A DNA stretch of 30,574 nucleotides from positions 1-30,574 of the IMG/VR virus record IMGVR_UViG_3300012347_000187. One strand, given 5' to 3'. Positions within the stretch are counted from its first letter, which is position 1, and each line of letters begins with the position of its first letter. The stretch comes from a virus (taxonomy: Duplodnaviria; Caudoviricetes). Made by a program: the position numbers and the translations under genes. Shown here piece by piece: positions 1 through 30,574 of the stretch. The notes under the pieces are model-generated. The model did not search any database. It was not told the DNA's origin and saw nothing but the letters and a program-made list of their open reading frames with translations.

Positions 1-658
1 GGAGTGAGTAGGATGCAATGTTAAAAGGCACGCCTAAGAACATATCGCATGAGCGCTGGTACATTTGGCAACTCAACTTGTTGTCTGCACTAACATAAAA
101 CTGAGCAAAACAGTGGCACGGTGGCAGGGCCATAGCTTTCAACTCGCCTGGGTTCCATGCAGATATAATATGTCGTCGTCCGTGTGGGTCTGCTTTAATT
201 CCGTTGATAAGATCTAATAATTGATCAACTTCATGTCTGTCAGCGGCTACTCGCACACCGCCTAAGTGGGCAGGACCCATGTCTTTTTGCTCTTTATATT
301 GGCGCCAGTGTCTCCACTGTACTCCGTAAACTCGTCCGAGGTCTCCTTCAAACTCTGCTCGTGGAGTCCAATAATCAGCTCTAGCGTTATCGGTCCAGAT
401 AGTTGTCTTGCTAGAGTCACGAGTTCCATGTAGTATCTCAGCGAGTCGTCTTTCATCGCCTGATCCTTCAATAAACCACAGTAACTCAGATACTACGCTG
501 CGCCAAGCTAGCTTCTTTGTTGTTACTGCGGGAAATGATTCTGCTAGGTTATAGCGTTGCTGCATACCAAAGTGGCTAATAGTGCCAGTTCCGGTACGGT
601 CTGATTTGGGAGTACCTTGATTAAGTACTTGTTCTAACGCGGTTAAAAATTGGTTCAT
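1..658 (-). CDS. thyA: Thymidylate synthase (3' end outside window; missed by ORF track)
   Basis: Hand translation from ATG at 658: [26 protein letters not shown]...[11 protein letters not shown]...ELLWF...SAWNPGE..MALPPCH...[18 protein letters not shown]. These are the canonical ThyA motifs. Overlaps the DHFR 3' end. Confidence 0.97.
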
Positions 659-1127
659 ATCTGATTAATGTAGATTTAATGTCTTCGTTGACACTGGCAC
701 GGACTGGAGTGAATCCGGCAAGGAAACTCTTTAGGTCTATTCGTGTATCTATTTTATATGAACCCTTGAAGTGTGTCAAGTGTACTTCGTCGTATATGTC
801 GCGGCATTCGTTCAAAATATCTGGCCCGCCAACGACCCAAATAGTTTTACCCTCGTGCAACTTTTCTAACTTCAGTACTTCGTCGACTAGGTTACCTTTG
901 ATCTGTCCTGCGTATGGAACCAATCTATTACTTGCTACATATACTGTGCGCCCAGGCAGGGGCTTTGGCATTTTTGGATCGTCCCAACTACGGCGACCCA
1001 TTACAACAACGTGCCCTGTAGTAAGACGTTGGAAGTTTGCCATATCCGGTTTATTATGAGGCCATGGCAATCCGCCATTAAACCCCATGCCGCCGAACTG
1101 GTCGACGGCAAAGAGTGCTTTTATCAT
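621..1127 (-). CDS. folA: Dihydrofolate reductase
   Basis: [24 protein letters not shown] and VVGG motifs; adjacent to thyA. Confidence 0.93.
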
Positions 1128-1130
1128 AGT

Positions 1131-1475
1131 TTATAGGTCTTTAAGAATACTGTCAGTGATGGGCTGAATAACTTTTGCCACTGAGTCTACACTGATATAA
1201 AAATCAACATCGTCGATGATATGATCCAATGATTGCAATTTGCTTTGAATCATATACTCAATTAATTCAGGGTCGTTGCCTTCTGCAATTAACTGACGTA
1301 CATCAATAATTACACTAGTCCCGTCCCTGAGATTAACTTGAATGGACTCCATACAATTAATAGGAGCGTCTTTTGCTTCTACTTCTTTAAGTATGTTAGT
1401 CCATTGCTCCTTTTTGCTAACCTTAAGCCGCTTGCTTTTTGGTTGTCGTGGTTTTTTTGGTTTTTGTTCTGACAT
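1131..1475 (-). CDS. Hypothetical protein, basic N-terminus
   Basis: 114-aa ORF tightly packed in the operon. Confidence 0.7.
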   Translation of the reverse strand: MSEQKPKKPRQPKSKRLKVSKKEQWTNILKEVEAKDAPINCMESIQVNLRDGTSVIIDVRQLIAEGNDPELIEYMIQSKLQSLDHIIDDVDFYISVDSVAKVIQPITDSILKDL

Positions 1476-2100
1476 TTTTAGTAGGTGCTAATTCGTTAGC
1501 TTCGGTTTCAAGACGTGCTGCTTCTGCTAATAGTTGTTCTGCTTGACGCTTCATTTGAGCTGCCTGCTCAACACGTTGCGCTGCCAAGTCTGCATCGCTT
1601 AAAAAGCCAGACTCTGGGAGAGCTACTTCGCCTGCACGGCTATTTGGGGGAGCACCTACTTCGGATTCAACAACTCGTTGTTTGTTGGTCTTTTTCTGCC
1701 CTACCATTCCTTTGCTTGAATCCAATTCAGCCATGCGCTTGATTGCTTCTTCGCCTTGTGCCATTTCGTTTAGTAACTTGTTAAGTTCATCTAAACGGAT
1801 AGTAGTTTTGTTATTTGGGGTAACAATAACTTGGTTAGTTGGCACTTTCTTTAACCATCCACTGCGATGCAATGAGTTAAGCAATTTGTTGCCTTCATTG
1901 TCTAGTGTGCGGAATAGCACATCTGCTAGGTCCGGTGTGCTTTGACCTTCTGGGCTTTCAACAGCTCGCATTAGGTTGTCATGGATCGCACGTGGCAACG
2001 GCTCACTATATACGATCAATGCCATGTGTTCTTCGTTTGGTAAAGAGCGGTAAACGATTACTGCTTTTTGTTGGTTATGTCTTGCTACATGTTTTAGCAT
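1423..2100 (-). CDS. Hypothetical protein with coiled-coil C-terminus
   Basis: Start moved to ATG 2100 (GGAG SD upstream; MLKHVARH). Confidence 0.75.
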   Translation of the reverse strand: MLKHVARHNQQKAVIVYRSLPNEEHMALIVYSEPLPRAIHDNLMRAVESPEGQSTPDLADVLFRTLDNEGNKLLNSLHRSGWLKKVPTNQVIVTPNNKTTIRLDELNKLLNEMAQGEEAIKRMAELDSSKGMVGQKKTNKQRVVESEVGAPPNSRAGEVALPESGFLSDADLAAQRVEQAAQMKRQAEQLLAEAARLETEANELAPTKNVRTKTKKTTTTKKQAA

Positions 2101-2101
2101 G

Positions 2102-2332
2102 TTATTCTCCTGTTTGGGGTTCAGCTGGTTCAGCAGCTTTGATTGCGCCACTAGCAGTTAGAAACGAAACCAAGCGATCGTATAGACCACCAATGTTGCT
2201 CATTTCTTCTGCACGGAATGCGCCACGTTGGCTAACAACTTGTAGCGTATGCACTACTAACAGCAAGTCTTGGATGCTTAGGTTAGCTGGGACTTCGCTT
2301 GGTGTAGTTTGTTCTGTGGTGTTTTGATCCAT
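2102..2332 (-). CDS. Hypothetical protein
   Basis: 76 aa with a GGAG SD that lies inside an inverted repeat. Confidence 0.75.
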   Translation of the reverse strand: MDQNTTEQTTPSEVPANLSIQDLLLVVHTLQVVSQRGAFRAEEMSNIGGLYDRLVSFLTASGAIKAAEPAEPQTGE

Positions 2333-2333
2333 T

Positions 2334-2399
2334 AAATTCTCCGTGTGTTATAGATTAATAACTAAAGTTATTTAACCTCTAACAATGCACGGAGAATTT
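2334..2399 (-). promoter_or_regulatory. RBS-occluding hairpin enclosing a TAAATA late-promoter-like motif
   Basis: Perfect 12-bp inverted repeat aaattctccgtg (2334-2345) / cacggagaattt (2388-2399). TTAAATA lies on the minus strand at 2369-2375. Confidence 0.6.
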
Positions 2400-2403
2400 T
2401 TTT

Positions 2404-2694
2404 TTAAACCAGGGACTGGTGTTCGTTGATTTGATCTAACTGGAGAGCAAAGTAACTGGCCTCCCCGCTGTTCTCAAATGCAGCACACTTGACAATAGTT
2501 GCGCTACCACTAGTAGAAAGAACATAACGATCTCCTACATAAAACCGACCTAGCAAATTGGTATATATCCAGTCTGCAATTTCTTTGTCGGTTACTCTTG
2601 CATCAAATTCCACACGGGTAAAATGTGGAGGGCAGTGTTCAACTCTACGCAAGCCAAACACCGCCAACGGATTAACCTCTCCGTATTTCAACAT
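2404..2694 (-). CDS. Hypothetical protein
   Basis: 96 aa; TAATG-coupled to the upstream gene. Confidence 0.7.
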   Translation of the reverse strand: MLKYGEVNPLAVFGLRRVEHCPPHFTRVEFDARVTDKEIADWIYTNLLGRFYVGDRYVLSTSGSATIVKCAAFENSGEASYFALQLDQINEHQSLV

Positions 2695-3386
2695 TAGTCG
2701 TCCTTGCCGGGAGCAACACCAATTAACTGTAGCAAGTTAACAAACAAGTTAATAAAGTCAAGATACAGAGTAATTGCACCCATGATTTCAACCGCAATGC
2801 TATTCTCATCTGCCACACTTACCATCTCACGGATTTGTTGCGTGTCGTATGCAGTAAAGCCCAGGAAGACTACAATAGCAATCGCACTAATCACCATTTG
2901 CATTACTGTGCTGCCAATAAACAGGTTAATGACACTAGCAATGATGATTGCAATTAGCGCAACAAATAGCATCTGTCCCATGCCACTTAGATCCTGTTTA
3001 GTGAAGTAGCCATAAACGCTCATAACACCAAACAGCACAGCCGCACCCATGAATGCAGTAAAGATACTAGTCATTGCATACACAATGAAGATAGCACTTA
3101 GGCTCAAGCCCATAAGTCCAGCAAAGCCATGCAGTGTAGCAACAGCAACAGGTGCTGGCGGGTTACTGTTTAGAATAACCGGGACAATAAAGATAAACAC
3201 CAGTGGGGCAAAGATGACCACCCAGTGCATTGCGCCGGTTAAGAAAAACTTAGCCAGCTCAGGTGTAGTACCTACAACATAGCTAACCAACATACTAGTA
3301 AGTACAGCACACATCATGTGGAAGTACACTCGCCCCATTGCGGCATTAATAGCCGGGGCATCACGATAAACACCAGTTGCAAACAT
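2694..3386 (-). CDS. Bax inhibitor-1/YccA family membrane protein
   Basis: About 7 hydrophobic segments; AYDTQ and LYLDFINLF signature motifs. Confidence 0.93.
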   Translation of the reverse strand: MFATGVYRDAPAINAAMGRVYFHMMCAVLTSMLVSYVVGTTPELAKFFLTGAMHWVVIFAPLVFIFIVPVILNSNPPAPVAVATLHGFAGLMGLSLSAIFIVYAMTSIFTAFMGAAVLFGVMSVYGYFTKQDLSGMGQMLFVALIAIIIASVINLFIGSTVMQMVISAIAIVVFLGFTAYDTQQIREMVSVADENSIAVEIMGAITLYLDFINLFVNLLQLIGVAPGKDD

Positions 3387-3706
3387 TATGCAGTCTCCTT
3401 TTTAAGTGCATCAGTATCAAGCTCGCCTGTGATCACGGTGAGTTTCATTTCACCGTGATCGGGTTGCTCGATTGTAATCTTACGTTCCAAACATTCGTCT
3501 GCTTGACGCATAAAGCCTTCAAGCAATTCGAATTGTCGAGTAATGCTTGCAATTTCGCAAGCACGACTCAGGTCTTCAAGACGCATCTCAAGTTCTAAGA
3601 TACGCTCAACCGCCGCTTCCACGGACTCGGGTGCGTTGTGATAAGTGACTTGAGGCATCGCAGGGATGTCTTTTTCTGCCACGACTGTGGTTCCGCTATT
3701 GCTCAT
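3386..3706 (-). CDS. Hypothetical protein
   Basis: Likely start MSNSGTT at 3706, immediately after the VWA gene stop. Confidence 0.65.
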   Translation of the reverse strand: MSNSGTTVVAEKDIPAMPQVTYHNAPESVEAAVERILELEMRLEDLSRACEIASITRQFELLEGFMRQADECLERKITIEQPDHGEMKLTVITGELDTDALKKETA

Positions 3707-3707
3707 T

Positions 3708-4970
3708 TTACTTACCCTTTCGTTCTTCTTCGTAGTGTGCCCAAATACCAAATTCGGGTTCTGCGCTTGGGTTACCTTTGATAATCCAAACAGTGTCGCA
3801 ATAGCTTTCTACGTCTTGCGGACGCCAGCCAAAGAAACAGTAGTCAGTAAACATGATCAGCTTTTTAGGCTCGATGTTGTTTTCTTTCAAGTATTCCCAC
3901 ACGCACATAGGATCAGTACCGCCACCGCCTTGTGGGTCGAAAGTAGTAATGTCTTCCATGTTATCGCTAGTGAACTCACCAACGCCGCCGATCTCAGTGT
4001 CCCAGCCCATTACTTTGATCTTGTACTCTGTGTAAGAGTCCATGATACCTTTGATCTCTGAAAAGAAGATCTTCAAGTCGTTTTGTGTAATAGAACCAGA
4101 AGTGTCAATACCAATAACGATATCAATTGTTTCGCCGGGCTTGCTGGCAGGCAAGATTGCGTCCATGTGCCAGCTTTTACGACCGGGACGTGCAAAGGTG
4201 TAGTCGTTCTTGATAGTGCTTTGGATTTGTTGCTCTAACAGCTCTTTCCAGCTGATTTGAGGCTCTGTCAAATCCTTAATCATACGCTTAACACCGCCGG
4301 GCACGTTGCCTGCGCCAACTGCTTGAGCAGCTTGCAACACAGCTTCTTTGATCTCGTCGCGAATAGCTTGACGTTCTTCTTTGCTCAACTTTGGACGACC
4401 GCCGTTGCCTTCTTGATCGCCATCACCGTCACCCTCGCCATCACCATCACCGTCCAAGTGCTCGTCTAAGACCTGCTTGGCCAATTGGTTAATGTCGATC
4501 TTGTTTGCGTTGTTCATCAAGTCTTCGTAGACTTCTTCGGCGCTCATGCCTTTGTACTTTGGATCGTACAACATACCGCACACGGTAATCTTTTCACCAA
4601 TGCGTTGTTCAATCAAATCACTGTTAACGCAGAAGTCGTCAGCAATGTTCCAGATCTTAGGATCACGTGAACCACGACGACCCATATGGTCATACACGGC
4701 GTGCAACACTTCGTGACCTACCAAAAACTCAACTTGCTTGAGTGGCATCTTGTTCACGAACTCTGAGTTGTAATAGAACTTGCGACCGTCTGTTGCCGCA
4801 GTAGGGCACCAGTCGTCAGCATTAACCAAGTTCATGCGGGTTGCAAGGTTACCGAAGAAGGGAGCCTTCAACAGCAAACCAATGCGGGCAGTAATCAATT
4901 TTTCGCGGACTGCTGCGTCCACTTTAGGGTCTGTTTTTGTAACTGGCTTTTTTTCTGCTACATCTGACAT
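3708..4970 (-). CDS. DUF2201-type HExxH putative metallopeptidase fused to a VWA domain (MoxR partner)
   Basis: TAATDG, HEVLH, acidic Gly/Asp linker, MIDAS DTSGS, GGGGTD, FTD. Confidence 0.88.
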   Translation of the reverse strand: MSDVAEKKPVTKTDPKVDAAVREKLITARIGLLLKAPFFGNLATRMNLVNADDWCPTAATDGRKFYYNSEFVNKMPLKQVEFLVGHEVLHAVYDHMGRRGSRDPKIWNIADDFCVNSDLIEQRIGEKITVCGMLYDPKYKGMSAEEVYEDLMNNANKIDINQLAKQVLDEHLDGDGDGEGDGDGDQEGNGGRPKLSKEERQAIRDEIKEAVLQAAQAVGAGNVPGGVKRMIKDLTEPQISWKELLEQQIQSTIKNDYTFARPGRKSWHMDAILPASKPGETIDIVIGIDTSGSITQNDLKIFFSEIKGIMDSYTEYKIKVMGWDTEIGGVGEFTSDNMEDITTFDPQGGGGTDPMCVWEYLKENNIEPKKLIMFTDYCFFGWRPQDVESYCDTVWIIKGNPSAEPEFGIWAHYEEERKGK

Positions 4971-4996
4971 GGGAACTCCTTTTTGTCTATGTGTTT

Positions 4997-5025
4997 ATTA
5001 TACTAAAGATCTCTTTATTTGCCAA
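4997..5025 (-). promoter_or_regulatory. Sigma70-like promoter (repeat family)
   Basis: TTGGCA-17nt-TATAAT; spacer ends GATCTTTAG. Confidence 0.7.
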
Positions 5026-5026
5026 A

Positions 5027-5545
5027 TCACTGCGGTAATACTTGAGTACTACTTTGCGCAGGGGCTGAAGAGTTGGGTTTGAGCGTATATGTCCCGCTAC
5101 ATTGCATCACCGAGCGATCACCAACTTTGAGTACAGCTTTCATGAAGGTAACACCTTTGCTAACCCGACCAACTTCAAGGTGGCTTTCAAGGAAGTCACC
5201 AACTTTTACCACACTCATAAAATCACAATTGATGCTGATAGTAACTACATTATGGCTCAGTGCAGTTGGCTTCATGTCGTGCAAACTGCGAGTTGGGTCC
5301 AGTAACTGATCAATTGCTAACCTGGCGCCGTAATACATTGTAAAGTCTGCAAACGCCATCAGCACACCACCGTGTGCAATTGCCAATTGTGAATCTCTAA
5401 TTAGAGCAGGTGTGATCTGAATACCCCACACAGGCAATGAGTCAGTTTGTTTAATCATCCATGGCCCAAGAATTTTATTAAATGTGCCAGTGAATGGAAT
5501 AGTATGAAAACCTTCCGGGGGTGTAAATTGGGTACTTGGGTTCAT
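5027..5545 (-). CDS. PaaI-type hotdog-fold thioesterase
   Basis: AHGGVLMAFAD motif followed by VTISINCDF...VGD. Confidence 0.8.
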   Translation of the reverse strand: MNPSTQFTPPEGFHTIPFTGTFNKILGPWMIKQTDSLPVWGIQITPALIRDSQLAIAHGGVLMAFADFTMYYGARLAIDQLLDPTRSLHDMKPTALSHNVVTISINCDFMSVVKVGDFLESHLEVGRVSKGVTFMKAVLKVGDRSVMQCSGTYTLKPNSSAPAQSSTQVLPQ

Positions 5546-5611
5546 AAAATTTCTAAAAGAAAAAGGAGGACTTACGGTATTGCTACCTGCCTCCGGTCCG
5601 TGACTAGCGGA

Positions 5612-6712
5612 TTACTTGCCAGACGCTGCGATAATGTACTTACCGAAACGCTTGTGGAACTCGTCAAAGTTCTTCATCTTGCCTGGGACCATTGGCAAGT
5701 TGTAAGTAGTCAACGCTACTCGGGCACCCATCACAACCAATTCAGTTGTGAAGTTGGACATCATAAAGCCCAGGAAAGCGTCAGCTTGGGCATGCCAATC
5801 TGCAATCTTGTCCTTGCCCAACTTCTTGTAGTTGTCTTGCAACTCGTAGCACAAGCTGATGGTCAAAGAGTACATAGCCGACACTTCTTTAACTTTCAAC
5901 TCAGTTACTTTGCCTGTCAAGATGTCGCTTGGGTTAGGCATCTGACCAGCAACCTTGCGGTGTGCCATGAACTTAACTGCCAAACCTTCGCCAACAGTAC
6001 CTGCGATCAAGTCAGTCAACTCTGCGTCAGTGGCATCGTCGTCGTACAAGAAGTCAGACACAAAGCTCCAGCTACGTGGGGTAGCAAACGCACGGCTTGC
6101 ACTCTTTGGATCAAAGTCAAACAAGTCTTGTTTGGCAAAGCTCAAGTAACCAACCACGTCCTTGTGGACTTTCTTGCCCACAGCCCAAGTCTGCCAAGAT
6201 TCGAAGTCCTGGCGCACTTCCAAGTGAACGAAACGGTTAGCCAATGGGCTAGGCATACGGTAAGTAACACCTTTGTCGCTTTCGCGGTTACCAGCAGCCA
6301 CAATAACAACGTTATCAGGCAACTTGTACTTACCGATACGGCGGTTCAAAATCAACTGGTAACCAGCAGCCTGCACAGCAGGAGCGGCACTGTTCATTTC
6401 GTCCAAGAACAACACAACCACTGGGAATTGGCTAGCCAACTCGTCATCGGGCAAGTCGATTGGGGGAGCCCAATCCATCTTTTCGTTGTTTTTGTTGAAG
6501 AACGGAATACCACGGATGTCAGTGGGTTCCATTTGGCCCAGGCGCAAGTCAATCATATGACCGCCGAGTTCTTCGGTGATGCCTGCAACGACTTCGGACT
6601 TGCCGATGCCGGGAGGGCCCCACAGGAACAATGGACGCTTGTTTTTAAATGCTCGCAGAATACGAGATTTGGCTTCTGCTGGGGTAACGCTACGGCTTTC
6701 AGTCACGGACAT
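5612..6712 (-). CDS. MoxR-type AAA+ ATPase
   Basis: Walker A GPPGIGKS, Walker B LFLDE, sensor AAGN, PLANRF, TPRSW. Confidence 0.92.
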   Translation of the reverse strand: MSVTESRSVTPAEAKSRILRAFKNKRPLFLWGPPGIGKSEVVAGITEELGGHMIDLRLGQMEPTDIRGIPFFNKNNEKMDWAPPIDLPDDELASQFPVVVLFLDEMNSAAPAVQAAGYQLILNRRIGKYKLPDNVVIVAAGNRESDKGVTYRMPSPLANRFVHLEVRQDFESWQTWAVGKKVHKDVVGYLSFAKQDLFDFDPKSASRAFATPRSWSFVSDFLYDDDATDAELTDLIAGTVGEGLAVKFMAHRKVAGQMPNPSDILTGKVTELKVKEVSAMYSLTISLCYELQDNYKKLGKDKIADWHAQADAFLGFMMSNFTTELVVMGARVALTTYNLPMVPGKMKNFDEFHKRFGKYIIAASGK

Positions 6713-6757
6713 TTAGAACTCCTTTAAAAAAATGTCTTTGTTTGCTAATCAGTCTTT

Positions 6758-6786
6758 AGTATACTAAAGATGTCTTTATTTGTCTG
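6758..6786 (-). promoter_or_regulatory. Sigma70-like promoter (degenerate repeat-family member)
   Basis: CAGACA-17-TATACT with a spacer like that at 4997-5025. Confidence 0.5.
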
Positions 6787-6815
6787 TTGTATTTTTGCAA
6801 CTTTGACAAATTATT

Positions 6816-7037
6816 TTACACACGGGCGGCGTAAACCACACCAGGTGTACCCTTGGGCGCTTTGAGTGGCACACGGCCAAACAAATCGTTGGTTTGGTAG
6901 TAAACTGGGGCTGGGGTAGCAACAGGGCGGCCACGCTTGCCAGTTTTAACTTTGACGGGAGCGCCGTCGATGTCTTCGTAGCCATAAGCACCGTAGTGGA
7001 TAAGGCCAGTTTTTGTTTTAACGATACGAGCTTGCAT
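6816..7037 (-). CDS. Small basic hypothetical protein
   Basis: 73 aa with its own promoter and AAGGA SD; contains an AT-hook-like KRGRP. Confidence 0.65.
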   Translation of the reverse strand: MQARIVKTKTGLIHYGAYGYEDIDGAPVKVKTGKRGRPVATPAPVYYQTNDLFGRVPLKAPKGTPGVVYAARV

Positions 7038-7065
7038 TGTATGCTTCCTTTGTTGCTATGTGTTT

Positions 7066-7094
7066 ATTATACTAATGATTGCCTTTTCGGGCAA
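7066..7094 (-). promoter_or_regulatory. Sigma70-like promoter (repeat family)
   Basis: TTGCCC-GAAAAGGCAATCATTAG-TATAAT. Confidence 0.75.
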
Positions 7095-7095
7095 A

Positions 7096-7380
7096 TCACA
7101 TGGACCAGTAGGTTTCGCTAGCAGGGTTGCAACACCAAGGGGTGTCATGTGCAATTTCCACATCCTTGCCGGTCATCAAGTTCTTTACTACTTTAGTAGT
7201 AGGAACGTACTCGAAACGAAACATGGGCACAGGGTACAAGCCGCTGAAAACCAATTCATGCACTTCGCGCACCATACCAGCATGGGTACGATCACGCCAC
7301 ACTGTGGTGCTAAACAAACGCTCACCTGTTTTGGTGCGACGATCTGTTTTGTAGATGTACATGGTCCAATTTTGTTTCAC
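7096..7380 (-). CDS. Hypothetical phage protein (C-terminal TPWCCNPASETYWSM)
   Basis: Likely GTG start at 7380 behind an AAGGAG SD. Confidence 0.7.
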   Translation of the reverse strand: MKQNWTMYIYKTDRRTKTGERLFSTTVWRDRTHAGMVREVHELVFSGLYPVPMFRFEYVPTTKVVKNLMTGKDVEIAHDTPWCCNPASETYWSM

Positions 7381-7410
7381 GGTAGACTCCTTTTTGCTGT
7401 CCATGTGTTT

Positions 7411-7439
7411 ATTATACTAATGATTGCCTTTTCGGACAA
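7411..7439 (-). promoter_or_regulatory. Sigma70-like promoter (repeat family)
   Basis: TTGTCC-GAAAAGGCAATCATTAG-TATAAT; 7403-7435 is identical to 7058-7090. Confidence 0.75.
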
Positions 7440-7448
7440 ATTACAGCC

Positions 7449-7480
7449 AAAAAAAAGCCCCAGATTTGGGGCTAATTTTA
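7449..7480 (-). terminator. Intrinsic terminator
   Basis: agcccca/tggggct hairpin with a U8 tract on the minus strand. Confidence 0.7.
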
Positions 7481-7495
7481 CGGTAATACTAAATG

Positions 7496-8311
7496 TTACT
7501 TTTTAGACATTGCTGCCAATACCTGTTTAAGTTTGACTGGACCTTGACTACGATCAAGCTCTTGGGCTACATATTTAAACATCGCTGGATTGTTTTTAAT
7601 TATGTTGCGTTTTTTAAAGCATCCTTCTTCAAGTCCCTCTCGGGTCAAAATAGCTTCTCCGTTATAACACCTTAATCCCAATGCCACCCGGTGCGTGTCT
7701 CCTGGTTGGGAACGATGGATTATGTCTTGTCGCATCAGCAATAGGTCGCCGGCATTCAGTACCGGACTTACTGCAACATCTTCTAAGCTCATGTTTATGG
7801 TCCATCTACGACCATCAGTGTAGTCGGAGATTAATGTACTCCCGTCTTTGCATAAAAATTCTTTTGCCGCAATGCCAACAAGTCCTTTGCGCATGTCTTC
7901 TGGCAGTTTGTCAAATTGCACAACTGCCAGCCCCGAAGCTGCTGGGTCATCTTTGAATATGGGCATCCAAAAATTAAGTGCATGGTACGAATCTTGCTGG
8001 AAGTAGTGCGGATCAGGATCTTGATGCCAACCAAAACTAATTAGATTAGTATCATAATATGATGCACCCGATGGTATGCTGTCAACTCTAAGTGAAGTAT
8101 TTTTGCATACCTCTGCTAGAGTATTTTGTATCTTGTTGTTAAGATGTTGGATGTTTTTTGTTATTAGAAATTTATAATTTTGATTAACAAATCTAGTTGT
8201 GTTGTCTAAGACCAACTGGTAATCTTGGCGACACGCTTCTAATTCCACAGAGTTTAAATATCCAGGAATAACAACGAATCCCCTTGTTTCTAATAGAGTA
8301 TAGTCGATCAT
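7496..8311 (-). CDS. PhyH-like 2OG-Fe(II) dioxygenase
   Basis: GFVVIPGYL, WHQD, NFWMP, AGDLLL...IIHRS...RVA; likely start MIDY at 8311. Confidence 0.75.
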   Translation of the reverse strand: MIDYTLLETRGFVVIPGYLNSVELEACRQDYQLVLDNTTRFVNQNYKFLITKNIQHLNNKIQNTLAEVCKNTSLRVDSIPSGASYYDTNLISFGWHQDPDPHYFQQDSYHALNFWMPIFKDDPAASGLAVVQFDKLPEDMRKGLVGIAAKEFLCKDGSTLISDYTDGRRWTINMSLEDVAVSPVLNAGDLLLMRQDIIHRSQPGDTHRVALGLRCYNGEAILTREGLEEGCFKKRNIIKNNPAMFKYVAQELDRSQGPVKLKQVLAAMSKK

Positions 8312-8312
8312 G

Positions 8313-8852
8313 CTATTTGTTAAATATTTTTTTAATACGACCAAAGGTTGCATTGTCTCCAGTTACTGGGTCCTCAACGACCATACTGTAACACCAGCGC
8401 TCGTCTCCTGGGTTAACAATGTTGTGGGGTATTCCTGCTTGAACTAAACTTGGATTCACAATAGTGTTGGTGTGCAGTAATTTAACATCAGCAGGGTCAA
8501 ACACATTGTAGTTACTGCCAACAGGAGTGATTAATTTTTCTTTAATGGTATTGTTGATCACTCGGTACCAGTGCATAGTACATCCTGCTCCCCCAAATAC
8601 CCAATTGATTTTACTGCGATCTCCTGGTCCATTGTCGATGTGTATTCCCAGGGTATACGGAGTTGCAGGCGGCCCGTAAAATAGTTCCACACGTTTGAGA
8701 ATCAAATTATTGCGTTCCATAAGGTCGAACCAATAGGGGTTTATAACTGATGTATCAACATCCACGTGACAACGCTCGGGATAGTGTGGGTGTTGATAGC
8801 CTTCTACAAATAGTGGGGTATCATCATCAAGATGAATACAAAATGCGCTCAT
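8313..8852 (-). CDS. Cupin/2OG-Fe(II)-oxygenase-like protein
   Basis: IHID...KINW...PHNIVN...RWCYS pattern; ends in TAG. Confidence 0.6.
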   Translation of the reverse strand: MSAFCIHLDDDTPLFVEGYQHPHYPERCHVDVDTSVINPYWFDLMERNNLILKRVELFYGPPATPYTLGIHIDNGPGDRSKINWVFGGAGCTMHWYRVINNTIKEKLITPVGSNYNVFDPADVKLLHTNTIVNPSLVQAGIPHNIVNPGDERWCYSMVVEDPVTGDNATFGRIKKIFNK

Positions 8853-8870
8853 GCAAATATTTATCGTGAG

Positions 8871-8893
8871 AAAAGGGGCCGAAGCCCCTTTTT
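8871..8893. terminator. Bidirectional intrinsic terminator after ahpD
   Basis: aaaaggggc-cgaa-gccccttttt. Confidence 0.8.
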
Positions 8894-8906
8894 CCTTTGC
8901 TCTAGA

Positions 8907-9425
8907 TTAACTAGCGACTACTCTAGCAACGCTGGTGATTACTGCGGCAATACGACCAATGTCACGAAGTTGTTCTACAGTGTAGCCCATCTTCTTCAAT
9001 CCTTCGTAGTGTGCTTTCACACAGAAGTGACATTTGCCTACAATGCTTGCAGCCAAACTGTATGCTTCAAAACGTTCAGCAGTTGTGCCACCGTGACTTG
9101 CGATAGCATTCATGCGTAACTGTGCTGGTAAACCCTTCAAGTTCTCATCGTCGGCCATTTCAACAAATGGATACCAAATGTTGTTTTGCGCCATCAGCGC
9201 ACCTGCTGTTAGTGCGGCTTGTGTTTCAGTCTTGTTAGCAATTTGACTTTCCATCCAAGTCCACAATTTGCTGTTACCAGTTGCAAAAGCTGCCGCTAGG
9301 GCAACAGCTTCTGCTTCTTCAACAGGTAGAGTGCTACGCTTGATTACCGCGTCAATGTTGAGCTTGGTATCCTTTGCATAGTCGGGAATACTAGATTCCT
9401 TTAGTGCGTCTACCCATGCAGTCAT
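8907..9425 (-). CDS. ahpD: Alkyl hydroperoxide reductase D
   Basis: IPDYAKD, MAQNN, LRMN, CHFCVKAH; TAATG-coupled to ahpC, start 9425. Confidence 0.92.
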   Translation of the reverse strand: MTAWVDALKESSIPDYAKDTKLNIDAVIKRSTLPVEEAEAVALAAAFATGNSKLWTWMESQIANKTETQAALTAGALMAQNNIWYPFVEMADDENLKGLPAQLRMNAIASHGGTTAERFEAYSLAASIVGKCHFCVKAHYEGLKKMGYTVEQLRDIGRIAAVITSVARVVAS

Positions 9426-9970
9426 TACAGTGTCTCCCCGCCGATTGGGCGTGAGCATGGGCACAACTCGCCAGTTTGCAATGCGTCAAGTACACGCAAT
9501 GCTTCGTCTGGGTTACGACCAACGTCCAAGTTGTTGACAGTAACGTGTTGGATGATGTTGTCTGGGTCAACGATGAATGTTGCACGAAGTGCCGCACCTG
9601 CTGGACCATAGAAGATACCCAATTGTTCAGCCAAGCTGTTCTCGTCACGTGCCACGTCTGCGAATGACCACGAGTTAGTCTTCTTCAAGTCTTCGTGTGC
9701 GTTACGCCATGCCAGTTTACAGAATTCATTATCTGTTGAACCGATTAGCAAGACTGCATCACGGTCAGCAAAGTCACCGTTCAACTTGTCGTAGGCTACG
9801 ATTTCTGTAGGACATACAAATGTAAAGTCCTTTGGGTAGTAAACGATAACTTTCCACTTACCTTCAAAGCTCTTGTCTGTGATGGTTTCAAATGCATTGT
9901 CTGGTGTCAATGCGCCTGGCTTAACGCCTGTAACTGCAAAACTTGTGATTTTGTCGCCGATGGTTTTCAT
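9425..9970 (-). CDS. ahpC: Peroxiredoxin AhpC
   Basis: YYPKDFTFVCPTE, RATFIVDP, GRN, ALQTGELCPC. Confidence 0.96.
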   Translation of the reverse strand: MKTIGDKITSFAVTGVKPGALTPDNAFETITDKSFEGKWKVIVYYPKDFTFVCPTEIVAYDKLNGDFADRDAVLLIGSTDNEFCKLAWRNAHEDLKKTNSWSFADVARDENSLAEQLGIFYGPAGAALRATFIVDPDNIIQHVTVNNLDVGRNPDEALRVLDALQTGELCPCSRPIGGETL

Positions 9971-9992
9971 TTTGTTTCCTTTAGTTAATGAA

Positions 9993-10337
9993 TTATTTTT
10001 GTGATTTGCAATTGGGGCAAATCAGCTCTAAGTTTGATTCGTCGTTGTTGTAACTGTCTCCATTGCGGTAGTCTACAACTAGTGGTGCATCCTTACCGTT
10101 ATGTTTAACAATACCACAAACTTCACACTTGTGACCGCGTTGGTTAATAAGATACTTTTTAACCCACTCCGGTACAGTCCGCCAAGCTGTTGGCTCTTTG
10201 GACTCTTTCCAGTCATTTACTAACTGGCGACTACGGTGTTGCTGTTGGCAATGATTATTACAATACTTGTTGGTATAGCTATGACCTTTAACTGGATTAA
10301 CCTTACCACAATTTAAACATGTAAAACAACCTGACAT
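9993..10337 (-). CDS. Zn-finger/HNH-like protein with a possibly degenerate active site
   Basis: CLNC, KYCNNHC, CEVC, then VDYRNG (H to Y) ..NN...NLELICPNC. Confidence 0.7.
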   Translation of the reverse strand: MSGCFTCLNCGKVNPVKGHSYTNKYCNNHCQQQHRSRQLVNDWKESKEPTAWRTVPEWVKKYLINQRGHKCEVCGIVKHNGKDAPLVVDYRNGDSYNNDESNLELICPNCKSQK

Positions 10338-10447
10338 TTCTTTCCTATTTCATAGAGCATTTTGTAGAGCATCTATACTTTTACTTATGCTCTACAGTTT
10401 AGCAATTATATACGTATAGAACTGGTTCTGCAACAGTTTTGGTAAAA

Positions 10448-11023
10448 TCAGTCTTCAAAGTAGTTGCTATCATCATCTTCCCAGAGCTCCTCAATATAAT
10501 CGCCATTCTTGTCGTACTCTTGATAGTATGCTTCGTTGGGTGCAAGTATGCGGAAACTGTTTGGATACTTGATCAGTGCCAAGGTAAGTTCATGTTCGTC
10601 TCGCAGGTCACAAATAGCCCAACTGCTACTGCAAGCTCCAGTTACTTCCTTCATCTTACTATGCTCGAACTCTCCGGCCTTTAGTGCGTCCCACATCTGG
10701 CCGCCCCAGCTCATAATGATACGACCTGCTCGTCGCTCGGGATGTTTTAGCCAAGCATCTGCTATGCCCAACTTACTAATTGTGGCTGTGTTATCTGAAT
10801 CTATGGTTAGCTTACACTTCTTAAACTTGATACTGCCCTTGGTCTTTTCATTACCGGGCGTTTCCTTGGTGCTCCAAGGCATTTCAGAAGTTACGTGGTT
10901 GACGTAGAACGTGACGCCATGTGCTTTAACGACCCACATAGGTATAGTCGGATCTGCCAAGTGTCCTTTGTTAAAGTGAAACACTAGGTCTTTACATGCA
11001 TATTCAATCTATTGTTGTGACAT
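10448..11023 (-). CDS. Hypothetical protein with in-frame TAG at codon 5 (191 aa if suppressed)
   Basis: AAGGAG SD, then ATG TCA CAA CAA TAG ATT GAA TAT GCA TGT AAA GAC CTA GTG TTT CAC, in frame with the 10448-10984 ORF. Confidence 0.7.
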
Positions 11024-11052
11024 TTTTATCTCCTTGGTTATGTCTAATATAT

Positions 11053-11334
11053 TTAATCCATGATTGCGAAGATGTCTTCTTCTTTTGTTACCAGAAGAGT
11101 TTCTCCGTTAACAGTAACACTAATGGTTGCGTTCGGGTTATACAATACCCGGTCGCCAACTTTGACTGTGAGTGGGATGACTGTGGTGCTGTCCTTAACA
11201 GGCTTGCCTGTGCCGACTGCAATTATAGTGGCTTCGAACGTTACGTCAGATGTACCAGCTAATACCAACCCGCTTGCTGTTTTCTTTTCTGGTTCAATCT
11301 TCTTGATTAAAACTCTATCGTGCATTACTTGCAT
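11053..11334 (-). CDS. groES: Co-chaperonin GroES
   Basis: HDRVLI, KTASGLVL, IIAVGTG, VKVGDRVLY, EEDIFAI. Confidence 0.93.
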   Translation of the reverse strand: MQVMHDRVLIKKIEPEKKTASGLVLAGTSDVTFEATIIAVGTGKPVKDSTTVIPLTVKVGDRVLYNPNATISVTVNGETLLVTKEEDIFAIMD

Positions 11335-11349
11335 TGCTGTTCCTTGTTT

Positions 11350-11463
11350 ACCATAGTTAAGTACACTGCCGGAGTAGCAAGAACCAACTTGCCCACTTTG
11401 TTCCGTCCTGGATAGATTACTCTACTGGTTCCCAGGCAAACCGCTAATGTACTTAACTATGGT
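11350..11463 (-). ncRNA. Candidate structured RNA enclosed by a 16-bp stem
   Basis: accatagttaagtaca (11350-11365) / tgtacttaactatggt (11448-11463); inner CCUGG/CCAGG stem and UAGA-GUAA-UCUA GNRA hairpin. Confidence 0.55.
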
Positions 11464-11536
11464 GCGCCAGATGGGAATCGAACCCACTTCGTACTGGTTT
11501 AGAATCAGTTGCCCTGACCATCCGGGCTACTGGCGC
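11460..11536 (-). tRNA. Amber-suppressor tRNA (anticodon CUA)
   Basis: GCGCCAG TA GCCC GGATGGTCA GGGC A ACTGA TT-CTA-AA CCAGT ACGAA GTGGG TTCGATT CCCAT CTGGCGC ACCA. Full cloverleaf with encoded CCA; one A-C mismatch closes the anticodon loop. Confidence 0.88.
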
Positions 11537-11563
11537 ATGTGTGTATTATATATGAACGTGCAA

Positions 11564-11707
11564 CTACTTCAAAGTCTTTTGGACATAATGATTGCAGTTT
11601 TTGCAGGGAGTAGATCGTTTGGTGTCGCAGTTGCTACAAGAGACCATCCAGGTCCTAGTAAACGTAACGACTTCGTATTTTGATGGTTTCGAATCTGAGC
11701 ATTGCAT
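11564..11707 (-). CDS. 47-aa small zinc-finger protein (missed by ORF track)
   Basis: AAGGAG SD; MQCSDSKPSKYEVVTFTRTWMVSCSNCDTKRSTPCKNCNHYVQKTLK-TAG with two CxxC motifs. Confidence 0.6.
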   Translation of the reverse strand: MQCSDSKPSKYEVVTFTRTWMVSCSNCDTKRSTPCKNCNHYVQKTLK

Positions 11708-11760
11708 ACAGATCTCCTTAACATATATACAACGTTCTAGAGCTAACTTTCGTTGACAAG

Positions 11761-11785
11761 AAAAAAGGCTCCAAAGAGCCTTTTT
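11761..11785. terminator. Bidirectional terminator after tmRNA
   Basis: aaaaaaggctc-caaa-gagccttttt. Confidence 0.8.
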
Positions 11786-12158
11786 GGTTGGTTATTTAAC
11801 AAGGCCTTTCCTGCCCCGTGGGTTTCGCTGTTTAGGCGAATGCTGCCTCAGTTTGAGCAACTTTGCTACCGCCGAAACGGAAACCTTTAGCTGCTTTTAC
11901 TTTGACTGTGCCCATTGTTGTAGATGTTTTTGCATTTACTTTAGTTTGCTTCTTCGGCCGGGAAATACTGATATCATATTGACATAACATTACTGTACTC
12001 TTAACCCCAACCCTAACGACTTCTACTTTGCCGAGTAGATCCTGTCAATACTATTTGCCCAATCAATCACCATGTCACCCCCACCTAAATATACAGCATA
12101 CACTTAGGTGGAGGTGCCGGCTTCGAAGCCGGGTCTTGAACACTTTTCTATCAAAGCA
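11786..12158 (-). ncRNA. ssrA: Circularly permuted (two-piece) tmRNA
   Basis: Acceptor piece comes first (T-arm, CACCTCC-A-CC at 12116-12107), then a hairpin spacer, then the 5' end GGGGGTG at 12082. The acceptor stem has G3:U70 and P2 pairs TTGGGCA/TGTTCAA. Resume context is GTAAAT-GCA with tag frame 11933-11832. Outer ends are approximate. Confidence 0.85.
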
Positions 12159-12917
12159 TTAAACTACTATACTTTTTCGTGGTATACTTGATTCAAGTCT
12201 GCCACTACTAAATCCTTTACTAACATATTCCTGTTCTTTTTCAAAAAATATGAAATGTTCAGTAATACCATTATTTACCCAAAGTTTTTTAGGAGCGTAG
12301 CCTTTCTTGCCCCTTACCCATCCTTCTGGTATATCATCATCTATTGTAATGCGTTTTACTTCTTTTGTCAACACATTAGAAATCCATATCCTGCCGAACT
12401 GCGAATTCTTCTCGCCTTGACTGTGCTTTATTTCTTCAAAAGTACTTTTTCGTTTAGCATTTGCTTCGGGTGTATTTGCCTTCTGCCCTATTAGTCTCAT
12501 TCTGCTCGGGGATCTGGTCCATGCAACAGTTTTTTGAAATTCAGGATCTTTAAAAGGATTACTGGCTCTACTAGAACTGTTCTGACCACCTAGCCTGGAT
12601 TTTTCCCGATGCTTATCTGACCCATTGTAATGATCCCACCCACCTGGGCCACCTTTGTGCATATTGTAGGTGTCTTTACGCTTTACGAAATCTTCTGTTA
12701 CTATACTTAACTCTTTGTTAGCCATCTCGTCCATTGATGAGCAGTAATGTAAAACTTCTTTCTTGAAATTTTCTATACCATATTTTTCTATTGCGGCTTT
12801 GATTTGTTTGCCTGATCCGTAATAACCGTTAGCATCTGGATGTATTGCGGACTTGTGTTTGCCCACATATATCTTGTTATTCAGGAGGTTAGTAATTTGA
12901 TATACATAGTAATACAT
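12159..12917 (-). mobile_element. Free-standing Seg-like GIY-YIG homing endonuclease gene
   Basis: YVYQITN...IYVG, YYGSG, FKKEVL, YN catalytic domain; NUMOD3-like GEKNSQFG and WxxNG/IPEGWVRG repeats; AT-rich. Confidence 0.88.
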
Positions 12918-12965
12918 AATGTATTTATGCCTAACGAGAGTTCGACTCCGTAAAAAGAAAAAGTG

Positions 12966-13002
12966 TTCGAACCCGCGTCCAGAACACTTTTCTTAATAAC
13001 AG
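12966..13002 (-). pseudogene. Truncated second copy of the tmRNA acceptor piece, ending in the T-loop
   Basis: 12966-12993 matches 12122-12149 at 24/28 nt and has the canonical GACGCGGGTTCGA. Confidence 0.7.
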
Positions 13003-13116
13003 TTTACGCTGTTCTTTTATTTACCGATTGAGTGGGTAACAATCTGACTTCACAGATAGTAGGGCGAACGATCCCTAGTGTCCATGTTCCTAGAACTGTG
13101 TCTTCTCAACAGTTAG

Positions 13117-13144
13117 ATTATACTTTATTCTAAGAATTTGTCAA
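13117..13144 (-). promoter_or_regulatory. Consensus sigma70 promoter reading into the tmRNA locus
   Basis: TTGACA-16-TATAAT. Confidence 0.75.
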
Positions 13145-13667
13145 GGGGATAATCACCAAACCCAATGGTAGCAGTGATCCTGGGTTCATCGCAGTCGGGG
13201 TTAGTGTAGACCCCGTGTAGTATTTTAGGGCTAAACACAATTGGTTTAATCAGCTCTACCGCGGCTATTTCGACCAATGGATTTGTTCCAGTGGATGCTA
13301 GATATCTTTCACCTTGCTTGCCAAATTTAGTGACTAATTTATTGCCGTTTAAATCATAGAACTTGGTGTAGCTGCCTTCACAATTTCTTACAGGCCAAAG
13401 CATTCGATGTTGGTGACGCTCAAAATCAACATGCTTCTCCCCATTGGTCTTTGGTAAAAACATTAGAATAGCAACCATCTCTACTGGGTGCGGGATGATC
13501 TTTGCTAGTTCTTCAAACAGCTCCGGTACATGAAGTTTCAAGTTGGATAGATCTACATTAGTCCATCCCCATTTACGATTTACCCCAGCATGTGCAGTAG
13601 CATAGTGGTATAACTTGTTTGAAATTAACTCCTGCTGGCCAACATCAATGTATTGATAAACCTTCAT
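13125..13667 (-). CDS. Cupin/2OG-Fe(II)-oxygenase-like protein
   Basis: KHVD...RMLWP...ILHGVY...RITATI. Confidence 0.6.
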   Translation of the reverse strand: MKVYQYIDVGQQELISNKLYHYATAHAGVNRKWGWTNVDLSNLKLHVPELFEELAKIIPHPVEMVAILMFLPKTNGEKHVDFERHQHRMLWPVRNCEGSYTKFYDLNGNKLVTKFGKQGERYLASTGTNPLVEIAAVELIKPIVFSPKILHGVYTNPDCDEPRITATIGFGDYPLDKFLE

Positions 13668-14254
13668 TGAACCGAATCTCTGTATGGATATATTACGCTA
13701 AACGGATCGTCATAGTTGAGTCCTATAGTTACTGCTTTTCGAACAGTCTCAACATTGCTTACTCCGTGCAGTACATTGGTGTTTAATATATGCCAGCGAT
13801 TTGGCTCAATGACAACAGTTTTAAGTACAGTGAGAGACTCGTAGTTGGTAATACGGCACCCCGGGTCTCTCAATATGCGTTGATCTTTTTCGCCATAAAA
13901 ACTAGTGGCTACGTTTTCGCCTCCCGTTTCGTAAACATAATTGAGAGCCCACTTCCGGTAATCACAATGTGGGTTGACTTTTCGGTCACCGGGCAAAACA
14001 CTTTTATCCCAGCTCATTATTTGCACTCCGGCCATCTCCACGTCAGACGAAATATGGGCTTGTACCCACTGTGTTAATCCTTGGTTAATTCCCCATCTTG
14101 TATATGTGGCATTGTGTGTAGTAGCATTATTGCTCCAGCCACTTCCGTTGTCGAAGTAGCCAATATTAGATTCTGAAAAGTCAGGAATAGGATCTAATAA
14201 CAATTCCACAGGGATAGCAGGCAATAAATCTAAATACTTAAATAGGAACATCAT
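13664..14254 (-). CDS. Cupin/2OG-Fe(II)-oxygenase-like protein
   Basis: PHCD...ALNY...VLHGVSN...RKAVTI; start reassigned to the ATG right after GTAAATAC. Confidence 0.6.
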   Translation of the reverse strand: MMFLFKYLDLLPAIPVELLLDPIPDFSESNIGYFDNGSGWSNNATTHNATYTRWGINQGLTQWVQAHISSDVEMAGVQIMSWDKSVLPGDRKVNPHCDYRKWALNYVYETGGENVATSFYGEKDQRILRDPGCRITNYESLTVLKTVVIEPNRWHILNTNVLHGVSNVETVRKAVTIGLNYDDPFSVIYPYRDSVQ

Positions 14255-14268
14255 GTATTTACTCAGCA

Positions 14269-14301
14269 GAAAAGGCACACTTGCGAAAAATGTGCCTTTT
14301 G
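14269..14301. terminator. Probable terminator
   Basis: aaaaggcaca...tgtgcctttt inverted repeat. Confidence 0.6.
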
Positions 14302-14324
14302 ATAAACGGGCCTAGCCCGTGCGC

Positions 14325-14663
14325 TTATTCAGCGACTGTTTCTGCTTTAGCTGCGGCCTTGGCCTTCAGCTTTTCCATGCTAGGCTTTTCTGCCTTGGCC
14401 TTAGCGGTTTTGACTTTGACCACGCCGTTATACTTGGCATCGGCATTGTCGATTGCTTCTTTGTACACAGGGTTCTGATACAGCTCATGAGTCTTGAGGA
14501 ACGCAACCAGAGCTGGCTTGTCCATTGCAGTGGGCAACTCGAATAGTTGAATGTCACTGTCAGTCTTTGCAAGAATCTTGACACGTGTCACGTCAGTTGC
14601 AAAGCGAACCTTGTAACCAGATTTAGATTTAGAAACACCGCCGACTTTGAAAAGTTTAGTCAT
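14325..14663 (-). CDS. Basic hypothetical protein with a Lys/Ala-rich tail
   Basis: GGAG SD; TTGACT-17-TACAAT promoter upstream (about 14720-14750). Confidence 0.7.
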   Translation of the reverse strand: MTKLFKVGGVSKSKSGYKVRFATDVTRVKILAKTDSDIQLFELPTAMDKPALVAFLKTHELYQNPVYKEAIDNADAKYNGVVKVKTAKAKAEKPSMEKLKAKAAAKAETVAE

Positions 14664-14775
14664 TTTAGAAACTCCATTTTAAGTTTAGTTGAAAAATACA
14701 GACACACTCTGTATATTTAGATTGTAGCACCGTTCGAATTAACAGTCAACCACAATCTAAATTTGTTTGCTCATT

Positions 14776-14904
14776 TTACTGAGCCAAATCTTTGCTTGTG
14801 CTTTTGACTGCTCCGATACCGTTATCCAAGATACGGGCAACACCAGAGAACCCAACGGTTGCAACTACAATACCAAGAACAAAACCAATTAAGAGATTAC
14901 GCAT
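14776..14904 (-). CDS. 42-aa single-TM membrane protein (missed by ORF track)
   Basis: AAGGAG SD; MRNLLIGFVLGIVVATVGFSGVARILDNGIGAVKSTSKDLAQ. Confidence 0.65.
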   Translation of the reverse strand: MRNLLIGFVLGIVVATVGFSGVARILDNGIGAVKSTSKDLAQ

Positions 14905-14913
14905 GTCTGCTCC

Positions 14914-15363
14914 TTAGGCGTTAATGGGTTGAACTGCAAGTGCTTCTTCGAGTGGCACCAGACCATGCTTGACCAGGCCTTTTGCCTCGTAAGTAGAACC
15001 TGCATACCACACACCGTCCTTCATGATGTAGTAGTAATCAGCACCGCAGTTGTCAACTCGGTTAAGGAACGATTCGAAAGTGAAGTCCACTTCAAACTCT
15101 TGGTCTTTTTCGTCACGATCACGACCATAGAACACACAGATGTCTTCTGCTGGCTTTTCGAAACTGTGTTCGACACCTTCGGGCACAAACACATCAGGGC
15201 GCAGGCTACTCATGTTGCCAAGTGCCACAAGATAGTTGGCTTTGGTGCTGTCGTAGTGCTTAGACAAGATTTCACCATTGTGATCCAAATACCCGTCCCA
15301 GTGGCAGTAAACTGATTTGCATTTGTCACCATGCATAACACCAATTCGACTACGTGTACCCAT
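14914..15363 (-). CDS. Phage hypothetical protein (MGTRS...YCHWDGY type)
   Basis: 149 aa with its own promoter and SD. Confidence 0.75.
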   Translation of the reverse strand: MGTRSRIGVMHGDKCKSVYCHWDGYLDHNGEILSKHYDSTKANYLVALGNMSSLRPDVFVPEGVEHSFEKPAEDICVFYGRDRDEKDQEFEVDFTFESFLNRVDNCGADYYYIMKDGVWYAGSTYEAKGLVKHGLVPLEEALAVQPINA

Positions 15364-15394
15364 TTGCGTTTCCTTTGTTGCTTACTATACCTAA

Positions 15395-15423
15395 ATTATA
15401 CTAAAGATCGCCTTTTCGGACAA
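15395..15423 (-). promoter_or_regulatory. Sigma70-like promoter (repeat family)
   Basis: TTGTCC-GAAAAGGCGATCTTTAG-TATAAT. Confidence 0.75.
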
Positions 15424-15426
15424 CCG

Positions 15427-15819
15427 TTAGTCCGCCCCATAAGTTGTTGCTAAAAACTCACGGCATTGCGCTTCGGTACGCTTGGTTACAACAACCTTAC
15501 CGCCCATGAATCCCACGTAGAGATTGCGGTGATCAACAAACTTGATTTCGCCATCGGCGCCAGTATGCTTTTGACGTGTAGCTTTTTGTACTACTTTTGT
15601 AGCAGTTTTCTTAGCAGGTACTGCTTTAGTTGCAGGCTTTGTTTCTGCTTTGGCAGGCACAGCTTTAGCAGGTACTGCTTTGGGTTTAGTTTCGTAACCG
15701 TATTTAGCATCATAGTTTGCAATTTGACGCTCGCTCATACCCCAAGTAGCAATAAGACGCTTGGCCTCGGTGCCTGTGAGTTGATGCCAGTTAATGCATG
15801 AATCGGTCCAGTTTTTCAT
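15427..15819 (-). CDS. Hypothetical protein with KAVPAK repeats
   Basis: AAGGAG SD; central histone-H1-like low-complexity linker. Confidence 0.7.
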   Translation of the reverse strand: MKNWTDSCINWHQLTGTEAKRLIATWGMSERQIANYDAKYGYETKPKAVPAKAVPAKAETKPATKAVPAKKTATKVVQKATRQKHTGADGEIKFVDHRNLYVGFMGGKVVVTKRTEAQCREFLATTYGAD

Positions 15820-15849
15820 TTCGAACTCCTTTTTACTTACTATGCCACT

Positions 15850-15878
15850 ATTGTACTAAAGATCGCCTTTTCGGACAA
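15850..15878 (-). promoter_or_regulatory. Sigma70-like promoter (repeat family)
   Basis: TTGTCC-GAAAAGGCGATCTTTAG-TACAAT. Confidence 0.75.
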
Positions 15879-15915
15879 ATTAAATGTGGCAGTAATAAAG
15901 TATTAGGTTTTCTGC

Positions 15916-16386
15916 TTAAAAATTAAGCACAATTTTACCATGGTGAAGGTTGAGCATGGTCTGCTTCATGCACCACAAACTATTTCTAGCAGAACGGCCA
16001 AGGTCATAGCGGTCCAAGTTGCGGAAACGCCGCTTAACACCGGTGTCGCTGATAACCTGAATTTGCCAAGAGTCTGCATCGTTGAACGCCCATTTGCGAC
16101 CGGAACCATCAGTGTATGTCCAGCGTCGGACATCGCGTGTAGTGGATTTCTTGTCGGCGCCAACAAGTGTGCAACTCTTACACAATTCTTCGGCAATAAC
16201 AATGTCACGCTCAAGTTCACGGCGCTTGGCAATACGGTCTAGCTTACCACCAATGCTCATCAAGTCCTTGCCGTTGAGACCCATAAGGGTTGCATAGTTA
16301 ACTAGGGCACGAACTTGATCTTGCTTGTCTGCTGAGAAACGTCTAAAGCTCAACAGCACTTCTTCTTCAATAGTTTCTTCACTCAT
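15916..16386 (-). CDS. Hypothetical protein
   Basis: 156 aa; abuts the upstream gene (TAA ATG). Confidence 0.7.
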   Translation of the reverse strand: MSEETIEEEVLLSFRRFSADKQDQVRALVNYATLMGLNGKDLMSIGGKLDRIAKRRELERDIVIAEELCKSCTLVGADKKSTTRDVRRWTYTDGSGRKWAFNDADSWQIQVISDTGVKRRFRNLDRYDLGRSARNSLWCMKQTMLNLHHGKIVLNF

Positions 16387-16944
16387 TTAAATCACCAGAT
16401 GTTTGAAATAGTTAAAATGTTGTTCCAAGGTCCACGTCTTTTGGTCCACAGAACGCCCATCGTGTGTTTCAAATACTGCATCAAAAACTTGATAGTAGCG
16501 TTGAAACGGAATCCACATGTTAGGAGTTTTACTTGCCCAACCTGCGTCTTTGAGCATCATATGTTTAACGCGGCTCAATCTTACTGTAGGTGCATTAAGT
16601 GCTTGCTCTACAGTAATTGTGGTTGCTAACAGTAAGTCACGAATACGTGCAGCAGGGATCAAGTGTTCAAAATCACATTCTGCATCTGCACCAACTTCGT
16701 GATAGTGTGCTTTCATTCCATCACGTTGTTGGATACAATATTCGTGGTATCGACGTAGATATGTGTCTATGTCATTGCGAATCTCTCGCAACATCTGCTG
16801 ATCATTTTCTACAGCATGATACTCACTTACTAAGCGGGTAAGGTTGCGTGTGCAATACGCGGCCACAGTCTTGTAGGTATCAGCAGTGCGCTGAGTCTTG
16901 CCATAAACCGGAGCAACAAATTGTTCGAGAGATTCTTTTAACAT
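16387..16944 (-). CDS. Hypothetical protein with a DFEHLIP motif (His-Me/DUF1524-like?)
   Basis: EHxxP motif; starts 1 nt after the ParB-like gene stop. Confidence 0.55.
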   Translation of the reverse strand: MLKESLEQFVAPVYGKTQRTADTYKTVAAYCTRNLTRLVSEYHAVENDQQMLREIRNDIDTYLRRYHEYCIQQRDGMKAHYHEVGADAECDFEHLIPAARIRDLLLATTITVEQALNAPTVRLSRVKHMMLKDAGWASKTPNMWIPFQRYYQVFDAVFETHDGRSVDQKTWTLEQHFNYFKHLVI

Positions 16945-16945
16945 G

Positions 16946-17989
16946 TTATTCCTCTGGGAACAAGCCAGGTGCAGGATTGGTATTCACATCCATTGTAGCA
17001 CCAGCACCGTGGTAGGGCAAGTTCAATGAACCTCCGTTGCGGATGTGCAACTCGCGCATGAAGTTAGCCATTGCGCTCGGAGCACTCCAGGTAGCACCCG
17101 GATTCTTGTGCGCCCATTGCACTTTGGCTTTGGCGTGTACAAGTGCAGAACTCTTAAATGTGGGCTTAATGCTTTCAAGCAGAGTTTTCATCCAGCCCTT
17201 GGGCAGTTTGGTATTTGCACTAGTGCCGCTGATGCGATGCAGTTCGTACAAGCCAATAAACACACCTTGATCAATTTCTTCTTGCAGGGGAAATACATCC
17301 TTGATTGCACCAAGAATTTCGTGCAGGATTTTGCCGCTGTCATCAACTTCGATGCCCTTTTGTGCATACTTGAAGTGACTAAAGAAGTAGTCGTTTTCGC
17401 CACGCAGATTGTCGCTAGCACGTGAACCTTTGTCTTGCAAGTCAATACCTTGTGCATCAAATTGATCTTGCATGGTACGAGCGTCGACAACTTTAACATC
17501 GCGGCTACCGTTCTTGTAGCGCACCAGTGCATTACGGTGCAGGTCACCGGGAGTCAGGCGCTTAACACCGGTGTCGTTCAGCATTTCAAATGCATAGCTT
17601 GCAAAGTTCTTGTCGTCAGTTTCTACCACAGCGCAGGGCACAGAGTCAAAGCCCAAAATGGCGCTAGCAATAGTACGGTGTTGGCCGTCATACGTGTCGA
17701 TTCGGTCGGTGCCAATTAACTGGCAAGCAGAAACTGGGGAGCAAATGCGCGGATCCCACTTTTTCATGATGTTGATAATGTGCTTGTGCAATACATCACG
17801 CTGGACTTCGTAGTCAATCCAGAGATCGGCAATGGGTGTCATTGCAGTTGTGGGGAAAGTGTAGAGACTTGCGCGAGCACGGGTACGCCATGCGTCAAGT
17901 TCTTTTTGGGTTACGCCATAGTGTGCCTTGATTTGTTTTTCAACCTCAAGAGCAACATCAGTTAGTTTACGGGTAAGACGTTTTGCCAT
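16946..17989 (-). CDS. ParB/Srx-superfamily DGQHR-domain protein
   Basis: IDYEVQR, WDPR, YDGQHRT and F..LN motifs. Confidence 0.75.
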   Translation of the reverse strand: MAKRLTRKLTDVALEVEKQIKAHYGVTQKELDAWRTRARASLYTFPTTAMTPIADLWIDYEVQRDVLHKHIINIMKKWDPRICSPVSACQLIGTDRIDTYDGQHRTIASAILGFDSVPCAVVETDDKNFASYAFEMLNDTGVKRLTPGDLHRNALVRYKNGSRDVKVVDARTMQDQFDAQGIDLQDKGSRASDNLRGENDYFFSHFKYAQKGIEVDDSGKILHEILGAIKDVFPLQEEIDQGVFIGLYELHRISGTSANTKLPKGWMKTLLESIKPTFKSSALVHAKAKVQWAHKNPGATWSAPSAMANFMRELHIRNGGSLNLPYHGAGATMDVNTNPAPGLFPEE

Positions 17990-18065
17990 TCTTTTGTTCC
18001 TTTAAAACGGTGCGACATGCACCTGGGCATTAGCTGCTAGGTGCGATACCTAGCTAACTATCCGT

Positions 18066-18094
18066 ATTATAAGATTGATTTCTTTTTAGGTCAA
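18066..18094 (-). promoter_or_regulatory. Sigma70 promoter with a two-hairpin leader downstream
   Basis: TTGACC-17-TATAAT. Confidence 0.7.
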
Positions 18095-18582
18095 CTTGTG
18101 CAGGTTGCAAGCTCTTCAAAGCTACTAACGCGGTAGTCTTCAAACCAGCCGTAGGTGTCGCGTTGCTTTCTACTGTAATTAAAAAGTATACGTTCTTTGT
18201 GGCTGTTGTTTCCGTAACACGGACTGCGAACACGGTTTAATTGTGAACGCGGTACATAAAAGTAGTCCAGACTTCCTTTGAAGGGATTAAATGCAGTAAT
18301 GCGCAACGCACCAATTTTGGTTTCAACATTGCCGACCATTACTTGCCCGGTGTTTGCGTTTACTGTAGTAGTTTTACTGTCGCTAAAGTCGCTAAAGTCG
18401 TAACCTTCTGCGTCGACAAACTGGTAGCCTCCCACGGCCGCTAGTGTCTCCTCTACCAGGTGCTCAACATTAAAGTATCCCGGGCATTCCATGCCTACTC
18501 GTTGCATGTCTGCACTGTTCACAAACTTGGGGTGATGCTTGATAATAACATCACGCATAAGTACTAGTTCTTTGGTTATCAT
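18091..18582 (-). CDS. Hypothetical protein, possible minimal PD-(D/E)xK nuclease
   Basis: VEE helix, then GYDFSDFSDSK; TTGACA-16-TATAAT promoter at 18654-18681. Confidence 0.5.
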   Translation of the reverse strand: MITKELVLMRDVIIKHHPKFVNSADMQRVGMECPGYFNVEHLVEETLAAVGGYQFVDAEGYDFSDFSDSKTTTVNANTGQVMVGNVETKIGALRITAFNPFKGSLDYFYVPRSQLNRVRSPCYGNNSHKERILFNYSRKQRDTYGWFEDYRVSSFEELATCTS

Positions 18583-18677
18583 TTTCTTTCCTTTTACTCG
18601 TGCAATACGAGATCGGTTAAATTACTAACTGCACTATGCAATTAGTTAAGGGTATTATACAATGATAATCTTTATTG

Positions 18678-19049
18678 TCAAGTATTAATTTGTAGATTAT
18701 CTAAGTATTGCCCAAGATTGCCTGCGTGTAACTGTAGCATTATCGCATCTTGTTCACTGAATAATTCCAGTGCGTTGTTGCGTATGTAGTACGGGGCAGT
18801 AAACAGTCGTTCTAGTTGTAGAAGATGTTTGCTTTTAAACGGGTCAGTTAGCTTTACCGTATGACACGGCTGCTTTAGTGTATCTACAAAAAACTTCAGC
18901 CCAAAGTGTGTTAACCTTAGGCTGTTGGGGTTAGTGGGATTGCGCCACCAAACTTTAATCATTGCATCATAGTGGAGAGGATTTAGTCCTGCTTCGCCAA
19001 GAACTCGGTGCTGGTAATCGCGCCGTCTGTTAGGGATAGATTCGTTCAC
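18678..19049 (-). CDS. Hypothetical protein
   Basis: 123 aa; WWRNP...SLRLT..G. Confidence 0.7.
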   Translation of the reverse strand: MNESIPNRRRDYQHRVLGEAGLNPLHYDAMIKVWWRNPTNPNSLRLTHFGLKFFVDTLKQPCHTVKLTDPFKSKHLLQLERLFTAPYYIRNNALELFSEQDAIMLQLHAGNLGQYLDNLQINT

Positions 19050-19317
19050 CTTCTTTGAGTAAGACCACAGTAAATTTATCGGTCTTGAATAAACTGTTTA
19101 ATTTTTTACACAGGTTAATTGCGTGGCCTGGATTACTAAATGAGTTTTTGCGATACTTCGGCCCAGGATATGATACTAAAATATTACTAGTTTTTAAATT
19201 AATAGGTTTGCCGTCGTAATGAACTGCCCAGATTCCTTCGCTGGCCAATACCTGGTCTGCTTTGTAGGTTGTTTTGTTTACATGCTCAATGAGCACTGTT
19301 GGTTTAGGTCTTGACAT
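19030..19317 (-). CDS. Hypothetical protein
   Basis: 95 aa; MSRPKP...GPKY..SFSNPGHA; AAGGA SD. Confidence 0.75.
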   Translation of the reverse strand: MSRPKPTVLIEHVNKTTYKADQVLASEGIWAVHYDGKPINLKTSNILVSYPGPKYRKNSFSNPGHAINLCKKLNSLFKTDKFTVVLLKEGERIYP

Positions 19318-19362
19318 TCACTTATTCCTTGATATAGTTATTTATCTCAATAACTATGCAGT

Positions 19363-19581
19363 TTATTTGAAACCACCACCATCGACGCTGATTTGTACCA
19401 CGTCCGGGCCACTATTGTTTACTTGATTGCTTAATTCTGTTACGTGAGCAAGAATAGCAAAAATATCCGAGTGTAGGCTACGTGCATCTTGTGCGCTCAT
19501 TGTTAGTTCACGGCTTTGAGTCTGATTCATTGCTTTGACTCTTTCGTTGAAATTTTTTACGTGAATGCTGAGATTATCCAT
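19363..19581 (-). CDS. Hypothetical protein
   Basis: Likely start MDNLS at 19581. Confidence 0.65.
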   Translation of the reverse strand: MDNLSIHVKNFNERVKAMNQTQSRELTMSAQDARSLHSDIFAILAHVTELSNQVNNSGPDVVQISVDGGGFK

Positions 19582-20029
19582 GTCTGTGTTCCTGTAATTC
19601 TGCTTCGGTTTTGAACGGGCCAATAAACTCGTAGCGATTTAGTGTAATAAGCTTGGGGCAATATTCCTTGATCCAGCTGTTGTTAAATTTAATTAGATAG
19701 TATCCTGCACAGAAGTAACTACGACTCTTGGGACTGGTTGTGTAGATTGGCAATCGGCGAGCTACATCGTAGATTTCATTATGGCTATTGCCCTTGCACG
19801 GGAATCCGTATACATCTGAATTTTTGTTGGCCTTGCTTTTCTCAGCCTTGGCAAATTCAATGTTGTACTTTTTGCTAATCATTTTAATACTAGCAAAAGT
19901 CTCTCGAGTGTTATCGCGTACAAAGGAAAATCCGCCTTCCTCTACTGCCTGGATAGTGGCAACTTTATTGCCGTCTGACTCTACAATCCAGTACTTGTTT
20001 TTTACAACGGGCTTGGCTACTGCGTTCAT
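19574..20029 (-). CDS. Hypothetical protein
   Basis: 151 aa in a tightly packed operon. Confidence 0.7.
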   Translation of the reverse strand: MNAVAKPVVKNKYWIVESDGNKVATIQAVEEGGFSFVRDNTRETFASIKMISKKYNIEFAKAEKSKANKNSDVYGFPCKGNSHNEIYDVARRLPIYTTSPKSRSYFCAGYYLIKFNNSWIKEYCPKLITLNRYEFIGPFKTEAELQEHRHG

Positions 20030-20030
20030 T

Positions 20031-20306
20031 TTAGTTATCTTTCTTTAAACAGCTCATGGTAATAATTTTACCAATTTCAGCGCCGAGATCTCGGTCTTCG
20101 GTGACTATATGCAGCTCAGGTGAGTTCATTGAGTTACGTTGCATTACACTGATAATATAACCGCCTGTCGCAGGGGTAATACGAATATCAAAGCCTTGGT
20201 TAAATTCATGCTGTGGGCCAATTGAGTAGGTACCCCCTAGTGCAGCCCCTGGGCCATGATACCCGCCACCGATTGCACTGATCTGATTCATAGTTGCTTG
20301 GCTCAT
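20031..20306 (-). CDS. Hypothetical protein (paralogue of 20303-20587)
   Basis: PATGG...LHIV...IGKIITM. Confidence 0.65.
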   Translation of the reverse strand: MSQATMNQISAIGGGYHGPGAALGGTYSIGPQHEFNQGFDIRITPATGGYIISVMQRNSMNSPELHIVTEDRDLGAEIGKIITMSCLKKDN

Positions 20307-20587
20307 AGTCTAATCAATTCCATTGCAACAATTTGCCCAACACGATGTGCGACATCTTGTTCAGAGTCTGGGATAACATACGTCTTGTTGTTACTTTCGT
20401 CCTTGCGACGATCGTACACTCTCATCTGAATAATAGTGCCGCCTTCTGCCGGCATTACTGTGAAACGCATGCCTTCGATGTCCGGACCATCGTTTGCGCG
20501 AACAGTTAATTTACTACTACCCTCGGTTATAGATATATCTTGCGGGAAAATAAAGTTGTGCAGTCGTGTACGTAACCAATTAATCAT
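20303..20587 (-). CDS. Hypothetical protein (paralogue of 20031-20306)
   Basis: PAEGG...TYVI...VGQIVAM. Confidence 0.65.
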   Translation of the reverse strand: MINWLRTRLHNFIFPQDISITEGSSKLTVRANDGPDIEGMRFTVMPAEGGTIIQMRVYDRRKDESNNKTYVIPDSEQDVAHRVGQIVAMELIRL

Positions 20588-20933
20588 GTTTCTTATCCTC
20601 TTCTAATGTTAGTGCCTTCATAATCTCAAGGCGTTCGTATGCTTCTTTTAAGCCCGGATGTTTTTCCATCAAGGACTTTAGTTTAAATTCTTCATCGCGT
20701 TTGTGTTTGGCCCAGTCCAGCAATGATTCAGCTTCACCTGTTAGTCCAACACTTGCGCTGCCTGCATTAAGCATTATCCATTGGTTGCCATCGAACACTT
20801 CCATGGTTTGATTGCTGGTATTGTAGCGCATATTGCCTACTCCTTGCAAGCCACTGTAGCCATTTACATAAGTGCCGGCTGCACCTCCTGCTACGTGTAC
20901 GTAACGACCAGAGGGAAAAATATCTTTGATCAT
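20580..20933 (-). CDS. Hypothetical protein
   Basis: 117 aa; GNMRYN...EVFDGNQW. Confidence 0.65.
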   Translation of the reverse strand: MIKDIFPSGRYVHVAGGAAGTYVNGYSGLQGVGNMRYNTSNQTMEVFDGNQWIMLNAGSASVGLTGEAESLLDWAKHKRDEEFKLKSLMEKHPGLKEAYERLEIMKALTLEEDKKHD

Positions 20934-21307
20934 GCAAACACCATCCAGATAATAAACAAGTATGTTAGCTGATGCATCAGCTGATCAAACCCCAACCACA
21001 TCCAAAACTCAGGATGTTCGATGGTATAATTTTTCTTTTTGTTAATGTTGATTTTGGCCCAGTCAATGTGGTAGTGGCACACAAAGTCCACAAACGCTAG
21101 TACTGCCGCAAAGGCAATATAGTCAGTGCCAGTTATGCACAGGATCGCAAGCAAAGTTCCGATACCCTGCTTGGCACTATGATTGATGCCTGCTAGATCT
21201 CCATAGATGCCCTTGCTATGTACTTCTGCCATTGACTGATTAACAAAGTCAACATACCAGTGTTTGATTTGCAGTAACGCCAGCAACAACAATAGAGTTT
21301 CAATCAT
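20930..21307 (-). CDS. DUF3307-like membrane protein
   Basis: HW..DF..Q, H, HYHIDW.K, GFDQLMH with hydrophobic helices. Confidence 0.8.
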   Translation of the reverse strand: MIETLLLLLALLQIKHWYVDFVNQSMAEVHSKGIYGDLAGINHSAKQGIGTLLAILCITGTDYIAFAAVLAFVDFVCHYHIDWAKININKKKNYTIEHPEFWMWLGFDQLMHQLTYLFIIWMVFA

Positions 21308-21530
21308 GATTTAGTTTATCCCACATTAGTTCATTGTCATGTACATGAGCTACTAATTGTAAGTAGCCTTTGGCAATAGCAAAGTTGATTTGGTCGCGTA
21401 CTTGCCAGGGGCATTGGGGCAGAATATGTACCATAGCACGAGGATAGGTTGCAAATCCATCCACTAATGTAAAGTCTGCTTCGCCCTGCCTAATGGCACG
21501 AATAGTAGATTTGTGTTCAACGAATGTCAT
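21300..21530 (-). CDS. Hypothetical protein
   Basis: 76 aa; TAATG-coupled. Confidence 0.6.
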   Translation of the reverse strand: MTFVEHKSTIRAIRQGEADFTLVDGFATYPRAMVHILPQCPWQVRDQINFAIAKGYLQLVAHVHDNELMWDKLNHD

Positions 21531-21721
21531 TATGCGATCCCAAAGTGTTGTTTTAGTTCTATAGCAACTTCTACCATGCCGTTATTTTCTAACTTTTGAC
21601 AGCACTCACGCACAACTGCCGCACCAAACTTTTCTAATAGTTCTCCGCCAACACCAGGATAATGACTGCCGCCGGTCTCTAATGCAAGTTGAAAAAACTT
21701 TGGGTTTTTAATCTTACTCAT
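21530..21721 (-). CDS. Hypothetical protein
   Basis: Likely start MSKIK at 21721 (ATGA overlap, AAGGA SD). Confidence 0.6.
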   Translation of the reverse strand: MSKIKNPKFFQLALETGGSHYPGVGGELLEKFGAAVVRECCQKLENNGMVEVAIELKQHFGIA

Positions 21722-21894
21722 TGATATTCCTTGTTTAATGCTGCCCACGTTGCACTGTGCTGCTCTGCGATGTAATTTTGCGCTACCTTGAGCATAAACA
21801 CCGCATGTTCGTAACTTACAGGAATTACAACTTTATCGCCACGTTCAATTTCTTCAAGTAGAATAAGACGTTCATAATCAGTGTGCGGAATCAT
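21718..21894 (-). CDS. 58-aa hypothetical protein (missed by ORF track)
   Basis: MIPHTDYERLILLEEIERGDKVVIP...NKEYQ fills the gap exactly, with TAATG and ATGA overlaps. Confidence 0.6.
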   Translation of the reverse strand: MIPHTDYERLILLEEIERGDKVVIPVSYEHAVFMLKVAQNYIAEQHSATWAALNKEYQ

Positions 21895-22916
21895 TATGCG
21901 TTCCTTAATACGCTAGCTGTAGCTTCTACCTCTGGGTACTCTGCACTCAAGAATGCAACAAAGCCGTTAGCGTTTTCACTAACTCGTTTTAGATCAAACT
22001 TGCCGCACAGTTTCAAGAAGTGTGTGCCAATTTGCGGAGTTTTCTTAGGAACACTATTTGTGGCAATAGTCTCTGCAATCTGCACCTTAACCTCATCGGG
22101 CTGTGCGGTAAGGTCAACCAGGATACGATTTCGTTCATAATCATCCAGTACGCGATGCTCGTCGCCATTATGGTCGGTCCAACGTTGCAACATTAGATTG
22201 TTCCAAGAGAATCCTTTTTTGTCTTTGTCTTCAAACGCTTCTTGGAGTCCAATTTTGTTCTTAGAGCCCTTAGTTCTGACGCCAGGGTATGCAGAGAATA
22301 TGTTGTCACTGGGGTCACCGCGCATACATTTTTCGAAGAGGATCCATTTAGGGTCTGGAATAGTTTTTGGCGCTTTAGTCTTTTTATCTTGGACTGGCTT
22401 ACCGGCTTTGTCAAAGATGCCTTTGAGGGTATGGAGCTCATCTGCAATTCCGTTATATTGAGTTACATTTTCTGCCAGCAACTGGTGGAAGTCGCTGTCG
22501 CTTGACACGATCACGTGTTCATCGTGGGGGTGTGCTTGAATCCATCCTGCCACCAAGTCATCCGCTTCAAGGTTGGGGTGCTGGAGAACAGTACAATTGG
22601 ACTTTTCTGTGATAAACGCTTTGAGTTCATCAAAAGTTTCCCAAAAGAGTTTATCTTCTTCGGCTTGTGTTTCTGTAAGTGCTGCTCGCGCAACTGCACG
22701 GTTTTTCTTGTACGGCTCATAGTAGTCCTTGCGCCACGAACGACCTTCTAAACAGAAAACCACGTGGTTGGCTTTTTGTTCGCGCCAGGCTTTGGCAACT
22801 GATGCTAGGGTAACGTGTAGAGCAAAGCCGAGTTTGTCCCAAGTGTCACTTTGACGATGTGCTGCGTGTCGGGCACGGAAGAATGTGTTAGCGGTGTCTA
22901 CAATAAGATATTTCAT
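21894..22916 (-). CDS. T4 RNase H-like 5'-3' exonuclease (FEN family)
   Basis: LIVD..N, R...Y..YK.NR, EADD, SSDSDF.QL, GD.SDNI; start MKYLIVD at 22916. Confidence 0.9.
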   Translation of the reverse strand: MKYLIVDTANTFFRARHAAHRQSDTWDKLGFALHVTLASVAKAWREQKANHVVFCLEGRSWRKDYYEPYKKNRAVARAALTETQAEEDKLFWETFDELKAFITEKSNCTVLQHPNLEADDLVAGWIQAHPHDEHVIVSSDSDFHQLLAENVTQYNGIADELHTLKGIFDKAGKPVQDKKTKAPKTIPDPKWILFEKCMRGDPSDNIFSAYPGVRTKGSKNKIGLQEAFEDKDKKGFSWNNLMLQRWTDHNGDEHRVLDDYERNRILVDLTAQPDEVKVQIAETIATNSVPKKTPQIGTHFLKLCGKFDLKRVSENANGFVAFLSAEYPEVEATASVLRNA

Positions 22917-22933
22917 GTAGTAATAATAGCATA

Positions 22934-23671
22934 TTATGCTAATGCAGTCAATTGAGTTGTGAGATACTCTGCCCATTTTGCATGTGCATCTCTACCATAA
23001 TGGTAGTTGCCTTCTGCAACTGTACTAAAACCTGCGTTCTGTAGCCAGTAGTAATAGGTTAGATTTTGATTGTATGGATCAATGTAGCTGTTATGCCAAT
23101 TGTGTAGTCCGGGATTTTGATGCTGATCAGTAATTTGGTTTCGGCCAATTGGAGCAAAATCTGAATAGGTATTAAAGAACAAATGTCGTATACCACGAGC
23201 ACGTAGACTCATATGGAAACGATAGATCTCTTCATGCCAGTGAAGCATCTTGCGTTCACGTTCAGTATCGTCTTGGTTGATCACCCACTGTTTGTATTTA
23301 GTTTGCAATTCTGGGGGAACTTGATCGCGCCCGCTTGCGTTAACTTGATAGTACACATCCTTATGCAACCATTCTTCACGTTCCCATGTAGTCCATCCTA
23401 TTAGGATAAACAGGTCTTGAATTTTAGCAGTTTCTAAAAAGATTTCGGTAGTGCGAATAATACGGTCATTGCAGCCACCGCTTTCGGCTTGATTGACCCA
23501 ATCCCACCCCAATAACTTTGCAGCCTGTGCACCAAAACATTCTTGCAAGTTATCGCGATGCCCGTGTCTATGCGGGGTGTTAAAATGCCGGTCGCTATCA
23601 TTTGCAAAGCTAAACGGATTTGCAATGTCCGCGCCTGCGCTGTGACTATCGCCGTTTATGTAAAGGATCAT
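22934..23671 (-). CDS. SGNH-hydrolase-like protein
   Basis: N-terminal NGDSH, N.A..GG.N, C-terminal HYG..AH..WA. Confidence 0.6.
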   Translation of the reverse strand: MILYINGDSHSAGADIANPFSFANDSDRHFNTPHRHGHRDNLQECFGAQAAKLLGWDWVNQAESGGCNDRIIRTTEIFLETAKIQDLFILIGWTTWEREEWLHKDVYYQVNASGRDQVPPELQTKYKQWVINQDDTERERKMLHWHEEIYRFHMSLRARGIRHLFFNTYSDFAPIGRNQITDQHQNPGLHNWHNSYIDPYNQNLTYYYWLQNAGFSTVAEGNYHYGRDAHAKWAEYLTTQLTALA

Positions 23672-24006
23672 TTTGTGTTTAATGGTATGTCTTGTTTAAC
23701 AAGTGCTATAACTACACCTAGCTGTTCTAGCAAATCCTGCACAGCAGGAACATTGTGGTAAGTCCATGCATCATCTAAAATCTTTTGCAATTTGTATCGG
23801 TTTTCAAATGCTTGGTCTAGCTGGAACAAATAGGTATGACCGTCGCCCGTGAAACGCTGCATGTGTGCGCCACCGCCGTTAAGGGACATAGTAACTATTG
23901 CACTATCGCCAACCGACGGCGGCTGCGAAAAACTAACAGAACTACGGGTTGTTCTATAGTCAATGCCCGGCACCAGCTTTAGGCCATTTAAATGAACGTA
24001 TATCAT
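23668..24006 (-). CDS. Hypothetical protein
   Basis: LNG..L.PGIDY and FTGDG beta-rich motifs. Confidence 0.6.
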   Translation of the reverse strand: MIYVHLNGLKLVPGIDYRTTRSSVSFSQPPSVGDSAIVTMSLNGGGAHMQRFTGDGHTYLFQLDQAFENRYKLQKILDDAWTYHNVPAVQDLLEQLGVVIALVKQDIPLNTK

Positions 24007-24257
24007 TCTCTGTACGCAGGGTTAGGAAACTCTAGTGCAAACACATGATATGAGTTAAAACTAGCATCCGAGTCTTTGAGTAGTTCCAGTGTCCGGTTAT
24101 GTTCGGCTTCCTGTAGTGTGGTGTAGATACCTGAGCCGATGTAATTAGTACTTCCAGCCGGACTAGCGCCACATGCCGAAAAGTTTAGACCTGACTTAGT
24201 AGACATTCTAATCAACTGGTAGTACGTTAATGTCTTTGGTGGCTTAATAGATTCCAT
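24003..24257 (-). CDS. Hypothetical protein
   Basis: 84 aa; operonic. Confidence 0.6.
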   Translation of the reverse strand: MESIKPPKTLTYYQLIRMSTKSGLNFSACGASPAGSTNYIGSGIYTTLQEAEHNRTLELLKDSDASFNSYHVFALEFPNPAYRE

Positions 24258-24258
24258 A

Positions 24259-24795
24259 TTAGCTCACTGAAGTTTTGCCATTACCTAGATCTTCTTGTGT
24301 AGGGGCACGACCACCATTGGGTTGGTTAGCTGCCCATTGCTCATAGTTTTCGGCAATAACATTGCGGCAAACAGTCTGGAACCAACGGTCAACGATAATG
24401 CTTTCGTCTTCACCGGGCTTGCTTTGATAGCCAGCACGTACTAGGTTTGCAATAAACTTGTCGTTCCAGTCTAGTTCAAATGCACCATTGCCGATATTGT
24501 CCGGATCAAGCTCTACACTAACAATGCTGATATAAGGCTCACCGGCAGCATCCGCTAGCTCTTTAGCAGTCTTGCCTTTAACAGTTAGTTTAGCTTTTGG
24601 TGCTGCAACTTTCTTAGCTGGTGTCTTCTTGGGAGACATAGCCTTAGTCATTTTATTGATTGTTGCATCGCTTAGTTTACGCTTTGCTGTCTTTGGCGTA
24701 GGTTCTGCTACAGTCTTTTTAGCAACTGTTTTCTTTGCTACTGTCTTCTTTGCTGGTACTGCCTTTTTAGCAGCTACTGGTTTCTTTGTTGCCAT
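24259..24795 (-). CDS. Protein with a histone-H1/Hc2-like N-terminus and globular C-domain
   Basis: KKPVAAKKAVPAKKTVAKKTVAKKTVA repeats, then GAFELDWND...IVDRWF. Confidence 0.75.
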   Translation of the reverse strand: MATKKPVAAKKAVPAKKTVAKKTVAKKTVAEPTPKTAKRKLSDATINKMTKAMSPKKTPAKKVAAPKAKLTVKGKTAKELADAAGEPYISIVSVELDPDNIGNGAFELDWNDKFIANLVRAGYQSKPGEDESIIVDRWFQTVCRNVIAENYEQWAANQPNGGRAPTQEDLGNGKTSVS

Positions 24796-24796
24796 A

Positions 24797-25369
24797 TTAA
24801 TTTTCCTCTAATAGATAAACAGGGTCGGGGCCCACATCGCAAGTTAATGAGATTCTAGGATACATTGGAGTAGTTACTACTACATTATGCAGCTCTCTGA
24901 CACGCAATATTGTGGGCCCTGTTAGGGTAGTTGCTGATTCGAGCTTACAGTTTTCTGCTGTGTGGTATTCATATTTAACTCCGTTATTGAGCTTTTTAAT
25001 AATTGGGTCCCATTTTAACGGACTATAAAATCGGGTTTCGCTATGCTCGCAATTTAAAACTGGAAGGTTAATTCGTGCAGTAGGTGCAGGATACGAATAG
25101 GTGCTAGTATCAGCATGGTCGGCATGAATTTCGCCTACCGGACGAGTAACAATTAAAAAAGAAACGCGAAGCAAATCAAAACCTGCTGACTTAAATACAG
25201 GCGCTAGTGCATCATAACAAGGTTGATGTTTTATTCTAGACAATGTGTTCCAGAAGAAGCTCTGCTTATTTAAGAACTGTGTATGATCTTTCACATACGT
25301 GTATACTTGCTCGGTGGCTGATTTCCATCCGTCAAGTTCTATACTCTTGTGATAAATCATTACACTCAA
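24797..25369 (-). CDS. Cupin/2OG-Fe(II)-oxygenase-like protein
   Basis: IHAD...RINLPVLNC...LHNVV...RISLT. Confidence 0.6.
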   Translation of the reverse strand: MSVMIYHKSIELDGWKSATEQVYTYVKDHTQFLNKQSFFWNTLSRIKHQPCYDALAPVFKSAGFDLLRVSFLIVTRPVGEIHADHADTSTYSYPAPTARINLPVLNCEHSETRFYSPLKWDPIIKKLNNGVKYEYHTAENCKLESATTLTGPTILRVRELHNVVVTTPMYPRISLTCDVGPDPVYLLEEN

Positions 25370-25611
25370 TTCCCTTTAATCTTAAAGATAAGATGTTCCA
25401 TCTTATCGTGCCAGCGATGATCTATAATAGGTTCGCCCGGACCAGTTAGTACACTAGTACCACGATACGCATACTCTAGCCACAAGCGGCGCCCAGTTAG
25501 GTCACACTCCTGTGGCCACCACGCAAACTTTAGTTGCCATCCGACACAACGGCGATAAAACCAGCCATCGTCAAATTCAACTCGGTTGCGTTTGTATGCG
25601 TAGCCTGCCAT
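25366..25611 (-). CDS. Trp-rich hypothetical protein
   Basis: TAATG-coupled to queE; start 25611. Confidence 0.6.
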   Translation of the reverse strand: MAGYAYKRNRVEFDDGWFYRRCVGWQLKFAWWPQECDLTGRRLWLEYAYRGTSVLTGPGEPIIDHRWHDKMEHLIFKIKGN

Positions 25612-26468
25612 TACTTGCCCCAGCCGTTGCCCCACAAGTCAACGTGTAGGCGTGGGCTGTAGTTGTAGCCTTTGGTCAGTGCCCAATCTGCGACCTTAAC
25701 ACGATTCTGTGCATACGGAGTAACAACACCACCTTGTGGCATTACATACACTGGACCGTTAAATCCAACTGCACGATATTGTGCTACTGCGCGATCTACT
25801 TCTGCAAAGTGTTGTTCTGTTTCTACAACAAACTTCAAGTAGGTAAAGCCATAGTCTTGATACATGCGCACAATCTCTGGACGAATCGCTTCATCCCATG
25901 CTTCGCCACTTGCACTTAGCTTAGGGCTTACACTGAATGTAACTTCGTTGCCAGCAATTTCGCTCCAGTTAAGCAAGTAATCAATGAACTTGTTTTGCAG
26001 AGTTTGTGTGCCGTTTGTTTCAAAGGTGATGTTACGCAGGTCTTGCATACGTTCGTTGCTCAACAGTTCTTCGTATGCACGTTGCCATCCTAGTAATGGC
26101 TCACCACCTGTGATAACTAGATGCACATCATTGCCGTTGTCCTGTACCCACTTGTGGTTAGGAGTTAATGCCAATATGTCATCCACGAGTTCTCGTGTGT
26201 CCTTTGTTGGGCTAAGATCCTTAAAGGCAGGGTGCCAGGATGCGTAACTGTCACAACCAGTGTTAACGAGTGGGAGGCTAAGAAAGTCTTTATACAGGTG
26301 GACATTTTCTGCCACCGCGTCTGCCTCCTTACTCTTTTCACCTGGCGCACAACCAAAACCGGAGCAAGTAAAATTGCATCCGAATGTACGAAGGAAAACT
26401 GACGGAACACCAACAAAGCGGCCTTCGCCCTGAGCAGAATAGAATAGTTCACTTACTTTGATTTTCAT
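25611..26468 (-). CDS. queE: 7-carboxy-7-deazaguanine synthase (radical SAM)
   Basis: ELFYSAQGEG..VG.PSVFLR..GCNF.C...CDS, ITGGEPL, ETNG, SVSPK, PRLH..LWG. Confidence 0.9.
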   Translation of the reverse strand: MKIKVSELFYSAQGEGRFVGVPSVFLRTFGCNFTCSGFGCAPGEKSKEADAVAENVHLYKDFLSLPLVNTGCDSYASWHPAFKDLSPTKDTRELVDDILALTPNHKWVQDNGNDVHLVITGGEPLLGWQRAYEELLSNERMQDLRNITFETNGTQTLQNKFIDYLLNWSEIAGNEVTFSVSPKLSASGEAWDEAIRPEIVRMYQDYGFTYLKFVVETEQHFAEVDRAVAQYRAVGFNGPVYVMPQGGVVTPYAQNRVKVADWALTKGYNYSPRLHVDLWGNGWGK

Positions 26469-27274
26469 AATTTATATTTAGAGTTGGGATCGGTTTCTAT
26501 AAACATTTTCTCAACAATCCATGCTACTGGATCGTATTCGCCGGGCATTACTGCTTGCGAGTAGTTGTTTGGAAACCTATGGTGGTTGTTGTGCAAGCCT
26601 TCACCAATTTGGAAAGCTTGAATCCATTTGTTGTTTGTGCTGTTGTCTGACGTTTCAAAATTTCTATAGCTACCTGGCAAGTTCAAGTGCGCCAATCCAT
26701 TGGTCATTACACTGGAGTTAATTGTAGCAAACGCAGCAGGAAAAAGCAGCAGGAAAAGGCAAATTTTCCAAGAAATAATTAAGGTAACCACAATTAGTGC
26801 TAGCCAAATACGATCCCAGTTTTCGTGGACAAATTTTACATATTTGTCTTTGAGCAAGGCGTATGGGGCCCACATCATCTTTCGATTTTCTGCATGTCTT
26901 GGAAAGAGACGGCAAGTCAATGTAGCATAAACCAAACCATCTTGTGTTGGGCTATGTATGTCTTTATCTGAGTCACTGAACTTGTGGTGATGGTAATGAG
27001 TAGCGGCCCAACCTGCTGGAGTACCTTCACCTGCCAACAAGCTTGCCCAACATAAGAATATATGTCTATACTTTCCTGTAGTAAATGTGCGGTGAGCAAA
27101 ATATCTGTGCAAGCCAATTTGGACGCCAAACACTCCTAGTAGCTTTGAATAGACAATACCTGCTGCCAGCCACCACCACATGCCGTACATGTACGTAACC
27201 ACTAATGTCAATGGAATGGTAGCAAACCATATAGCATGGTATATATAGTTCCTAGTAGGCACAGGCAAGCTCAT
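26465..27274 (-). CDS. Delta-9-type membrane fatty-acid desaturase
   Basis: His boxes HRYFAH, HYHHH and HNNHH; D.HSP; TM segments. Confidence 0.9.
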   Translation of the reverse strand: MSLPVPTRNYIYHAIWFATIPLTLVVTYMYGMWWWLAAGIVYSKLLGVFGVQIGLHRYFAHRTFTTGKYRHIFLCWASLLAGEGTPAGWAATHYHHHKFSDSDKDIHSPTQDGLVYATLTCRLFPRHAENRKMMWAPYALLKDKYVKFVHENWDRIWLALIVVTLIISWKICLFLLLFPAAFATINSSVMTNGLAHLNLPGSYRNFETSDNSTNNKWIQAFQIGEGLHNNHHRFPNNYSQAVMPGEYDPVAWIVEKMFIETDPNSKYKL

Positions 27275-27555
27275 ACTGTGTCATCTTTAAAAATATTTGA
27301 CCACTGTCTTAGTTTTTCAAGCTTGTTGTCTTTTGCAATCATAACATCTTGAAAAGATACAATACCGTAGTCGTGGCATAGGGTAATCATGGCTAGTAGA
27401 TCGCCTAGTTCTTCTGCTAGATGTGCTCGATTTGTTAGTTCTTTACCTGGCTTGAAATTGTCTAGGCCAAAGCGGTTGATCTTGCTAATAGCAACAATCA
27501 CTTCTGCACATTCCTCTTGGGTAATATCCAATATTTCTTTTTCTTTTGAGTTCAT
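27271..27555 (-). CDS. MazG-like NTP pyrophosphohydrolase
   Basis: QEECAE...EELGDL motif. Confidence 0.75.
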   Translation of the reverse strand: MNSKEKEILDITQEECAEVIVAISKINRFGLDNFKPGKELTNRAHLAEELGDLLAMITLCHDYGIVSFQDVMIAKDNKLEKLRQWSNIFKDDTV

Positions 27556-27558
27556 AAT

Positions 27559-27768
27559 TTATGTTCCGCAGTCCATGCGCCATGCACAGCGACTCAACAT
27601 AAATGTAGAGCAATCGTCTTCACCAAAACAAGGAGGACGATCAGTTCGCTGTAAACGAATCATGGTGTGTATGGCTTTTCTTTCTTCGCTATCCCTATGC
27701 CCGGTATTACAGAGGGTGGCTTCTTCGTTTAGAAGATCTTGCAGTGTAGGTTCTTTGTTTGCAGGCAT
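27559..27768 (-). CDS. Small Cys-rich hypothetical protein
   Basis: PPCFG.DDCS...C.W..DC; start uncertain (27768 or 27807). Confidence 0.55.
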   Translation of the reverse strand: MPANKEPTLQDLLNEEATLCNTGHRDSEERKAIHTMIRLQRTDRPPCFGEDDCSTFMLSRCAWRMDCGT

Positions 27769-27782
27769 AGGAAACTTATCAA

Positions 27783-28286
27783 TTACGCAAAAAGGTCCTC
27801 GTTCCATTCACGATGTCCTTCGCGGTAAGCCATGTTGCTTTGTGTTTCGCGTACTTCCACGCGGTAGCACCACAAACGCTCTGCTTCACTTGGGCCCCAC
27901 ATCTCGGGAATATAAACGCCATTGATGTATTTGTAAAGCATATCGCTTAGTGCTTCACACCCTAGTGCAGGCAGCACAACAATCTTGGCCATATTCTTTT
28001 CTTGTAGCAGCTTGAATGTTTCCATTTCTGGATCATCCTGTGCAACAATAAGCGTATGGTCGAATTGATCTTCGAGTGTCTTCTTTAGTTCTTTGAGTCC
28101 ACCGTAATCAGCAGCCCAGTTGCGAACGTCTAGGTCATTGGTTCCAAAATAGAACTTCATGCTAAATGCGTAACCGTGAATTAGATTACAGTGTGAGTCT
28201 GCACGCCACTGGCGGTATGCCACTGGAAATGCATTGTGATATTCTTTTGTGCTTGTGTACTTGTATTGTACGGTTGGTAATGTCAT
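27783..28286 (-). CDS. queD: 6-carboxy-tetrahydropterin synthase (PTPS family)
   Basis: SHCNLIHGY, D.GGLK, FDH, VRET; clustered with queE and folE. Confidence 0.88.
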   Translation of the reverse strand: MTLPTVQYKYTSTKEYHNAFPVAYRQWRADSHCNLIHGYAFSMKFYFGTNDLDVRNWAADYGGLKELKKTLEDQFDHTLIVAQDDPEMETFKLLQEKNMAKIVVLPALGCEALSDMLYKYINGVYIPEMWGPSEAERLWCYRVEVRETQSNMAYREGHREWNEDLFA

Positions 28287-28289
28287 GCT

Positions 28290-28365
28290 TTTTCTCCTAT
28301 GTTAAATTTTAGCATAGGCTTGCAGAATTTGTATAGCGGGATGAATGCCAGAAAGGCCGCTGGTT
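28290..28365 (-). promoter_or_regulatory. Candidate riboswitch-like leader of queD
   Basis: AGCGG/CCGCU stem plus A-rich tail, then a CCUAUG/CAUAGG hairpin covering the SD. Confidence 0.45.
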
Positions 28366-28375
28366 GAATATGTAT

Positions 28376-28906
28376 TTATGCCCACCAGTTCTCCCAGGGA
28401 AAAACACACCAAACATCTTCTTCGGCTTTGTTGATGCTATGCCCTGCATAACTGATTTCTTTAAATGCACTTGCTTCGTTGTTAACTAAAACGGCGAAGC
28501 GAACATTGGCACCCCAGACGTCTTCCCACGCTAGTGCGTTAGGCATGCATCCGCTTGGCCAATCTTGTTTGATCCAATTGATAGTTGAACCTTGATCATT
28601 GATGTCGTCAATGACTAAAATGTTGTGACGCTTGCTCGGGCGACTTCCGCCTTCTTCGTAGCCAAATGCGTCTTCGGCCATCCACAAGTTGCTTTCACTG
28701 CCTTCGTCTGTGCCATCACGTAATCTCACGTTAAGAGTATGCATGGGCACGTTCATGTAGTGACTAAGCATAGTAGCAGGGATCAAGCCGCCGCGTGTTA
28801 GGCCCACAATGTAGTCGGGTCGCCAATTATCGGCAACCATACCACGAATAACATTGTGTAGGTATCCTTGAATGTCCTGCTGTGTATAATGAACTTTTTT
28901 AGACAT
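28376..28906 (-). CDS. Type I phosphoribosyltransferase (Gpt-like)
   Basis: IVGLTRGGLIPA, PRPP loop ILVIDDINDQGST, W.VFPWE. Confidence 0.88.
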   Translation of the reverse strand: MSKKVHYTQQDIQGYLHNVIRGMVADNWRPDYIVGLTRGGLIPATMLSHYMNVPMHTLNVRLRDGTDEGSESNLWMAEDAFGYEEGGSRPSKRHNILVIDDINDQGSTINWIKQDWPSGCMPNALAWEDVWGANVRFAVLVNNEASAFKEISYAGHSINKAEEDVWCVFPWENWWA

Positions 28907-29219
28907 AGTGTTTTTCGTTTAAGTTGTGTTGTTGTACGTGCTCAAAGAATTTGACAATGAATACGCTAGCAGTGCTAGCATCGTCACCGTGGAAGTTAAG
29001 TCTAACACCACCGGATCCATCCTGGCGCCAGTAGCTTTGTTTGCCCTTGCCGTATTTTACTAAGGGCTTTTTACTTTCGCGACCTTTCCAGTCCCAATCC
29101 ATTTTATATGTAACTTCACCGCCAATCATTTCAAACCACTCAATCATTTCGTCAGTGAGCCGATCGATTTCGATTGCAATAAAGTAATTAACAGTAACTC
29201 CCGGGGGCAATGCAATCAT
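28899..29219 (-). CDS. Hypothetical protein
   Basis: 106 aa; operonic. Confidence 0.65.
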   Translation of the reverse strand: MIALPPGVTVNYFIAIEIDRLTDEMIEWFEMIGGEVTYKMDWDWKGRESKKPLVKYGKGKQSYWRQDGSGGVRLNFHGDDASTASVFIVKFFEHVQQHNLNEKHYV

Positions 29220-29980
29220 TTGGCATCCTTGATAAAACTAGAGATAGCATCAGCAGTTTCAATGTATGCGCCCTGCATCATATGATATCCGCTGCGACAC
29301 GGATTCCCGTTTACTGCTACATCGCTGTCAACTGTAACAAATTCGGTTTTACGACTGTTAAGTAAACGGGCTTGTGTGTAATTGCGTTGCACGTCAGAGT
29401 AAAGAGTATGAATACACCCATCTTTAAGATGATGCACAAATAGTACCGGACGTGCTGGGTCTGCACTAAACTGGGAAACATCACGGGCACCGGATAAAAT
29501 TATGCCAGCAATCAAGTTGCTTTCGTTTTGTTTTTGCAATCGGCGCATCAGTGCGACTGCACTAAATGACCCGTTGCTATGACCCATTACCCATACTTTA
29601 TTGTTCTTGCCAAAATGTTTGACTACAGTTTCAAGCCGATCTAGGTGATCGCTGCTTTCTCGGAGACTTGGATAACTGCTACCTGCTGTTTCTAGAGGAT
29701 AAGGACTGTTAACTGCAACCACACTAAACCCAGTTGATTCGGCAATCGTTTTTAAGATAATACCAAACCCCCTGGGCTCAATTGACTGTGCAGGAATTGG
29801 AAACTGCCCATCTCCGCCGGGCAAGAAAACAACAACTCCTTTGGCATTGGGCTGCACAAACGAAAGAGTTACAGTATGTCCACTGGCCCAGAATGTGTCT
29901 GGCGGATTAAACCGCTGCACTTCAAAGCAATTCCCTGCGCTGGCAACGGCAAACAAAAGTGTTACAATTAGTTTTTTCAT
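29216..29980 (-). CDS. Secreted alpha/beta hydrolase
   Basis: Signal peptide MKKLIVTLLFAVASA; PGG; GHSNG nucleophile elbow; late D and H. Confidence 0.8.
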   Translation of the reverse strand: MKKLIVTLLFAVASAGNCFEVQRFNPPDTFWASGHTVTLSFVQPNAKGVVVFLPGGDGQFPIPAQSIEPRGFGIILKTIAESTGFSVVAVNSPYPLETAGSSYPSLRESSDHLDRLETVVKHFGKNNKVWVMGHSNGSFSAVALMRRLQKQNESNLIAGIILSGARDVSQFSADPARPVLFVHHLKDGCIHTLYSDVQRNYTQARLLNSRKTEFVTVDSDVAVNGNPCRSGYHMMQGAYIETADAISSFIKDAK

Positions 29981-30010
29981 ACTTTATTGTAACACTGATG
30001 CCATTATGCG

Positions 30011-30574
30011 TCAACGAGGGGCAAATTCCTGTTGTAGCTTGATGTTGTCAAAGAACTCTTTCTTTACCGATGGATCGGTTTTAAAAGCTCCTTCAAGTAC
30101 AGTGGTCTGGGTGAGACTAGAGTGAGCCATAATACCACGATTCTCACAGCATCCATGGGTAGCCTGGATATAAACTGCAACGTCACTGGATGCAGTTGCA
30201 AATTTAATCTCACGAGCGATGTCCATACAGAGTTCTTCCTGTAGTGTTCCGCGTCTAGCGCACCACTGTGCAATCCGGGTGTACTTCGAAAGTCCAATGA
30301 GTTTTGGTCCAGCAATAATGCCAATGTAAGCCACACCCGTAACAGGTTGGTGATGGTGCGAACACATGCTCTTAAGCTCACTGCGCACAACCAACATGCC
30401 TTCGTACTTTCCTTCTGTGTCGTTTGGGAAAGCAGTTGCATTAGGTGTAGGTTCATAGCGACCAGCCATGATTTCATTGTAGTACATTTTTGCAAGGCGG
30501 CGTGCCGTGCCTTTAGAGTTCGGATCATTTTCGCGGTCAATCAATAGTGTGTCTAGTACTTTTTCAAATGCTTC
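30011..30574 (-). CDS. folE: GTP cyclohydrolase I (5' end outside window)
   Basis: T..RLAKM, SMCSHH, GLSK..R, QE, HGCC..RG; frame open to the window edge. Confidence 0.95.
   Translation of the reverse strand, partial: EAFEKVLDTLLIDRENDPNSKGTARRLAKMYYNEIMAGRYEPTPNATAFPNDTEGKYEGMLVVRSELKSMCSHHHQPVTGVAYIGIIAGPKLIGLSKYTRIAQWCARRGTLQEELCMDIAREIKFATASSDVAVYIQATHGCCENRGIMAHSSLTQTTVLEGAFKTDPSVKKEFFDNIKLQQEFAPR

Follow-up and report, generated by a model that had tools for sequence, protein, structure and literature searches.

The window, that is, the whole 30,574-nucleotide stretch of viral DNA analysed here (Caudoviricetes; IMG/VR record IMGVR_UViG_3300012347_000187), carries on its minus strand a tRNA gene with the anticodon CUA, groES, and a gene, here called X, whose ATG is followed after a few codons by an in-frame TAG (Table 1). 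This arrangement had been described from the letters alone (the sequence-only reading) and is as described: ARAGORN and Rfam RF00005 both return a complete tRNA-CUA, and the Shine-Dalgarno (SD) sequence, the ATG, the TAG at codon 5 and the open frame beyond it are all in place. Downstream of the TAG, the frame of gene X runs through 186 further codons to a TGA at 10448. The tRNA has G1-C72, C2-G71, A73, an A31.C39 mismatch and an encoded CCA. groES is a passenger and not a constant neighbour, the distance from the tRNA to gene X ranging from about 100 bp to more than 3 kb in relatives. Just upstream of the tRNA gene, a candidate sigma-70-like promoter is seen by eye (11572-11545, minus strand; TTGAAG, 16 bases, TATAAT). 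A GIY-YIG homing endonuclease gene (12159-12917) immediately precedes the permuted tmRNA, and a tmRNA is found near gene X in loci L006, L021 and L030 too. Elsewhere in the window (25611-30574, minus strand), ORFs resemble QueE, QueD and FolE in their motifs, which suggests a 7-deazaguanine pathway.

Table 1. Features of the gene X locus and its surroundings in the window
Feature	Position	Strand	Basis or remark
tRNA, anticodon CUA, amber suppressor-type	11460..11536	-	ARAGORN; Rfam RF00005, 58 bits
groES	11053..11334	-	Between tRNA-CUA and gene X; Cpn10, E 1.4e-21
Shine-Dalgarno AAGGAG	11030..11035	-	Read from the sequence
Gate mini-ORF ATG-TCA-CAA-CAA-TAG	11009..11023	-	ATG 11023-11021; TAG = codon 5, 11011-11009; next base A
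Gene X, gated	10448..11023	-	191 codons upon readthrough of the TAG
N-terminal all-beta domain of X	10769..11008	-	Alignment; model, pLDDT 94.7
C-terminal ferredoxin-like domain of X (ACT/RRM-type topology)	10493..10738	-	Model; best Z 5.2, not significant
Permuted (two-piece) tmRNA	11886..12168	-	Rfam RF04321, 70.5 bits; 350 bp upstream of tRNA-CUA; context

Three contigs from three other studies (X3, X4 and X5) show no other letter at 11009-11011 among the differences listed. The same holds for contig X1, a possible source of the window. In two RNA-library contigs of relatives (X15 and X17), a kind of record that cannot show transcription, SD, ATG and TAG are unchanged. Contig X3 is a close relative with a different tRNA sequence at 11468-11532 and near-identical flanks, which suggests that its tRNA may have been exchanged alone.

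The early stop (hereafter the gate) is widespread. Of the 52 loci from a first scan of viral contigs, 51 have an ATG and then a TAG within a few codons at the same place. From a second scan of 80 loci, 78 new identifiers were read, 14 of them re-fetched contigs, and 77 show the same order. When all loci were pooled and only distinct 5' sequences kept, dropping hits less than 75 bases from a locus end and without requiring an SD, 101 of 109 homologue 5' ends have an ATG followed by TAG at codon 2-10, a count which, like those for the tRNA below, is not one of independent cases since the loci share ancestry. None of the 109 has TAA or TGA in the gate position. The TAG is thus not private to the window, and its recurrence in so many distinct 5' ends shows that the arrangement is not due to chance. 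Purine-rich sites like AAGGAG also precede the ATG in the homologues, as judged by eye, and the TAG and the HFNK motif are 7 to 14 codons apart.

The residues between the TAG and an internal GTG, which the sequence-only reading had singled out for alignment, are conserved: Cys is found there in 81 of 86 homologues and Lys in 73 of 86. The Val codon at the position of the window's GTG is GTG in just 56 of the 86. In the structural model, the residues from TAG to GTG form strand 1 of the N-terminal domain (pLDDT 96). As the domain is predicted with confidence and would lose its first strand, a start at the GTG cannot yield it.

The base right after the TAG is an A in 95 of 101 gates and in 20 of 100 true TAG stops. 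An A at this +4 position is reported to raise amber suppression (PMC6266110); the bias may partly stem from a usually conserved Ile codon, whose first base it is. Databases also hold full-length X proteins with Q at the stop, one of which is identical to the product of the window's gene X and comes from a 964-bp contig. Short contigs are the source of the representatives examined; where a member lies on a long contig, it starts internally. This Q may come from gene callers choosing code 15, and real CAG alleles may lie behind some of these proteins; no CAG was found at the gate among the 109 homologue DNA sequences. The TAG lies in a variable N-terminal stretch of the homologues, where the alignment of Q may itself be a gene-caller product. 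Six GTDB contigs in metagenome-assembled genomes match as well, five of them shorter than 8 kb, and were taken as probable phage DNA.

Gene X and tRNA-CUA occur together. Of the 52 loci of the first scan, 31 have a tRNA-CUA detected by ARAGORN at default settings, which miss some tRNAs (for example, in G002). When scoring was relaxed or a family pattern used, one was found within 4 kb on the same strand in 103 of 116 distinct gene X loci (98 upstream, 5 downstream), the anticodon having been checked for some only of the pattern-only hits. Among loci with a full upstream flank, 80 of 83 have it within 4 kb. In whole records the pattern matches in 35 of 50, and in all five that are near-complete. 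Conversely, gene X is present at 18 of 29 sampled CUA-tRNA loci and at none of 51 other-tRNA loci; this reverse test drew 80 loci with wide flanks from 5 of the 64 parts of the collection, and its pattern also catches tRNA-Arg(UCU), which serves as a built-in control. The linkage of gene X and tRNA-CUA is found in both directions; the sequence-only reading had proposed to check whether the TAG co-occurs with tRNA-CUA across related phages. Several CUA-tRNA loci show no gate within 5 kb, and matches to a loose tRNA pattern are no more numerous than in the control.

In the tRNA-CUA family, 99.3% of stem cells are paired and 15 of 18 pairs show compensatory change, as measured on a structure derived from the same alignment; these figures indicate that the tRNA-CUAs are under structural selection. 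The cloverleaf is canonical, with CUA, U33, A37 and CCA; the UCUAA loop and G1-C72 are invariant in 55 sequences. Across the family G1-C72 and C2-G71 are kept, and A73 is present in 132 of 160. A mismatch at 31-39 is found in 94 of 160 CUA tRNAs versus 29 of 489 other tRNAs. Engineered CUA tRNAs are charged with Lys or Gln by host enzymes, and either may be the residue carried here. In one clade (L415-L427), a lone gated PTH2-like gene has two or three tRNA-CUA genes nearby. At L233:5152 onward, about 110 bases after a tRNA-CUA, TAG comes immediately after an ATG and leads into 63 open codons; this may be a further gated gene.

Eight X homologues are ungated. Six of them (L027, L067, L349, L456, Phosso and Atu_ph07) lie downstream of another gene with an early stop, whose product has the PTH2 fold. 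This gene is mostly joined to X by a small helical gene in between, by overlapping stop and start codons, or by a fusion to X. As to the remaining two, the only candidate gate of L258 is a distant ATG-TTG-TAG with no clear SD, and L347 stands as an exception. G004 is the reverse case, with the gate on X and none on the PTH2-like gene. It appears from these arrangements that one gate per operon may be enough, either on X or on the upstream PTH2-fold gene. The small helical family is seen at L027:3738-4001, at L456:3528-3791 and in the N-terminus of L132:5698-6228 (Phosso), placed between the PTH2-fold gene and X, and is fused to X in Phosso and Atu_ph07; the likeness was judged by eye, and there is no Pfam match above cut-off.

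Among 70 loci of the PTH2-like family (not deduplicated), 53 are TAG-gated, 16 ungated and one TGA-gated. A tRNA-CUA lies within 5 kb of 45 of the 53 TAG-gated genes and is nearby in 8 of the 16 ungated ones. The TGA-gated gene belongs to a metagenomic phage (L482) which has two tRNA-UCA genes. In Atu_ph07, the PTH2 gene is entered through M-I-G-E-H-F-TGA, and the phage has a tRNA-UCA, the only suppressor reported for it in the portion of PMC6102473 consulted. Phosso enters the same PTH2 gene through M-K-Y-TAG and has a tRNA-CUA. That stop and anticodon switch together in two cases (L482 and Atu_ph07) is the best evidence for decoding of the gate by the tRNA. L482 also has a second TGA-gated gene (6619 onward), which begins M-T-W-S-TGA and encodes an HD-like motif.

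The assignment to PTH2 differs in firmness among these proteins. Phosso gp267 matches PTH2 (PF01981) with an E-value of 2e-16, above the Pfam cut-off, versus 0.016-0.079, below the cut-off, for the stand-alone gated family (L027, L067 and L208). A profile of the latter matches a solved peptidyl-tRNA hydrolase (PDB 24bt) with an E-value of 0.0006. The lysine of the GK motif is catalytic in PTH2. This motif, present in Phosso and in the solved PTH2 proteins, is absent from the stand-alone gated family, which makes hydrolase activity uncertain there.

Gated genes also occur in cultured phages, where GenBank annotations omit or truncate them. In Rhizobium phage RHph_I1_18, an unannotated gated X ends just before a tRNA-CUA. 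A PTH2-like query matched 33 phage records, of which 10 were opened and 9 are gated: RsoM2USA, Arash, GAP32, fHe-Yen9-04, BF, ME3 and LR756511, together with XacN1 and CM1, where the gated gene is an HD-PTH2 fusion. The tRNA-CUA of seven of these is known from ARAGORN, annotation or a paper, and that of BF and CM1 from the pattern only. RaK2 has no gate in its PTH2-like gene, and a search of that phage for tRNA-CUA found none. XacN1 has two amber suppressors, for which the accessible part of the genome paper reports no target; its authors checked downstream of annotated amber stops and found none (PMC5852040). The consulted text on RsoM2USA, whose suppressor is CUA, likewise names no target (PMC8504454). 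XacN1, RsoM2USA and Atu_ph07 each have in their genome an N-terminal gate that matches the stop of their suppressor. In Salmonella phage Arash, a tRNA annotated as Phe (L352:2810-2884) has the anticodon CUA according to ARAGORN, and the annotation of the gated PTH2-like gene begins at an internal start. The tRNA-CUA of Phosso, annotated as undetermined, has C1-G72 and G73. A class II synthetase core of 250 aa follows it as the second gene, and the two (L132:379-1538) are possibly a phage-encoded charging pair. An orthogonal synthetase of this kind (Phosso gp258) was considered for the gate at large and set aside, no homologue being found in the window, in three complete genomes or in 132 other loci.

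The standard code is used elsewhere in these genomes. TAG ends 2 of 56 or 3 of 54 called genes in the window, depending on the set of gene calls. In three complete relatives (350-374 kb), the counts are 36 of 484, 22 of 357 and 42 of 477. Genome-wide or region-wide recoding of TAG (code 15) was rejected, since in the complete relatives and the window TAG ends 6-9% of genes and coding density under code 11 is 0.88-0.94. This agrees with the earlier statement that the window is not recoded as a whole. A scan of the three complete genomes for other gates returned weak candidates only, with all three stops; its sensitivity was limited, as it missed the known short gate of G004.

Protein X has 995 homologous proteins of similar length and 272 short homologues. 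Its N-terminal domain, of about 80 aa, has invariant FHFNK, W, K, H, ET and TKG and is the whole protein in many phages, the C-terminal domain being absent from the short homologues. Pfam and PHROG scans gave no match, a PDB sequence profile search nothing below E 0.67, and an ESM Atlas search no usable match. Fold searches against PDB representatives reached a best Z of 3.8 for the N-domain and 5.2 for the C-domain, neither significant, and fold matches in BFVD are confined to viral proteins that are uncharacterised or labelled DUF2061. This lack of a fold match is not proof of a new fold. X has no Pfam match to PTH2, and PTH2 is not among its PDB fold hits; a weak viral hit named peptidyl-tRNA hydrolase has E 0.32. 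A role for X as a release factor, considered because of a GGQ in the window protein, was rejected as the GGQ-like stretch is not conserved.

We infer the following sequence of events. Ribosomes would start at the SD-ATG of gene X, and release factor 1 would end most of them at the gate, giving a peptide of 2-9 residues. The phage tRNA, whose charging probably falls to a host synthetase, would read through the stop in a favourable UAG-A context, with more output once the tRNA has matured and been charged, or under weak termination. Full-length protein would be made only when the phage tRNA outcompetes the host release factor, and the gate would likely meter a phage translation-rescue module. 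The output of the operon would then report tRNA maturity or charging as well as termination capacity, and would turn on tRNA-recycling or translation-rescue factors. The exchange of the gate with the PTH2-fold gene of the same operon points to such a translation or tRNA quality-control module. Least certain is the proposal that X acts on tRNA or on stalled translation products, which its company suggests (PTH2-fold and HD-domain genes, tRNA clusters, tmRNA). That the gate is an early stop read by a matching phage tRNA is, judging from comparative sequence data, highly probable; the whole account, in which gate and tRNA meter a translation-rescue module, is probable. Weighing against it are the database proteins with Q at the stop, the ungated PTH2-like genes that have a tRNA-CUA nearby, the CUA-tRNA loci with no gate within 5 kb, and the homologues L258 and L347. 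Of the translational switch put forward by the sequence-only reading, the gate finds strong support in the conserved TAG and pre-GTG residues, the tRNA linkage, the standard code and the covariation of stop and anticodon. The purposes suggested for it, timing or a lock on a toxic gene, gained no direct support.

Such a timer or lock, holding the gene until the phage tRNA accumulates and having no part in translation rescue, would have the same anatomy as the gate described above, with the tRNA usually upstream on the same strand, and timing is proposed for recoded late genes by Borges et al. (10.1101/2021.08.26.457843). However, the other gated genes encode PTH2-fold and HD-domain proteins and not lysis or structural ones, X matched no toxin fold in the fold searches, and a co-transcribed tRNA would presumably give a short delay only. 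We consider this reading unlikely, although it ranks first among the alternatives. Next comes a mutual dependence without regulation, in which the tRNA serves some other end, for instance to disturb host termination, and the stop does no more than fix expression at a low, constant level or prevent loss of the tRNA. It is somewhat less plausible still, for the stop is kept at differing registers, in unrelated gene families, and as both TAG and TGA, and weaker ribosome-binding sites would presumably be a simpler way to lower expression. On the other hand, the frequent 31-39 mismatch may mean a weak suppressor, some tRNA-CUA loci have no gate nearby, and suppressors may impair host proteins, as suggested by Yutin et al. 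(PMC7886860).

Two further readings are very improbable. The stop might encode a special, pyrrolysine-like residue needed by the protein; indeed, ARAGORN labels the tRNA Pyl from its anticodon, and Phosso has its small class II synthetase core near the tRNA-CUA. However, the stop lies before the folded domain in a variable register, ungated forms exist, the D and T loops of the tRNAs are ordinary and position 73 is mostly A, two phages use TGA to the same effect, and the loci searched for the Phosso synthetase gave no homologue. Ranked last is the absence of any readthrough, the mini-ORF terminating with reinitiation at the next ATT or GTG, or gene X being a pseudogene or a sequencing error. 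ATT stands right after the TAG in 69 of 101 gates, and gene callers start at the GTG or at a later ATG; yet in 18 of 101 the next codon is AAA, ACT, GTT, GTA, AAC, AAT, AAG, GTC or CAA. Reinitiation, moreover, needs no TAG specifically, no preserved frame and no matching tRNA, and the codon is present in independent assemblies and in more than 100 relatives.

An extension of the preferred account, that of a gate metering translation rescue, is offered tentatively. In many lineages of large phages, a private suppressor tRNA could have as its main target one early stop that reports release-factor or charging status and switches on a rescue operon (PTH2-fold, HD, helical and new-fold X proteins), possibly against host defences that attack translation. 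Standard-code jumbo phages have long been noted to carry suppressor tRNAs with no known target, and the gate would offer one. It would also represent stop-codon recoding as a single-gene switch and a possible step towards genome-wide recoding. The cultured phages RHph_I1_18 and Phosso, whose hosts are harmless, make the switch testable, and the gate tRNAs, as putative natural bacterial amber and opal suppressors, may be of use in code-expansion work.

Several known systems share features with the gate. The prfB (RF2) autoregulatory frameshift and the back-up control of ArfA both use an early in-frame stop to sense termination or rescue capacity. The gate resembles them in its early in-frame stop and differs in that the bypass would be in frame, by a dedicated cognate tRNA, and the product is not a release factor. 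With the pyrrolysine system (pylT/pylS), it shares a tRNA-CUA and the presence of one in-frame UAG per target gene. tRNA-Pyl has a small D loop and G73 and lacks G18G19. The tRNA-CUA family does not have this shape, G18G19 and GTTCRA being conserved; unlike in the pyrrolysine system, its tRNAs are ordinary in shape, the stop is outside the folded domain, UGA is interchangeable, and no synthetase is seen in the module. Among the ORFs of the window, none stood out as pylS or pylBCD. The PTH2 fold (PF01981) is matched by the alternative gated gene, gene X itself being apparently unrelated to it. The suppressors of the jumbo phages XacN1 and RsoM2USA (CUA) and Atu_ph07 (UCA) are the same tRNAs as those considered here, with no target named in the consulted parts of their papers.

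In the largely open-access texts searched, no account of a conserved N-terminal suppressor-dependent stop gate was found, nor do the accessible parts of PMC8386662 and PMC13092985 mention an N-terminal stop gate. Phage recoding by suppressor tRNAs is described in three reports as a region-wide trait of late genes (10.1101/2021.08.26.457843; PMC7886860; PMC13037316). The recoded phages covered there (code 15 or code 4; crAss-like, Lak and Agate) are low-GC gut phages in which many late or lysis genes have stops at Gln or Trp. A phage-encoded tRNA-CUA is common to the code 15 phages and to the gene X loci. In contrast, the gene X loci have one conserved stop, early in a single gene or operon and in variable register, in standard-code genomes of 40-48% GC. 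Comparative data give good support to the single conserved N-terminal gate proposed here for phages of standard code.
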